Part shown: piece by piece, positions 1 to 64,000 of the stretch
Layout: each line of letters opens with the position of its first letter
Position numbering within the stretch: position 1 is the stretch's first letter
Assembly: GCA_963775465.1 (NCBI GenBank)
Contig: CAVZIW010000001.1
Span: 352,001-416,000, forward strand
Source of the DNA: Candidatus Bathyarchaeota archaeon
Lineage (GTDB): Archaea; Thermoproteota; Bathyarchaeia; Bathyarchaeales; Bathycorpusculaceae
Reading direction: 5' to 3'
Length of the DNA stretch: 64,000 bases
Translations under genes and position numbers: made by a program
Notes under the pieces: model-generated
The model's input: the letters and a program-made list of their open reading frames with translations, nothing else
What the model was told of the DNA's origin: nothing
The model's database searches: none

Positions 1-301
1 TACGAATTTTTTAAGCTAAAAGCAGAGCAAAAGAATCGAGCGTCTAAACGCAGAATCTTTTGTTATTCTGACCATTTCGAAATTTTCCCAGTTTTTCAAA
101 ACCAAACTAGGTATACAATATGAACCCAAATACTAATTGAAGCTATTACATACTATTATTAACTCATCATGCAGAAAAATCAAACCTGAAATCAAAAAAC
201 ACTCCAAAACAAATCCTATATATTCCAAGAAAAAAACAACCTCTTGTTCTTCCATCCTACAAGAAGTTTCCTCTAAACCAAATGAAGCACGAAAGCAAAA
301 A

Positions 302-1300
302 TCAAATGGGTGGGCGGGCAATTCTTTTGTTTTTCAATGTTTTCATCCATTTCTTAAATTCTTCTGATGGTGGATAATCACGAAAAAGTTTTATTCGTTT
401 AGATTCCAGGAAATTGTTCTCTTTGCCGGAATATTCAGCTGCAGTCACAAGGGTAGTTCCCGCTTTTTGGGCTTCTTGAAACACAAGCTCCATCTTTGGT
501 CTCCACTCTACATCGCGCAAAGCATGATGCTCTAAAATCACCAAAGGAACCACATCAAGGATACGCATTAAATTTCCAAGCCCTTTTTTTAGCTGAGCCA
601 TATCAACCCGAAAACCACCCAAATACAAGGGTGGCCCTCCTATCATAATTACAGCTGGTCTGGATGACAAAATCAACTCTGCAGTATGCGTTGATATCGG
701 ACCCTGAACGTCAGGTGCAAACATAAAGCGTTCCCCATCATACTCGACAGTAACCATTACAACCCAACCAGACATCGAATCTTCAGAGCCATGCGAAACA
801 GCTTCAGAAAAACGCAAATAGGTACGGCCAAAGACGAAAGTTTTTCCGTCAGCCGACTCCAGTTGTTTGGCGTGTTTGCCACCTGTTCGTTGAAACATCC
901 ATGCACGTTGCCTTTGACTGGCGTTTATGTTTTCTTTGGGGTTCTTTGCAAGAACGATTTTATCCTGATAGATTTGGCGTGCAGTTTCGCAGCCATCTGT
1001 CCAGTTTACGACCCAATCCTCAAAAGATGGTGTATGATGATCAAAATGATAGTGACTAATAGTGGTTATTTGAGCCTTATCAGCAGCTTGGGCAATAGTT
1101 TTACGAAGGTGAATGATTGTTTGATATTCAAAAGGGTGCGGAGGCAGATTAAACCGGTAAGAAGCAAGAGAAATTCCAGCATCTAAGAGTACCGAAAAAT
1201 CAGGGGTCTCAACAAGAGTGCACATTGACCGAACGCCAAAACTCTCCCCTGCCAAAGGAGTAACTTTAATCTTGTCTAGTACCGCTTTTTGTCTTTCCAT
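302..1300 (-). CDS. UPF0282-type metallo-beta-lactamase-fold hydrolase
   Basis: 332 aa; N-terminal ESFGVRSM, HxHxDH motif (SHYHFDHH), DVQGP and EHHALRD motifs typical of this archaeal family. Confidence 0.8.
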   Translation of the reverse strand: MERQKAVLDKIKVTPLAGESFGVRSMCTLVETPDFSVLLDAGISLASYRFNLPPHPFEYQTIIHLRKTIAQAADKAQITTISHYHFDHHTPSFEDWVVNWTDGCETARQIYQDKIVLAKNPKENINASQRQRAWMFQRTGGKHAKQLESADGKTFVFGRTYLRFSEAVSHGSEDSMSGWVVMVTVEYDGERFMFAPDVQGPISTHTAELILSSRPAVIMIGGPPLYLGGFRVDMAQLKKGLGNLMRILDVVPLVILEHHALRDVEWRPKMELVFQEAQKAGTTLVTAAEYSGKENNFLESKRIKLFRDYPPSEEFKKWMKTLKNKRIARPPI

Positions 1301-1427
1301 GCAATATCACGCAAAGAACTCACTGAATTAAAGTCGTAAGAAGTAAAAATGCTTACCGAACCTGCCGTTAGCCGCAAGACTTTAATTTCTAATTCTCCTC
1401 GCATTACAAGTGAGAAGGGCTATTTTT

Positions 1428-1982
1428 ATGAGCGAAAATAAAAATTTAGAAGTCGCAACTCTTGCTGCTGGATGTTTCTGGTGCACGGAAGCGGCATTTA
1501 ATATCATTAAAGGCGTTGAACGTATTGAACCTGGTTACACAGGAGGCACAACCGTTAATCCAACATATGAAGAGGTTTCAACGGGCTCTACGGGGCATGC
1601 AGAAGCAGCACAGATATATTTTGACCCCAAAGTCATCAGTTACAAAGAAATCTTGGAAATCTTTTTCACTATGCATGATCCAACCTCACTGAATCGGCAA
1701 GGCGCAGATATAGGAACACAATACCGTTCAGCTATCTTCTACCACAACCAACAACAAAAAGAAACCGTGGAAAAACTCATAGCTGAACTCACCCAAGAAG
1801 GCATTTGGGACAAACCTATAGTAACAGAAATCGTTCCGCTTAAAACATTCTACAGCGCTGAAACCTACCACAAAGACTACTACAAAAAACACCCCAAAGA
1901 ACCCTACTGCCAAGCAGTCATCGCCCCAAAAATCGCCAAACTTCAACAGCGATTCCTCGACAAAATCAAGGTACCCCTATGA
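1428..1982 (+). CDS. msrA: Peptide-methionine (S)-S-oxide reductase
   Basis: GCFWC active site, TGHAE, QGADIGTQYRS, AETYHKDYY; ATG at 1428 preferred over GTG at 1410. Confidence 0.95.
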   Translation: MSENKNLEVATLAAGCFWCTEAAFNIIKGVERIEPGYTGGTTVNPTYEEVSTGSTGHAEAAQIYFDPKVISYKEILEIFFTMHDPTSLNRQGADIGTQYRSAIFYHNQQQKETVEKLIAELTQEGIWDKPIVTEIVPLKTFYSAETYHKDYYKKHPKEPYCQAVIAPKIAKLQQRFLDKIKVPL

Positions 1983-2545
1983 CAAATCAAACCTCAACAA
2001 GCGCTGACCAAATTCTAATGCAGATCGAAAAACTCTCAGAAAAACATTTTCTTCCTATCATTGGAGCCAGCAAAGGAAAGATTTTAGCAGAGCAAGTTCG
2101 GAAATCCAAGCCACAGCATATACTTGAGGTGGGAACTCTAATCGGCTATTCCGCTATTCTCATGGGAAGAGAACTGGATGAAAACGCCGAAATCGTAACT
2201 ATAGAAATCCACCAAGACGAAGCAGAACTCGCAGAAAAAAACATCCAAAGAGCAAACATTCCGCCTAAAATCACAATTATAACAGGTGACGCAAAAACAA
2301 TAATACCTACTCTCAAAGGATCTTTTGACTTTGCTTTCATCGACGCAGAAAAAAACGAGTATTTCCAGTACCTCAAACTAGCAGAGCCCAAACTTCAAAA
2401 GGGCTCCGTCATAGTGGCTGATAACGCTGGAATCTTTGCCGACCAAATGAAAGACTACTTAGATTACATGCGGAATTCAGGGAAATATAGTAGTCGATAC
2501 GTTAAGGTTGGAGGCGACGGCTTAGAAATCAGCGTTAAACTCTAA
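1979..2545 (+). CDS. Class I SAM-dependent O-methyltransferase (caffeoyl-CoA/YrrM-like)
   Basis: ILEVGTLIGYS SAM-binding motif, FIDAEK, VADN; ATGA overlap with msrA. Confidence 0.85.
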   Translation: MTNQTSTSADQILMQIEKLSEKHFLPIIGASKGKILAEQVRKSKPQHILEVGTLIGYSAILMGRELDENAEIVTIEIHQDEAELAEKNIQRANIPPKITIITGDAKTIIPTLKGSFDFAFIDAEKNEYFQYLKLAEPKLQKGSVIVADNAGIFADQMKDYLDYMRNSGKYSSRYVKVGGDGLEISVKL

Positions 2546-2580
2546 CCTAAAGATTTAAGGATGGTTGGTTGGCAATTTGT

Positions 2581-2707
2581 GTGGGTGGACGATGACGAGT
2601 CTGGCCCCGCAGACGCAAGGATGATGTGGATCTTGAGTGCGGACGACGGCAATGATGAAAGCTTTTAGGCTTGTCTTGAAAGTGGAGTTGCCGCCTAAGA
2701 GCCCACC
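2581..2707 (+). ncRNA. Putative box C/D guide sRNA (predicted Cm34 of tRNA-Leu(CAA)) with an extra 3' hairpin
   Basis: GC-rich intergenic island downstream of a BRE/TATA-like AAAGATTTAAG; C-like ATGACGA 2592-2598, D'-like CAGA 2610-2613, C'-like ATGATGT 2621-2627, guide GGATCTTGAGT 2628-2638, D-like CGGA 2640-2643; terminal stem GGTGG/CCACC. Confidence 0.7.
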
Positions 2708-2743
2708 TATCATTTTAGTGTCCGATGGAATTCTCAGTAACTC

Positions 2744-3082
2744 TTATTTTAAGGAGTAAGCGCTAGAGATTAAATTGTTCGGATTCTCTTTCTCTCTTCT
2801 CTCTGCAGTTTCTTTCATTTCTTCAACAGTTTTATCCATACTTGTCAGAGGCAACCGATTTCCCGAAACAATTTGACGTGATAGCAACTTGACCCGTTCA
2901 TGTCCAGCGTTGTATTTTATATCTAAAAAAGTCAACTCTTTATCAGTCACAAATAATTCCACAACACAGTCTTTAGGGTGTTCTTCAGGGATACCGCGGA
3001 CAATTATTGCGTAGTAGTCATGTTTTCCCCTCGAAAAGAGGCTGCCATCTGAGTCAACCGCTGTCCAATTCAATGTTACCAA
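2744..3082 (-). CDS. Hypothetical protein
   Basis: 112-aa ORF with GGAGA SD before TTG, co-oriented downstream of the KH gene. Confidence 0.7.
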   Translation of the reverse strand: MVTLNWTAVDSDGSLFSRGKHDYYAIIVRGIPEEHPKDCVVELFVTDKELTFLDIKYNAGHERVKLLSRQIVSGNRLPLTSMDKTVEEMKETAERREKENPNNLISSAYSLK

Positions 3083-3102
3083 TTTATCTCTCCTTCAACT
3101 TT

Positions 3103-3681
3103 TTATTCTTTGGTTGGTGGCTTTTCCCATAATTCCAGTTTTTGTTTTTTAAGTTCACTACGTTTACGTTGTAGATACTTGTAGACTGAATGATGTTGAC
3201 AGCCTTCGATTATCATCTGCACGGCGTTACGTGCAATGTCTGCTTGTTCAAAACTGCCGATAATCGCCACTGTATGCCCATAAACGACAACATCTGCCTC
3301 TGAGAGTTCTTCGATAAGTCGACGAGTTTTTCCTTCGGTACCTATTAGTCTACCTTTAATACGCTTCATGTCCGATTCGGAACGCCCAAAAATTAGACGC
3401 AGATCCACTAAGTCAAATATATCATCTTCGTTTCGAATCAAACGAAATGCAGTTTCAGGCGTAAACCCCCGGCCGATGGCAGTTACAACATCCTTGGCTT
3501 TTAGCAACATAGAAGGGTCAGATGCAGTTTCAAGCAGTACAATAGAGACGCTGCCTTCTCGGTCAATGTCCAATTTCACGTTTAGTTTCTTCTCTATATG
3601 CGCTTTTACTCTCCCTTCTGGACCGACTAAAATGCCGACACGTTCTTTGGGGATTCTAACAAAAGTATCTGGACCAACCAT
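3103..3681 (-). CDS. KH-domain pre-rRNA processing protein (Dim2/Pno1/Krr1 family)
   Basis: Two GxxG KH loops (VGPEG, IGTEG), AIGRGF, G..H..VY C-terminus; follows rio1. Confidence 0.9.
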   Translation of the reverse strand: MVGPDTFVRIPKERVGILVGPEGRVKAHIEKKLNVKLDIDREGSVSIVLLETASDPSMLLKAKDVVTAIGRGFTPETAFRLIRNEDDIFDLVDLRLIFGRSESDMKRIKGRLIGTEGKTRRLIEELSEADVVVYGHTVAIIGSFEQADIARNAVQMIIEGCQHHSVYKYLQRKRSELKKQKLELWEKPPTKE

Positions 3682-4466
3682 TATTTACCAACTACTATCT
3701 TATGCAATTCTTCACTTGAATAAACCTTTACGTCTAAACGCGCAAAAAACCTATTAACATTCTCAATGTCCCGATTCAACATAAAATCCGCCATTGGATG
3801 CTTAAGAGATACAGATTGTGATAAATCAAAGATAACAGGTTTGCCCTTCCATATCATAATGTTGTATTCACTCAGATCTCCATGAACGATCTTTGCTTTC
3901 TGATACAGCCTCTTAAGATAAGTCACTACAACCTTGTAGACATGCTCTGGGTTTGCTGGAGGTCGCTCTTTTAGGGATGGCGCGCTGACACCTTTTTTGC
4001 CGATGAATTCCATTACAACTACGTTGCTTTTAACGGCGATGGGTACTGGCACACGCACTTTAGCTTGAGCAGCCTCAGATAAATTCCTAAACTCCTTTTG
4101 CGCCCAAACTGCAATCAATGAGCGGGTGTCATGTTTGACGTCTTTGAATCGAGGGTCTCCTTCAATGTATTTATGCATGCCACGTTTGAATTCGGCAGAA
4201 GAAGTCAAGTAAATTTTTACTGCCAAATCCGTGCCGTCTTTTGCTGTTCCCCAGTAAACCCGTGCTTCCTTACCTGAACTCACAACGCCGTTGAGTTCGT
4301 AGAGTATACCACTGTTTAACAAGTCAAAAACCACCATACGAGTAGTTTGATCAAAAACCTCTTCAACAGTGGCGCGTTCTTTGGCTTTGTCATGGTTAAG
4401 CATTTTGTCTCTGCGTTCCATTGTTTTTTCTAGATGGTCTATGCGTTCACGGGCTTTACGGGACAT
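3681..4466 (-). CDS. rio1: Rio1 atypical serine kinase
   Basis: SSGKEA P-loop, AVKIY, WAQKEFRNL, VHGDLSEYN, FDLSQSV. Confidence 0.95.
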   Translation of the reverse strand: MSRKARERIDHLEKTMERRDKMLNHDKAKERATVEEVFDQTTRMVVFDLLNSGILYELNGVVSSGKEARVYWGTAKDGTDLAVKIYLTSSAEFKRGMHKYIEGDPRFKDVKHDTRSLIAVWAQKEFRNLSEAAQAKVRVPVPIAVKSNVVVMEFIGKKGVSAPSLKERPPANPEHVYKVVVTYLKRLYQKAKIVHGDLSEYNIMIWKGKPVIFDLSQSVSLKHPMADFMLNRDIENVNRFFARLDVKVYSSEELHKIVVGK

Positions 4467-4596
4467 AAATAGTCACAGAGCTATTCTCTTTGAAGGTATT
4501 AAAACCACTCTTAACAAAACTAAAAAACAATGATTTTCGAGTTTAACCTCAGCTGGGTCATTTATTGATATGCAATAAAAGTAAGAAGTGTTTGGT

Positions 4597-4902
4597 TTAA
4601 AGGGTTAAGATGCCTTTGCGTCTCAAGTTTTCAGCTTGAGAATGGGTGTAGCGCCAGACAACGTCGCCGCGTTTGTCAGTTTGGAATTCCCAGGGTGATA
4701 CGATAACGATGTCGCCTTCACGTATCCAAACGCGGCGTTTCATTTTGCCGCGGATACGACATAGGCGTTCAGCGCCATCTTGGCATTTAACCATGATGCG
4801 GTCAAAGCCTAAGAGTTTTGTAACTACACCTAGGACTTCGCCCTGTCCTGGATAAGTCATTTCGCTTATTGAGCCTTCATTCAACACTTTTTTCTTTCCC
4901 AA
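4597..4902 (-). CDS. eif1a: Translation initiation factor aIF-1A
   Basis: RLCRIRGKMKRRVWIREGDIVIVSPWEFQ signature; conserved aIF1A-rio1-KH gene order. Confidence 0.95.
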   Translation of the reverse strand: MGKKKVLNEGSISEMTYPGQGEVLGVVTKLLGFDRIMVKCQDGAERLCRIRGKMKRRVWIREGDIVIVSPWEFQTDKRGDVVWRYTHSQAENLRRKGILTL

Positions 4903-5095
4903 ACAGGAAACCTCGATTTACCCAATTTGAAATCAATAGTTCTATCTTCCTTAAAAGCATGCTCATATATCAAAATAACTTATCAACGGACCAGACGTTC
5001 CCCTTTTTTAAGAAAGGCGCGAATCCCATAAAAAGGTGTGGAAGCAGACAACGCATTTGGAACTGTACTATAAACTAGGCAAGCGCCTTAATTTC

Positions 5096-5515
5096 TTAAA
5101 GATTCTCCCGAATCCTTTTTGCCAATTCATCTAGTATGGGTCGGTCGATTTCTGCGAGTTCACTAAAAGACTTCAGTTTTTGACCTGTAAACCTGGGAAC
5201 TACATGCACGTGGAAGTGAAAAATGTCTTGTCCGGCAGCCTTGCCGTTCTGTTGAATTATGCTTATGCCATCAGCATTTGTGGCATTTTTAATAGCAGAG
5301 GAAAGCTTTTTTGCTGCTTCGTGAACTGCGTCAAGTTCTTTTTCAGGGATATCAAAGATATCGACGAAGTGATCTTTAGGTATGACAAGTGAATGCCCCA
5401 AGTTTAAGGGTCGAATGTCAAGAAAAGCTATCACTTTTTCATCTTCATATAGTATGCTTGATGGCGCTTGCTTAAGCACAATTTTGCAGAAAATACAAGA
5501 TTCATCTAAAATCAT
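5096..5515 (-). CDS. HIT family nucleotide hydrolase
   Basis: CIFCKI, GHSLVIPKDH, AGQDIFHFHVHVVPR histidine triad. Confidence 0.95.
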   Translation of the reverse strand: MILDESCIFCKIVLKQAPSSILYEDEKVIAFLDIRPLNLGHSLVIPKDHFVDIFDIPEKELDAVHEAAKKLSSAIKNATNADGISIIQQNGKAAGQDIFHFHVHVVPRFTGQKLKSFSELAEIDRPILDELAKRIRENL

Positions 5516-5607
5516 TCAATACACCTCAAAAATACTAATTTAGTTTCTAACAATCAGTTTATATGCAATGCTTCTTCATATTTCTTTCATCACTCGAGGT
5601 TGAGTTT

Positions 5608-5892
5608 ATGACTGAACTTGAAGACAAAGTTCGCCAAGAAGTAGGCAAAGTACAAGACCCCGAAACTGGACAAACCTTCGAAGAAATGCAAATGATCCAA
5701 AGTGTGAAAGAAACCGCGCCGGGAACAGTTACGGTTGAATTTGTTCCAACCAGTCCTTTTTGTCCAATCGCATTTAAACTTGCAGCAGACTTGAGAGATG
5801 CTGCAAAAACTGTCCCAGGCGTTGAAAAAGCAGTTGTTTTCTGCCGTGGACATGCGATGGAGCAGCAAATCAACGAAATGACCAACAAGTAA
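5608..5892 (+). CDS. DUF59/MIP18 Fe-S cluster assembly domain protein
   Basis: VQDPE ... TSPFCP motif; ATG 5608 follows GAGGTTGA SD. Confidence 0.85.
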   Translation: MTELEDKVRQEVGKVQDPETGQTFEEMQMIQSVKETAPGTVTVEFVPTSPFCPIAFKLAADLRDAAKTVPGVEKAVVFCRGHAMEQQINEMTNK

Positions 5893-6202
5893 CATCTTTT
5901 TCAAACATTTAACTATGCGCTGGCAAATAGCCTTAAGGAAGAAGAAAACTATTTTTCTAAAAAAGAGTTTGTCTGCTAGAATAACAACACCTAAAAAATT
6001 CTTGTTGTTCTTCCAACCCTTCAATGCACATAGAGGCAGCTTTTAGCGCTTTGTAGCTGCAAAATTTTTCCTTAGAATGAGATTAGTTTGTTTTGCTACT
6101 TTTTATTTGGTTTTGGATTAAAGTTGTTTGACCGCTTTTTAAGAATATTCATCTCATCGGAGCGACAGCAAATATTCTTGGAGATCAGCTTTTTTGACCA
6201 AG

Positions 6203-6964
6203 TTACTTCATTCTGCTAAACGTCCAAGTGCCAACTCCAATCATCACCAAATCAAATACACATACGACGCCAAGGTTAATGTATAATGGCTGAATCGGAA
6301 TCCAAGCAGAGCCTAAAATCACCGTTCGCAAAGCATCAACGCCATAGGTTAATGGATTAAAAATTGAAGCCACGCGCAGCCATTCTGGGATTCCAGCTCC
6401 TGAAACAGGAAATAAAGCTCCACTTAAAAAAAACATTGGCAAATTGATGAAGGTTTGGATTGCACCAAAACTTTCCAGACTGCCCATAGCGCTTGCAATC
6501 GTTAAACCGATGCTGACTAATCCAAATGTAACAAGCAACATTATGGGCAAACAAATTATGAAAATGATGGGGTCAAAGGCAACTCCTAACAATGTGCCGA
6601 AAGCAAAAACAATTACGCCTTGAATGAGTGCATCGGTACTATCCCCCAGCATTTTGCCTAAAAACAACGTGAAGCGGGATACAGGTGAAACAAGGATTTC
6701 TTTCATAAACCCAAATTCTTTGTCCCAGATAACGGAGATACCCATAAACATAGACGTGAAAAGCAACGTCTGACCTATTATGCCTGGAAAAATGTATTGC
6801 TGATAGTTTAATCCTGGAATCAAAAAACGGGTCCCAAAGCCAGCGCCGAAAATTACAAGCCACAAAAGCGGTTGAATAAAACTGCTAATCAGCCTAGTTC
6901 GGTCGCGGAGAAAACGCTTTATTTCCCTAAGCCAGAGCGTGTAGAGTCCACGCATCTCACTCAT
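6203..6964 (-). CDS. ABC-2 type exporter permease
   Basis: Multiple TM segments, DKEFGFMKEILVSP, FLSGALFP, NPLTY. Confidence 0.9.
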   Translation of the reverse strand: MSEMRGLYTLWLREIKRFLRDRTRLISSFIQPLLWLVIFGAGFGTRFLIPGLNYQQYIFPGIIGQTLLFTSMFMGISVIWDKEFGFMKEILVSPVSRFTLFLGKMLGDSTDALIQGVIVFAFGTLLGVAFDPIIFIICLPIMLLVTFGLVSIGLTIASAMGSLESFGAIQTFINLPMFFLSGALFPVSGAGIPEWLRVASIFNPLTYGVDALRTVILGSAWIPIQPLYINLGVVCVFDLVMIGVGTWTFSRMK

Positions 6965-7950
6965 CTAATAGCTCTCCTTTGAATTGCAGCCATTCCATGC
7001 AATTCTTTTGTTGTATCCTGGCGAATAGTTCTACCAGTATAATGCAGGAAAACGTCTTCAAGGTTTGGTTCACGCAAAAGTAGCGATTCAACATAGATTT
7101 TGTTATGTGTCGCCAACTCCATGATACGTGGCATTACTGCTCTTCCATTTCTGACTGTGATTTCCAAGGCGCCATCTACAATCTGTGTTTGATTTTGGCT
7201 CAACGACGTATTAACAACTTGTTTGAGAAAATCTATGTTGTTTGCACGAACAACTATTACGTCACCTTCGAGGGTTTCCTTTAGTTTGGGAGGAGAATCT
7301 AAAACAACGATCTTTCCATGATCCATTATGGCTATACGATCAGAAAGTCTGTCAGCTTCATCCATGTAATGTGTAGTAAGGACCACGGTGATATCGTGAG
7401 CTTTCTTTAGTTCTTTAATGTATTTCCATATATGGTCTCGAGTTTGAGGGTCAAGACCAACGGTGGGCTCATCCAAGAACAAAACTTTTGGATAATGAAT
7501 TAGACCACGTCCAAGTTCAAGTCTTCTTCTCATCCCCCCTGAATATGTCCGCAGTAAATCGTTAGCTCTATCTTCAAGCTCGACGAGTTTTAGAACACGA
7601 TTAATTCGATCTTTCTGCTCAGAGGCGGGAACTCCGTATAGGTTTGCGTGCATGTAGAGGTTTTCTCTGCCTGTTAAGCGGTCATCGATGCTTGGGTCTT
7701 GAAAAACTATGCCTATGGATTTACGCACTTTATTTGCTTCCCTAACAATGTCAAAGCCATTTACCGTTGCGGTTCCATAGGTAGGTTTGAGAATAGTGCA
7801 TAGCATCGATATTGCAGTTGTCTTGCCTGCTCCATTGGGTCCCAGCAGCCCAAATATTTCGCCTGATTCGACTTTGATGTTGAGGTCGTCTACCGCTTTT
7901 AGTGAATTGTAGGTTTTGGTTAATCGGTTAGTTTCGATTACCGAAGGCAT
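6961..7950 (-). CDS. ABC exporter ATP-binding protein (DrrA-like)
   Basis: GPNGAGKT, YSGGM, FLDEPT, TTHYM; likely start is ATG at 7950. Confidence 0.93.
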   Translation of the reverse strand: MPSVIETNRLTKTYNSLKAVDDLNIKVESGEIFGLLGPNGAGKTTAISMLCTILKPTYGTATVNGFDIVREANKVRKSIGIVFQDPSIDDRLTGRENLYMHANLYGVPASEQKDRINRVLKLVELEDRANDLLRTYSGGMRRRLELGRGLIHYPKVLFLDEPTVGLDPQTRDHIWKYIKELKKAHDITVVLTTHYMDEADRLSDRIAIMDHGKIVVLDSPPKLKETLEGDVIVVRANNIDFLKQVVNTSLSQNQTQIVDGALEITVRNGRAVMPRIMELATHNKIYVESLLLREPNLEDVFLHYTGRTIRQDTTKELHGMAAIQRRAIR

Positions 7951-8041
7951 GTTTTGTCTTGGAGCAAATGAAAGAAAGAAAGATTTAAGGTTTTTTTGAA
8001 AAAACATTGGCTTTTTGAATGCCGGTTAATTGTTTTAGTTA

Positions 8042-8200
8042 TCAAGAATTAGTTGACTGCTGCTTTTTTATCTCGGGTGGATTATACCATTCCCAAACCT
8101 TGTTTGAGACGTTTTTAGAAATGCCAGAAGTGGCAAGACCCCTTTTAAAAGAGCGTTCTGAAGGCGCTATATTCGGTTTGCCTTTTGTTTTCTGGCGCAT
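8042..8200 (-). CDS. Possible small basic protein (52 aa)
   Basis: ATG-started MRQKTKGKP...KVWEWYNPPEIKK; no family recognised. Confidence 0.35.
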   Translation of the reverse strand: MRQKTKGKPNIAPSERSFKRGLATSGISKNVSNKVWEWYNPPEIKKQQSTNS

Positions 8201-8412
8201 ATCGTATCTGGTAGAAATTATAATAATAAAGGTTACGAAATTTAGTGGAACTTGTAGAGGTGCACAACAAAAATACACAAAACAGGTTTGCGTAAAAAAT
8301 CTTGGTTGCAATCTGCAGCACAAATTGAGAAAGTGACTTATAGGTTATCCTCGACTATTTTTCGTAAGTGTTAAATTTTACCTTACCATACCTTTTTGGT
8401 GAGATGTTTTAA

Positions 8413-8850
8413 ATGCCAGAAATGAACTTTGAAGGAACCGCCACTTGGAAGGGCGCAACAGAATGTGAACTTTCAATTAAAGGCAAAAAAATTGTAACTG
8501 TCAGTCCACCACCATCGTTTGGAGGAAAAGAAGGCTATTGTGTTCCAGAAGATATCTTTGCCGCCGCGTTGGCTTCGTGTATTAATACACTGTTTCTGTT
8601 GATTGCAAAAAACAGTCAACTTGGTTTAAAGAACTTGGAAACTATAGCAAATGTTAAGATGAACGTTGAAGGCATGGAGAAACTAATTTTCACTAACGTT
8701 CACTTCAATATGAATGTCACTTTAGAAAATGACAATGAGCGCGAACGCAAAAAAGCCACCACGGTATACGGGATGGCGCAGAAGATTTGCCCGATTAGGC
8801 AATCATGGGGCGAAGCTGTTCCAATAAGTTTTGAATTAAATTTCAAGTAG
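8413..8850 (+). CDS. OsmC/Ohr family protein
   Basis: PPSFGG...PEDIFAAALASC and second Cys in CPI. Confidence 0.85.
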   Translation: MPEMNFEGTATWKGATECELSIKGKKIVTVSPPPSFGGKEGYCVPEDIFAAALASCINTLFLLIAKNSQLGLKNLETIANVKMNVEGMEKLIFTNVHFNMNVTLENDNERERKKATTVYGMAQKICPIRQSWGEAVPISFELNFK

Positions 8851-8943
8851 ACTTTCTTTTTTCCTTTTTTTATTTTCACGTAATGAACATTTTTAATACT
8901 AAAGAAAAAACGCATTAGCCTTAAATACAGAATCGTTTGTATT

Positions 8944-9741
8944 TTGAATTCGGGAGTAATGTTGAAGATGACTAGCACAAATGCAGTTGTACTTCGCGAT
9001 GTCACAAAACGCTACAACGAAATAGTAGCCGTAAACAACATAAACTTAACCATACCAACCGGCGAAATTTTCGCATTGTTAGGTCCGAACGGATCAGGAA
9101 AATCTACTACGCTAAAAATGCTGCTGAGTTTGTTGCAGCCTACCGCTGGCTCGATTAATGTTTTAGGCATAGACGTACAGAAAGACCCTGTTGCCATTAA
9201 GAAGCAAGTAGGCTACGTGCCCGAGGCACCTGACGTCTACGAGTTTTTAACTGGATTGGAATATCTCGACTTCATCGGAGATATCTATAGCATTCCAACC
9301 GCTGAGAAGCAAAAACGCATAAACGAATACCTAAAAGCGCTGCAGCTGGAAGGCCGCGAAGGAGACATGATAAATAGCTACTCGGACGGCATGAAGAAAA
9401 AAATTAGTCTCATCTCTGCATTTCTTCACAGACCCAAGCTACTTATACTTGATGAACCCCTAAACGCGTTGGATCCTCGAAGTGCAAGAATAGTTAAGGA
9501 CTACCTGTTTTCACTAAAAAAGCAAGGCATAACCACCATACTTTCCACTCACGTTTTAGAAATTGCAGAAGCAGTCTGCGATCGCATAGGCATAATGTAT
9601 CAAGGAAAAATTTTAGCTCTAGGCAGTATGTCAGAATTGCGCCAAGAAGCCAGTCTCCCAAGCTCAGGGTTGGAAGAAATATTCCTCAAACTTACCGGAA
9701 CAGGTGACTTAAAACCAGTAGTTGAGGAACTGTTGAAATGA
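8944..9741 (+). CDS. ABC transporter ATP-binding protein
   Basis: GPNGSGKS, YSDGM, ILDEP, STH; true start may be a downstream ATG (8959 or 8968). Confidence 0.92.
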   Translation: MNSGVMLKMTSTNAVVLRDVTKRYNEIVAVNNINLTIPTGEIFALLGPNGSGKSTTLKMLLSLLQPTAGSINVLGIDVQKDPVAIKKQVGYVPEAPDVYEFLTGLEYLDFIGDIYSIPTAEKQKRINEYLKALQLEGREGDMINSYSDGMKKKISLISAFLHRPKLLILDEPLNALDPRSARIVKDYLFSLKKQGITTILSTHVLEIAEAVCDRIGIMYQGKILALGSMSELRQEASLPSSGLEEIFLKLTGTGDLKPVVEELLK

Positions 9742-11438
9742 ATTGGAAAAACGTCCTCTACCTGCTACGTGTTGAACGCAAATCAGGCAGGTTACTACGT
9801 GGAGTAAAAACCACAAGGTACCGTGAAAGAGGCATTATTGCGTATTGGCCATACTGGGTGTCCGCAATAATCGGTATAAGTGGTGGTTTGATAGCTAATT
9901 TAGTTGTTTCGGCAATATATTCTGATGCAACTGCATCTGCCCTTTTGCCACCTCTTTCGGAGGCTACACTTAGCTTCTTTGTTTCTTTGCCTACACTGAT
10001 TCTAGTATTAAGTGTGGTCCTCACTATGCTACAGCAGATTCAGTTAGCAGGTTTAAAAGCCACCAAGGTAGTTAATTACTGGCTCCCAATTACTTGGCAA
10101 GAACACACTTTAGCTTCTATTTTGGCTAATTTATTTGGCCTCCCATTCGCAACCGTCATCGCGTTTTCATTTGGCACAATCGTTTTCGCAGCGTTTAATG
10201 GTTTAATTTTTTCTGCACTGATAACTACACTTGCCCTATTCGGTGCAGCTTTTATGGCGAGTGCAACCACCGAAATCGTCCGTGTTTTGCAGGTACGTTT
10301 CACAGGCGCAGTTTACAAATCCAGCGGAAAAGCGGCTGTCTGGGTCAGATTTATTGGTACTCTCATCTTCTTTTTGGCGTTCTATATAATTTATTTCTCA
10401 ATAACTCAGGGTACTACACAGTTTATTCAAGGATTAGCAGCAGCGCAAAACGCAGTTTGGTTCGTTCCTTTCGTGTGGCTTGGCGTGACCTTATTCTACT
10501 TGCTAAACGGCATAGTTGTTGAAGGTGTAATATTCATTGCATTATCTGCATTATTTATAACTGCTTTGTACTACCTGGCCATTGCATTAAATAGACGCTT
10601 TGGGCTCTACGAACCTCCAGCAATCACTGTTCAAACGCATGGAACTGTTTACAAACCGAAAAGCGGCATCTTAGGGAAACTTGGCTTCTCAAGTGTCGAA
10701 GCAGCGCTCATCCGCAAAGATGTCCGATCATTTACAAGACGACGAGAATTAATCAGTGTATTTATCATACCCATAGTATTCATCATATTGCCAATTATGC
10801 AATCTTTGAATATAACGAGCAATCCAGATGCCCCATCACAAATTGGTGCATTCTTTATGGGCATGGTTTTTCTAATGCCTCCAGCTTTTATGTCAATGAT
10901 TTTAGGTAATATGCTCATCGGCGAGGAAGGACAAGCGGTATGGCGTATCTATGCATCACCTATTTCACCTAAGAACCTTGTAAAAAGCAAATTTTTCTTT
11001 CAGATTTTGTTTTCCGTTATCATTCTATTCATCACTGGAACAGCAGGCATTATAATTTATCAACCATCTATTAGGATCGTGATTGTTGCTTTTCTTGAAG
11101 GACTTTTTCTGATTCTGCCGTTGGGCTCAATTGGATTGACATTCGGTTTTAAAGGTGCTGATTTCAGCGCAAGTCGCCGCGCGAGAATGATTCGACAACA
11201 ATGGTCGTTAATTAGTTTAGTAGTTTGCTTTGTTGCCGGAGTAGGAATCTTGGCCCCATTGCTGCCATACATAATCAACAGTTTCCTACCAGGCTTTTTA
11301 ATCTCAATACCTACAAGTAATCTCAACCTCACAATATCAGTCGTTATTAGCGGTGTAATCGCAACTGTTATCAGCGCAATTTTCTACAGAATAAACATCA
11401 ACAGCGCCGCTGAACTCATAAGAAAAGCTGAGGTTTAA
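9738..11438 (+). CDS. Multi-pass ABC exporter permease
   Basis: 566 aa, many hydrophobic segments, two-repeat organisation, ATGA-coupled to the ATPase. Confidence 0.8.
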   Translation: MNWKNVLYLLRVERKSGRLLRGVKTTRYRERGIIAYWPYWVSAIIGISGGLIANLVVSAIYSDATASALLPPLSEATLSFFVSLPTLILVLSVVLTMLQQIQLAGLKATKVVNYWLPITWQEHTLASILANLFGLPFATVIAFSFGTIVFAAFNGLIFSALITTLALFGAAFMASATTEIVRVLQVRFTGAVYKSSGKAAVWVRFIGTLIFFLAFYIIYFSITQGTTQFIQGLAAAQNAVWFVPFVWLGVTLFYLLNGIVVEGVIFIALSALFITALYYLAIALNRRFGLYEPPAITVQTHGTVYKPKSGILGKLGFSSVEAALIRKDVRSFTRRRELISVFIIPIVFIILPIMQSLNITSNPDAPSQIGAFFMGMVFLMPPAFMSMILGNMLIGEEGQAVWRIYASPISPKNLVKSKFFFQILFSVIILFITGTAGIIIYQPSIRIVIVAFLEGLFLILPLGSIGLTFGFKGADFSASRRARMIRQQWSLISLVVCFVAGVGILAPLLPYIINSFLPGFLISIPTSNLNLTISVVISGVIATVISAIFYRININSAAELIRKAEV

Positions 11439-11682
11439 AAAGAAACTAACTTGCGATAGCCACTTTCAGATTCGAGTACTAAGCTGAAAACAAACAATAG
11501 GACTGTACTAATTGGTTTAGGAAAACGCTGTGGGCAACGAGAAATAAACAGCGAAAACAAGTTAATAATTTAAGAATGTACATTTTATATGATAAAATGT
11601 AAAATCCCTGAAAAAGAGCCATAAACTTGTATCACCAGACTATTTATTTCACAAATAAATCATTTTTACTAGAAGGAGTCTT

Positions 11683-12126
11683 ATGGAGAAATTAACCGTA
11701 AAAAGTTCAGCCTTTGAACATAACGCTTTAATTCCTAAAAAATACGCCTGCGATGGAGACGGAATCAATCCACCTTTAGCTGTAGAAGGCACCCCCAAAG
11801 AAGCACTGAGTCTAGTTTTGATTGTGGATGACCCCGACGCTTCCAGCGGGACTTTTAACCATTGGATAGTTTGGAACATTCCACCTCACATAGGCAAAAT
11901 AGGTGAAAATATGGTTCCTGGACTCGAGGGAATGAACAGCGACAGAAGAAAAGGATATACAAGTCCTTGTCCACCATCAGGGACTCATAGATATTTCTTC
12001 AAAATGTTTGCCCTTGACGTGGAGCTTTCGCTGGACGCCAATTCATCCAAAAGGGAGCTAGAATCGGCAATGCAAGGTCATGTAATTGCTAAGGGTGAAA
12101 TTATAGGTTTATACCGCAGGCAGTAG
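11683..12126 (+). CDS. YbhB/YbcL (PEBP) family protein
   Basis: DDPDA, FNHWIVWNIP, PCPPSGTHRYFF. Confidence 0.93.
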   Translation: MEKLTVKSSAFEHNALIPKKYACDGDGINPPLAVEGTPKEALSLVLIVDDPDASSGTFNHWIVWNIPPHIGKIGENMVPGLEGMNSDRRKGYTSPCPPSGTHRYFFKMFALDVELSLDANSSKRELESAMQGHVIAKGEIIGLYRRQ

Positions 12127-12200
12127 CATCCTGGTTAGCTGGAACGTTTCAAACGTTAAATAGTTTTGTTGGGCAATACTGTTTTGTTGGTTGATAACTG

Positions 12201-13319
12201 TTGAACCGAAAATTCGCCAGCTTAATCGCCATCCTATTAGCATTAATAGTTACTTTGTCACTTTTTTTGCTCAGCAACCCATCAAGCGAATCCTTGAATT
12301 TCTATGTGGGAGTTGAATATGCATATGGGAATCAAGTAAGCGAGGTGAAGGCTCTGGTGGATAAAGTGAAAAGTTACACCAATCTCTTTGTCTTTGGCTC
12401 AGTTGAATTAACGTTTAATGAAACCGCTTTAAATCAGGCATGCGATTACGTTTATGACGCCAATCTAAATTTTATCGTTTTATTCACTGGCCTAGATATG
12501 TACAACTATAGCATTACCCAATGGATGGTGGATGCGAAAACAAAGTATAGTGATAGATTCCTTGGAATCTACAGATATGATGAACCTGGTGGAAACCAGT
12601 TAGATAACGGAAAATTCAGGTTAATTAATGACACAACTAGCTATGCTCAAACTGCCAACTATTTCGTAGGAAATCTCTCGTTTTTCACAGACTATTACTT
12701 GCAGTTTGCTCCAAGAATGTTTACTTCAGATTATGGACTATACTGGTATGACTACCAATCAAACTATACCAGCATCTTTGCGGAGTTCGTAGGTAACCAA
12801 AGTAGACTACGTCACATTTCTCTTTGCAGAGGAGCAGCAGACGCGTTCGGCAAAGACTGGGGAGTCATTGTAACTTGGAAGTACGATCAACCACCTTACT
12901 TAGAATCGGGTGATGAATTGTACACGGACTTAACCCTAGCGTACAATGCCGGAGCAAAGTACGCTATTGTATTTAGCTATCCACAAATAGACACGTATGG
13001 CACGCTATCTAACGATCATTTTGAGGCTTTGGAAAAGTTTTGGACGACAATAAACAATGACCCCGCAAGTTTAGGCAAAAGCACGCCTCAAGTGGCATAT
13101 GTTGTACCCAGCGATTACGGCTTTGGTTTTCGAACACCGACTGACACTATCTGGGGACTGTTTCCAGCAGATGCTTTATCGGCTAAAGTTTATGATGACG
13201 TAAATTTTTTACTCGCTAAATATGGTGCAAACTTGGACATCCTACATGATGGAGCACAAGCCGCGGCAGTTTTAATGTGCTATGACGAAGTTTATTTTTG
13301 GAACCAAACAATATCCTGA
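12201..13319 (+). CDS. Secreted or membrane-anchored hypothetical protein, possibly glycoside-hydrolase-like TIM barrel
   Basis: N-terminal hydrophobic anchor; YDEPGG, SDYGLYWYDY motifs; many N-x-S/T sequons. Confidence 0.7.
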   Translation: MNRKFASLIAILLALIVTLSLFLLSNPSSESLNFYVGVEYAYGNQVSEVKALVDKVKSYTNLFVFGSVELTFNETALNQACDYVYDANLNFIVLFTGLDMYNYSITQWMVDAKTKYSDRFLGIYRYDEPGGNQLDNGKFRLINDTTSYAQTANYFVGNLSFFTDYYLQFAPRMFTSDYGLYWYDYQSNYTSIFAEFVGNQSRLRHISLCRGAADAFGKDWGVIVTWKYDQPPYLESGDELYTDLTLAYNAGAKYAIVFSYPQIDTYGTLSNDHFEALEKFWTTINNDPASLGKSTPQVAYVVPSDYGFGFRTPTDTIWGLFPADALSAKVYDDVNFLLAKYGANLDILHDGAQAAAVLMCYDEVYFWNQTIS

Positions 13320-13442
13320 ATTATTTATGTAAACAAGGCTTTTTAATACGTTCTAATCTGAGTTTTGATTTCATGTATATACCGGCATGTTAACAACAAA
13401 TAAAAGCCCACACGTTTGAATCATGTCAATGAGGATATTAAC

Positions 13443-14090
13443 ATGTCTGAACACTTCGCAAAAAAATGGGAAACAAGAAAAGAAGGAGAATCATTCATGA
13501 CCACACTTAAACAAACAGTGCAACCTGCGCCACCATTAAAACCCCGTTTAGATTTCGCAATCCGAAAACTTGACCTGCAAATTAGTAAACTTGACCAAGC
13601 AAACGAACGTTTCACCCAAAAAGACAAAGCGCTCTTTTCAAAACTCGTCGATTCTTATACTGTACATGACCAGGCGCACGCGAACATCTACGCTAATGAA
13701 ATAGCAGAACTGCGCAAAATGTCAAAACTAATCATGAACGCAAGATTAGCACTTGATCAAGTGGCGCTTCGCATAAGAACAGTCAGTGAATTAGGCGATG
13801 TTGTTGCAACATTAGGTCCATGCATCGGTGTACTGCGCAGCATTAGCAGCGGATTAAGCGGCGTTCTACCTGAAGCTGAAGGAGAGCTCGGTGACATAGG
13901 CAATATGCTAAGCGGCTTAATGTTTGAAGCAGGAGCATCTGGAGGAATGTCACTTAATTTCGATAATGTAAACGAGGACGCCTCAAAAATCCTGTGTGAA
14001 GCAGCCATTGTTGCAGAACAAAAAGTTAGTGCAAACTTCCCTGACCTTCCACAAGGAATGTCAACAAGCGCAAACAAGTCAAACATATGA
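13443..14090 (+). CDS. cdvB: ESCRT-III/Snf7 family protein (CdvB-like)
   Basis: Helical Snf7 core: ANIYANEIAELRKM...LALDQVALRIRTVSELGDVVATLGP...LPEAE; C-terminal EDASKILCEA...FPDLP. Confidence 0.85.
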   Translation: MSEHFAKKWETRKEGESFMTTLKQTVQPAPPLKPRLDFAIRKLDLQISKLDQANERFTQKDKALFSKLVDSYTVHDQAHANIYANEIAELRKMSKLIMNARLALDQVALRIRTVSELGDVVATLGPCIGVLRSISSGLSGVLPEAEGELGDIGNMLSGLMFEAGASGGMSLNFDNVNEDASKILCEAAIVAEQKVSANFPDLPQGMSTSANKSNI

Positions 14091-14170
14091 TCTAAACTCT
14101 TCTTCTTTCCTTATTTTTTTAGTTCTTTTCGCGGCAAACGTTATATCTTTGTTAAGAAAGTTCTGATTTG

Positions 14171-14314
14171 ATGATGATGCCGACTAACACATCCCGTCTT
14201 TGTCCTACGTGCTACGTTGAAATGGAACCTAAATGCGATAGTGAAGGGAGAATGATTTATCACCAGTGCCCTAAGTGTGGATGTCGAATTCTATTTACGT
14301 TTTCTGGGCATTAG
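14171..14314 (+). CDS. Small CPxCG zinc-finger protein (47 aa, not in ORF track)
   Basis: MMMPTNTSRLCPTCYVEMEPKCDSEGRMIYHQCPKCGCRILFTFSGH; two CxxC knuckles; TTATAT box upstream. Confidence 0.65.
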   Translation: MMMPTNTSRLCPTCYVEMEPKCDSEGRMIYHQCPKCGCRILFTFSGH

Positions 14315-14424
14315 CAACACAACAAAAGGGAATCTTTCTACAGCTTGTCTACTTAATCGGCGCTGTATTATCTTATTTATGCTTAGAAGGTTAGCTTTTT
14401 GGCTTATTAGAGTAAATCCCGTTT

Positions 14425-14889
14425 TCAGTAAGAAGATTTGCCCATTATTATGTAACCTGTCATGATTATTACTGCAAGAACAACTATCACTATGAGTAGG
14501 AATATCATTTGGGGGATTCCGAGAATGTAGTGTTCCACTTCATAGTTTAGAGCAACAAATGAGGGTTGTGATGAGCTAGTGTTGTTAAAAAGAAGTTCAC
14601 ACGTTCCCGAGGTATCCACAGTAAAACTGGTTGAATATTTGTCAACTTCTCCAAGATCCAAGATTGTTGAGTTTGGAAAGGTTAGCGAGAAGCAAAAATT
14701 GCTATTTGGATCGCCTGTAGTAATGAAGTTCAATTGAACTCTGTCTCCTGAAGAAACGTCTATCTTGTAAGGAAGTTCTTTCCCAGCTTCAACAATAAAA
14801 CTTCCCGTGGAGGCTCTAACAGAATTGAGTGTTCCGATGAAAATGCAGAGAAGAAGAAATAGACAACATAGTCTTCTCATAGGAAGCAT
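14425..14889 (-). CDS. Secreted beta-sandwich (GOLD/emp24-like) protein with C-terminal membrane anchor
   Basis: Signal peptide, beta-rich core, C-terminal TM helix. Confidence 0.65.
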   Translation of the reverse strand: MLPMRRLCCLFLLLCIFIGTLNSVRASTGSFIVEAGKELPYKIDVSSGDRVQLNFITTGDPNSNFCFSLTFPNSTILDLGEVDKYSTSFTVDTSGTCELLFNNTSSSQPSFVALNYEVEHYILGIPQMIFLLIVIVVLAVIIMTGYIIMGKSSY

Positions 14890-15219
14890 TCCCTGATTTG
14901 TTATTTATTAATGGGGTTGATAATCTTTTCGGAAATAGTGTGTTACAAGACTCCTGTTATACAAAACTACAGCTGCGAATGCTTTTTCTCAGACCCCAAT
15001 CTTAAAATTTGTTAAGGATCGTGGGAACTATTAGCTCAGAATTATACAATTGTCTTTCTCGACTGCAACATTACGTTTTCTTGAACAGAAAATTCACTTT
15101 TCTCTAATTGAAAAAAGAGCTTTTTCTTGAAAGGTCTGATTTTGTTCGAACCTTATCTGTAATTCATAAACGATTTATTTATGAAGTACTAAGACACAAG
15201 CAGTGTGAGGATATAGACT

Positions 15220-15693
15220 GTGTCTCATCAGATCCAAAGTATTCTAATTATTGATGACGAAGAAGAGATTAGAACTATGCTTTCAGCTATCCTAACAGAC
15301 AAAGGGTACTTAGTTGAAACAGCCAAAAGTGGAGGAGAAGCAGTAAAAACCTCAAAGAAAACATCATTTGATCTTGCTCTCATAGATATTAAACTGCCTG
15401 ATGCTGACGGGACAGAACTGTTAAAAAGACTAAGGGAGATTCAGCCTAAAATAGCCACAATAATTCTGACTGGACAACCCTCAATTGAAAACGCGATAAA
15501 ATCTGTTAACAACAAAGCCGATGCATATATCTTGAAACCAATCGATGCGCATACACTACTCGAAACTATTAAAAGAACTCTCGCAGAAAAAACCAACGCG
15601 TACTTCCAAATGTTTACAGAAGTTGAACGCGCAAAGACGAGCACCCCAATTTTCAAATACCAAACTCCAGATAAATGGTACCAGAACAAGTAG
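15220..15693 (+). CDS. Response regulator (receiver domain with short C-terminal tail)
   Basis: IIDDEE, phospho-acceptor DLALIDIKLPD, LTG, ILKP. Confidence 0.92.
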   Translation: MSHQIQSILIIDDEEEIRTMLSAILTDKGYLVETAKSGGEAVKTSKKTSFDLALIDIKLPDADGTELLKRLREIQPKIATIILTGQPSIENAIKSVNNKADAYILKPIDAHTLLETIKRTLAEKTNAYFQMFTEVERAKTSTPIFKYQTPDKWYQNK

Positions 15694-15876
15694 TTTCATC
15701 TATTTCGGTTCATACAAAAATTTAATTTTTCTTTGTCATGCCCACTTTGCATGCAGATTCTTATCAAGAAAGCAAGATTTCAACAAGAGTTGCTTGCAGC
15801 ATACAGATACTTCATTGAATGTTTGGCCAACTAGCAAAATATTCCACGGTTGCAGATGGAATATTAAACCTTTGAG

Positions 15877-16392
15877 CTATAGTTCGATTGTTCCTTCCAC
15901 AATTCTTTCTTGATTAACCGCTAGTTGATTGCTTAACCATGATCTAAGCATTATATTCATTTTTGGAGTTTCCCCTATGTAGACCAGGAGCTGGTTGTTT
16001 TTAACTGCGTTAATTTCGAATAAATTATCGGTGTCTCTGTAGGTGTAAGCGGAAAATTGCGGTTGACCAGCAAATATCTGGAATTCAACCCAATTCTTGA
16101 ATTGCAAAATTTCCATTTTTTGATTTATGCTTGTCTGCGTAAAGGTTGGAGACATAAAGTTAGGTTTATTTTCTGATTCATTTAGTTGAGCTTGGAGCGT
16201 TTTGACTTCTTTTTGAAGAGCGATTATTTCTAGAATAATTTTGTTTGTGTTTGCTTCAGATTTATTATCGATCGTATCGATTAAACGGGATAAAGTTTTC
16301 AGAGTTTTTTCAAGGTTCTCGTTATTTTGCGCGATTGCTGCCAATACTCTTCCAAAGGGCTGATCTTGTTTGAGGTTCGATTTCGGAGGCAT
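15877..16392 (-). CDS. Hypothetical protein with N-terminal coiled coil
   Basis: 171-aa ORF, heptad-like Leu pattern, coupled to upstream ORF. Confidence 0.7.
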   Translation of the reverse strand: MPPKSNLKQDQPFGRVLAAIAQNNENLEKTLKTLSRLIDTIDNKSEANTNKIILEIIALQKEVKTLQAQLNESENKPNFMSPTFTQTSINQKMEILQFKNWVEFQIFAGQPQFSAYTYRDTDNLFEINAVKNNQLLVYIGETPKMNIMLRSWLSNQLAVNQERIVEGTIEL

Positions 16393-16910
16393 TAGTAAAT
16401 CTGATCTCCATTAAGATTTTTGCTTGGATGGCTGCTGGATAATATGGTTTCTCTTACCACAACAAAGACTAAACCAACTAGAATCGCAGTTATTAGCACA
16501 TAGATATTCACAAATATCAGAAACAAATAGATTCCGATCAAGATTGTGAAGAGGATATAGGCAACGTTTCTTCGTGCAGCATACCACCATTGTGTTGCGA
16601 TTTTTCCTTCGCGTATCTTTGTTGGACCGTAGAGGTGGAGTTGCCGGGTTACTTCTTTAATTCGAAATCTGTTTATGTCATTTATTTTTTCAGATGTAGA
16701 ATAAAGCACTAATGCAGTAACAACCAAGAGAACGGAAATTATGGCGGCATTGAAGTTTTGAATTGTTGGGTTAAAGGCGGCAATTAAGGAACCGATGATT
16801 AAGATAGCTGTTATTACCCATGTCTTGTAGTCGCGGTCCATAATTTCTTCTCTTAAGACATGATATTCAGTGAGCAGGTTCTCTTTATCTTCTTTTAGGA
16901 TGAATCCCAT
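16392..16910 (-). CDS. Hypothetical membrane protein (about 4 TM)
   Basis: 172 aa with hydrophobic helices; GGAGA SD. Confidence 0.7.
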   Translation of the reverse strand: MGFILKEDKENLLTEYHVLREEIMDRDYKTWVITAILIIGSLIAAFNPTIQNFNAAIISVLLVVTALVLYSTSEKINDINRFRIKEVTRQLHLYGPTKIREGKIATQWWYAARRNVAYILFTILIGIYLFLIFVNIYVLITAILVGLVFVVVRETILSSSHPSKNLNGDQIY

Positions 16911-16985
16911 TATGGTTCAATTCTCCCGAATTTCTTGTTTAGCTTAAAGTTTAGAGACTGGATTTGTGTTTTTGCATTCATTTTC

Positions 16986-17813
16986 TTATTCGTCCAAGTT
17001 TTGAATTCTTGCTTTGTGTTTGGGTCTTCTACTTGCTATAACGAGCGCAGCGATGGATATGAATGCTGAATAGGCCCACCATGGAGGATTATTGTCTGAT
17101 GTATTTGGTTTGGGCGAGGGTGAGGGACTTAGGGTTGGCTGTTGTGTTGGGGTTGAGCTAGTTGTTGGGGTTGGAGAAGTCGTTGGCGTAGCTGTGGGTG
17201 AATTTGTTGGATTTTCGGTTGGCGTTGGTGAGGTGTTTGAAGGATTGGGTGTCGGGGTTGGAGTTGGTGAAGCGGTTTCCGTCGGTTTTGGGGAGGGTGT
17301 GGGGCTTGGTGTTGGTAAAGGCGATGATGTTGGAGGAGGTGTGGGCGTTGGGGTGGTAGTTAGGGTTGGGGTAGGCGATGGAGTTGGACTTGATGTCAGT
17401 GTTGGATACGGCGATGGAGATGGTGTCGTGGACTGAGTTGGTAATGGGGTAGGTAATATTGTTGGAGTAGGAGTTGGAGACGCTGTTGGAGTAGGAGTTG
17501 GAGACGCTGTTGGAGTAGGAGTTGGAGACGCTGTTGGAGTAGGAGTTGGAGACGCTGTTGGAGTAGGAGTTGGAGACGCTGTTGGAGTAGGAGTTGGGGT
17601 AGGGTGTGCTGTTGGGCATGGTGGAGGATGATGAGGTTTGGTGGTGGGACTTGGATGCTCTGTGGGGAGACAACTTTCCGTGATCGATGATGTTTTCCAT
17701 TTGGCTTGAACATTATTAGCCCAATTTAGGGCGTAGATGACTACGGATAGACATAGAATTATGCAAAGACCTATTTTTAGTACTCGACCTTGGCGAACTC
17801 TTAATTTTTGCAT
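16986..17813 (-). CDS. Pro/Thr/Ser-rich mucin-like surface protein
   Basis: N-terminal basic plus hydrophobic segment, long PT/S-rich region, C-terminal TM and basic tail; AAGGAG SD. Confidence 0.75.
17461..17597. repeat. 24-bp coding tandem repeat, 5 perfect copies plus a partial
   Basis: GTTGGAGTAGGAGTTGGAGACGCT x5 from 17461 to 17580, encoding PTPTPTAS on the minus strand. Confidence 0.95.
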
Positions 17814-17953
17814 TCTCCTTTCATTAGTTTTATGTTGTTATTATTTTAAGCCTTCGCAGATTCACGTCTAGTACCTTTTTCACGAATGGAGATATAAGCG
17901 AGTTTCTTAGTTAGAGAATATTTCAATTTTCGAAATATACCTTGCCATTTGTA

Positions 17954-18256
17954 TCAACAAACCGACACGGCGCTTCCACCTACTGAAAAAGCGGTACTGT
18001 GAATGCATAGCGTATATATGTATCCCAGCAATGCACCAGCAATTAGCAGAAGACTGAAATCCAGCAATCCCAGACTCAAACTTCTGGTTCTAAGGATTAG
18101 TGAAACAACGAATAAGAAGAGCACTCCAGACGAAATAAGACCTATGAGGGTGCCGTTTCTGAATTTTGTCCATTCGCGGTTTAGCTCTAACATGAAATCA
18201 TGGAGAGACAGTCATAATAGTAACAGCAATAATTCTAAAAAAGAAAACACCTCCAT
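17954..18256 (-). pseudogene. Disrupted small membrane-protein gene
   Basis: Hydrophobic coding stretch (LELNREWTKFRNGTLIGLISSG...); in-frame stop after the upstream ATG and apparent 3' frameshift. Confidence 0.4.
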
Positions 18257-18457
18257 CGCCTCAAGCCTAAAATACAACAAAAGGAGGAAAAATCTTACTT
18301 TTTTGTCGATATTAAACCAATGATCTTAAAGGGCAAGGACAAAGAATTTAGTTTAAGCAATTCCAAATTTGGAGTTCGGCGTTCATTTTTTTGGTTTACT
18401 TATCCTGAGTTCATAATATTCATATCCTAAAAAAATCTAAGGTGTAACTGATGTAAA

Positions 18458-18604
18458 ATGCCTCACTGTCCCAGCTGTGGTAAACGTATCGAAAAACCAT
18501 CCCGAGAAAAGAAGGACCACAACTTTACAATTCAAGCTTTCGACTGTCAAGAATGCCATCACCACTTTCAAGTTACAATTAATAGCACTATTTACATTGT
18601 CTAA
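18458..18604 (+). CDS. Small Zn-ribbon protein with Cren7-like layout (48 aa, not in ORF track)
   Basis: MPHCPSCGKRIEKPSREKKDHNFTIQAFDCQECHHHFQVTINSTIYIV; AGGTG SD upstream. Confidence 0.65.
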   Translation: MPHCPSCGKRIEKPSREKKDHNFTIQAFDCQECHHHFQVTINSTIYIV

Positions 18605-18740
18605 AATAATATTCAAAAATTGCTCTTAATGGGAAGAATTTTTTCCACACTATTTTTGCGTAAATAATCTACATAGCTTTTGTCCCCATTTTCGGTTTGC
18701 TTGTAAAAGTTTCTTATATTTCTTAATCAACTATATTTCC

Positions 18741-18962
18741 ATGAAGAATTCTGAATGCACGATTTACATTATGTTTAAAGAAAGATGGTTGCAGAAGTTC
18801 AGAAAAGAACAAGATGGTTGGAAAGAATATAGTCGAAATGGAACCATCCGTGCATGCACTGCAGAACAATTCATTTCTCATATACTTCCGCCGTTGGCTG
18901 GAATAAAAGGACCAAATGTAACCGTCAAAGTTGACCCAGACAATGCTAACCTAAAAAAGTAA
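18741..18962 (+). CDS. Small hypothetical protein
   Basis: 73-aa ORF with a TTATAT box about 25 nt upstream of the ATG. Confidence 0.6.
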   Translation: MKNSECTIYIMFKERWLQKFRKEQDGWKEYSRNGTIRACTAEQFISHILPPLAGIKGPNVTVKVDPDNANLKK

Positions 18963-19077
18963 GTAAAAATTCAATCCAAAAAGGTGTATGATTCCAATTT
19001 TCAAAACCTATTATTCCCTAAAATCCAAAAAATTAATATTTAGTAAAGTAGCAAGCTCTTAGCTGATGGATGCATAG

Positions 19078-19494
19078 TTGTACGAGCTATTGGCTTTCAT
19101 AGTATTATCTGTCACGTTGGAATGCGGGATGGGTATCGTATACGGCGTCGCAATTGGGTATGATCCTTTACTAGTTTTTCCGACGGCCATTATCTTAAAT
19201 TTCTTTGCAATATTTGTCGCTGTTTTTGCTATGGATAGATTGATGGAATGGAGAAAAGGGATCAGGGTTTGGATTGAAAGAAGACTTGGGAGGGGGCAAA
19301 AACTCATTGACAAGTACGGTTGCGTTGGAATATTAATGGGCGTTTTGGTTCTTTCACCAATACAGCTAGCAATAGTTGGAAGATTAATCGGAATCAGGCC
19401 AAGCAAACTCTATCCCACGCTTTTTACTGCAATTGTCTTAGTAGCAACAGCTTTCCTGGGGATCGCTTTAGGTGTTTTCAAAGTGTTATTGTAA
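19078..19494 (+). CDS. Small multi-TM membrane protein (small multidrug export-like)
   Basis: 4 TM segments, LIDKYGCVGILMGV pattern; in-frame ATG at 19066 is separated from the ORF by TAG at 19075. Confidence 0.65.
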   Translation: MYELLAFIVLSVTLECGMGIVYGVAIGYDPLLVFPTAIILNFFAIFVAVFAMDRLMEWRKGIRVWIERRLGRGQKLIDKYGCVGILMGVLVLSPIQLAIVGRLIGIRPSKLYPTLFTAIVLVATAFLGIALGVFKVLL

Positions 19495-19882
19495 TCAGTA
19501 ACACCACAAAAATCAACCTTTACATATTCGATTCTTTTGGGGTAAATTAAGGCAAAATTTGGGGTTAATTCTGAAAAAAAGCTTAAAGACTGTTTTGAAT
19601 AATGAAGTTTTAGCAAAAGAGGTGACAGCAAGAAATAGAAAGCCAAAAAAGTTGAGGCTGCAAAAGCTCTCAAAACCACTACAATACAAACGGTTTTTAG
19701 CATTTTTTCCCTTCTCTCCTTTAAGTGGTTTTAGAGCTTCAACAGCTTCTACAATTAGGATCAGAATTGATTTTCTATAGTCGGAAATTTGTTAATGCTT
19801 CATTGATATTATTAGTCTAATTCTTCCCAAACAGATAGAATTAATAAATCTGGAATGCAACTACAGTTGGAGGCTTTGTTTT

Positions 19883-20521
19883 TTGTTTAGACCAATCGAT
19901 ATAGTTCAGTGTTTTCATAACGCGTTCAGAAGAGACATTTTTGAGATAGATGAAAGTGCCTTGAAGATCGCGAGTTTCAGCGGAGATATTGGTTTAGTAT
20001 TTGATAGGCTACATATTTTGGGTGAAATCTTGGACTATCATGCTAAAGGTGAGGAGGCAGCAGTTTTTCCAGCCGTCGACAAACTCAGACCTTTTGCTTC
20101 ACCAGGTTACCTATTTGATCATCACGAACTCGATAGCATGGTTGAAGCCTTGGAAGAGATCCGGAAAAAGCCCGATGTTTTGGCAACAGCTCGGGCAACG
20201 GCTGTGTTGCATTCGCATCTGCGAATACATTTAGATAAAGAAGATTTGTACCTTTATCCGATTCTAAGAGAACAAACGACAGATGACGAACAAGTAGCGG
20301 TTGGAATAATTATGTCGAGCAAAATACCACCGGAACGTTTTCCAGATCTCGCTCAGTGGTTGTTACCCTTGCTCAGTCTTAATGACCAAGTTATGGTGGT
20401 CAAAGGGTGGATGACGATGATGCCTCCACCGGTTTTCACGAATGCTAAGTTGCTAATTAGGAAGAACGTTGGAGATAATTGGGTTAAGATTGTTAATCTG
20501 ATTCCGCAATTATCTGAGTAG
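19883..20521 (+). CDS. Hemerythrin/HHE cation-binding domain protein
   Basis: HNAFRRD, HAKGEE, HHELD, HLDKED motifs; GGAGG SD. Confidence 0.85.
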   Translation: MFRPIDIVQCFHNAFRRDIFEIDESALKIASFSGDIGLVFDRLHILGEILDYHAKGEEAAVFPAVDKLRPFASPGYLFDHHELDSMVEALEEIRKKPDVLATARATAVLHSHLRIHLDKEDLYLYPILREQTTDDEQVAVGIIMSSKIPPERFPDLAQWLLPLLSLNDQVMVVKGWMTMMPPPVFTNAKLLIRKNVGDNWVKIVNLIPQLSE

Positions 20522-20694
20522 AAATAATTTCTGTTTTGGAGCTTAAGTTTTAACAAGACACATTCAATTCGTTTGAAAACGAGCTGTTATCTTCTTGAGA
20601 TAAATGCTTAGGAGATAAAAAATTGTCTAAGCAGAAAAGAGCAGTTAAATAACTCTGATCAGAATTATCACGATACGGACAGGGTTTTTAGCAA

Positions 20695-21609
20695 GTGGCA
20701 CCAAACGATATAAAAAAGGGAGCGATAATTGCCCAAGTTGCTTTCTTAATAGTTCTGGCTGTAGGAGTAGCAGAAGTTGTTGTTGCTTCATTTGCCACCA
20801 GCGTAGCGTTGCTGGCTGACGGAATCCAATCAATCGCCACTTCATTAATATTCCTAGTAGTATGGGTCGGCATAAAACTCTCGGAACGATCACCCGATGG
20901 CACCTTTCATTTCGGTTACTATCGGGTAGAAGCTTTGGGGAGTCTAATCGCCGCCTTCGTTTTGTCCATTTTTGGCGGTTTTGTTCTTTTCCAAGCTTAT
21001 GACTCATGGGTAACGAAGAGAACAGTTGCCAATGCAGAGATCGCTATCTTATTTGCAGCCATTTCTGCAGTGATTATTCTGTTAGCATCTGTTTGGATTA
21101 ACCGAACCTCAAAAAAAATAGGTTCAACAGCCCTGTTGGTTGGTGGGTTAAGTGGCGTGTTAGATGCGCTCTCATCAGTTGCCGTATTAATTGGAGTTGT
21201 TTCAAGTACGTATTTGGGTATATTACATGCAGATTCAATCGCAGGAATTCTGATTGCCGGAGCTATTTTTGTTGGTGCCTATTCAATTTTCAAGGAATCA
21301 TCTTTGGTGCTAGTTGACGCTTGTAGTTGCGGAGATTTAGTTGGTACAATTGGCGAAATAACAAGAAGCATTAAGGGCATAAAGGATGTTCACAATATTC
21401 GCATAAGAAAACTCGGACCTTACATTACAGGAGATATGCACGTAGTTGTTTCAAGTGATATGTTGGTTAAAGAAGCGGATCAAATTGCTACCCAAGTTGA
21501 AGAGAAGATAAAGGTGATGTTTGACAAAGTCTTGGATTTCAAGATTAGAATTGAATCTGACGAAGGTCACATCAGACATTCGAAAGAATTACCAATAGAT
21601 AGAAGCTGA
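20695..21609 (+). CDS. Cation diffusion facilitator (CDF) transporter
   Basis: SVALLADGIQS, PDGTFHFGYYRVE, 6 TM, C-terminal dimerisation domain (DVHNIRIRKLG). Confidence 0.92.
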   Translation: MAPNDIKKGAIIAQVAFLIVLAVGVAEVVVASFATSVALLADGIQSIATSLIFLVVWVGIKLSERSPDGTFHFGYYRVEALGSLIAAFVLSIFGGFVLFQAYDSWVTKRTVANAEIAILFAAISAVIILLASVWINRTSKKIGSTALLVGGLSGVLDALSSVAVLIGVVSSTYLGILHADSIAGILIAGAIFVGAYSIFKESSLVLVDACSCGDLVGTIGEITRSIKGIKDVHNIRIRKLGPYITGDMHVVVSSDMLVKEADQIATQVEEKIKVMFDKVLDFKIRIESDEGHIRHSKELPIDRS

Positions 21610-21771
21610 ATCGGTCGGTGAAAGGCGACTTTGCTAATTATTGATCTTTTTAACATTATTGAATGATTTTGAGATAGTTATTTTGTTCTTGCCAATTTTT
21701 TTGAGTATAGTTTCTTAAAAGAACATGTTCTGAGAAGTCGGTTTGCAGGCCGACATTTGTCGTAGTTATGT

Positions 21772-21875
21772 ATTATCACAGATGTATTAATTGTGCTAGC
21801 AGCAGCCCTTCTTGTTGGCAAAATATTTGAGCGATTCTGTGTTTTCTTTCAGTGGTCGGGAAAATTGTAGGCTGA
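21772..21875 (+). pseudogene. N-terminal remnant of a cation:proton antiporter (CPA2-like)
   Basis: IITDVLIVLAAALLVGKIFERF then frameshifted SVVGKIVG*, resembling the CPA2 TM1-TM2 pattern. Confidence 0.45.
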
Positions 21876-21947
21876 AGTTAAATATTCTAACTAACTGCCG
21901 GATTGTCATTTGTGTAGGTAATTTTGTTCTAAGCTTAGAAAACCTTT

Positions 21948-21983
21948 ATATGAATAGTTATTCATATGATAAATAATTCATGT
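21948..21983 (+). promoter_or_regulatory. ArsR/SmtB-type operator overlapping the TATA box
   Basis: Perfect inverted repeat ATATGAATA-GT-TATTCATAT at 21948-21967 plus a degenerate overlapping copy at 21964-21983, directly upstream of the arsR-family gene. Confidence 0.75.
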
Positions 21984-21994
21984 AAGGTGAATAT

Positions 21995-22315
21995 ATGAAA
22001 AAAGGATTAACCAACACATGCCACCGCTTCTTCACAAACTTAGCAAACCCAACTAGACTTGCCACCATAGAACAATTAATGCAAAGACCAATGAGTGTTA
22101 ACGAACTTGCAAACGCTCTTAATCAGGAACAAAGCATGATCTCACACAACCTCAAACCCTTACTCGAATGCAACCTTGTTACAAGTGAAAAATTGGGCAG
22201 AAAACACGTTTACACTTTAAACCAAGAAACCATCCTGCCCATCTTTTCCATAATTCAGAATCATGCACAAAAATATTGCCCTACAAACGGGAAATGTCTC
22301 AAAGGAGGAAAATAA
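21995..22315 (+). CDS. ArsR/SmtB family metalloregulator
   Basis: FTNLANPTRL...SVNELA...QSMISHNLKPL HTH; Cys/His at both termini. Confidence 0.9.
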   Translation: MKKGLTNTCHRFFTNLANPTRLATIEQLMQRPMSVNELANALNQEQSMISHNLKPLLECNLVTSEKLGRKHVYTLNQETILPIFSIIQNHAQKYCPTNGKCLKGGK

Positions 22316-22966
22316 ATGAAAAGAAAAATTGTAAATATAAACGAAGAACTCTGTAACGGATGTGGCAACTGTATTCCTAAATGTGTAGAAGGAGCTCTGC
22401 AAATAGTAAACGGCAAAGCAAAAATAATCAAAGACACATATTGCGACGGGTTGGGAGCTTGCCTGGGTGAGTGCCCGCAAGGTGCAATTACTATAACAGA
22501 ACGCGAAGCAGAAGCCTTTGATCAAGAAGAAGTGCACCAATACCTAAAAACAAAGGCAACCACAGCACAATTAACTCAAGTTCCAAAAAATTCAACTCCC
22601 CAAAAACCTCAGTGGCCAGTTAAATTGAATCTCGTTCCAGTTAAAGCTCCATTTTTCGATAACGCAAACCTGTTGTTAGCTGCTGATTGCGCACCTATTG
22701 CCGTTAAAAATTTTCATGACATGTTCATGCCACAGAAAAGAGTTATCATTGGGTGCCCAAAATTTGATGATGCTCGGGTTTATGCCCAGAAACTAACAGA
22801 AATCTTAAAACAAAATGACATCGCTTCCGTGACCGTTGTTCATATGGAGGTTCCTTGTTGCACTGGCTTGAAATGGGCTGTAAACAAGGCACTTGAACTA
22901 TCAGATAAGAAAATTCCAGTTAAAGAGTATGAGATAAAGATTGGAGGTGAAATTGTTGAGCTTTAA
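22316..22966 (+). CDS. 4Fe-4S ferredoxin-domain protein
   Basis: CNGCGNCIPKC and CDGLGACLGECP; C-terminal QWPVKL, AADC, GCPKFD, MEVPCC. Confidence 0.9.
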   Translation: MKRKIVNINEELCNGCGNCIPKCVEGALQIVNGKAKIIKDTYCDGLGACLGECPQGAITITEREAEAFDQEEVHQYLKTKATTAQLTQVPKNSTPQKPQWPVKLNLVPVKAPFFDNANLLLAADCAPIAVKNFHDMFMPQKRVIIGCPKFDDARVYAQKLTEILKQNDIASVTVVHMEVPCCTGLKWAVNKALELSDKKIPVKEYEIKIGGEIVEL

Positions 22967-23210
22967 TAATAAACCTCAAGAAAAAAACCCTCAAACTTGC
23001 CCTGGGTTGAGAGATCTGCTACAGCCTAAACCCTCATACATTAAGTGCCATGTTTGTGGAAGTGACTTAGAAATCTGGAGCGATGAGGACAAGACAACGT
23101 GTTCTGAATGTGGCGCGGAGTGGAAGCGTCCCGACAAGACTGCTGCTTGCTTAGAGTATTGTGAATTTGCCGACAAATGTAGAGGAATAATAGAATCAAG
23201 GAAAAACTGA
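22956..23210 (+). CDS. Cys-rich double Zn-ribbon protein
   Basis: CPG...CHVCG...EIWSDE...CSECG...CLEYCEFADKC; TTG start after GGAGGTGA SD (22953 or 22956). Confidence 0.8.
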   Translation: MSFNNKPQEKNPQTCPGLRDLLQPKPSYIKCHVCGSDLEIWSDEDKTTCSECGAEWKRPDKTAACLEYCEFADKCRGIIESRKN

Positions 23211-23732
23211 AAAATAGTCCCACTTTTTTGTTAAAGGCTCTCTCAATCCTGTGGATGGATTGAGACAAGAAATTGTTCTATCTCAACAGTTTACTATTGT
23301 GTTAGGTTTCAGGTTTGGTTACTTTTGAATGCCATTTTTGTGGTGAAATACTTGAAGTTCAGCCCTATGACTGAATACATGGGCTCTTTCTCTTTAGTTC
23401 CGCCAATTGCTAGAAGCTTTCGTTGTAACAGAATAAAAGAAAAGCATCAATGTGAAAATTCGAAGTGCAAAAAGGACGCTAATGATTTTCTGGATTAAAG
23501 TCAATTGAGTATTCTTTGCAGAATCTAAGACACTCACAATTGAATTATGAAAAGTAAAAGGAAAAATTCTATTTTTATTATCTTACCAAGTTTTTTTCAT
23601 ACTCTTGTCGCCGTAACGGGTATAGTTGCGATAAATTGTTGTTGGATAACTTAAACAACATAGTAATCGACACAATAGAGTGGCTATTTCAAATAACGAA
23701 AAATAAAGGCTGCTAGTAAAAATTAAGAGTCA

Positions 23733-24278
23733 CTATCTTCTACTGAGGTGCTCTTTGTATACTTCAGTTCGCCATTTCCTCTCCCAACTTGCCCATCCAG
23801 TTTTTACCAAGCCTTCTCTAACATGAGGATTCTCGGCGACCCATTCAACAAAATGCCAGAATCGCTGCTTACCATCTAATAAGTCCCTTGGCATACCTTT
23901 CTCCACACACCAACGAACATAAGCATCTTCAACGGTTTTTCGGAAATCACCAGTAGATTGGACTTCTTCAACCTTAAACCCCTTGTCCTGCAAGCGCCTA
24001 GCCACCGTAGACAAAATGTATTCTGAGCAGACCTTAAAACAAGTTTCAGAATCTGCTTGCATGACGTCCACCAACTCATCGGCAATCCGATCAGCCTCCG
24101 ACAGATACCTTTTATTTTTGAAATTAGGCGGTTGAAAACATTCAGTTGAAATTCTGCGTTCAAACACAATCGATTGAGGGGGCTTAATGGCACAAATAAC
24201 AACGCCTAACAAAAGATCACTCCATCCTGAAGCGTCGATTATAATCATTTTTCCCGGAAGGTAACAGTCCAGAGCCAA
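23733..24278 (-). CDS. Hypothetical protein (possible RNase H-like fold)
   Basis: 181 aa; IIIDASGWSDLLLGVVI resembles an RNase H-like first strand; KTGW motif. Confidence 0.65.
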   Translation of the reverse strand: MALDCYLPGKMIIIDASGWSDLLLGVVICAIKPPQSIVFERRISTECFQPPNFKNKRYLSEADRIADELVDVMQADSETCFKVCSEYILSTVARRLQDKGFKVEEVQSTGDFRKTVEDAYVRWCVEKGMPRDLLDGKQRFWHFVEWVAENPHVREGLVKTGWASWERKWRTEVYKEHLSRR

Positions 24279-24423
24279 AGATAATCCTCAGTTTTTTATC
24301 AATCGTAGTTTAGTACTATAACAGTTTAGCTATTTATCAACAATCATAAATCGAAAAATTTATTCAAGAGCAAACAAATAAATGTTCTTGACACATTCTA
24401 ATTGATTAGGAGTGCTATTTTTT

Positions 24424-24981
24424 ATGAGTGAAAAAAAGAAATCAACAAAAGATGCATCCAAACCTTCTGACATAACTATTTCAAAAAGTAAAACCCCAAA
24501 ACAAAAAAGAAAAACAAAAAGAGCCACCGCCATTAAGCCAGCGAGCCAGCAAGATGTCTGGCAAGCTTTCGATGATGCATTTGAAAGTTTCAGAAATGAT
24601 TTTGAAAACTTGCTTTTCCCAGTAAACGTTGATAGTATCCTTGCTCAGGTACCTGAAGTTCGAGTTCCAGCTGTAGATTTGGAAGATAGAGAAAAAGACT
24701 TCCTCTTAAAAGCTGAAATGCCTGGTTTTAAAAAAGAAGATATCGAAATTTCTGTTGCTGAAGACGGAGTCGAAATTTCAGGGATGGCAGGTTGGAAGTA
24801 CAGCGAAAAAGAACAGGATTATATCTGCAAAGAAAGAGCTTGCAAGTCCTTCTACCGTTACGTTGATTTACCTGAAGAAATCAAAGTTGATGATGTAGAC
24901 GCTATGATAAACGATGGTGTACTCGAGGTAATACTGCCCAAAAAACAACCGAAGAAAACACGAAAGGTCAGTATAAAATAA
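24424..24981 (+). CDS. Hsp20/alpha-crystallin small heat-shock protein
   Basis: PAVDLED, AEMPGFKKEDI, ER...FYRYVDLPEEI, DGVLEVILPK, C-terminal VSI. Confidence 0.93.
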   Translation: MSEKKKSTKDASKPSDITISKSKTPKQKRKTKRATAIKPASQQDVWQAFDDAFESFRNDFENLLFPVNVDSILAQVPEVRVPAVDLEDREKDFLLKAEMPGFKKEDIEISVAEDGVEISGMAGWKYSEKEQDYICKERACKSFYRYVDLPEEIKVDDVDAMINDGVLEVILPKKQPKKTRKVSIK

Positions 24982-25073
24982 TTTCACCCTTTTTTATTTG
25001 TCTGTTCTGTAACTAGTTCGAGTTGTTTCAGCCAACATTTTTGCTTCGTTTTGGCGTAATTTTTTTTCTTTGA

Positions 25074-25227
25074 GGATGGGTTATTGTTGAGTGTTCCCAT
25101 CCAATCTTTTGGTGGCGGGGAGGTTTGCTTTTTTGGTTCTGAATGTTTTTCAGTTGCTGTTGGGATGGGAGATGTGTTTTTTTGTTTGTAATCTATGCTG
25201 GGTTAGGTTGGATGGGATGAGGATGGG
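25074..25227. repeat. Dispersed GGATGGG motif cluster (4 direct, 1 inverted)
   Basis: GGATGGG at 25074, 25163, 25210, 25221; CCCATCC at 25096. Confidence 0.6.
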
Positions 25228-25557
25228 GGAGCTTGTCGTATTTCTATGAAGGGTGGACTATATTTAGAAACATTGGTAAAACTAACCATTAGAGCTAAAT
25301 ATTCAGTGAATATTGACTCCTCAGCTTGTCTTTCGTTCTAACTCTGGTCAAAGAGGTGTAGTCGATTTTTCCGACTTAAAAATCTTTGAGAATACTTTGT
25401 TTTGGATATATTCTATTCTAAGTAATAATTATCTAAATCAAATAATTCTTCAAAGAAATATCGCTTTTATTTCAACAACCTCAAATTGAATTTACTGGAT
25501 GAACTTTATGCTGAAAGGAGATATGAAGGCTAATAGTCAAGAGAAGCTTGCAGAAAG

Positions 25558-25872
25558 ATGCCGGAAAGCGTTAGAAAAAAGCTATGGCATGGAAATTCCA
25601 ATGCCGAAAAGCAAACCAAAGAGACACCGGTTATTCAAAAGAGGCGTCTATTAATGAGCAAAGCGAGATTTATTGACTCAATAAAAGGCAAGAATCAAGT
25701 CATAAACGAGCCGGAAAAATTAAAAATTGTATCGAAGATAGAAGAAAAGAAAAGACTATCAAGTGAAGAGTTTCTCAAAACCTACGATTCATTATGGAAA
25801 GACGGCCCCTCGATTTCTTACAATAAACCTGAAGTCCGACTTAGAGAATTTAAGACTAAATCAGATGCATAA
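25558..25872 (+). CDS. Hypothetical basic protein
   Basis: 104-aa ORF; no family recognised; start uncertain. Confidence 0.5.
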   Translation: MPESVRKKLWHGNSNAEKQTKETPVIQKRRLLMSKARFIDSIKGKNQVINEPEKLKIVSKIEEKKRLSSEEFLKTYDSLWKDGPSISYNKPEVRLREFKTKSDA

Positions 25873-26091
25873 TTTGATGGAAAGCCCATAATTTCATAAC
25901 TATTTAACTTTGTCAATTTGCCTATCACGGCAGGGCTATTTTAACTATTCATTCTGATTTGAATCGTTCTATTTTGGGAACGATAAAAAGAAGACATTGA
26001 TGACTTATCGTCATTTAATTTCCTATTTAAAACTAAACAAAGTTTTTAAGTGTTTATACTATAGCAAGTAACACGATATAATAAAGTATTT

Positions 26092-28074
26092 GTGTTAGAC
26101 ACATTCAAGCGAGAGCGAAAAATGGAACAACATTTAACTTCCGAAGTTCCGGCTTATGCCGCAATAATTGATACCTCAACCAAAAAAAATCTAGATAGAG
26201 AATCGCTAATTCAACTCCTCAGACGCCACAAAGTCAGAACCAGTTTCATTGAAAAAACCGAAACAAACATAGAAGACATAATCTCGGTGTTAAGGAAAGC
26301 AAAAACAAACTTGCCTCACACATTCTTTAAAGATCTAGCATCCAAAATGGAATTGCCATATATTAAACATCAAAGGATTAGAGAGCTGTATCAAGAAAAG
26401 AAAAATTCGGAATTATTGACTATCTTACCTTACCCAATCATAGTAAAATACAAAATTATTCCTATATCTATCAAAGGCACAAACATAGAATTAGCTGTAG
26501 ACAACCCATTAGATCCTAGAGTTTTAGTAGCAGCAAAATACTTGTTTGGAACTCGAATAATTAATCTTAACGTTGCTTCAACCAAATCGATTGAATGGGC
26601 AATAGACAAAATTTATAATAAAATCCACAAAGATAAAGCAATGCTTGATTTATACAATCGTTCTCCAGATCAATCTGCATATAGAGTTGTGTATCCAAAG
26701 CAAAAATATCTTATAATTGCTGCAATCTCGACAATAATCGTAGGCAGCGTCATAAGTCCTTTAATTACTTTAATCGTTTTATTTTCTTTTGTCAGTTTTG
26801 TCTATTTTATAGTTAACCCAGTTAAAATTTACGTATCTTTTAGGGGATTTCGAGGAGCAAGAACGTCAACAAGCATTTCAGATGGGCGGGTTTCAGATAA
26901 AGATCTCCCAACTTACACAATTTTGATCCCAGTTTTTCATGAAGCTGAAGTGCTTGCTCAAATTTTAAGAAATATTTATCGCATAAACTACCCAAAAGAA
27001 AAGTTGGATATTAAAATCTTGATGGAAGAAAAGGACGAGGAGACAATAGCTGAAGCAAAACTTCTAGGCTTATTTGGCTCCGCTAAGAAATTTGTAGAAG
27101 GTATTCCAAAGAAAGAATATATTGATTTTTTAAAATGTTTTGATCCAATAATTGTACCCGCTGCCAAAATAACAACAAAACCTAGAGCGTGCAACTATGG
27201 CCTGTTGAGATCAAAAGGAAAATTATGTGTAATCTATGACGCCGAAGATGACCCAAACCCAGATCAGCTGAGAAAAGCAGCAACAGTTTTTCTTAATTCA
27301 AGTAAAGATGTTGCGTGTTTGCAGTCTAAACTCAACTTCTATAACGCAGACGAAAACATCCTTACAAAATGGTTCTCGATAGAATATGCGAATTGGTTTG
27401 AGTTCTATTTGCAGGGGCTTGATTGGATAGAAGCCCCAATTCCATTAGGCGGGACAAGCAACCATTTTCGAAAAGAATGCTTAGACGCTCTTGGCAGATG
27501 GGATCCATACAACGTTACGGAAGACGCTGATATTGGGATAAGGTTAGCTCGTCAGAAACTAAAAACTGAAATAATTGATTCATACACGTACGAGGAAGCA
27601 ACAAAATCCATCAGAAGTTGGGTTAAGCAGAGGTCAAGATGGTACAAAGGACACCTTCAAACTTATCTTGTTCACATGCGTAATCCAGCAGGTCTTTTAA
27701 AAGATTTAGGGCTCGCAAAATTTGCGAAGTTACAACTGACTTTCGGAGCGGGAGTTTTTATGCCTGTAATAAATCCCCTTCTGTGGATTTTTACTGCTGT
27801 TGCCTTTTTAGTTCCTGCACATTTTAGTTTTCTTTCGTCAAGCATACTTCAGTTGATATGCATTACTAATCTTTTGATTGGAAATCTTTCCTATTTAGCA
27901 ATATACACTATGTCTTGTATGAAACTGAAAAAAAATCGGTTGATTCCTTATGCCTTGGTGATGCCTCTATATTGGGCGCTCTTAAGTATAGCTAGTTGGA
28001 GAGGTTTAATTCAACTGATTATAAATCCTTTCTATTGGGACAAGACTAAACATGGATTGACAAAATTAAAATAA
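26092..28074 (+). CDS. GT2 membrane glycosyltransferase with N-terminal T2SSE_N (GspE/PilB N-domain-like) region
   Basis: N-terminal KYKIIPI...ELAVDNPLD; GT2 motifs TKPRACNYG, YDAED, LGGTSNHF, TEDAD, QRSRW; C-terminal TMs and WDKTKHG. Confidence 0.88.
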   Translation: MLDTFKRERKMEQHLTSEVPAYAAIIDTSTKKNLDRESLIQLLRRHKVRTSFIEKTETNIEDIISVLRKAKTNLPHTFFKDLASKMELPYIKHQRIRELYQEKKNSELLTILPYPIIVKYKIIPISIKGTNIELAVDNPLDPRVLVAAKYLFGTRIINLNVASTKSIEWAIDKIYNKIHKDKAMLDLYNRSPDQSAYRVVYPKQKYLIIAAISTIIVGSVISPLITLIVLFSFVSFVYFIVNPVKIYVSFRGFRGARTSTSISDGRVSDKDLPTYTILIPVFHEAEVLAQILRNIYRINYPKEKLDIKILMEEKDEETIAEAKLLGLFGSAKKFVEGIPKKEYIDFLKCFDPIIVPAAKITTKPRACNYGLLRSKGKLCVIYDAEDDPNPDQLRKAATVFLNSSKDVACLQSKLNFYNADENILTKWFSIEYANWFEFYLQGLDWIEAPIPLGGTSNHFRKECLDALGRWDPYNVTEDADIGIRLARQKLKTEIIDSYTYEEATKSIRSWVKQRSRWYKGHLQTYLVHMRNPAGLLKDLGLAKFAKLQLTFGAGVFMPVINPLLWIFTAVAFLVPAHFSFLSSSILQLICITNLLIGNLSYLAIYTMSCMKLKKNRLIPYALVMPLYWALLSIASWRGLIQLIINPFYWDKTKHGLTKLK

Positions 28075-28393
28075 GCAAGAAAATAAATTCTTTATAAATA
28101 TTCTTTTTTGCCCTCTGAATGGAATAACTTTTTTGAAGTTAGTTTCATTGGTGTTTGTCTCTTTTTCTGCAAGTTCATTAACTTTAAACAGGTGTTGATG
28201 TTGACCGTTTTAATTCTATGAAGATCTTAAGAGATCAAAGTATTGTTTGGATAGTAATTTTGAGACTTGTTTTGTAATCCGTTATCTTTTTCGTTCAACC
28301 CATATAATAGCAAATATTAATATTGAAGATTTACGATATTATTTGCAAGAGTCAAATTAATCTCATACAGAAATAATGATGAGGTGAATAAAA

Positions 28394-28804
28394 ACGAGTG
28401 AAGAGTCATCTTTAATTTGCCCAAACAAAGATTGCGGGAGAGCTTTCACAAAACCACTTTCTACACAAAACATAGAAAGAGACTCTAGAAAAACCTATAA
28501 TGCATGCCCTTATTGCCTAACGGAATTATCCTCAGATGAAATTGAGAATGAAGCACAAATAGAAAAAGAAGATTCTGAATCAGAACTTAAAGAAAAACAA
28601 TATTTTGAAAGTTCAGAAGACGAATACAAAGTATCAAATCAAGAAATAAATGTTGATAGCTTTAATCAAAATAACGAAAACAAATCAGAATGCAAATATC
28701 ATATAGGTTACTTAGGTGAAGAGAAACACGACCAAATACCTGATGAATGCTTGGTTTGCTTGAAAATAATTGAATGTATGCACCAAAAATCCAAGAATAA
28801 TTAA
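28394..28804 (+). CDS. Cys-rich putative Zn-binding protein, 136 aa, apparent ACG start (not in ORF track)
   Basis: Open frame of 137 codons including stop: CPNKDCG...CPYC, acidic linker, CKYHIGYL...PDECLVC...EC; GAGGTGA SD at 28381-28387 contains an in-frame TGA. Confidence 0.75.
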   Translation, partial: TSEESSLICPNKDCGRAFTKPLSTQNIERDSRKTYNACPYCLTELSSDEIENEAQIEKEDSESELKEKQYFESSEDEYKVSNQEINVDSFNQNNENKSECKYHIGYLGEEKHDQIPDECLVCLKIIECMHQKSKNN

Positions 28805-29150
28805 GGATTGCCAATAGCAATAAACTTCAAAAAATCAAAATTCGAACAAGAGCGCACACAATACAAATCGCTGAAAGTTTCTATTCAGTCAGACTGCTAA
28901 TTCTAAATTCTCAGTGTTGAGAGGAATTTTACGCATAAGTTGCTTTTGCTCCAAAAGACAAATTTTCTTTTTAGCCAAATTATGTGGACAAATTTCATTT
29001 TGGTTATTTATCTTTCAAAAGACATAATTCCATATATTATATATTTATATACAAGATACGCGAAATAATTGTTGAATCGCCAATAGTGACTATGGATTCA
29101 TAGTGCTTATGTAGAAAATAAACAAAGTAAACAAGCAAACAGGTGTACAA

Positions 29151-29702
29151 ATGGCAAAATCTAGAGTAAAGATGAACAACCAAGAACGCGATAGAGTGTT
29201 TTTAGCTCTAGATACAATGAACGAGTTCGATGAATGCACCCAAAAAAAGGTCAACTTTCCATACAATAGAACATTTTCCACAAGGCGTGAAGAAGAAAAA
29301 AGAACAGAACAATCAGCGAGTTGTAATGAACCGAAATCTGAAGAATTTGATAGATTACTTCTTGAATCCATAGATGAAGCATTAGCATCATTAGGAGAGA
29401 CCGTAAAAAAATCAATATATCAACATCTGCAGAATGATTTCGGGATAAGGAAAAGCGAAATACCAACCGAGATCCTTGATTTTTCAGACATTATACATAA
29501 AATTTTTGGTCTAGGGGCAACTCCACTGGAAATTAAGTTTATGATGAACCTGAATTCAAAAATCAAAATTGAAGTTTACTGGCCTGAGACCAACGGACCA
29601 TGCTCCAGATGGTTTGTAACAGATTTATCATTCACAGAATATGTTGCCAACATGCGAAAAAACTATGCTGATGCTAAAAAAGGCTGCCGAGTCAAGCTAT
29701 AA
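29151..29702 (+). CDS. DUF3227/NitrOD5-like helical signalling-output domain protein
   Basis: LLESIDEALASLGETVKKSIYQHL...EIP...FSDIIHKIFGLGA pattern. Confidence 0.65.
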   Translation: MAKSRVKMNNQERDRVFLALDTMNEFDECTQKKVNFPYNRTFSTRREEEKRTEQSASCNEPKSEEFDRLLLESIDEALASLGETVKKSIYQHLQNDFGIRKSEIPTEILDFSDIIHKIFGLGATPLEIKFMMNLNSKIKIEVYWPETNGPCSRWFVTDLSFTEYVANMRKNYADAKKGCRVKL

Positions 29703-29931
29703 TTCTACATGTTTACAAACAATGAAAAAAGAAAACAAAAAATTGGAACATTTACGTAGGTTTGGTGTATCTTCATAAAAAAGTATACGAAAACAAGAAA
29801 AAATTTCTTCAATTCTGAACAGAATAAAAGGCAAAATTGCAGGACAGGCAACAAGTTGAACAGAATTAGTAAGCTGAATCGTAAATTCGCAATCTATTAT
29901 TTTCAATCTATTAATCTTCAATCATACCACA

Positions 29932-31893
29932 ATGAGGCAAAAATGCAAGACGACTATTTTGGAAGGACACTGCTTGAATAACGAATATTCGCATGAATGC
30001 AACGATATATTTCGTGCAATTACTGATTCCTCAAAGGATGCCATAATTTTTGTAGATGACAAAGGCAAAATTAATTATTGGAATCTGTCTGCTGAAAAAA
30101 TTTTTGGGTACACCAGCAAAGAGACAATTGGAAAAGAGATTCATTCACTTGTTATCCCTAAGGATATGTGCAAAGAAGCCAAAGAACGCATAAAAGCAAG
30201 TATGGAGGTTTTTGCTGAAACAGGGGCTGGCTATTTTACATATGGCAATGTCCAACTAGTGGGACGCCGCAAAGAAGGACGCGAATTCCCCGCAGAGTTG
30301 TCGCTTTCTCCAATAAAGTTGGGAGATAAATGGAACGCTGTTGGTGTGGTAAAAGATATTACTGAAAGAAAGAAAGCGGAGCAATTATTAAGAGATGCTG
30401 AGCAGCGTTATCATACTTTATTTAATCAAGCACCAATTGGCGTGTTGCTAGTTGATCCAGAGAACGGTTCTTTTGTAGAATTTAATGATTTTGCGCACAG
30501 GCAATTTGGATACACTAGGGATGAATTTGAAAAACTAGCTCTTTCAGATATCGAAATTGATGGTGTTGAGAGTGAGGTTAAGCTGCAATTATCTCGACTT
30601 TTGAAAGAAGGTGGAGGTGAGTTTGAAGCAGAATATTGCGCAAAAAATGGAGACCACAAAAATATAATTGTTACAGCTAGAGTAATAAAATTGACTGGAA
30701 AGAGTTTTCTCCATTGTATTTTTCATGATATAAGTGAAATTAGAGCGGTTCAGAAATCATTGATGGAAAGTGAGGCACAGTACCGGCAGTTAGTTGAACT
30801 CGCTCAAGAAGGAGTTTGGGTGCTTAATACGGATTTTGTCACTTCTTTTGTTAATCCGAGAATGGCAGAGATGCTAGGGTATAGTCAGAGCGAAATGCTT
30901 GGAAAAAGCTTGTTCACTTTCATTGACCACAAAGTAGTTCATTTGGCTAAGGAATTTTTGGGAAAATATACTCGAGGTGTAGATGGAAATTTTGAGTACG
31001 AATTTATCCGAAAAGATGGCACACCAATCTACGCCACTATTGCTGCCTCACAAATTGCCGACGATAATGGCAATTTTTCGGGTACTCTTGCTTTGGTTGC
31101 TGATATAACAGTTCGAAAAGAGATGGAAAATAAGTTAGAAAAATATTCCAAAAACCTTGAGGATATTGTTGAACAAAAAACAAAGCAGTTGAAAGAGGCT
31201 CAAAAACAACTAGTCAAGTCTGAAAGGCTAGCGGCTATTGGCGAATTAGCTGGAATGATAGGTCATGATTTAAGAAATCCTTTATCAGGAATTAAGAATG
31301 CAGCTTATTATCTGCATAAAAAGAATGCGTGTCAAACAAGTTGTTCAAAAGAAATGTTGGATATCATCGACAAATGTGTTAATCATTCAAACAAGATCAT
31401 CAATGACCTTCTGGAGTATTCCAAGGAACTGATCTTAGTGAAAGAGAGCATATCTCTAGGTGAGTTATTTAGGGATGCTCTATCGATGATGAGAGTTTCG
31501 GATAAGGTGAAGATCAATCAGCTCTATGACGCTTCGTATGTTGTGAAAGTTGACTCCGAAAAGATGCAACGTGTCATTATAAATTTAATCAAGAATTCGA
31601 TTGATGCAATGCCTGAAGGAGGAGAGATTTCAATAAGAAGTAAGATAAAAAATGGCTCATTGGAGCTTTCTTTCTCTGATACTGGACTTGGTATTTCAGA
31701 CGATGTGTTGCCAAAACTCTTCTTACCTTTGTTCACTACAAAGGCGCAGGGTATGGGTTTTGGCTTGGCCATTTGCAAAAGAATTGTAGATGCTCATGAA
31801 GGGAAAATAGCGGTAAGTACAGTCAAAGGAGAAGGCACAACTTTTGCAATTACATTGCCTATTGAAACTAAAACGATTTTGGAGGTGACTTGA
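29932..31893 (+). CDS. Cytoplasmic multi-PAS sensor histidine kinase
   Basis: Three PAS/PAC repeats; H-box IGHDLRNPL, N-box NLIKNSIDA, DTGLG, FTTK, GMGFGL; no TM segment. Confidence 0.95.
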   Translation: MRQKCKTTILEGHCLNNEYSHECNDIFRAITDSSKDAIIFVDDKGKINYWNLSAEKIFGYTSKETIGKEIHSLVIPKDMCKEAKERIKASMEVFAETGAGYFTYGNVQLVGRRKEGREFPAELSLSPIKLGDKWNAVGVVKDITERKKAEQLLRDAEQRYHTLFNQAPIGVLLVDPENGSFVEFNDFAHRQFGYTRDEFEKLALSDIEIDGVESEVKLQLSRLLKEGGGEFEAEYCAKNGDHKNIIVTARVIKLTGKSFLHCIFHDISEIRAVQKSLMESEAQYRQLVELAQEGVWVLNTDFVTSFVNPRMAEMLGYSQSEMLGKSLFTFIDHKVVHLAKEFLGKYTRGVDGNFEYEFIRKDGTPIYATIAASQIADDNGNFSGTLALVADITVRKEMENKLEKYSKNLEDIVEQKTKQLKEAQKQLVKSERLAAIGELAGMIGHDLRNPLSGIKNAAYYLHKKNACQTSCSKEMLDIIDKCVNHSNKIINDLLEYSKELILVKESISLGELFRDALSMMRVSDKVKINQLYDASYVVKVDSEKMQRVIINLIKNSIDAMPEGGEISIRSKIKNGSLELSFSDTGLGISDDVLPKLFLPLFTTKAQGMGFGLAICKRIVDAHEGKIAVSTVKGEGTTFAITLPIETKTILEVT

Positions 31894-31894
31894 T

Positions 31895-32347
31895 TTGGCA
31901 GAAAAAGCTAAAATCTTAATTGTTGATGACGACGAAAACATTAGGAAAACAATGAAGGCTATACTTGAAGAAGAGAACTACAGTGTTGATTTGGCATCTA
32001 ATGGAAAAGAAGCAATACGGATGAGTAAAGAGAAAATGTACAATTTGGCGCTTTTAGACATTCGACTTCCCGACATGGAAGGTGTTGAACTCCTACAACT
32101 TCTGAAAGAATATGTGCCGAGAACCCGAAAAATAATGGTAACCGGATACCCAACGATTCAAAATGCTGTCACGGCAATTAACAAAAACGCAGATGCATAC
32201 TTACTTAAACCCGTTGACATAGAAAAACTCCTTCAAATCGTAAAAGAACAGTTGCGCGCCCAAGAAGAAGAAAGAAGCTTCAGTGAGGAAAAGGTAGCTG
32301 AATTTATTGAAGCTCGCGTAAGAGACGTAACAATCAACAACATTTGA
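31895..32347 (+). CDS. Response regulator (receiver domain)
   Basis: IVDDDE, LLDIRLPD, VTG, LLKP; immediately follows the kinase. Confidence 0.93.
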   Translation: MAEKAKILIVDDDENIRKTMKAILEEENYSVDLASNGKEAIRMSKEKMYNLALLDIRLPDMEGVELLQLLKEYVPRTRKIMVTGYPTIQNAVTAINKNADAYLLKPVDIEKLLQIVKEQLRAQEEERSFSEEKVAEFIEARVRDVTINNI

Positions 32348-32683
32348 TACTATAATATCTTTCTTTATTTTTTGTAAATTCTTTGATTTAAGAAGTACCT
32401 ACAGCATAATCAAAAGATTCTTGATGTCAATTTTTTCTTTTGAGAAAACAAGCAATCTGTCATGTTTTTGAATCCTAAAACAAGATAATAACAATTAAGT
32501 GGCTTCAATAAATAGCAGAATACGATAGAGCACGTAAATTTATGATTCATAATGTAAAAATAGCTACTCAAACATACAATCATCCAATTAAAACTAAACT
32601 GCAAGGTCTTAAATGAGCTCAAACTATAACCTTTGAAGTTGCCAAAACAGACTTTATGTTTCAAACAATAAGGGATTCATGCT

Positions 32684-33361
32684 ATGACTGAAACACTAGA
32701 AAATATCATTAAGACAAAAGAAAAAGAACTGCTCACCCTCTACAAAGTCATGGAGGAGATAAAACTTAGTTTCATTAATGAAACAATTTTTTTCGCTGCA
32801 GAATGGTACAAGCAGACCTCCAAAAAATACGTCACAAAGTACTCAGACATCACATTAAGCTTAAGCATGGACAAGCTGGCAGACCTCAAGAAAAAGGTAA
32901 AAACACTTGAAAAACAAGCAAACATTTTTGTCGAAAAAGCACTGTCTGAAAAGAATATTTGGTGGCATGAAAACCCGGATCCACATGCCTCCATTTCTCA
33001 GTATGATCTTCTTGGCAACAACCAGGTTGGCAGCAAATACCCAGAAGGTGTTGATAAAGCGGTACGTTTTGCTCTTGGAGAACTAGGAGTTATTCTTGAA
33101 GAGTTTGGATACAATATTGCAACATCAATATCGTTTAAGCCTTACCAAGAATTTTGGTTCTATGCGGAACAAGATCAAAAGGCACATTTCCACTCTTATT
33201 TTCCCCATTCGCTAGATTGGTCAGAAACAATGCAAGAAACTATAGTAAAGTATAGCGAAGCGTTCAAAAAAGCAATATCTATTCTAGGAGAAATTCAGGC
33301 AATGAAAGAAGAAGTTAAGAGAAGACGAATCATTGATCTTTGGGATGAGGTAGATAGTTAA
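32684..33361 (+). CDS. Hypothetical protein
   Basis: 225-aa helical ORF. Confidence 0.7.
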   Translation: MTETLENIIKTKEKELLTLYKVMEEIKLSFINETIFFAAEWYKQTSKKYVTKYSDITLSLSMDKLADLKKKVKTLEKQANIFVEKALSEKNIWWHENPDPHASISQYDLLGNNQVGSKYPEGVDKAVRFALGELGVILEEFGYNIATSISFKPYQEFWFYAEQDQKAHFHSYFPHSLDWSETMQETIVKYSEAFKKAISILGEIQAMKEEVKRRRIIDLWDEVDS

Positions 33362-33381
33362 CCTTAATTGAAGGGAGAAAC

Positions 33382-33747
33382 TTAGAAAACACCCAGTAGT
33401 TTCGACGCGACCACGGCAATACCTGCAATTGTAATCACGAAGAGCAAAGCTTTAGATTTTAGTGGTGATTTTGACTGGGCATCAATATCTTGGAACTCGT
33501 ATTCCTTGATCTCTTTTGTTGACATGTTAATTTGAACTTTAGCAGTTTTGTTTTTAAAGCTCATCTCAACCACATATACTTCATCTTCCAAAGACACTTT
33601 CAGAGGTAGCCAATTTCCTTTATAACCGAGTCTTTTTAGGAAATCAATTGTTTGTTCTGTTGCGCTTTCAGCATCGAATCGCGAGAGCTCAATAGTTGCT
33701 CCAGTATCTTCAATGGTAGTGGTTGACATTGACGTTCGTTTGAACAA
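33382..33747 (-). CDS. Hypothetical protein, PepSY-like domain with C-terminal TM
   Basis: VYVVEM...AKVQINMSTKEI strand pattern; hydrophobic C-terminus. Confidence 0.6.
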   Translation of the reverse strand: MFKRTSMSTTTIEDTGATIELSRFDAESATEQTIDFLKRLGYKGNWLPLKVSLEDEVYVVEMSFKNKTAKVQINMSTKEIKEYEFQDIDAQSKSPLKSKALLFVITIAGIAVVASKLLGVF

Positions 33748-33825
33748 TTGGTTTTTCTCAATATTAGATGTTGTGAATCAAAAAACATTATCTAAAATAA
33801 ACAATAAAGAAAATAAAAGAGAAAA

Positions 33826-34047
33826 TTATGGAATTTCAGGAATAGGCGTCGGTTCCAGCGCTCCATCTAGAGCGCTATTGGTTTGATTGAGCATATTGTT
33901 GATATAACTCTGAAGCGGTGTAAGGTTCTGAGCAAAATCATTGGAAGACATCGTAGTTTGAGCTAAGTTCACTGTATAACCAATAACTACGCAAGCAAGG
34001 ACTACACTGGCTGTTACTAATAATAAAGCTGCAACTGTTGCCTCCAT
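33826..34047 (-). CDS. Short pilin-like membrane protein lacking a basic leader
   Basis: MEATVAALLLVTASVVLACVVIGY resembles a mature pilin N-terminal helix; AAGGAG SD. Confidence 0.6.
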   Translation of the reverse strand: MEATVAALLLVTASVVLACVVIGYTVNLAQTTMSSNDFAQNLTPLQSYINNMLNQTNSALDGALEPTPIPEIP

Positions 34048-34197
34048 ATTGTTACTCCTTTCTCTTTTGAAGTCGAGGCAAAGAAATTATTTAACAATTA
34101 TTACCAATTTCAGGATATAATGAAAAAAGAAATAAATCGAACATTTAAGAAAAGAAGGGCAGTCCCGAAATTATTGCCTGACTATCTGACTAGGCGA

Positions 34198-34674
34198 TTA
34201 CTGTTTGGGTTTATTCTCGGCTGCCGCAGGAACCTCTTCAGAGCTCTTTACTTTGGACTTTTCATCCGTTGCTGAAGCTTGATTGTTACCTGACAATATT
34301 TGAATCTTTTCAGCCATTGGATGAAGAAGATCTGGAGGAGGATACGGCGTGTTCAGGTTGGAAGATAGAATATAGATTGAATTGAAAACGTGTTGATAGA
34401 TTGTGAAAAGAATTTGTGGGATGCGTGTTTTTGGGTTTACCTCTAATTTCTTCTTTATATCGTCTGGTTTTCCTGCTAAAGTGACTAAACCAGCAGTGTT
34501 GTATTTAACGACATTTGGCTTTGTTGAAATTGCCAAATTGAAACTTAGCGTAACTTGGCTGTTTTCTCTTTTTTGTTCTTCTAGCTTTGCGTTAACGTCA
34601 AAAAAAAGCTCGTCTTTTGTTGTGTATTCTCCTGTACGTTCAGCTTGTAAACTATTAAGATTAATCGAAACCAT
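34198..34674 (-). CDS. Hypothetical protein (possible SecB-like fold)
   Basis: Beta strands followed by a helix and PYPPP; GGAG SD. Confidence 0.65.
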   Translation of the reverse strand: MVSINLNSLQAERTGEYTTKDELFFDVNAKLEEQKRENSQVTLSFNLAISTKPNVVKYNTAGLVTLAGKPDDIKKKLEVNPKTRIPQILFTIYQHVFNSIYILSSNLNTPYPPPDLLHPMAEKIQILSGNNQASATDEKSKVKSSEEVPAAAENKPKQ

Positions 34675-34785
34675 TACTCCTGAAACAGAATATTGTGGGT
34701 TTACCGCTGATTCCTCTCCTACACATCTTGTGATTTTGATATATAACTGTTATATTAGAAATTTGTCTCTATTTGTAGTCTTAGT

Positions 34786-35346
34786 TTATTGATCTGCGAA
34801 AGCTGGAACAGAAAACTCGGCTGCAAAATTGAAACTCTCTTCGCCTTTTGTGTTCCCTCTGGATTTGAGAACGATTTTCTTGGGGCTATCGTCTTCAATG
34901 TAGATTAAGTAAACTACGGATGTTCCAAGACCTAAACGTGAAAGCTGCTGAATTGCGATTTTGAACTTGTCGAACTCCTGAATTTTAGCTTTGATTTTTT
35001 CAATTGCTTCAAAAAGTATTTGAGTCTGTGCTTCGTCGGCAAAGGATATTTGGAGCTCCCCGGAGTAGACCCAGCATGATTCAGCCTCACCTTTTCCTTT
35101 TTTCCCTTTTGCTTTCTTTTCATTGGAGGACTTTGGAGGTTGTTTTGACTGGGTTTTGAGGTTTTTTTGGATTATCGCTGTTTTTTTGTACCATTCTTCG
35201 TCTTTATGGTCTTTTTCAAAGTCTCTTAGAAGGGTTCCGAGCCATTGGCTATAGTCTTCGAATAACGCTTTGTTTTGTGAGATTTGATTTGAGGCATAGT
35301 CTACTATATCTTTAATTGTTGTGAATTGGCGTATTTCGGTTCCCAT
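34786..35346 (-). CDS. Hypothetical protein
   Basis: 186 aa, Lys-rich central linker; AAGGAG SD. Confidence 0.7.
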   Translation of the reverse strand: MGTEIRQFTTIKDIVDYASNQISQNKALFEDYSQWLGTLLRDFEKDHKDEEWYKKTAIIQKNLKTQSKQPPKSSNEKKAKGKKGKGEAESCWVYSGELQISFADEAQTQILFEAIEKIKAKIQEFDKFKIAIQQLSRLGLGTSVVYLIYIEDDSPKKIVLKSRGNTKGEESFNFAAEFSVPAFADQ

Positions 35347-35464
35347 AGTAGATCTCCTTTGTGAGATGTTAGCGTTTTAACTATATTTCCAGAAACATGG
35401 GATAATAACATTTGTCCATCCAAAAAATAACAGACTCTAAAAGTTTTGTGTTGGATTTTTCATT

Positions 35465-35610
35465 GAAGAAGCTCATGTGGCTTTAGTTGCAGGTACAAAG
35501 TCAACTGAACCCCCTCATCTTCCTTTATAGAGACTTATCTCTGCATCTCTACAATGTCTAATCAGTTGATTTTGTTATTTGCGTTTAGTTTGTGCCACAA
35601 TGAGCTCTTC
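35465..35610 (+). ncRNA. Candidate structured ncRNA (long interrupted hairpin)
   Basis: Outer stem 35470-35481/35594-35606; inner stem 35488-35508/35562-35583 with four G-U pairs that form only on the + strand; T-rich tract follows. Confidence 0.55.
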
Positions 35611-35719
35611 TCTTGGTTTTAAATAGCTGGTGGCTATTTGTGAAAAATGTGGTTCTGCAATGTATTAAAGTATTATGTATTACTATTCGCTATTGAAAAG
35701 ATGTCAGGCGAATACTAAT

Positions 35720-37333
35720 CTACCGTTCTCTAAACTTAAAGAAATACAATAATCCCCCAACAACTGAAGAAGCCACTATAACCCCAATTATCGGAATAGA
35801 ATATTTAAGGTACAATGGCTGCTCTGCAACTGAAAAAATATATTCTGGACCATCAACCTCGAAAGCAACTGGTGTCTCCAGCGAAGTCGCAGTTATTGAG
35901 TAGTTGCCTGAGTTAGGAGGCTTAAAAGTCGCTTCAAAAGTCCCATTTGAAGCTATCGTGCAGCTTAAAGTTTTGTTGAAATTCGCCCCCAAGATATCTA
36001 ATCTGACTGTTGAGGCATTAGTAACTGGGCTTAGAACACCAATCACAGTTATGTTCTCACCAAATCGTATTTTATCGCTAATTATTCCGTAATCTAAGGT
36101 TGAAGCCATCTTTACTGTATAATTTCCAGATGACTGCAAAATATTTCGTAGAGAATCTACAGCCTCTATTCTATATTGCACAATTGACCCTGCCTCTTGA
36201 CCGGGTATTGTCGCACTGCAAGTATTGTTATCAATTGACATGCTGATGCTACTTTGGTCGGTCCAATTGTTTGCAGTATAGAAACAGGTTGCACGTTCAA
36301 GACTGTTAGATATGGATGAGTAAGAAAGTTCGGTTTCATTGCCGGCGAAGGCTGTTTTTGGAGCTGTTGCAGGCACCAGTGATTCGTTCCCGAATTGTGT
36401 CTTGAGCATGAATTGGATTTCTCCGGAGCCTCCTTCACCTATCAGAACTAAGTGGTAGAGGTTAGTAAATTTGTTAGTCGTTGAGTAGTTTAGAAACATG
36501 GGTTGACCTAAGTATTCACAGCTGGCATAGGCGACTCCTCTTGATCCTTCACTCTCAAAATTGTAGCCCCCGATCTTACTGGTAACGTTAGCGTATAGCC
36601 CTTGTTCCCATGGAAGAGGATAAGAGTTTATGCTGAGGGATTTGGCGTCATTCATTAGGTATAATCTAGCTTCGTACATATCTAATGTGTTGGGAACTTT
36701 AACGTAGAGCTCAAGGTAGCTGGCATTTGACAACAGTTCATAGGCCCAAGAGGTGTGAAAACGTGGCAATCCACTGCTGTCTTTGCCTTCGATTTGAACG
36801 GTGTGCCAAATGTCTGTATCGAGGTTTTCTATGACCATAAAAGTTGCTTGCTCGCTTCCTTCACTTTCTCTCAAATCATTCTTTATTACAAATGAGTAGT
36901 TGCCAGAAAACTTTGGCGTAAAAAGAGGATCATCAGTTGTCGTTCCCAAATGCTCCGGAAAACCTGCAGCTTCAGTGTGCAAACTCTCCAAGTTTCCTTG
37001 TGGATTATAAACATAGATGTCATAGTCGGTTTTTGCTGCAGAAGATGTGTTAACCCATGCCCCGTAACAGTAGACATGGTAGTTATGGTTAGCTTCGAGC
37101 GGTACTACAACAGTCCAGTTCTCGCCGATTTGGATCTGACTGTTGTTTATCATTACTGGAAAAAAGGGTTTGTCAACGTATGTAATGTTTCCGTTGCTTG
37201 AGTTTACATATGTGTGAACATAGGCTGTGTAGTCGTAGGTGGAGGTTAGTTGCAAACCCAAGCAGGTTGGGATCAGAAGCAGAGCGACGACTAGTATTAC
37301 AGGTAGAATTTTGGTGTGGATTTGAATTTTCAT
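35720..37333 (-). CDS. Secreted multi-Ig-like cell-surface protein with C-terminal TM anchor
   Basis: Signal peptide, many N-glycosylation sequons, beta-rich modules, TM plus KFRER tail. Confidence 0.8.
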   Translation of the reverse strand: MKIQIHTKILPVILVVALLLIPTCLGLQLTSTYDYTAYVHTYVNSSNGNITYVDKPFFPVMINNSQIQIGENWTVVVPLEANHNYHVYCYGAWVNTSSAAKTDYDIYVYNPQGNLESLHTEAAGFPEHLGTTTDDPLFTPKFSGNYSFVIKNDLRESEGSEQATFMVIENLDTDIWHTVQIEGKDSSGLPRFHTSWAYELLSNASYLELYVKVPNTLDMYEARLYLMNDAKSLSINSYPLPWEQGLYANVTSKIGGYNFESEGSRGVAYASCEYLGQPMFLNYSTTNKFTNLYHLVLIGEGGSGEIQFMLKTQFGNESLVPATAPKTAFAGNETELSYSSISNSLERATCFYTANNWTDQSSISMSIDNNTCSATIPGQEAGSIVQYRIEAVDSLRNILQSSGNYTVKMASTLDYGIISDKIRFGENITVIGVLSPVTNASTVRLDILGANFNKTLSCTIASNGTFEATFKPPNSGNYSITATSLETPVAFEVDGPEYIFSVAEQPLYLKYSIPIIGVIVASSVVGGLLYFFKFRER

Positions 37334-37578
37334 GTGCTTTGCTAACCAGCTTGGAAATTTGTTTTTTAAGAGCTTAAAGTTGAAGATAATCGTTATGAAT
37401 GATAGATCTTGATTTTTGCTTCAGTTTCAAACTATATGGTTTCGTTAGTGTAGATTGATCGAGATAGTTCTTTGAGAACATTTTGTTGAATTTAGGGTAA
37501 TAGTAGCATGTTAGCATCAAGTATTGTTTTGTTTTTATTCGCAGCAGCTAACCATTAGTATTGAATCGTAATACGTAA

Positions 37579-37588
37579 TATATATAAA
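37579..37588 (+). promoter_or_regulatory. TATA box of the pilin A gene
   Basis: TATATATAAA about 40 nt before the ATG, followed by an AGGTGA SD. Confidence 0.55.
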
Positions 37589-37629
37589 TGTAATTGTGTG
37601 TAATTTTTGCTACAGGTGAAAAACACTAA

Positions 37630-38190
37630 ATGATCCGAATACTAAAAAACCGACGAGCACTAAGCACAGTAATCACCACACTCATAATTCTAGTAGTATC
37701 AGTCCTACTCGCAAGCGTAGTTGCCTATTATGCAACTAATCTTGTCAGCACAAGAGTACAAGAAGAAAGCCTCTACGTATCCAAACAGCATGTATGGGTA
37801 AACTCAGAAGGTGTCGCAGAAGCAGCAGTAATGGTAACAAATAACGGTGGACGAGACGTTGTAATCAGCAAAGTTTCCACTCGAGGACAAACAAGTGAAT
37901 GGACAAGTGTGTTCTATGAAGTAGCAGACCCAGAAGTAGATGACCTCACTGTCGACTTAGCATACATAGCAGCCCCCGTAACAGCAGCTAGCGACTTAGG
38001 ATTAGCAGCCACTGCAACTGCGGCAGCAAGAAATCTAATCCTACCTTCAGGATCAACAATGGTCATATACGTTAACAGTCCTGACAGCATCGGCATCACT
38101 GATATTGGATTAACAGTCAGCATCGCTCTCCACACAGCCAACGCCGTCTACTACAGTGAAACCAACATTCAGGCAATCACAGGAACCTAA
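37630..38190 (+). CDS. Type IV pilin/archaellin-like major subunit, copy A (intact)
   Basis: Class III signal MIRILKNRRA|LSTVITTLIILVVSVLLA; TNNGGRDVVI motif. Confidence 0.88.
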   Translation: MIRILKNRRALSTVITTLIILVVSVLLASVVAYYATNLVSTRVQEESLYVSKQHVWVNSEGVAEAAVMVTNNGGRDVVISKVSTRGQTSEWTSVFYEVADPEVDDLTVDLAYIAAPVTAASDLGLAATATAAARNLILPSGSTMVIYVNSPDSIGITDIGLTVSIALHTANAVYYSETNIQAITGT

Positions 38191-38315
38191 AAATCTAATA
38201 TAACCGTCGCAATCTTTTTTCTCTTTTTATCATTTTCCACGTTTGTTATTTTTTTTACGCACAAGACCACATATCCAAAAAACACGTAAACGCTTCTCAG
38301 GAGAACAAAAAACAA

Positions 38316-38896
38316 ATGAGAAACATACTAAGAAATCGTATGGCTCTAAGTACAGTCGTAACAACGCTGATCATCCTTGTCGTTTCAGTGCTACTCGCAG
38401 GAGTCGTAAGCTACTTCGCAATCAACGTCACCAGCACAAGAGTACAAGAAGAAAGCCTCCAACTCACAAGCCAACACATCTGGGTCGACTCAGAACGGTG
38501 ATAGCCCAAGGTGCAATAATGATCACTAACACTGGCGGACGAGACGTCGTCATAAACAAATTAGCAGTCCGAGGCCAAACAAGCGCATGGACATACTAGT
38601 ATTCTACCTCATGGCAGCAACAGGCGATACCGGCAAAACCACTGACTTACCACACCTTCAAAGTCGTACTAGTTGCATGCTGGCAAGGTTGACAGGATTC
38701 GCAGCTACATTAGCAGCAACCGTCAAGGAACTTGGTCTTGCCATCAGGCAAACAATGGTAATCTACGTTGCAATCACCAGACAGCATAACCATCAACGAC
38801 ATCGGCCTAACAGTCGCATTCACAGTGTTCACATCACAAGCAATGTACTACAAAGAGACCAACGTAACACGCAATACGCCTAATCGCATAAGATAA
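38316..38896 (+). pseudogene. Pilin copy B, frameshifted in this assembly
   Basis: MRNILRNRMA|LSTVVTTLIILVV...; homology to copy A continues across frames to AMYYKETNV; indels fall in variable blocks. Confidence 0.8.
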
Positions 38897-38912
38897 GCAT
38901 AAATCAACAATA

Positions 38913-38934
38913 ACCCCCTCCTCCCTTTCTTTAT
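38913..38934 (+). terminator. Pyrimidine-rich terminator-like tract after pilin B
   Basis: ACCCCCTCCTCCCTTTCTTTAT, also present after copy C. Confidence 0.5.
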
Positions 38935-39364
38935 ACCTAAAAAAATAAAACAATTTTCCGCGATAATAATCTGTAATCTACAATCACACATAGTGGCATT
39001 TTCCATCAAGATTAACTTGTCAACTTGACAGAACGAAGTGCCAATTAAACTGTTACTATATCAATGTGATTTTAAACATTGCTAGTAGAGTTTTACTTCA
39101 TAAACTTGGCTGTTTCAAAATCGAGTTTAGCTTATTTTAATATTAACTAATTTTCTGGAGTTATGTGAAAAATACAAAGCATAGTTTTCCGCTTCTCTTA
39201 TTATGATCTTTAATCTTACATTTTCATCATTTGTCATTTCATTTGATAAAAATTTCTTCAAGAATCATTTTATGCACGAAATATTGATTGTTTGTTATTT
39301 TTTTTACGCACAAGACCACATATCCAAAAAACACGTAAACGCTTCTCAGGAGAACAAAAAACAA

Positions 39365-39953
39365 ATGAAAAACATACTAAGAAATCGTATGGCTCTAAGT
39401 ACAGTCGTAACAACGCTGATCATCCTTGTCGTTTCAGTGCTACTCGCAGGAGTCGTAAGCTACTTCGCAATCAACGTCACCAGCACAAGAGTACAAGAAG
39501 AAAGCCTCCAACTCACAAGCCAACACATCTGGGTCGACCAGCACGGTGATAGTCGCAGGGTGCAATAATGATCACTAACACTGGCGGACGAGACGTCGTC
39601 ATCAACAAATTAGCAGTCCGAGGCCAAACAAGCGCATGGACAGACGTATACTACCTCATGGCAGCAACAGATGATACTGGCTTAACCGCTGACTTACCAC
39701 ACCTCGACAGACAGTACCCAGCCGAACTGCAGCAGGCACATCCGTACAGGATTTGCAGCTCAGCTGCATTAGCAGAAGCATCAATGAACTGTCTTGCCAT
39801 CAGGCGAACACAATGGTAATCTACGTTGACTCACCAGACAGCATAACCATCAACGACATCGGCCTAACAGTTGCATTCACAGTGTTCACATCACAAGCGA
39901 TGTACTACAAAGAGACCAACGTAAACGCAAAGCTTACACCAGGCAAAAGATAA
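39365..39953 (+). pseudogene. Pilin copy C, frameshifted in this assembly
   Basis: MKNILRNRMA|LSTVV...; split over ORFs 39203-39568, 39568-39819 and 39753-39953. Confidence 0.8.
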
Positions 39954-39970
39954 ACATAAAACAACAATAA

Positions 39971-39992
39971 ACCCCCTCCTCCCTTTCTTTAT
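39971..39992 (+). terminator. Pyrimidine-rich terminator-like tract after pilin C
   Basis: ACCCCCTCCTCCCTTTCTTTAT. Confidence 0.5.
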
Positions 39993-40140
39993 TACCAAAA
40001 AACAAAGTCGCTTGAAAATGCTAAATTTACTGCAGACTAAATATTCTGATACAGATTAAGATCCAGTTTAATGTGTCTTAATTCATACACACAAATCCCT
40101 TAATGGCATTTTCTTGAACTAAAAGTAAGGAGAAGTAACT

Positions 40141-40978
40141 TTGACCCATAGGACAACTAACACCTTTAGAAAGCTAATGCACTCTAGGTTAGCTGTTGCT
40201 TTACCTGTTACTTTTCTTATTCTTTTTGTAACATCTTTAGGTCTTGTATCAGCAACTTACTACTTCTCAATACAGAAGATCGGCTCTGAAAGTCAAATAA
40301 TAAAGATCGTTACGGCTAAAGCAGACTTTATTTCTCTAAATGACAAGATTCTCTCAACAATCTGGAACCCAGGTTCTTCCTCTACTATTAACATAAAGGA
40401 TTCTGGCGGATTGACCAGAATTCAGCCTGAAAGCAATCAGTTGCAAATTTCAGTTGACGATGCTTCAAGCATATCATGAAGAAATCTTTGCATCTCCTAT
40501 CGGCAAAGTAGTATACGAATTACCTTATTCAGTGACCTCTCAATCGGGTGTGTTCCTGGAGGGCGATAGCCGACCGATCGTGAATCAAACAGGATCAACA
40601 CAGAGCCAAATGAGCATTGTTAGAGGAGCTGAACACCCTGAAATTCATCTAAGTTACAGACCAGTTGTTTCCTATTCTGCTGCAGGATTGGAAAATGGAA
40701 AACAATTAAACACCATCAGAATTTACGTCATAAACCTGAACTCGTCAACGAGCATCGACTCACAAGGCGAGTTGCCTCTTCGAGTCAAATGCCTTGACGC
40801 ACAATTAACAACTAAAAGCTATGAATTCTCTTCCCAACCGCCTAATCTGACGATAACAGCCACAAAAGAAGATTCCGTAGGAACCGTTGTTGTCCCATTG
40901 TCGAGCAACGCTCAGGGAGCGATAGTCAACATAGAACTTGTTGTTGTAAACGTTGCAATCGAGAGGTGGATACGATAA
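40141..40978 (+). CDS. Minor pilin-like protein split by one frameshift near 40474
   Basis: Basic leader ...HSRLA|VALPVTFLILFV; removing one base in AGCATATCATGAA joins the 112-aa and 174-aa ORFs. Confidence 0.7.
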
Positions 40979-40979
40979 G

Positions 40980-41423
40980 ATGCCCAGCATAATCCCCGGT
41001 TACGTGTATTCTTTATTTGCTGCGCTTATCGTCGGCACGATAATTGTTGGCAGTTGCAGCGCTATAATGCTAAATGTTAAGAATAAAGCTGAAAACCAAC
41101 AATTGAGCAACATAAACGCATACATCGCAACGGAAAGCTTAGCCTTACTTTCTCAAACGACTGCCAGCAATCGAAATTCAACACAATACCTCCAAATACC
41201 AACCGATATAGGAGCTAGACAATACTGGGTTCGGATTGCAAATGATTCGTCACATGCTTGGATTGAGTCGGGTTTTGGAACGACAATTATCCCTGGTCAA
41301 CCTGATATGTATATTCCAGCCAAGATCTCAGCTTCAGGAACTTATGTAAGCAATTCGGGTAGAGCCTATCTAATTTGTCAAATTGAAAATCAGACTGCGG
41401 TTTTAACGTTAACCAATAGGTGA
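40980..41423 (+). CDS. Pilus accessory/minor pilin-like protein
   Basis: ATG 40980 after GAGGTG SD; N-terminal hydrophobic helix; IPTDIGARQYWVRI motif. Confidence 0.7.
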   Translation: MPSIIPGYVYSLFAALIVGTIIVGSCSAIMLNVKNKAENQQLSNINAYIATESLALLSQTTASNRNSTQYLQIPTDIGARQYWVRIANDSSHAWIESGFGTTIIPGQPDMYIPAKISASGTYVSNSGRAYLICQIENQTAVLTLTNR

Positions 41424-43000
41424 TGTCTATGAAACTTGGTAAAAAGAAACAAGAAGAAATTCAGCAAGAAAAGAAAGCTTCAGACGAAGAAATGATAACT
41501 TACCTAGGCATTCAAGGCTATCAAGTCCCGGAAGGGTACATTCAAATAGAGAGTTATCCCCTCAACGCACCTTTCTCTTACGCATGGATTTTTCAGGATG
41601 AATCCGACGGAGGCTACTTCTACGTTATTGACGAATTACCTATGACTAAAACAGAAAGAGAACAGTTCTATCGCTTAAAGAACATTCTAGAGTATGAACT
41701 AAAAGCTCCAAGAGTAGATGAAACCCTTGTAGATTCATTTCACAGGCAGCTACCGACAATAATCGATGCACACAAATCAGCTTTTGCAGACGGCGATGAA
41801 GTCGGATTAAGAAAAGTAAAATACTACCTTGAAAAAGACCTCATAGGCTACGGCAAAATTGACGGACTAATAAGCGACCAACTGATAGAAGACATAAGTT
41901 GTCTTGGAGTAAACAAACCGATCTACATATATCACAGAAAATATGCCAACGCACGAACAAACATAGTTTTCACCGACGAAGAAGATCTTGACGATTTTAT
42001 TACTAGAATAGTTCACAGACAAGGAAAACACGTAAGCATCGCACACCCAATTGTGGACATTACCCTTCCTGGAAAACACCGTCTTGCAGTTGCTTTCGGA
42101 AAAGAAACCACACCTGCAGGTTCAAGCTTCACAATAAGAAAATTCAAAGAAGACCCACTAACAATTGTTGACCTCATAATAAACGAAACCATCGATGAAT
42201 CCATCGGCGCATATCTCTGGATGCTCATGGAAAACAAAATGTCAGTGATGATCGTAGGACCAACTGGAGCTGGAAAAACAACTGCATTAAACGCGATAGC
42301 TTGCCTTGTTAGACCAGATTTCAAATTGATATCCGTGGAAGAAGTTCAAGAAATTAACCTACCACAAGAAAACTGGGTATCCACCATCGCAAGAACAGGT
42401 TTCGGTGGAGATAGCGAAGGCGAAGTTACACTCTATGACTTAATCAAATCAGCTGTAAGACATAGACCAGCATTAATTCTAGTAGGCGAAATCAGAGGAG
42501 AAGAAGCATACGTATTGTTCCAAGCCCTTGCAACTGGTCACGGAGGCCTCTGCACAATGCACGCTGACGACGTCGAAACAGTAATAAAAAGACTAACTCA
42601 GCCACCGATGAATATTCCCCAGAACATCCTCTCATTGATGAACTGCGTTATAGTCGTTAAGCAAGTAAGAACCTCTGGCCTCAACCGAGGCAAAAAGATG
42701 TCGGGAAGAAAATTCGTAACAGTCTCAGAAATCGACAACAATGGATTACCCGGTGAAGTCTTCGCTTGGAACATGAAATCTGACACCTTCAAACAAAGCC
42801 TGGATACCAGCTATCTATTCAGAAAAATCGCCAAGAGCCAAGATGTACCATTAAGCGTTGTTCGTCAAGAATTCGCTCGAAGAAGACAAATTCTTCTCAA
42901 CATGGTCGAAAAGAATCTTCGCGATTTCAAGAGCGTACACAAAGCACTCAACAGCTCAATAAATACAATCAACTTGTCAGAGACTTCTGAGGAGGATTAG
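41420..43000 (+). CDS. Type IV pilus assembly ATPase (VirB11/TadA/ArlI family)
   Basis: IEDISC, FTIRKF, Walker A GPTGAGKTT, Walker B ILVGEIRG, His box TGHGGLCTMHA. Confidence 0.95.
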   Translation: MMSMKLGKKKQEEIQQEKKASDEEMITYLGIQGYQVPEGYIQIESYPLNAPFSYAWIFQDESDGGYFYVIDELPMTKTEREQFYRLKNILEYELKAPRVDETLVDSFHRQLPTIIDAHKSAFADGDEVGLRKVKYYLEKDLIGYGKIDGLISDQLIEDISCLGVNKPIYIYHRKYANARTNIVFTDEEDLDDFITRIVHRQGKHVSIAHPIVDITLPGKHRLAVAFGKETTPAGSSFTIRKFKEDPLTIVDLIINETIDESIGAYLWMLMENKMSVMIVGPTGAGKTTALNAIACLVRPDFKLISVEEVQEINLPQENWVSTIARTGFGGDSEGEVTLYDLIKSAVRHRPALILVGEIRGEEAYVLFQALATGHGGLCTMHADDVETVIKRLTQPPMNIPQNILSLMNCVIVVKQVRTSGLNRGKKMSGRKFVTVSEIDNNGLPGEVFAWNMKSDTFKQSLDTSYLFRKIAKSQDVPLSVVRQEFARRRQILLNMVEKNLRDFKSVHKALNSSINTINLSETSEED

Positions 43001-43002
43001 AA

Positions 43003-44508
43003 ACGAAACCTCAAAACGGCTTTCTAGGCAAGATAAACCATTTGTTTTCCAAGGCTACAAGTGAAGAAAAAGAAAAAACTGAACGTGAACTACCGTTTGC
43101 AGTTATGATTTTCACTCTGATGGCAGCAAGCGGCATTTCCCCTTATGACAGCTGGAAAAGGATGAGAAAATTAAGTTTCCTGCCGGTGTTCAAAAAGGAA
43201 GCCGACGAAATAGTACGCCAAGTTGAAGTTTTAGGAAAAGATCCGCTGTCAGTGATGCAGTCGCGCTCTGAATCCACAAAATCAAAACTCTACAGGAATT
43301 TTCTAGGAGGCTTTGTTTCCTCAGTAAGAAGCGGGGGAAAACTTGCCGACTACATGAAAAGTCAACTAAAATCGATTTTTGAGCTGCGAAGCATAGGAAT
43401 GAATAGGTCTATTGAGCGAATAGCATCTCTAGTTGAAGCCTACTCAGTAATGTTGATTGTTGTTTTGTGCACTTACATACTCTTCGTTGTTTTTGCCTCA
43501 ACCAATGTTATGGAGCTTTTGCTGAATTCATCGGTGTCAATTTCGCCGATAATGTCTTACTTGATTGCTTTTATTGCAATGCCATTAATGACTGGAATTT
43601 TTATTCTTATAGCTCACAACATGCAAGCCAGTGCTTTTCCAGATTTGAAAGATGTCTATAAAAAAGGGCTAATGCTCATTATCCCAGCCTATGCTGTAAT
43701 AGGCTTTTTTGGATTATATTCACCTATGCTGGACGCAATTGCTCCGATGGGGCTACCAGAAATCACTACAATATGCTTAGTTGCTGCGTCACTTCCGATG
43801 GCAATCCAATACTTTCGAATTGCAAAAATTAACTACAACGCAGAAGACTCAATCCCCAGCTTCATCCGTGACATAACAGAATCACAAAAGACAGGCTTAT
43901 CACCCGAAAAAAGCATCGTACAAGCAACAAAACGCAAAGACTATGGAGTATTCTCAAAATTCCTCCTACTTATACGAAGCCAAATTGAATGGGGAATACC
44001 ACTAAGAAAAACCTTCGAAAACATGAAAAAGCAAATTCGAAGCTGGTTTGTTGTCGTAAATTTCGCCATGATGGTCGAAACCATAGAAATCGGCGGAAAT
44101 TCAATACAATCATTAGAAATTCTCTCGGAATATAGCGAAAAAGAAAGAGAATTACAAGTAAATCGCCGAGAACTCTTAAAACCCTACATAATCCTTGCTT
44201 TCATCTGGAGCGCACTAATTGCAGTTACAACCACGATTGTAGCCTTAACAACTGGAATGATGACCTCAGTTGTCAGCACCAACTTAGCATCCGCAGGATC
44301 AATGGCTATGGGAAATCAACTAAACGTATTCTCAGTTGGAATAATAATCCAATGCTGGGTCTCAGGCTTCTTTATCGGAAAAATAAGCGAAGGAAACTTT
44401 GGAGCTGGCTTCAAACATTCAGCACTATTAGCTGCAACAGCTTATGGTTCACTTGTAGTGTCAAATCTTCTCTTGGCTGGAGCATTCAACATAGAACTAA
44501 AAATATAA
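43003..44508 (+). CDS. Pilus platform membrane protein (TadC/ArlJ, two T2SSF domains)
   Basis: ERELPFA...AASG and EDSIPSFIRDI...G repeats, multiple TMs; in-frame ACG at 43003, 7 nt after GGAGG (track start TTG 43042). Confidence 0.9.
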   Translation, partial: TKPQNGFLGKINHLFSKATSEEKEKTERELPFAVMIFTLMAASGISPYDSWKRMRKLSFLPVFKKEADEIVRQVEVLGKDPLSVMQSRSESTKSKLYRNFLGGFVSSVRSGGKLADYMKSQLKSIFELRSIGMNRSIERIASLVEAYSVMLIVVLCTYILFVVFASTNVMELLLNSSVSISPIMSYLIAFIAMPLMTGIFILIAHNMQASAFPDLKDVYKKGLMLIIPAYAVIGFFGLYSPMLDAIAPMGLPEITTICLVAASLPMAIQYFRIAKINYNAEDSIPSFIRDITESQKTGLSPEKSIVQATKRKDYGVFSKFLLLIRSQIEWGIPLRKTFENMKKQIRSWFVVVNFAMMVETIEIGGNSIQSLEILSEYSEKERELQVNRRELLKPYIILAFIWSALIAVTTTIVALTTGMMTSVVSTNLASAGSMAMGNQLNVFSVGIIIQCWVSGFFIGKISEGNFGAGFKHSALLAATAYGSLVVSNLLLAGAFNIELKI

Positions 44509-44520
44509 AGGAAGACGTCT

Positions 44521-45561
44521 ATGCCAACAAGCTCAATCGACACATTCTTTGCGTGCACAGTAATCTTAGCCGCAGCCCTAATAGCGACAGCTTCAGTGGC
44601 CTCAACGCTGCAACTTCAAATTAATGATTCACAAGATCTAAACAAACAAAGTTACCTCAATGCATTAGCTGACCACATAATTAACAGTCCAGGTACCCCG
44701 CCTAATTGGGGAACTACTAATACTTCCCTGACTGATTTTGGATTGGCAGCGACTGAGTCTCAGAGTTTTTCCGAATTAGATGTAAACAAGATAAATAAGT
44801 TGTACAACGCATCTCTTTGGTCCTCAGAGTTTGGTGCTTCGACAAGCATCTACAATACTGCATTAGGATTGAAAGCCTCACAATTACTCGAAATACACAT
44901 ACAACAATCAGGCAACAGCACAATCAATCACTTGACCACTTTTACATTCAATATATCCACAAGCATTAATTCGAAACCAACAAGCGCAATCTTGCGCGCT
45001 TACACAAAAGCAGAAAATTTTGAAAGCAACATCACAACAAGCACTGCAGATAATGGCCGATGTAATTTATCAATCGAAATACCCGAAACCGCTACTAACA
45101 CTTCTTTCCTCATTATCTTTGCAAGAGCACCAATTGACAGTAGACTAACCTCATTTGCCATCTACAATATCGACAACTCAACTCAAGAATTCACACCCAA
45201 CGATAATATTTTAAACATTGAGGGCCCAATCAACAACAGGTTAACATGGAATTCAAATGACTCATCTCTTCAAATAGAAAAAGCAGAAATTTTCTCTTTT
45301 GGATATGCACAAAATGTCTCAGTCGCTCAAGGCACCTCTTATTGCATGCTACCTAATCTAATTGATTCGAGTCCTCAAATCATAATTCTAAATGGACATT
45401 CTAACGGAAGCTATTTTCAAACATGGACCGCCAACCCAAGAATACCCTTTGAAATCGGCTCTGATTTTAACCAATCAGAACAAAACGTCTTCGCATACTT
45501 GATTACCATCAAAGAAAACCTCTACAAAGTTGAGATAAGTTTCGGAGACTTACAGCTTTGA
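44521..45561 (+). CDS. Pilus-associated membrane-anchored protein (minor pilin-like)
   Basis: N-terminal SIDTFFACTVILAA helix, SPGTPPNWG...FGLA motif, many sequons. Confidence 0.75.
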   Translation: MPTSSIDTFFACTVILAAALIATASVASTLQLQINDSQDLNKQSYLNALADHIINSPGTPPNWGTTNTSLTDFGLAATESQSFSELDVNKINKLYNASLWSSEFGASTSIYNTALGLKASQLLEIHIQQSGNSTINHLTTFTFNISTSINSKPTSAILRAYTKAENFESNITTSTADNGRCNLSIEIPETATNTSFLIIFARAPIDSRLTSFAIYNIDNSTQEFTPNDNILNIEGPINNRLTWNSNDSSLQIEKAEIFSFGYAQNVSVAQGTSYCMLPNLIDSSPQIIILNGHSNGSYFQTWTANPRIPFEIGSDFNQSEQNVFAYLITIKENLYKVEISFGDLQL

Positions 45562-45983
45562 GAATACTTAGGAACAATAAAGGAGTAGCGCGCATAATAG
45601 AAGCTTTCTTAGCCATTCTGCTTCTGACTGCATGCATTGCCATTGTTCCAGCTTATTCAACAAAAACTCAAACCCGCGATTTTTCATCATTTGGGCTAGA
45701 AACATTGACAAGTCTTGACAATAATGGTCATTTAGCAGCTCTAGTTGACGTGGAAAACTGGGACGCGCTTCGGAGTTGTGTTGACTCCGCGATACCGCTT
45801 ACGCTTTGGTTTAATCTAACGGTTTTTGATGAAAACATGAAACCTATCAACCCCTACGCTTTGTGCAGTTCAGGTTCAGTAAGCGATAACATAGACTCCA
45901 CAGATTATCTAAGTGCAAGTCTCAACAGCACATACAGAGTGTATATACTGAGATTACAGCTTTCACAGGTGGGATCACAATAA
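45558..45983 (+). CDS. Minor pilin with class III signal peptide
   Basis: MRILRNNKG|VARIIEAFLAILLL. Confidence 0.8.
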   Translation: MRILRNNKGVARIIEAFLAILLLTACIAIVPAYSTKTQTRDFSSFGLETLTSLDNNGHLAALVDVENWDALRSCVDSAIPLTLWFNLTVFDENMKPINPYALCSSGSVSDNIDSTDYLSASLNSTYRVYILRLQLSQVGSQ

Positions 45984-46741
45984 CGAAGCACAGCTTAAGA
46001 AATGACAAAAAAGGTCAAGTAATTGTCATAACCGCTTTGCTGATTGGATTATTGATGTTTTCCACAGTTGCCTATGTTACTGAAGTCATTAAGCAAGCAC
46101 CTAAAACCGAGACAAATCAAAATGATATGTTTCCTCAATACCAACAAAACTTGAAACATACACTAATCAGTTCACTATCAAACATAACTATCGACAACAC
46201 TACACAGGTACTAAGTGAAAACATAGACAAACTAAATCAAGCATTTAGTTCCCATTTCTATGAATCCACCCTTCAAATCGAAAGTACACTTACAAATACT
46301 ACTCCCTATCAAAATGGTCTTTGGATAGCTGGCTATCAAGAAAATCACGCAATTATTGGAGCTCAGGTAAGCTATCAATTAGAATCAGCAGGAAATACAA
46401 AAAAGACGAACGTTGCTGGCATTGTAAACGTTACATCTGAGGCATATTTGTCGGGAAACTCCTCACAGATTGACCCAGCAACAAAACAAGGAACTCTAAC
46501 TTTGCGAGTTCTAAACGAAGGAATGCCGGCTCTTGCATCAAACTTCAGCTGCTATTATCAAGACGACACTCAATGGCTCCCGGTACAAAATTTCAGCTCT
46601 ACAGATTTTGGCAATGGAACATACCAGATAATTTTTTCTGTTCAGCTAACCCAACCTAGCGATCCATTAATCGTTTCAATAAATGTTTTAGATCAACGAG
46701 GAATAAGCATGAGAGTGCAAACAACATGCACAAACTCATAG
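45983..46741 (+). CDS. Minor pilin with class III signal peptide, apparent ACG start
   Basis: Frame extends upstream of TTG 46037 to give KHSLRNDKKG|QVIVITALLIGLL; TAACG overlap with the previous stop. Confidence 0.75.
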   Translation, partial: TKHSLRNDKKGQVIVITALLIGLLMFSTVAYVTEVIKQAPKTETNQNDMFPQYQQNLKHTLISSLSNITIDNTTQVLSENIDKLNQAFSSHFYESTLQIESTLTNTTPYQNGLWIAGYQENHAIIGAQVSYQLESAGNTKKTNVAGIVNVTSEAYLSGNSSQIDPATKQGTLTLRVLNEGMPALASNFSCYYQDDTQWLPVQNFSSTDFGNGTYQIIFSVQLTQPSDPLIVSINVLDQRGISMRVQTTCTNS

Positions 46742-46772
46742 AAAATTACAAAACAGAAGGAGACAAATAGAA

Positions 46773-47964
46773 TTGCCTAAACTCAGAATAATAATAATTT
46801 TTGTCATCATTGCACTTATTTTATTCTCGTTTCTCGCCTTTGTTTTCATGAGTGAAATGAATCAAAAAAATCCCTCCACAGCTCAAGTTGTTTGGCTGAA
46901 AAATTACGGTGGAGCAAAAGACGATCGAGCCTTCTACGCAGTGGCTAACGAGCAAGGATACTTGGCAATTGGATCAACAAAATCAATTATAGCAAAACAC
47001 AACTACGGGGTGGGTCTTGCAGCTTGACCCCGAAGGCAACGTTATTTGGAATAGAACATACCTGCAACGAGAAGGAACTGAATTAAGATACGCCATAGAT
47101 TTAGCCGATGGATACTTGTTTGTTGGAAATGAATACTTGGAAGGCGACGATGTCAACGGCTTTGTTCTAAGAACCGATGAACAAGGCAATGAATTGTGGA
47201 ATACAACAATTGGCGGCAACAACGTTGACAAGTTGTTTTCGGCAATTCAAGCACCAGACGGCTTCGTTCTTCTAGGAACAACTTGCCTCAATGAAAGTAA
47301 TTATTCAGTTGCGTGGGCAGCAAAAATAGACGTTAATGGAGAGATATTGTGGAACAATGAATATCTAAATGGAACCGACTCCACAATTAGACAGGGAATC
47401 TTAGCACCGGATGGCAACTATATTTGCGCTGGTTACGCTAAAGTTGGCGATTACCAGTTTTTGACTCTAAAAATAGACACATCTGGCAAGTTAATATGGA
47501 ACCAAACCTACGGTCAAGAGTCAAGCCAAAAAGCGTATTCAATAGCCAAGGCGGCTGACGGATACATTATTGCAGGTGATAAAGTATCCTTGCAATCAGA
47601 TTCGGACGCATGGCTCATCAAGCTAGATTGGAATGGAACCATACTCTGGGAAAAAGCCATAGGTGGAAATGATGCGGATTCCGCGGCTGCAATCACTCCA
47701 TCGGAAGATGGAAACTATTTGGTCACCGGATTTACCTTCTCATATGGAAAAGGAAACAGAGATGTTTGGCTCTTAAAAGTCTCCAACGAAGGAAACGTTC
47801 TGTGGAGCTGCACTGAAGGCGGCGTGGGTTACCAAGAGGCATACCAGGTACTTGACGCCGGCAAAAATCAATATGTCATAGTCGGCTGGACTGATCCTCC
47901 AGAAGCGCCCGATTTAATTGGCAAAGCTCAATATGACTTCTATACAGCTAAACTTAGCCCATAA
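46773..47964 (+). CDS. Membrane-anchored beta-propeller repeat protein (possible adhesin) split by one frameshift near 46995
   Basis: N-terminal TM; repeats of W.K.YGG..DD.A....DG..(I/L).G....W..K.D..G..(L/I)W; one extra A in GCAAAAC. Confidence 0.75.
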
Positions 47965-48046
47965 TTAGGCACCAAAAATAAAAGAAATATTGTATTTCTG
48001 CGAAAATAAAAATAATGGGAAAAGATGAAAAAACACAATTCGGGCG

Positions 48047-48922
48047 TTAGTTTATCTTTAGGAAAAGCATACTCAGAATCTTGACTAACGCGCTATAGTT
48101 GGTCCATATGCCTGCGGTTCGACATTTTTTCTTTGTGTCATCGTTGCCTACTGCTTCTTCATGGAAGGTGATTAGCACTTCTTTATTGTCCGATATCATA
48201 AAGCAGGGTAAGCTTTGATCATCATTTATTCTGTTTGAATCGCTAAGCCAATTAAGTTGACCTAGAAAGTAGGCGCTCTTTAGCGTGGTATCAGTTACCA
48301 GAGAAACATTTACTTTTTCAGCTTGATTTTTTAGATTGTCAGAAAAATCGCTATAATAAAGTTCAGACAGGTAAGCAGCTGATGCATAAACTTGGAATGA
48401 ACTCTTAGTCTTTTGCAGCAGTTCATTAGCTTTCATAAGAACCTGATCTTCACCCTCAAGCATTTGAAACATTTCTTTTTTCTGTTCAACTGCTTTTTGT
48501 TTAGGTATAGAACTCCAAAGCTCAACTAAACTCTGTTTTTCCTGTTCTAAAAGTTTAATTTGAATTTTTTGAGCGTCAACAAGTAAATCAATTGCTTTAT
48601 CGAGAGGCACTGCAGTGAATTTAAGAGGCTTTTCAAAAATTGAAAAAACAATCCCTTTCTTCTCCAAATCACGAAGAATTCGGTAGGTTTCTGTCCTGTG
48701 AAGAGATATAGCTTCAGCCAGTTCCCCAGCTTTCATTTCGCCTGCTCTTGCTAAATGGAGGTATACTCTTATTTCGTTCTTTAAAAGCCCAAAACGCGAC
48801 AGGGTTTCTTCAACAGTTGATAATTGTTTTTCGAAAGTCTGATCTTTTCTAACTAGTTTCCAGGATTCATTTCTCTTATCATAGACTTTTACGAGCTCTT
48901 GTTTATCCATCACTAAAGACAT
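48047..48922 (-). CDS. TrmB family transcriptional regulator
   Basis: FGLLKNEIRVYLHL...A.ELAE...HRTETYRILRDLEKKG...P.KF.AVP; C-terminal ISDNKE effector domain; start uncertain. Confidence 0.88.
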   Translation of the reverse strand: MSLVMDKQELVKVYDKRNESWKLVRKDQTFEKQLSTVEETLSRFGLLKNEIRVYLHLARAGEMKAGELAEAISLHRTETYRILRDLEKKGIVFSIFEKPLKFTAVPLDKAIDLLVDAQKIQIKLLEQEKQSLVELWSSIPKQKAVEQKKEMFQMLEGEDQVLMKANELLQKTKSSFQVYASAAYLSELYYSDFSDNLKNQAEKVNVSLVTDTTLKSAYFLGQLNWLSDSNRINDDQSLPCFMISDNKEVLITFHEEAVGNDDTKKKCRTAGIWTNYSALVKILSMLFLKIN

Positions 48923-49051
48923 ATTCTGTTTTTCACCGATTGCTTGCTTGAGATTAAAGATCAAGTTTACTCACGATATATAATACAATTATGAATTCTG
49001 AATTCATGTTTTTAGAAACATGCAGAAAATAGCCTGCTTTAAAATGCTGTT

Positions 49052-50768
49052 TTAGGTTTCAAGCGCTTTAGCAGATGCATTAGCGTAAAGGGAGCCGAAT
49101 TTGTTGATTAAGTCCTTCTGTGTGTAGATTGAAGAATGTAACTGGAAGAACTTGCCCATCCGATCAGTCTCCACCCCAATTCCTATCACGATTACATTCT
49201 TGTTCAGTAGGCCATCAACGCATTTTTTTAAGACAGAGGGCATATTTTCGTATCCGTTTGGCCAGCCGTCTGAAATGACAATTAAGCATCTTTGTTCTTC
49301 AAAGCGTTTGGCTAGCATTTTGCCTGCAACTTCAATCGCGTCTGGAATAAAGGTGAGTCCTTCAAACTTTAAGCCACCGATTCTTGCTCTTACTCTTTTT
49401 GAGTAGGATTCATTACTGGCTTTTAAGAGGTATAATTTGCTGCTAAATGCAAAGAAAGTCCAAGATGTTGCATCTAACATCAGCTCTTTAGCTGCTTCAG
49501 CAACTGCAATGGCTAATGCTCTTCCGTATTCGCCTTTGACCTTCATACTTGTGCTTACATCGAACAATATTGACCATGCGAAGCTAGGTTTTAGATATTC
49601 ATCCAATACAAATACATCTGTAGCCGGTTTATTGCTGGCTAATGATTGGATAACTGCCGTTAAGTCCAGTTGGCCCATTTCTTGGCGTGGGTCCTCATCT
49701 AAATAGTTAAAAGCTGATCTCAAGATATCTAGTAGCCGTCGACTTGCGCCTTGCACCAGTTTTCTTGCTCTTAGATATTGTGTGTAGTCTTCTTCTGGGA
49801 TTTCAATTGATTTAAACTTTGTAATTTCCAAGTAAGGTTCGATCTTTGATAGGATTTTTTGTTCGCGTTGTTTTTGATACCGATCTGAATTGAAAGCTTG
49901 AAGAGATTCAGCATCCTGCTCCGGTTTCCAGAGTTTATCAAGGTTATCAAAGCTTTGAATTGGGTTTCCCAATAGAGATAAAGAGGCGCGGAATATTTCT
50001 TGGAACGAAGGGTTGGATAATTCAATGCCGGTGTAAATGCTACATGGACCTAAGCTTTCTGTGTGACGAAATGATGGAGCTTCCAAAAATGGACCTAACG
50101 GATTGAGCAATTCTGCAATTTGTTTAAAGTTGTCATCAAAAATTTCTTCGGTAACTATTTTGTTATTGCGAATTGTGTCAGAGAAGACTTCTTCGAAGTT
50201 TTGTTACTGAATTGGCTATTTGGTCGATTATCAGGTCTTCCTCAGATTTTTGCTCAGTTTTTAAGGAATCGATCCATAGTCTTCTCAAGAGTGTTGTCAT
50301 AACTCTTGTAGCTGTTGTATAGATTCTTGAAGGCGACTTGATTTTTTGAAACGCCAAGGCGTTTGCATAAGCTATGTCCAATAAAGAATCGGGGGATTTT
50401 TCCTTGATATATGTATTAACGTAGGCATCGGTTATTAGGGATTTAACAAATGCTTCAACGTTTGAATCCGATTCTTTTGGACAAACCTTCTCTTTCGAAA
50501 AAGGCACTAACGTGTGGGTAGACAAATGGAGAATAGATGCTCTAAATAGTCTTCCAACTCTAAGTTTTCCTGCAGTATCATCATTAAATTTGTTGCCGAG
50601 GTACTCTATTAAACCATCTTCGGAAGATTTTGGAGTGGGAACCTTTATACAAAATCCTTCATCATCAGCCCTTAGTATTGGCTGGTCAATGCTGGCATCT
50701 TCGATTATTTTTACCTTGGTGTCGTCTTTCTGTAGTGAGGTCGACCAGGCAAAGTCAATAAAGCCCAA
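49052..50768 (-). CDS. VWA-domain MoxR partner (NorD/CbbO-like), split by a frameshift near 50200
   Basis: GQLDLTAVIQ, MIDAS DVSTS, GLT, VISDGWP; the upstream 196-aa ORF continues in another frame (NFEEVFSD...) into the 352-aa ORF. Confidence 0.8.
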
Positions 50769-50777
50769 AATAATCCC

Positions 50778-51800
50778 TTATGTTTTTGTAAATACGGCTT
50801 CGAGTATTCTTCTGACATCCGACTGGACTTCAACGTTATCGCTTGTTAAGCCGATTATCGTTTCTTCGGCTGCACCCATTGGAGTGTTGCCGTCCTTCAC
50901 AAGAGTTGCCCAGTTAATCAAGTCTCCCAAAGATGGACCATAGGGTAAATCACCAGCTTTATACTGTCTTCTTAACTCTGCCCCACCTTGAATAATCTTG
51001 TAGGCAACATCTTGGTCAACTTTAGTTCGTTTTCTCAACATCTCAACTTCATGCGGAGAAATCTTTTCGCCAACGCTTAAGAAGTCAAAGTTTATCCATA
51101 CTGCCATTCTTCTTCGCATAGCTGCGTTGAGGGGTTTTGTACCTGAGAATTCAGCTGTCGCTGGGTTCATGCTGATAATCATATAGCCGTATTTGTGACG
51201 TTCAATTACTTCACTGTCTTTTTCGTTAAGAACGAGGTGACCTCGAGTGTCCAAAACAGGGTTTAAACGGGTTGCAACATCCTGTTTCATCATGTTAGCT
51301 TCGTCAAGGTACATTATGCCACCCTTTCTGAGCCACTGTGTTAATAAGCCGTCGACCCAGTTTTCTTTGCCTAACCCAATGAATCTCCCGATCAAGTCGA
51401 AGCTGCTTGTGCTTAGACCACAGTTTACTTCCCAGATGGGCAAGCCGGTTAATTCGGCGACTAGGTAGACGATGTGTGTTTTTCCTGTTCCGGAAGGCCC
51501 GATTAAGCTACATTGCTTAAAATAATAAAGTGCTCGTACAATTCGTTCCACATAGTTTAGTCCGTGGTCTAGATATTCGGGCGTACCCTTTGGGATCATA
51601 TCATCTAGATGATTAAAGTTGAAGTTGGGGTGGAGGTCATAACGTTGGATGTTGTATTTTTCGTATAGAGGAGATTTGGACATCGGACGTTCTTTGTCCA
51701 AAGATACTGTGATCTTGAATTTGTCCTGTTTAAGGGAAGAGACCTCTCGGACTCTGCTTGCTTCAGCTTTCTCTTTGAGTCCTTGATGACCATAACTCAT
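50778..51800 (-). CDS. MoxR-family AAA+ ATPase (CbbQ/NirQ/NorQ-like)
   Basis: GPSGTGKT, DLIG, WVDGLL, YLDEAN, SMNP..F.GTKPLNAAMRRR. Confidence 0.92.
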   Translation of the reverse strand: MSYGHQGLKEKAEASRVREVSSLKQDKFKITVSLDKERPMSKSPLYEKYNIQRYDLHPNFNFNHLDDMIPKGTPEYLDHGLNYVERIVRALYYFKQCSLIGPSGTGKTHIVYLVAELTGLPIWEVNCGLSTSSFDLIGRFIGLGKENWVDGLLTQWLRKGGIMYLDEANMMKQDVATRLNPVLDTRGHLVLNEKDSEVIERHKYGYMIISMNPATAEFSGTKPLNAAMRRRMAVWINFDFLSVGEKISPHEVEMLRKRTKVDQDVAYKIIQGGAELRRQYKAGDLPYGPSLGDLINWATLVKDGNTPMGAAEETIIGLTSDNVEVQSDVRRILEAVFTKT

Positions 51801-52047
51801 TAATCGTTACCTCTATCTCGACAGTTGAATGTGAAAGTCAATAATAGATAAATGTTATTAATTACTACTCAATACACCGCTACCCTCAACCTCCAACCCA
51901 CCATCGAATCAAAACGGCAAACCTTACAAGACCATTATTATACAAGCACTGAAAAACAGGAGACCGAGGAAAACCCGATACTGTCTATACTTTCTGATAC
52001 ATACAAGTGCTTATCAGATAAAAGAGCTAACAAACGTTTGATAAACC

Positions 52048-52575
52048 TTGACTCAAGAAGCCATAATAAAAACTGAAACAGCTGAAATCGCAATGTCACA
52101 AGAATTCAAAAGCGCAGACAAGAAAAAACAGCTAAGCATACAAGAACTAATTGAATCCCTTAAAAGCACCGCAGACGACATTGGTCAAATAAGCGAACTA
52201 ACATCTGAAGAAAAGATGTTGGTTGCACAGTTTTTCACATCCCTACTAAAACTAATGAAACCGCTGACCCCCTCGATATCCGTTAGCGAATACGCACTTC
52301 CAGCCGAATTAGGCGATGCAGTCCAAGCTCACGTAGACCCAACCGGACATTTAATGATTCAATATACAGACGGACACGTAAAACTGGAAGACTTGAGTGA
52401 AGAAAAGAACCGAGATCTAATGGCAGCAGTAATAATCGACGTATTACCAAAATTCAAATCCTTAACAGCCGCTCAAAAACGCAAATTAGAAAATCGAATG
52501 AGAATGCTATCAACCGTAACAAAGGAAATCCAAAAAAGCGCTGACGCGTTGCCATCATCTTTAGTTCAAGAATAG
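52048..52575 (+). CDS. Hypothetical helical protein
   Basis: 175-aa ORF divergent from the MoxR operon; start may be ATG at 52093. Confidence 0.7.
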   Translation: MTQEAIIKTETAEIAMSQEFKSADKKKQLSIQELIESLKSTADDIGQISELTSEEKMLVAQFFTSLLKLMKPLTPSISVSEYALPAELGDAVQAHVDPTGHLMIQYTDGHVKLEDLSEEKNRDLMAAVIIDVLPKFKSLTAAQKRKLENRMRMLSTVTKEIQKSADALPSSLVQE

Positions 52576-52640
52576 ATTGTAAATTCATAAATGATTAAAA
52601 TAGAAAACACAATATTGATACAAAAACTGGAGAGGAAAAA

Positions 52641-52859
52641 ATGACCATGAATAATAACAAAACAAGAAAAGAACTCAAAACCAAAATGGCCAAAGCCCTA
52701 AATTACAAAATTAATAACCTCTCAAGCAGTATGAAAGAAATTCTGCTCGATGACTTAGTCACTGCCTTCGAAAGCAGGTTTGAGGTATTAAGTAATGCCC
52801 AATCGAATGTGAAATGTTATGTAGAAATGGGAGTCAAGGTTGCAAATGAGACGTTCTAA
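52641..52859 (+). CDS. Small hypothetical protein
   Basis: GGAGAGG SD; EILLDDLVTAFESR helix; overlaps the next gene. Confidence 0.65.
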   Translation: MTMNNNKTRKELKTKMAKALNYKINNLSSSMKEILLDDLVTAFESRFEVLSNAQSNVKCYVEMGVKVANETF

Positions 52860-53136
52860 ACTCGAAGTATACATAGACATACTTGAGGTCTTAGCACTTA
52901 GAGGCCCACTAAAACTGACACACATAATGTATAAATCAAACGTTAATTGCAGTGTACTAAAAGACCAACTAGAATTCCTCATCAAAAACACTCTAGTAGA
53001 AGAAAGAATTTTAAGAAAAGAAAAAGTCGTGTATGCAGTCACTTCAAGAGGGTTACAAATCTTGAAATCATTCAGAGAAATAAAACAAGTATTCCCAATT
53101 GAAGAAGAAAAGCAGCAATCACCCTTCTTCTACTAA
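52846..53136 (+). CDS. Archaeal winged-helix regulator (RRSKLE-type)
   Basis: MRRSKLEVYIDIL...THIMYKSNVN...L.FL....L...Y.VT.RG. Confidence 0.85.
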   Translation: MRRSKLEVYIDILEVLALRGPLKLTHIMYKSNVNCSVLKDQLEFLIKNTLVEERILRKEKVVYAVTSRGLQILKSFREIKQVFPIEEEKQQSPFFY

Positions 53137-53167
53137 ACCCCCACATTATCAAAAAGACTATCGACCG

Positions 53168-53557
53168 TTAATTCTTATTTTCAAGAATACTTGAATCGCA
53201 ACCGCATTCAAGATTATTATCTTCACTGCCCTTCTCAGCCTTCTTTCTAAAGTTTCTACAAATTGACTTCAAAGAACCCAAAGTATATTCAAGGACAGCT
53301 TTTCCATCAACAGTTATTTGATAAATCCGCTGAGGTCTTCCAGTATTCATGTTCCAAGAAGACTTCAAAAACTTGTCTTGCTCCATCTTATTTAGAATTG
53401 GATAAATGGTACTTGCCCCAAACCTCACGCCGAACGAACGCCGTATTATCGATAATATTTCATATCCGTGCTGGGGCTCAGTGTTAAGTATCTGCAGAAT
53501 TATTGGGCAAAGCAGATTCTTAGTCAACTTAACCTGAATGGATCGATTAGTACTCAT
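53168..53557 (-). CDS. PadR family transcriptional regulator
   Basis: PQHGYEI, STIYPILNKME, RIYQITVDG. Confidence 0.9.
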   Translation of the reverse strand: MSTNRSIQVKLTKNLLCPIILQILNTEPQHGYEILSIIRRSFGVRFGASTIYPILNKMEQDKFLKSSWNMNTGRPQRIYQITVDGKAVLEYTLGSLKSICRNFRKKAEKGSEDNNLECGCDSSILENKN

Positions 53558-53880
53558 TTCTCTTTCCGCTCCTGAGGAAAAAAGAAAATTACGCCTTTCT
53601 CAAACTATTCCCTCATAAGATATCATACACTAAAACAATTTAAAACCTTCCACATACCAAATACATACCAAAACAGAAAAAAATCAACAATTCAAACAAA
53701 AATACATGGATAAAAAGACACGATTCCCCCAACAAGCAGCTAAAAAGAATTCGTACAACACAAAAACATAAAAATTCAACAACCACGACAAAACCGCATC
53801 TAAAAACAACCAAACCCCAAAAACTTCAAAAAAACAGTTTTTTCTTCCACCAGCTTACACCATCATTCTTAGCTAGACTG

Positions 53881-55572
53881 CTACAAATAAGCCTCAGTTA
53901 CATACCTACGCATCATTCTATGACTGTTAAAATAATATGCAATTTTGCCAATAGAATTCTTCATCAACTTAATCCACTCATCGTGCCTATCATAGAACGT
54001 TGGAATCAAAACATACTCAAGCTTATTATAGAGATCCTCAGTTTCCTTAGAAAAAAATGGTGTATCGTTTATGTTTTCAATAGAGTGCGGACCAATAGCC
54101 CAACCGGTAAGGTTTTCGATCCAACCCTCAATCCACCATCCATCAAGAACACTAAAATTTAGAACCCCATTGTGAGCAGCTTTCATTCCACTCGTACCAG
54201 AAGCCTCCATCGGTCGCAGCGGCGTATTAAGCCATGCATCCACACCCGAAACCATCTTTGACGCGATGTCCATGTCATAATTTTCTAAATAAACAATTTC
54301 AACATCATTTTTAAGCTGCTTAGCAAAACTGAAGATTTGCTCTACAAGCCGCTTCCCACCTTCATCTCGAGGATGAGCCTTGCCCGCAAAAATTGCCTGA
54401 AACTTACCTTTTCGACTAATCGTACGCAACCTATCAAGATTAGAAAACAACAAAGTCGTTCGTTTATACTCGGTTGCTCTTCTCGCAAACCCCAATGTAA
54501 ACACATCAACATCTAAAGTAGCGTTCACAGCTTTGTTTGCAAAATCCAATAATGCCCTTTTTTGTTCGACGTGAGCCTGCCAAATCTCACAGTCAGGAAT
54601 AATGTCAACCTTTGCCAGAAGTTCAGGTTCAATCGCCCAACCAGGCAAATATTTATCAAAAATCTTTCTAAAACTCTCCCCAGTCCAAGTAAAAGAGTGC
54701 ACACCATTAGTTACCGAGTGAATTTCATACCCAGCAAACATTCGGCTTGACACTTGTTGGTGACGCTTAGCAACCCCATTAACATAGTTACTCAAATTCA
54801 AAGCAAAAAGAGTCATGTTCAACCGATCTGAGCCACCATACTGTCTTAACGCATCAATATCTCCCCCATCAAGCACTTCAGCAACCAAATCATAGCTGAA
54901 CTTGTCATGTCCAGCTTCTACAGGCGTGTGAGTTGTAAAAACGCAGAGCTCACGCACTTTATCAACATCCATACTGTTTCTACGCAAAAGCTCCAACGCC
55001 AAAAGACTCGAATGCCCTTCGTTCATGTGATACTTGCGAACTTTAAACCCAAGAGCATCAAGCATCCGAACGCCACCCATACCCAAAATAACTTCTTGCT
55101 TTAAACGGTATTTCTGGTTTCCACCATATAGATAGAAGGTAATTTCGCGGTCTTCAGGAGAGTTTCCTTCAATATCAGTATCCAAAAACAGTACAGGAAC
55201 AACCCCGCCTGTTACGCTCTTGTATTTGTAGAGCCAAGCCTTAACTTTAACATCTCGACCTTCAACTTTCACATCAACTTCATTAGGAAGTTGAACCATC
55301 AGTTTTTCAGGAAACCACTCGTTAGACTGCTCAGTTTGCCTACCATTAGCATCCAGTTTTTGCCTAAAATAATTCCGTTTACTAATCAACGTAACAGCAA
55401 CAAGAGGAAGTTTCAAGTCCGCAGCCGAACGAATCGCGTCACCTGCAAGGGTACCCAATCCACCCGCATAAGTAGGGATTTCATTCGTTAAACCGATTTC
55501 CATCGAAAAATACGCTATTTTCTGACCTTTTAGCACGCCTTGTAACTCATCCAAACTGTTCTCTCCCCCCAA
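53881..55572 (-). CDS. glgP: Alpha-glucan phosphorylase
   Basis: YFSMEIG, YAGGLG, HMNEGH, FTTHTP, ARRATEYKR, EASGTSGMK (PLP lysine). Confidence 0.95.
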   Translation of the reverse strand: MGGENSLDELQGVLKGQKIAYFSMEIGLTNEIPTYAGGLGTLAGDAIRSAADLKLPLVAVTLISKRNYFRQKLDANGRQTEQSNEWFPEKLMVQLPNEVDVKVEGRDVKVKAWLYKYKSVTGGVVPVLFLDTDIEGNSPEDREITFYLYGGNQKYRLKQEVILGMGGVRMLDALGFKVRKYHMNEGHSSLLALELLRRNSMDVDKVRELCVFTTHTPVEAGHDKFSYDLVAEVLDGGDIDALRQYGGSDRLNMTLFALNLSNYVNGVAKRHQQVSSRMFAGYEIHSVTNGVHSFTWTGESFRKIFDKYLPGWAIEPELLAKVDIIPDCEIWQAHVEQKRALLDFANKAVNATLDVDVFTLGFARRATEYKRTTLLFSNLDRLRTISRKGKFQAIFAGKAHPRDEGGKRLVEQIFSFAKQLKNDVEIVYLENYDMDIASKMVSGVDAWLNTPLRPMEASGTSGMKAAHNGVLNFSVLDGWWIEGWIENLTGWAIGPHSIENINDTPFFSKETEDLYNKLEYVLIPTFYDRHDEWIKLMKNSIGKIAYYFNSHRMMRRYVTEAYL

Positions 55573-55673
55573 TAGAAGTAAATGTTAATTTGATTTTGCA
55601 CGCGCTTAATATCTACCTTTCCATAAAATAATGCATATTAAATCTATGAAAGCTCAAATAAACCAAAAAAAGG

Positions 55674-56813
55674 TTAAGACGAAGGCTCAGGACGAGTGCC
55701 CAACGTAACAGTCAACTCAGTTGGAACATTTTCCCTCATCACCGTTAGATCAATGTTGTCACCTGGCAACGTGTACTGTTCCAGATAGCTAGCTAAGTTA
55801 TCATTGTTTTTAATAACAGTCTGGTTCATAGCGATAATAATGTCATCAACATGGAGCACACCATCTGAGGGTCCACCGCTCACTATAGTTTTTATTTGCC
55901 AACCATAAGTCACACTTGAATGAGCTTGTTTAGCTAAAGCGTAATCCATGTCTTGTCCCGTCACACCCAAATACGAATGCCCACTATAGTGACCCGAGGA
56001 AATTAACGCTGATATTTCCCTAAGTATAGTATCTGACGGGATAGCAAAACCTAACCCTTGAGATTCAGAAACAATCGCCGTCGTAATACCTACAACGTTA
56101 CCGACAGCGTTAAGCAAGGGGCCACCAGAGTTTCCAGGGTTAATCGGAGTACTTGTCTGAATGATGTTTGCAATAGCAAAGCCTCCAGCTGTATCTTCCT
56201 GAATCGTTCTTCCTGTTGCACTAACAACTCCCGTAGTTAAAGAACCAACCAATCCATAGGGATTCCCGATAGCAATAACGGGTTCACCCACACCCAAAGA
56301 AGAAGAACTAACAATAGTTACTGGCTTAAACGCCGAATCAGGGGCACCACTTACAGAAACCACAGCCAAATCAGAATAAGGATCAGTTCCAAGAACCGTA
56401 GCTCCGTAACCTTGTCCATCTGAAAAGGTAACACTTAAACTGGTTGTGTCTTGAACAACATGATAGTTAGTTAAAACAACATTTCTGCCAGCAAAATTGT
56501 AGACAAAACCAGAGCCCTGCACACCACCATCGCTAGTTTCACCTTGAACTAAAACTATCGAATCCCGAAGATTCGTGTAAATTTGTGCATAAGAAGTCTC
56601 ATTCTGCAATATGGTAATGTTCTGATAAGTGGCATTCTGGAACCCTTGCAAATCTGAAAATTCATTTTGCAAGAGTGAAAGTTTACCATTCAATGTTGCT
56701 ACCTGATGGTAAGAAACAAAGTAAACAAGTAGTCCTCCAACTAGCACTCCCGCAACAAACAGAAGCATGAAGATACTAACTGAAGCTTTGCCATAGCCCT
56801 TGGATGCAAACAT
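55674..56813 (-). CDS. HtrA/DegP-like serine protease with PDZ domain
   Basis: N-terminal TM; catalytic TNYHVV, SDLAVV, GNSGGP; C-terminal PDZ; start uncertain. Confidence 0.93.
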   Translation of the reverse strand: MFASKGYGKASVSIFMLLFVAGVLVGGLLVYFVSYHQVATLNGKLSLLQNEFSDLQGFQNATYQNITILQNETSYAQIYTNLRDSIVLVQGETSDGGVQGSGFVYNFAGRNVVLTNYHVVQDTTSLSVTFSDGQGYGATVLGTDPYSDLAVVSVSGAPDSAFKPVTIVSSSSLGVGEPVIAIGNPYGLVGSLTTGVVSATGRTIQEDTAGGFAIANIIQTSTPINPGNSGGPLLNAVGNVVGITTAIVSESQGLGFAIPSDTILREISALISSGHYSGHSYLGVTGQDMDYALAKQAHSSVTYGWQIKTIVSGGPSDGVLHVDDIIIAMNQTVIKNNDNLASYLEQYTLPGDNIDLTVMRENVPTELTVTLGTRPEPSS

Positions 56814-56863
56814 TCGATTCGCCTTCAAAAAGAAGAGCAAATAATGAAGATAAAAGTTGCTGT

Positions 56864-57865
56864 TTATCTTCGATCGATAAGATCCAAAGCTCCAGGTCCG
56901 GTACCGATAAAAACTATGGGAATGCCAGTTCGGGTTTCAACTTCTTTGATGAAGTCTTTTGCTTCATTAGGCAAATCACCATAATTTCTTGCGCCCCTAC
57001 AGCTTGGGTAGATAATGTCAAGCTTAGTCAGGGCACCTTTTGTAGCACCATTTATCTTGGCTGTTTTCTTCGCCAATTCAAAATCAAAAGGCGCACTACG
57101 ACGTTCCCTACCTGTTCCAGCTGCTACCTCAAACCAACCACGCTTCTGCGCTTCTTCTTTAGTTATCTCACCCGGCAAAGGTCCAGCACCAACTCTAGTT
57201 ATAAACGATTTAAAAACGATTATTACATCATCAACTCTGGTGGGTCCAACACCTGCTTCTGAAGCAATAGCTGAAGCCCCTGTATCTCGACTTGTCACAT
57301 ATGGGTATCCTCCACTCAAGAAAAGAGATAACATAAAACCCTGAGTTCCTTCCAGAAGAACACTTTTGCCTTCATCCAGACCTTTGTTAACTTCAGCAAC
57401 TTGATCGCAAATATACGGCTTTAGTTCAGGCATGTCTTTGGCAAGTTTAGCAGTGCGTCTAACACGTTCCTCAATGGCAGGCCCAACTCCCCAGCCAGTA
57501 GTTCCAATACCTTTGTTGACAGCGCTCGCTTTGTCCTGGTCACTATGCTTCTGTTCAATAATAGAGGCATTTTGGTCTATACCAACAAGCTTTGCATCAG
57601 CCTTAGTAAGTTCCATCTCTTTGAAGAATTGACCTACATGAACGTTTGCGCCGGCTGCAACTAAAAGACGCGTTTTTGGGTTTATAAAAGCAGCAGGAAC
57701 CATGTGAAGAGCATATTTCTTACCTTCATACCAAATGGTATGAGCCGCGTTCACAGAACCAGTACGGACACAAAAATCAAGGTTATCTTTCAGAGCTAAA
57801 TACGAGATAATTTTTCCTTTACCTTCATCTCCCCAGAAGGCACCAACAATTATTGAACAAGGCAT
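56864..57865 (-). CDS. purA: Adenylosuccinate synthetase (short archaeal form)
   Basis: GAFWGDEGKGK, EGTQG, YPYVTS, TRVGAGP, GTGRERR, TKLD. Confidence 0.96.
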   Translation of the reverse strand: MPCSIIVGAFWGDEGKGKIISYLALKDNLDFCVRTGSVNAAHTIWYEGKKYALHMVPAAFINPKTRLLVAAGANVHVGQFFKEMELTKADAKLVGIDQNASIIEQKHSDQDKASAVNKGIGTTGWGVGPAIEERVRRTAKLAKDMPELKPYICDQVAEVNKGLDEGKSVLLEGTQGFMLSLFLSGGYPYVTSRDTGASAIASEAGVGPTRVDDVIIVFKSFITRVGAGPLPGEITKEEAQKRGWFEVAAGTGRERRSAPFDFELAKKTAKINGATKGALTKLDIIYPSCRGARNYGDLPNEAKDFIKEVETRTGIPIVFIGTGPGALDLIDRR

Positions 57866-58023
57866 AACGATTCACCTTTTGAACAGTCAGATTAAGAATT
57901 ATTTAAAGTATTAGGATTCAGCTTTGAAAAGAAAACAAATGAATTCCCTATAGAAACAATTCAACAAAACAAAAAATCGGCTAAAGCACAATAAACTTGC
58001 AGCGTCTGCAACAAATGTTCAAG

Positions 58024-58404
58024 TTAATGACGCCTTTTGACAGCTTCGGAATCAATTTCTGAAAGCAATTTTATTACCCTCTTTCCTTTTTGGCTTTTTT
58101 CTTGTTCCGATATCGTATTTCTGGACTCGCAAATGCTATCTAGAATAATTCCGTTTTCCTCGTCAAGAATAACTGGATAAACTCTGCAACCCGAAGGCCT
58201 ATCAGCATAAACGCGGCATTCGTGTTTTATAAGATTATAAAAGATGCAATATCCGTCCAAGTTTTTGAGCTGTGCATAACCTTGTTTATCATACTTGGCA
58301 AATTGCTTTCTGCTGTAACCTTTTTCTTCCAAGCGTTTAATGTCTTTTTTTGAGAGTAACATTTCTGTTTCGGTACAGCATACTCCACAGTTTGAGCAAC
58401 GCAT
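58024..58404 (-). CDS. YkgJ family CxxCxxCC cysteine-cluster protein
   Basis: CSNCGVCC...CIFY...CRVYADRPSGCRVYP. Confidence 0.9.
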   Translation of the reverse strand: MRCSNCGVCCTETEMLLSKKDIKRLEEKGYSRKQFAKYDKQGYAQLKNLDGYCIFYNLIKHECRVYADRPSGCRVYPVILDEENGIILDSICESRNTISEQEKSQKGKRVIKLLSEIDSEAVKRRH

Positions 58405-58458
58405 GAACCATAAAAATACGCGGTGATATTTGTCCTTTGTCTGGTCTATGCCAGCTTT

Positions 58459-58707
58459 TTAAGCCGAAATGTGCATTAAACTAACGTTGAGCATTTCAGC
58501 CCAAGCGATACTTCGCATCGGTATACGGGTACTTCTGCGCTTTTTAGGAGGAGCATATTCGATTTGATTGTTGTTTTTCCCCGCCACTTTGTGCAGTTTG
58601 GTTAATTGAACATTAACGATAACTGAACCGTCTTTTAAATGCAGATTTACGTTTTTCCCTATGAAAGATTTTGCACTACTAACACTAAAATTATCCATAC
58701 TTACCAT
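58459..58707 (-). CDS. Small protein with possible Sm/LSm-like fold
   Basis: SFIGKNVNLHLKDGSVI resembles the Sm1 motif; RIPMRSIAW resembles Sm2. Confidence 0.6.
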   Translation of the reverse strand: MVSMDNFSVSSAKSFIGKNVNLHLKDGSVIVNVQLTKLHKVAGKNNNQIEYAPPKKRRSTRIPMRSIAWAEMLNVSLMHISA

Positions 58708-59015
58708 TCCTCGTCTTCGTCTGCAATCTTAATCCAGCATTGTTGACAAATAGGCAAGTTTTCACCTTTTAATTGAATATACAGCTTTATGTTTTCATTC
58801 TTGCAGGATCCTTTCCAAGGGTTTTTACAATGCTCCAATTTTTATTCCTCAAAAAACCAATGTGATGTTTTTGCTCTTAAAGCACACCTTAGAAAGACTG
58901 CTACATGCAGAGGAGAGCTAGCTGAAAGTAAAATCTATAAGAGCAAAATGGGTTCTACTTTTAGAGCTAAAAATAGCTCAATCGATTCAACAACCTATTG
59001 ATCTTCTGCTACTGG

Positions 59016-59558
59016 TTAAAGCTCAATTATCTGTGGCATAATGGATTCTTTTGTGATTTTTAAGATGGCAACTGAAGGCTTGTTCGTAATTGATGCCGGA
59101 TCAGTTGGGCTGCCTGGGTTAATATAAAGGATTTCTTCTTCCCAAGTGATATTTGCTGCATGCGTATGACCATAGACAAAAACGTTAAAAGAGTTTTGTT
59201 TAGTTATTTCCCGCATCTTGCCGAATCCTGAATGGATATCTGGATCATGCATTACGCCTATTTTCATATCAAAAACTTTAAGCTGATTGAGTTTTGGCAG
59301 AGCACCCATCGTTTCCATGTTATCCATGTTACCGTGAACTGCTAAAACTGGCGCTATCTGTTCTAATTCATCAACAACAGTTAACTCAACCAAATCACCT
59401 GCATGAATAATGTAGTCAATATTCTGAAAAATCTCAAAAACTTTTTCGGGAACTTTTAGAGCTCTTTTTGGAACATGCGTATCAGAGATTAGACCAATAG
59501 TTTTCGTAACTTTGAAGTCTGGGGGATCTTTACCTATTAACGCTTGTCCATTGAGCAT
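59016..59558 (-). CDS. Metallophosphoesterase (YfcE/MJ0936 family)
   Basis: SDTH, HAGD, GNMD, GHTH, NPGS. Confidence 0.93.
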   Translation of the reverse strand: MLNGQALIGKDPPDFKVTKTIGLISDTHVPKRALKVPEKVFEIFQNIDYIIHAGDLVELTVVDELEQIAPVLAVHGNMDNMETMGALPKLNQLKVFDMKIGVMHDPDIHSGFGKMREITKQNSFNVFVYGHTHAANITWEEEILYINPGSPTDPASITNKPSVAILKITKESIMPQIIEL

Positions 59559-59664
59559 GTTACTTTTTGCCTCTTGATTAGGCGAATTATAGTATGCATT
59601 ACGAGGGTTAGTAATAAAAACTAAACTATCAAAAAAATAAAAATGGTTGTAGAAATTCGAAGAA

Positions 59665-61023
59665 TTAAGTCATAAATCGCTTCACTGCTTCGTAAAATAT
59701 GCTTGTTCCGAAAACCAAGTTCTCTATTGTTATCCGTTCATCAATGCCGTGCATACGTTTTTCCAATTCATCGTTAGGTTCATCTGGACGCATAGGATGA
59801 AAACCGTAACAAACACTTCCCGTTTCCCTAAAGAAACGCGAATCAGTTCCACCAGTAGTTAAGGTTGGAGTTACTCGACAGTTTGGCTCAAACTCCTGCA
59901 AAACGTTACTTATTTCATCAAATAGAGGTGTTTTTGTTGAAGATTCGTTACCATCATGAATCTGGATAATTTCAAAGCTTAACTTATCGAGCCCTACATC
60001 TTTAAGTAAGCTCTTAAACAAAGAAAGAGTTGCATCAACACTCTGACCCGGCAAGACACGACAATCGAAGACCGCTTCGCATTCAGAAGGAATAATATTT
60101 TCTTTGATCCCTCCGTGAATGATTGTTGGAGTAACAGTGGTTTTGATGCGAGGCCTAATTTCCTCAGCCAACATCTTTTCAGTTTCTGCTAACTCATCAA
60201 GAATTTGTTCACTTTGGTCAGGATTGCGAAGAAGACGCGAAAAATGTGTTTCAAGATCAGGGTTAATTTTTACGATTTCATTCAAGAATTGACTTAGCGT
60301 TGGAGTAAAGAAAGTTTCGGGTTGGTATTCACAGAGTTTTGTTATAACCTTATTCATTCGCACAATCGCGTTGTCTGCCGTGTTAGGCGTGGAGCCATGT
60401 CCAGGAGCGCCTTTGGCTTTTATTTTAAACCAAAGAATACCTTTCTCTGCTGTCTGCACAGGATAAACGTTACCTCTTTTCTGCGGAATAGCTAATCCTC
60501 CACCTTCATTTAGCACATAGGGACACCAAATTTTTTGTTTGTAATCTCGGAGCAAATAACCTGCACCTTCTTCGCCGCCTTTCTCTTCATCTGCTGTTGC
60601 CGCCAAAACAACATCTCCTTTCAACGGAACTTTATTCTTCTTAAGCAACTTTAATGTAAAAACTTCAACTGCGGTCATACCTTTCATGTCATAAGCACCC
60701 CTTCCATAAACATAGCCATCTTTTATGGTTCCAGCAAACGGGTCAACGCTCCATTCCCCGGGATTTGCAGCAACAACATCAAGATGTGAAAGCAACAATA
60801 AATTTGGTTTTTCGCCTGTTCCCTTAAGTCTTGTAATAACGCTGCCTCTGCCCGGAGCTGATTCGATGATTTCTGGAGAAAAACCGTCTTTAGTAAGATC
60901 CTTTGCAATAAAGTCTGCAGCTTGTACCTCGTTTCCAGGAGGATTAGTTGTGTTTATTTTTATTAATTGACTCAGGAAATGCGTAATTTCTTCTTTAATC
61001 TCAGTTAACATTTGAATTGGCAT
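59665..61023 (-). CDS. M20 family metallopeptidase/deacylase
   Basis: SHLDVV, GRGAYDMKG, ADEE, GHGS, GGTDSR, HGIDERI. Confidence 0.93.
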   Translation of the reverse strand: MPIQMLTEIKEEITHFLSQLIKINTTNPPGNEVQAADFIAKDLTKDGFSPEIIESAPGRGSVITRLKGTGEKPNLLLLSHLDVVAANPGEWSVDPFAGTIKDGYVYGRGAYDMKGMTAVEVFTLKLLKKNKVPLKGDVVLAATADEEKGGEEGAGYLLRDYKQKIWCPYVLNEGGGLAIPQKRGNVYPVQTAEKGILWFKIKAKGAPGHGSTPNTADNAIVRMNKVITKLCEYQPETFFTPTLSQFLNEIVKINPDLETHFSRLLRNPDQSEQILDELAETEKMLAEEIRPRIKTTVTPTIIHGGIKENIIPSECEAVFDCRVLPGQSVDATLSLFKSLLKDVGLDKLSFEIIQIHDGNESSTKTPLFDEISNVLQEFEPNCRVTPTLTTGGTDSRFFRETGSVCYGFHPMRPDEPNDELEKRMHGIDERITIENLVFGTSIFYEAVKRFMT

Positions 61024-61180
61024 TTTTCGAGGCGCCTCACTGTGCTAAAGGCGATTTTTCTCTTAAGAGTTGCTGTTGTGTGCTCATATTACATTGAACC
61101 GGTTTTGTTGATTATTTAACATGATGTTTATATATGATGCACAAAAATGCTATTGAATAGAAAAAAACGAGCGGATTGCA

Positions 61181-61690
61181 ATGAAAGAATTAAAACCGAT
61201 AGATTACAAAATTCTGTTTGAGCTCATGAAAGACTCCCACAGAAGTGATAGGCAACTTGCAAAAGCCTTGGGTGTTTCTCAGCCTACTGTGACCCGAAGA
61301 CGCGCAATGCTAGAAGAGAATTATATTGAAGGGTACACTGTTATCCCCAAATTCGGGCAAATCGGCTTTGAGATTGCATCAATAACATTTTTGAAGAGTA
61401 AATTAAAATATCAAAGGAATGAAGATAAAAACCAATCACTGGTTAAGATGAAAGAATGGTATCTAAAACAACCCAATGTCATAATGGTTTTAGATGGCAG
61501 AGGAATGGGTTGGGATGCAGTTTGTATTTCTATACACGAAAGCTTTGAGGACTTTGCAAAATTCATCAGAGCCCACGATTCAGAACTATCCGATTGGGTA
61601 ATTGAAAGCCAAACATTCCACTCTGACTTGAAGGGCGGAATAACAATCAAACCATTCCACCTAAAATATTTGGCTTCACTAAAACAATAA
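61181..61690 (+). CDS. Lrp/AsnC family transcriptional regulator
   Basis: IDYKILFELMKDSHRSDRQLAKALGVSQPTVTRRRAMLE HTH. Confidence 0.9.
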   Translation: MKELKPIDYKILFELMKDSHRSDRQLAKALGVSQPTVTRRRAMLEENYIEGYTVIPKFGQIGFEIASITFLKSKLKYQRNEDKNQSLVKMKEWYLKQPNVIMVLDGRGMGWDAVCISIHESFEDFAKFIRAHDSELSDWVIESQTFHSDLKGGITIKPFHLKYLASLKQ

Positions 61691-61997
61691 TACGCCTAAA
61701 ACAGGCCTTTTTCCTTTTTTATTGGTCTTTTTAGTCAACACTAAACAGAAATATTAATTATCTTCAAGTTTAAACGCGTCATCGCCGGATTTTATGGAAA
61801 CTTATCTTCGGTTACTTTTCTTCAACAGCTTTTTCTTAGGCAACTTGGGTTTTTTTACCCTATCTGCATCTGCGGTCAAACAATCACCAACAAAATATTA
61901 GGAGTATTTGGCGGATATAAAGTAATTCCAGTTACCTTAAATCGAAAAGTAGAGTTAGAGTTAAGAAATCGTCCTTGTCAATTTGAAGTTAAATATT

Positions 61998-63287
61998 TTA
62001 TTCACTATTTTCCTTTGCTTTGCTCTTTCCGAATCTAAACTTTGCTGTCAAGATCTTTTCTGTCGCAAAAAGTCTTGAGGCAATATACATTATAATTAAA
62101 GTGAACAACGCAACATATATTATCCCGAAAAGAACAGTTGCGTAGTCGCCTGTAACTACAGCTTTTGAAGCAAGGATTGGGTGGCTATAAGGTATAGCAT
62201 AAAACACTGCTTTTAAGACCAAGGGTAACGTATTCACATCAAGGTAAACTAAAGCTAAGGATGGAATAAAAATAAGTGGATAAATATAACCCACCAACGC
62301 TTGAGCTCCACGAACATTCTCACTAAACGCTGACATTACAACAGCTAATGCTAAAGCAGATAACAAGGTAAAAAATAAGCTAACACCAAGCAAAATATAT
62401 CCTAAAACATTGGGCACCAAACCCAAAGCAACCAAATTGACCCCAGAACCCAAACTGCTCGTTAAACCTGTGGATATAGACCCAATCATATAGTTGTAAC
62501 CGATCAAAACAGTAACGGCTGCAACACCTGCTACAATTATAGTGCTAGAAACTTTTCCCATCAAAATAGCAAATCGATCTACCGGAACTGTAAGAAGTGT
62601 CTCTAAGGTTTTCTCCTCTTTTTCCATCGCTACGCTTGTCGCAGCAATCTGCATAGCATAAGTGAGCATAATCATAATTGTAATCGGTAGAGCAATTGCC
62701 TGCGAGAGCAACAAACCCGAAAGAGCACTAGAATCTACGCCATATTCAATCTGACCTTTAATAATACTACTCTGTGAAATCTGGACCAAATCAGGAGCAA
62801 CTGCACGGTTAAAACCTCCAACTACAGCTGCCACAGTATTTCCACTCATCCCACTGAAAATTCCGCCACCCCCACTAAAGACACCATAAACGTTAACTAA
62901 ACCTGTCACATTCCAGGTCCCGTCAATATGAGCAGTCAGGTTTTGGCTAAATCCTGAGGGCAACTCAACAAGTGTAGTGCTATTATTTTTCGCAAGCAAG
63001 CCCTGATCCAATACAATTTGTGGAGATACATTCTCAATAAGAACAATTTTCAGAGTTCTATTTAGATACCCAACAAAAACTTTGCTCCAATTACCTCCAT
63101 CATTGTTGGTTACCAGTAGAGTTGCTGTTTGTGCTTCGGTCTGTGCGGATTGAACAGCATACCCCATAACTAAACCCAAAACGGGAAACATAATTAGGGG
63201 CAAAACTATCATTCCGACAAGGATTTTTGGATCACGCATCAGTTCTTTTAATTCCTTAAGAAGAATTATTGTAAAACCTTTAAGCAT
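61998..63287 (-). CDS. ABC-2 exporter permease (NatB-like)
   Basis: KELKELMRD, EKEEKTLETLLTVP, ILMGK, multiple TMs. Confidence 0.9.
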   Translation of the reverse strand: MLKGFTIILLKELKELMRDPKILVGMIVLPLIMFPVLGLVMGYAVQSAQTEAQTATLLVTNNDGGNWSKVFVGYLNRTLKIVLIENVSPQIVLDQGLLAKNNSTTLVELPSGFSQNLTAHIDGTWNVTGLVNVYGVFSGGGGIFSGMSGNTVAAVVGGFNRAVAPDLVQISQSSIIKGQIEYGVDSSALSGLLLSQAIALPITIMIMLTYAMQIAATSVAMEKEEKTLETLLTVPVDRFAILMGKVSSTIIVAGVAAVTVLIGYNYMIGSISTGLTSSLGSGVNLVALGLVPNVLGYILLGVSLFFTLLSALALAVVMSAFSENVRGAQALVGYIYPLIFIPSLALVYLDVNTLPLVLKAVFYAIPYSHPILASKAVVTGDYATVLFGIIYVALFTLIIMYIASRLFATEKILTAKFRFGKSKAKENSE

Positions 63288-64000
63288 AGCCAACTACCTT
63301 CATAAAAACCTCTTCCAAATTTTCACACTTGTACTCTGCTTTAAGGACCTTAGGTTTGCCTTCTAAGATGAGTTTACCTTTGTTTATAAGCGATACACGG
63401 TCACAGAGGTATTCTACTTCAAGCATGTTATGACTACTGAGAAGCACCGTTAAACCGTGTTCTTTGACATACCTCTTAATGATTTCTCTAATATGGTAAG
63501 CATGAATTATATCTAAACCGCTTGCAGGTTCATCTAGTACAGCTAATTTGGGTTGAGTCATTAAGGCGCGAGCTACAAGCAAACGCCTTTTCATACCCTT
63601 GCTGTAAGTCTTGGTTCTATCACTTAGTCGGCTTCCTAGACCACAGATATCAGCCGCCTCATTTGTCGTAACCTTGATGCTAGTGTTTGGCTTACGTTGT
63701 AGTTTAGCCATAAACTCAAGATACTCCATTCCCGTTAGGTTCTGATAAACGCCAGATTCTTCAGGTAAATAACTGATTATTTGACGTGTCTTTTCAGGTT
63801 GCTTAACTACGTCATTATCAAAAATTCTTATTGCCCCAGAAGTTGGCTTTATCAACGTGCAAATGATTCGCAAGCAAGTCGTTTTTCCAGCCCCATTAGG
63901 TCCAATTAAGCCGTATATTTCTCCGGGTTTAATGTTAAAACTAACTCCATCAAGTGCACGAATTTGCCCAAACTGTTTAATCAAAGATAAGGCGTCAACA
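63280..64000 (-). CDS. ABC exporter ATP-binding protein (NatA-like); 5' end runs beyond the window
   Basis: GPNGAGKTT, YSKGM, VLDEP, SSH; frame is open to the window edge. Confidence 0.9.
   Translation of the reverse strand, partial: VDALSLIKQFGQIRALDGVSFNIKPGEIYGLIGPNGAGKTTCLRIICTLIKPTSGAIRIFDNDVVKQPEKTRQIISYLPEESGVYQNLTGMEYLEFMAKLQRKPNTSIKVTTNEAADICGLGSRLSDRTKTYSKGMKRRLLVARALMTQPKLAVLDEPASGLDIIHAYHIREIIKRYVKEHGLTVLLSSHNMLEVEYLCDRVSLINKGKLILEGKPKVLKAEYKCENLEEVFMKVVGYA

Follow-up and report, generated by a model that had tools for sequence, protein, structure and literature searches.

Tandem type IV pilin genes of Bathyarchaeia with constant blocks probably homogenised by gene conversion, divergent central loops and frameshifts of probable consensus origin

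Analyses of the twin cassettes found behind an intact pilin gene in a Bathyarchaeia genome indicated that they are a genuine tandem pair of pilin genes, B and C, in which the constant parts have probably been homogenised by gene conversion while the loops diverged, and whose frameshifts probably arose from a consensus over mixed alleles. The feature is half artefact and half biology. Together with the upstream gene A, these archaeal type IV pilin genes lie ahead of an ATPase/platform operon.

The window is the whole stretch of 64,000 nucleotides analysed from the source genome, G000, which belongs to a sediment member of the Bathyarchaeia; related genomes and loci carry handles of the type G0xx, G1xx, L0xx, L1xx and L2xx. 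Pilin A (37630..38190, forward strand) is intact, as the initial annotation had it, spans an open reading frame of 186 aa, shows 96% identity to its counterpart in the sister genome G022 and is the older paralogue relative to B and C. The coding regions of B (38316..38890, end approximate) and C (39365..39953), both on the forward strand, are each spread over several reading frames in the G000 assembly; the two genes are full-length direct repeats with the same leader. Alignment of the repeats confirmed the twin cassettes described earlier: constant block 1 (repeat D1, 38241..38489 and 39290-39538, forward strand), comprising leader, signal peptide and N-terminal helix, extends over 249 nt at a spacing of 1049 bp with one mismatch, in codon 2. 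The leaders (38241..38315 for B and 39290..39364 for C, forward strand) are identical and carry an AGGAGA Shine-Dalgarno-like site.

The further constant blocks and the terminator tract that the cassettes were said to have in common were also recovered on the forward strand, with 97% identity for constant block 2 (D3, 38507..38596 in B and 39556-39645 in C), 98% for constant block 3 (D2, 38774..38867 and 39831-39924) and 91% for a C-rich and T tract, a probable terminator, behind each gene (D8, 38912..38944 and 39970-40002). The claim that B and C differ in discrete blocks held for the variable hairpin after WVD (38490..38506, forward strand, in B and 39539-39555 in C, with indels in both copies), for the central ~40 codons (38625..38745, forward strand, in B and ~39672-39795 in C, limits approximate) and for the tail, while the differences "after SAWT" and "around YVD" turned out to be 1-2 nt indels at single variable codons. 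The B-C spacer (38945..39289) is a unique sequence of 345 bp with homologues in G022 and in the metagenome contig L052. Its identity to G022/L052 is 52-73% per 60-nt window and that of the upstream DNA 82-100%; the spacer either evolves fast or is swapped between lineages via the flanking pilin blocks.

Pilin A matched the Pfam family Pilin_N (PF07790) with an E value of 2.6e-5 and 25.4 bits against a cut-off of 25.2. The AlphaFold model of the intact sister allele G022_2 (pLDDT 86.5, 70-row alignment) revealed a helix at residues 2-42 followed by strands, and its top fold match was the Pyrobaculum pilus 6W8U (Z 10.1, rmsd 7.2, 128 aligned), with other archaeal pili and archaella ranking close behind and archaellins at Z 8.9 and below; crenarchaeal pili ranked highest. 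The modelled protein thus has the hydrophobic N-terminal helix and beta-sandwich head of archaeal type IV pilins. The central variable region corresponds to residues ~96-135 of the model, which form short helices and coil between beta-strands and which, from what is generally known of archaeal pili, presumably face outward. In the usual class III signal peptide, cleavage follows a [KR][GA] motif. B and C (38316-38345) have R-M-A before LSTV, which departs from this motif; A has R-R-A, and a basic residue at -2 is not a family trait. Among relatives the context was mostly R-x-A with x hydrophobic or aromatic (RLA 128, RWA 31, RYA 24, RMA 13).

Downstream, all on the forward strand, are the first two accessory genes of the pilus operon (40141..41423, from open reading frames and synteny in relatives), a type IV filament assembly ATPase (41420..43000; Pfam T2SSE, E 1e-32), which scored 330.5 bits and so under the FlaI cut-off of 550, and a TadC/PilC-like platform protein with two T2SSF stretches (43042..44508; Pfam T2SSF, E 9e-20), whose UpsF, BasF and ArlJ scores were all under the cut-off. 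The T2SSE and T2SSF genes (41420-44508) are linked to the pilins and the synteny holds in relatives, and no match to ArlF, ArlG or ArlH was found among the 12 proteins scanned at the locus. In comparison with G022, a +1 indel, probably a consensus error, interrupts the accessory gene at 40141-40978; most relatives examined have this gene as a single open reading frame. On the reverse strand, a 73-aa open reading frame at 33826-34047 has an N-terminus that is hydrophobic and resembles those of pilins; it matched no Pfam family above cut-off.

The motif TACRCACAA was identified on the forward strand before B (38256), C (39305) and the pilus operon (40086), and in reversed orientation before A (37594-37602, reverse strand), so that four of its 21 genome-wide copies are at the pilin locus. 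It was present in 125 of 194 B-like leaders versus 3 of 73 A-like leaders and is a candidate regulator or promoter site. The Rfam scan of 30-48 kb gave 0 matches, and a sigma-70 promoter and terminator scan, of a kind unsuited to archaea, showed no excess over shuffles.

The tandem duplication of B and C is genuine: sister records show the same A-B-spacer-C layout. Contig C26 of G022, a genome with 95.8% mean identity to G000 (269 ORFs), carries A, a B-type gene, the homologous spacer and then 70 nt of the next copy, and a second G022 contig starts right after the position of C; L052 shows the same A-B-spacer order into the start of C. The same three copies were found in G113, and the two-copy layout in L054 and G113, while L051 and L053 contain just one B-type copy each; L051 matches both G022 contigs at 100% identity, and its lone copy may be a collapse or a real deletion. 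Tandem pairs are also present in the complete named genomes L210 and L185.

A match to pilin A was found in 31 of 41 related genomes. Among 78 named loci with relatives (73 from Bathyarchaeia, Bathyarchaeota or Bathyarchaeum and five labelled 'Thermoproteota archaeon' or 'uncultured archaeon'; this set overlaps the handle-based set and their counts are not summed), the copies within +/-3 kb numbered one in 15 loci, two in 50, three in 10 and four in 3. Pairs at least 90% identical over the first 141 coding nt occurred in 16 of the 78, and fully identical copies in four, including Candidatus Bathyarchaeum tardum, whose complete genome (L210) has two identical tandem B-type pilins behind a third. 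According to the accessible part of the source, no pili were seen on cultured cells of this organism (PMC10477458), which is a tractable test case. Spacer lengths differ among lineages, and within each of G000 and G022/L052 species-specific leader variants are common to both copies. Since the spacer is homologous and position-matched loops persist across species, the duplication predates the splits of G000/G022/L052 and of G129/L103/L107.

The frameshifts in B and C are probably a consensus artefact of mixed alleles, because they are in large excess, sit at hypervariable codons and are missing from intact alleles. Relative to G022, B showed four net frameshift clusters in 571 nt and the other genes together 21 in ~252 kb (269 of the 293 ORFs of the sister genome could be aligned), the latter an upper bound as some may be real, so that the indel density in B is ~80-fold over the genome background. 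Compared with eight close alleles, all eight of them intact, B contains 8 indel sites and a garbled tail and C contains 6. All 14 sites lie beyond codon 57, none in codons 11-48, and coincide with or adjoin family-variable codons (local entropy averaging 3.12 bits versus a background of 1.89; resampling p ~1e-5), in agreement with the earlier remark that the frameshifts fall in variable stretches. That the extra bases resemble superimposed alternative codons rather than decay was likewise supported by the intact alleles, the indel excess and one codon for which C has GAAC, the union of GAA and AAC, and B has AA, their overlap; the G113 copies read GAAC and AAC. The 21 sequencing runs compared all contained contigs of other strains (best share 0.23 of words), and the related-strain contigs in run X3 are without the extra bases at nine B positions.

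Broken pilins are also frequent in other genomes. In a set of 28 genomes, each with no more than 60 contigs, 20 of 67 pilins (34.8 kb) were broken versus 22 of 137 neighbour genes (142.8 kb), ~3.7-fold more per kb; the loci had been chosen by their multiple matches, a criterion that favours broken genes, and 10 of the 28 genomes were affected. Four fragmented genomes had nine pilins with no broken one among them, and the 124 complete pilins of JGI metagenome loci, for which the search favours intact genes, were all unbroken. Breaks occurred in A-type copies too and in G114, G010 and G011, where the fetched region holds no near-identical pair; therefore strain diversity matters besides cross-mapping. 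G000 appears to be a long-read consensus, judging from its 15 contigs. Elsewhere in this genome, at C6:69606-75216, five +1 indels relative to G022 were noted in three adjacent genes (by eye a DNA methylase, a helicase and a permease), which mark either a second error-rich patch or a strain-variable one.

Alignment of intact tandem pairs from G114, G129, G132, L127 and L191 revealed constant blocks that are 95-100% identical and centres that are 45-79% identical. Pooled dS over 11 tandem pairs was 0.137 in the constant blocks and 0.72 in the centre, the former value being biased low because these non-independent pairs were preselected for high N-terminal or constant-block identity; between different records it was 0.18 and 0.27 for 16 close B-type pairs, and 0.22 and 0.37 for 13 A-type pairs. 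Because synonymous distances show the same contrast, the block pattern is not just protein constraint. With the pairs preselected, tandem paralogues were closer to each other than to orthologues, silent and non-coding sites included, as in concerted evolution.

In two quartets of sequences the grouping differed inside and outside the loop, most cleanly in the first. For G129_2, G129_3, L103 and L107, whose array positions are confirmed by the flanks, 29 of 33 informative sites outside the loop grouped by genome or source while 10 of 11 inside it grouped by array position (runs test p 5e-5). For G000 B, G000 C, G022_2 and L052, all 33 of 33 sites outside the loop grouped by species, and 7 of 14 loop sites joined B to G022_2 and C to L052 (p 0.04 in the runs test); a quartet of G000 and G113 gave no position signal (1 of 13 loop sites). 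The loop limits were drawn after the alignments had been viewed, a choice on which the Fisher tests depend and of which the runs tests are independent. For the 22 copies in the 11 pairs the constant blocks were always nearest to the tandem partner, in part through pair selection, while the loop was nearer another record in 15, several of them marginally, and nearest its own tandem partner in 7. Together with the intact pairs and the dS contrast, the quartets support the earlier proposal that homologous recombination between conserved anchors shapes these genes, and the pattern as a whole points to segmental gene conversion that mostly spares the loop.

The sequences of L052 and G022 are identical over ~4 kb except for one block of ~130 nt in the central loop. 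Either near-clonal strains have swapped this loop, or the assembly changed over from one copy to another with identical constant blocks; both readings require recombination confined to blocks. A reverse pattern was noted at L036:6549-7821 (G025), where first and second pilin are 82% identical in the centre and 77% in the constant blocks, and in L044/L144 (G047), where the centres are unusually alike at 71% against 75%; therefore loops can also be copied between paralogues.

Strong purifying selection acts on the constant blocks (pooled dN/dS 0.05). Within the loop dN/dS was 0.47 for B-type genes of different records, 0.61 for tandem pairs and 0.20 for A-type genes, as pooled region-level values from uncertain loop alignments. 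The central region is accordingly under weaker constraint (0.47-0.61 against 0.05-0.24), and the expectation of a loop dN/dS above 1 was not borne out by the pooled values (0.47-0.61).

The following mechanism would most likely account for these observations. B and C, each with its own leader, are probably intact and expressible in living cells, and both may be expressed since both keep a leader with the TACRCACAA motif. Ordinary homologous recombination between the neighbours, through gene conversion or else unequal crossover, would do the homogenising, the pattern of which is seen in relatives, and would repeatedly transfer leader, signal peptide, N-terminal helix, core beta-strands and terminator between the two genes. 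The central ~40 codons may be too divergent for frequent conversion, or selection may keep them different, and each copy would therefore carry its own loop. In this way a single cell could build pilins that share the assembly interface and differ in their outer loops, while occasional longer tracts would replace loops or restore identity and copy number would drift between 1 and 4. The frameshifts would result from a consensus over mixed reads, through cross-mapping of B and C and through strain variants. The homogenised constant blocks in the few-contig genomes G000, G113, G129 and G114 could partly be a polishing artefact, and L052, G022 and L051 could be assembly chimeras of the B and C of one strain.

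An unlikely though possible explanation is active surface diversification, with frequent loop exchange among tandem copies and co-occurring strains through the constant anchors under pressure from viruses or predators; if true, many mosaic alleles would exist in a population and the locus would serve as a functional counterpart, in archaea, of pilin antigenic variation that does without silent cassettes. It is favoured by the ~130-nt loop difference within 4 kb of otherwise identical sequence, by related loop types in different backgrounds (L052, L056 and an X2 contig), by the garbled loops and tails of B and C that differ much, by the higher loop dN/dS of B-type (0.47) than of A-type genes (0.20) and by the need of some viruses for pilins when infecting Sulfolobus islandicus, according to the accessible part of PMC7217056. 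However, in 19 distinct-allele pairs with at least 98% constant identity the median loop identity was 95.6%, and close records therefore usually share the loop; loops keep their array position across species, fully identical copies occur at four of the 78 named loci, dN/dS in the loop stays under 1 and no dedicated recombinase, reverse transcriptase or G4 was found. The excess of broken pilins over neighbour genes in the 28 genomes would also fit, but comes from loci picked in favour of broken genes. A scan for loop transfer between distant species gave no strong case (largest excess ~8 points, in a noisy alignment). With a similarly low probability, a donor-free form of variation can be imagined, in which 2-4 expressed tandem copies would act as mutual templates and as landing pads for foreign loops, sometimes with swapped glycosylation islands, so that populations would maintain many mosaic pilus surfaces and escape pilus-binding viruses.

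Repeated independent recent duplications with later import of a foreign loop by one copy, or with fast relaxed loop drift, a birth-and-death process with no lasting conversion, would explain the copy number of 1-4, the spacer lengths that vary by lineage and the fully identical pairs, and tandem flagellin pairs are described as indistinguishable from independent duplication in the accessible part of PMC6053082. This process is nevertheless improbable, given that the B-C spacer of G000 is homologous to that of G022/L052 while leader variants are species-specific and common to both copies, and given the position-matched loops that persist across species. That B and C are decaying pseudogenes, with A as sole working pilin, would agree with their frameshifts in the assemblies of G000 and of G113, but is very unlikely in view of the indels confined to variable codons and absent from codons 11-48, the intact close alleles, the complete JGI-locus pilins without a break (in a search favouring intact genes) and the dN/dS of 0.05 in the constant blocks. 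Hardly credible is a misassembly that placed two strain alleles of one gene in series: L051 does join A, one copy and the downstream operon at 100% identity to both G022 contigs, and L053 has a single copy too, yet the unique 345-bp spacer has homologues in G022 and L052, L054 and G113 show the two-copy layout and tandem pairs exist in the complete genomes L210 and L185.

The search for dedicated variation systems covered G000, whose completeness is 92%. High scores in blastn, tblastn and profile searches were confined to A, B and C, with no further B/C-like cassette; relatives carry 1-4 copies within +/-3 kb, and the collapsed large multi-copy array suggested by the initial annotation is not supported. 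Neither silent 5'-truncated donor copies (B and C both keep the leader and 5' end) nor a separate template copy of a diversity-generating retroelement (DGR) was detected in this genome, which also gave 0 matches to reverse transcriptase (PF00078) and to IS110/Piv recombinase (PF01548), so that the extra cassettes, template repeat and reverse transcriptase for which a search had been proposed were not found there. Five tyrosine recombinases are encoded in the genome, none within 270 kb on this contig; no three-tier G4 motif was identified on either strand of 36001-41500, and 44 pattern matches in viral contigs included no relative.

A diversity-generating retroelement was rejected for want of a reverse transcriptase in the 92% complete G000. 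The Moraxella-type Piv/IS110 switch consists of inverted pilin copies and an IS110-family invertase; such an inversion switch was rejected because B and C are direct repeats and PF01548 had 0 matches. Membership of the Neisseria pilE/pilS system likewise found no support, since silent donors are needed and none were found in G000, nor was a G4; the analogy drawn in the initial annotation does not hold at the level of a donor system, and the clearest recombination signal is in the homogenising direction.

Pilin copies are separated by stretches of 8-13 kb that contain genes for glycosyltransferases, radical SAM proteins and epimerases at L025:6000-14500 (G014), L146:3700-12280 (G098) and L027:2800-15300 (G007). 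Two B-type copies surround this stretch in opposite orientation in G098, and an A-type pilin with its neighbour is inverted in G007. Such an arrangement may represent a glycosylation island that can be swapped, or else an inversion with its anchors in pilin repeats.

Anoxic sediments harbour Bathyarchaeia in abundance, and the surface biology of these archaea has hardly been studied. Segmental conversion, as proposed here, marks the loop as a fast-changing part of the pilus and a concrete candidate for a virus receptor or adhesion determinant, and places a pilin among the few archaeal genes under concerted evolution. Pilins of this kind often appear as pseudogenes in few-contig metagenome assemblies, and fragmented assemblies break or collapse at them; gene counts at such loci are therefore unreliable.

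In the literature searched, most subscription papers and supplements being outside its scope, no description of tandem or variable pilins in Bathyarchaeia was found; were the loops actively shuffled, this would be an archaeal pilin variation system of which none was found described there. A 2026 survey of archaeal type IV filaments (PMC13705601) assigns Aap-like systems and subsystem 4A to Bathyarchaeota, with minimal loci of ATPase, platform and pilin; the words 'tandem', 'gene conversion' and 'variation' are absent from its main text (0 occurrences), and its supplements may show the locus.

The comparisons that follow refer to the accessible parts of the papers cited. Sulfolobus islandicus carries two near-identical pilin genes per genome, pilA1 and pilA2, identical in 7 of 12 strains (PMC7217056). 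The Bathyarchaeia pilins resemble this Aap-type pair in the near-identity of the copies and in a related fold (6NAV, Z 8.2; 8Q30, Z 8.6), but the S. islandicus copies are on opposite strands and similar throughout, whereas those of Bathyarchaeia are direct tandem copies with a divergent central loop, and the need of some viruses for pilins is a feature of S. islandicus (PMC7217056) and a candidate role here. In Streptococcus sanguinis there are 2-3 major pilin genes per locus, and PilE1 and PilE2 are almost identical over the first 110 residues and both present in filaments (PMC4832360). Diversity is limited to one part of the pilin there as well, although those proteins are bacterial type IVa pilins with a variable C-terminal 30%, while here a central loop varies between constant blocks (PMC4832360).

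Tandem archaellins of haloarchaea, such as those of Halorubrum lacusprofundi R1S1 and the ecoparalogs of Haloarcula marismortui, for which virus evasion has been proposed (PMC6011602, PMC10117864), likewise provide several filament subunits with a conserved N-terminus and a divergent remainder. Those copies are archaellins and old paralogues that are 43-44% identical, whereas the Bathyarchaeia pilins are homogenised at the DNA level. As in Neisseria pilE/pilS, constant blocks flank variable blocks and recombination would use common anchors; unlike in Neisseria, there are no silent partial donors and no G4, the copies are full-length with a leader and the direction is homogenising.

Campylobacter flaA and flaB are an example of concerted evolution in paralogues. 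Long-lasting concerted evolution in prokaryotes, including that of tandem flagellin genes, has been described as paralogues that are closer than orthologues at silent sites too (PMC6053082), and the tandem pilins are in the same way nearer each other than their orthologues. The archaeal cases in that account are seven, all of them methanogen genes with no pilin among them, while the process here appears segmental and mostly spares the loop. The locus behaves as duplicated filament subunits under concerted evolution do, and falls outside the Neisseria, DGR and inversion families.
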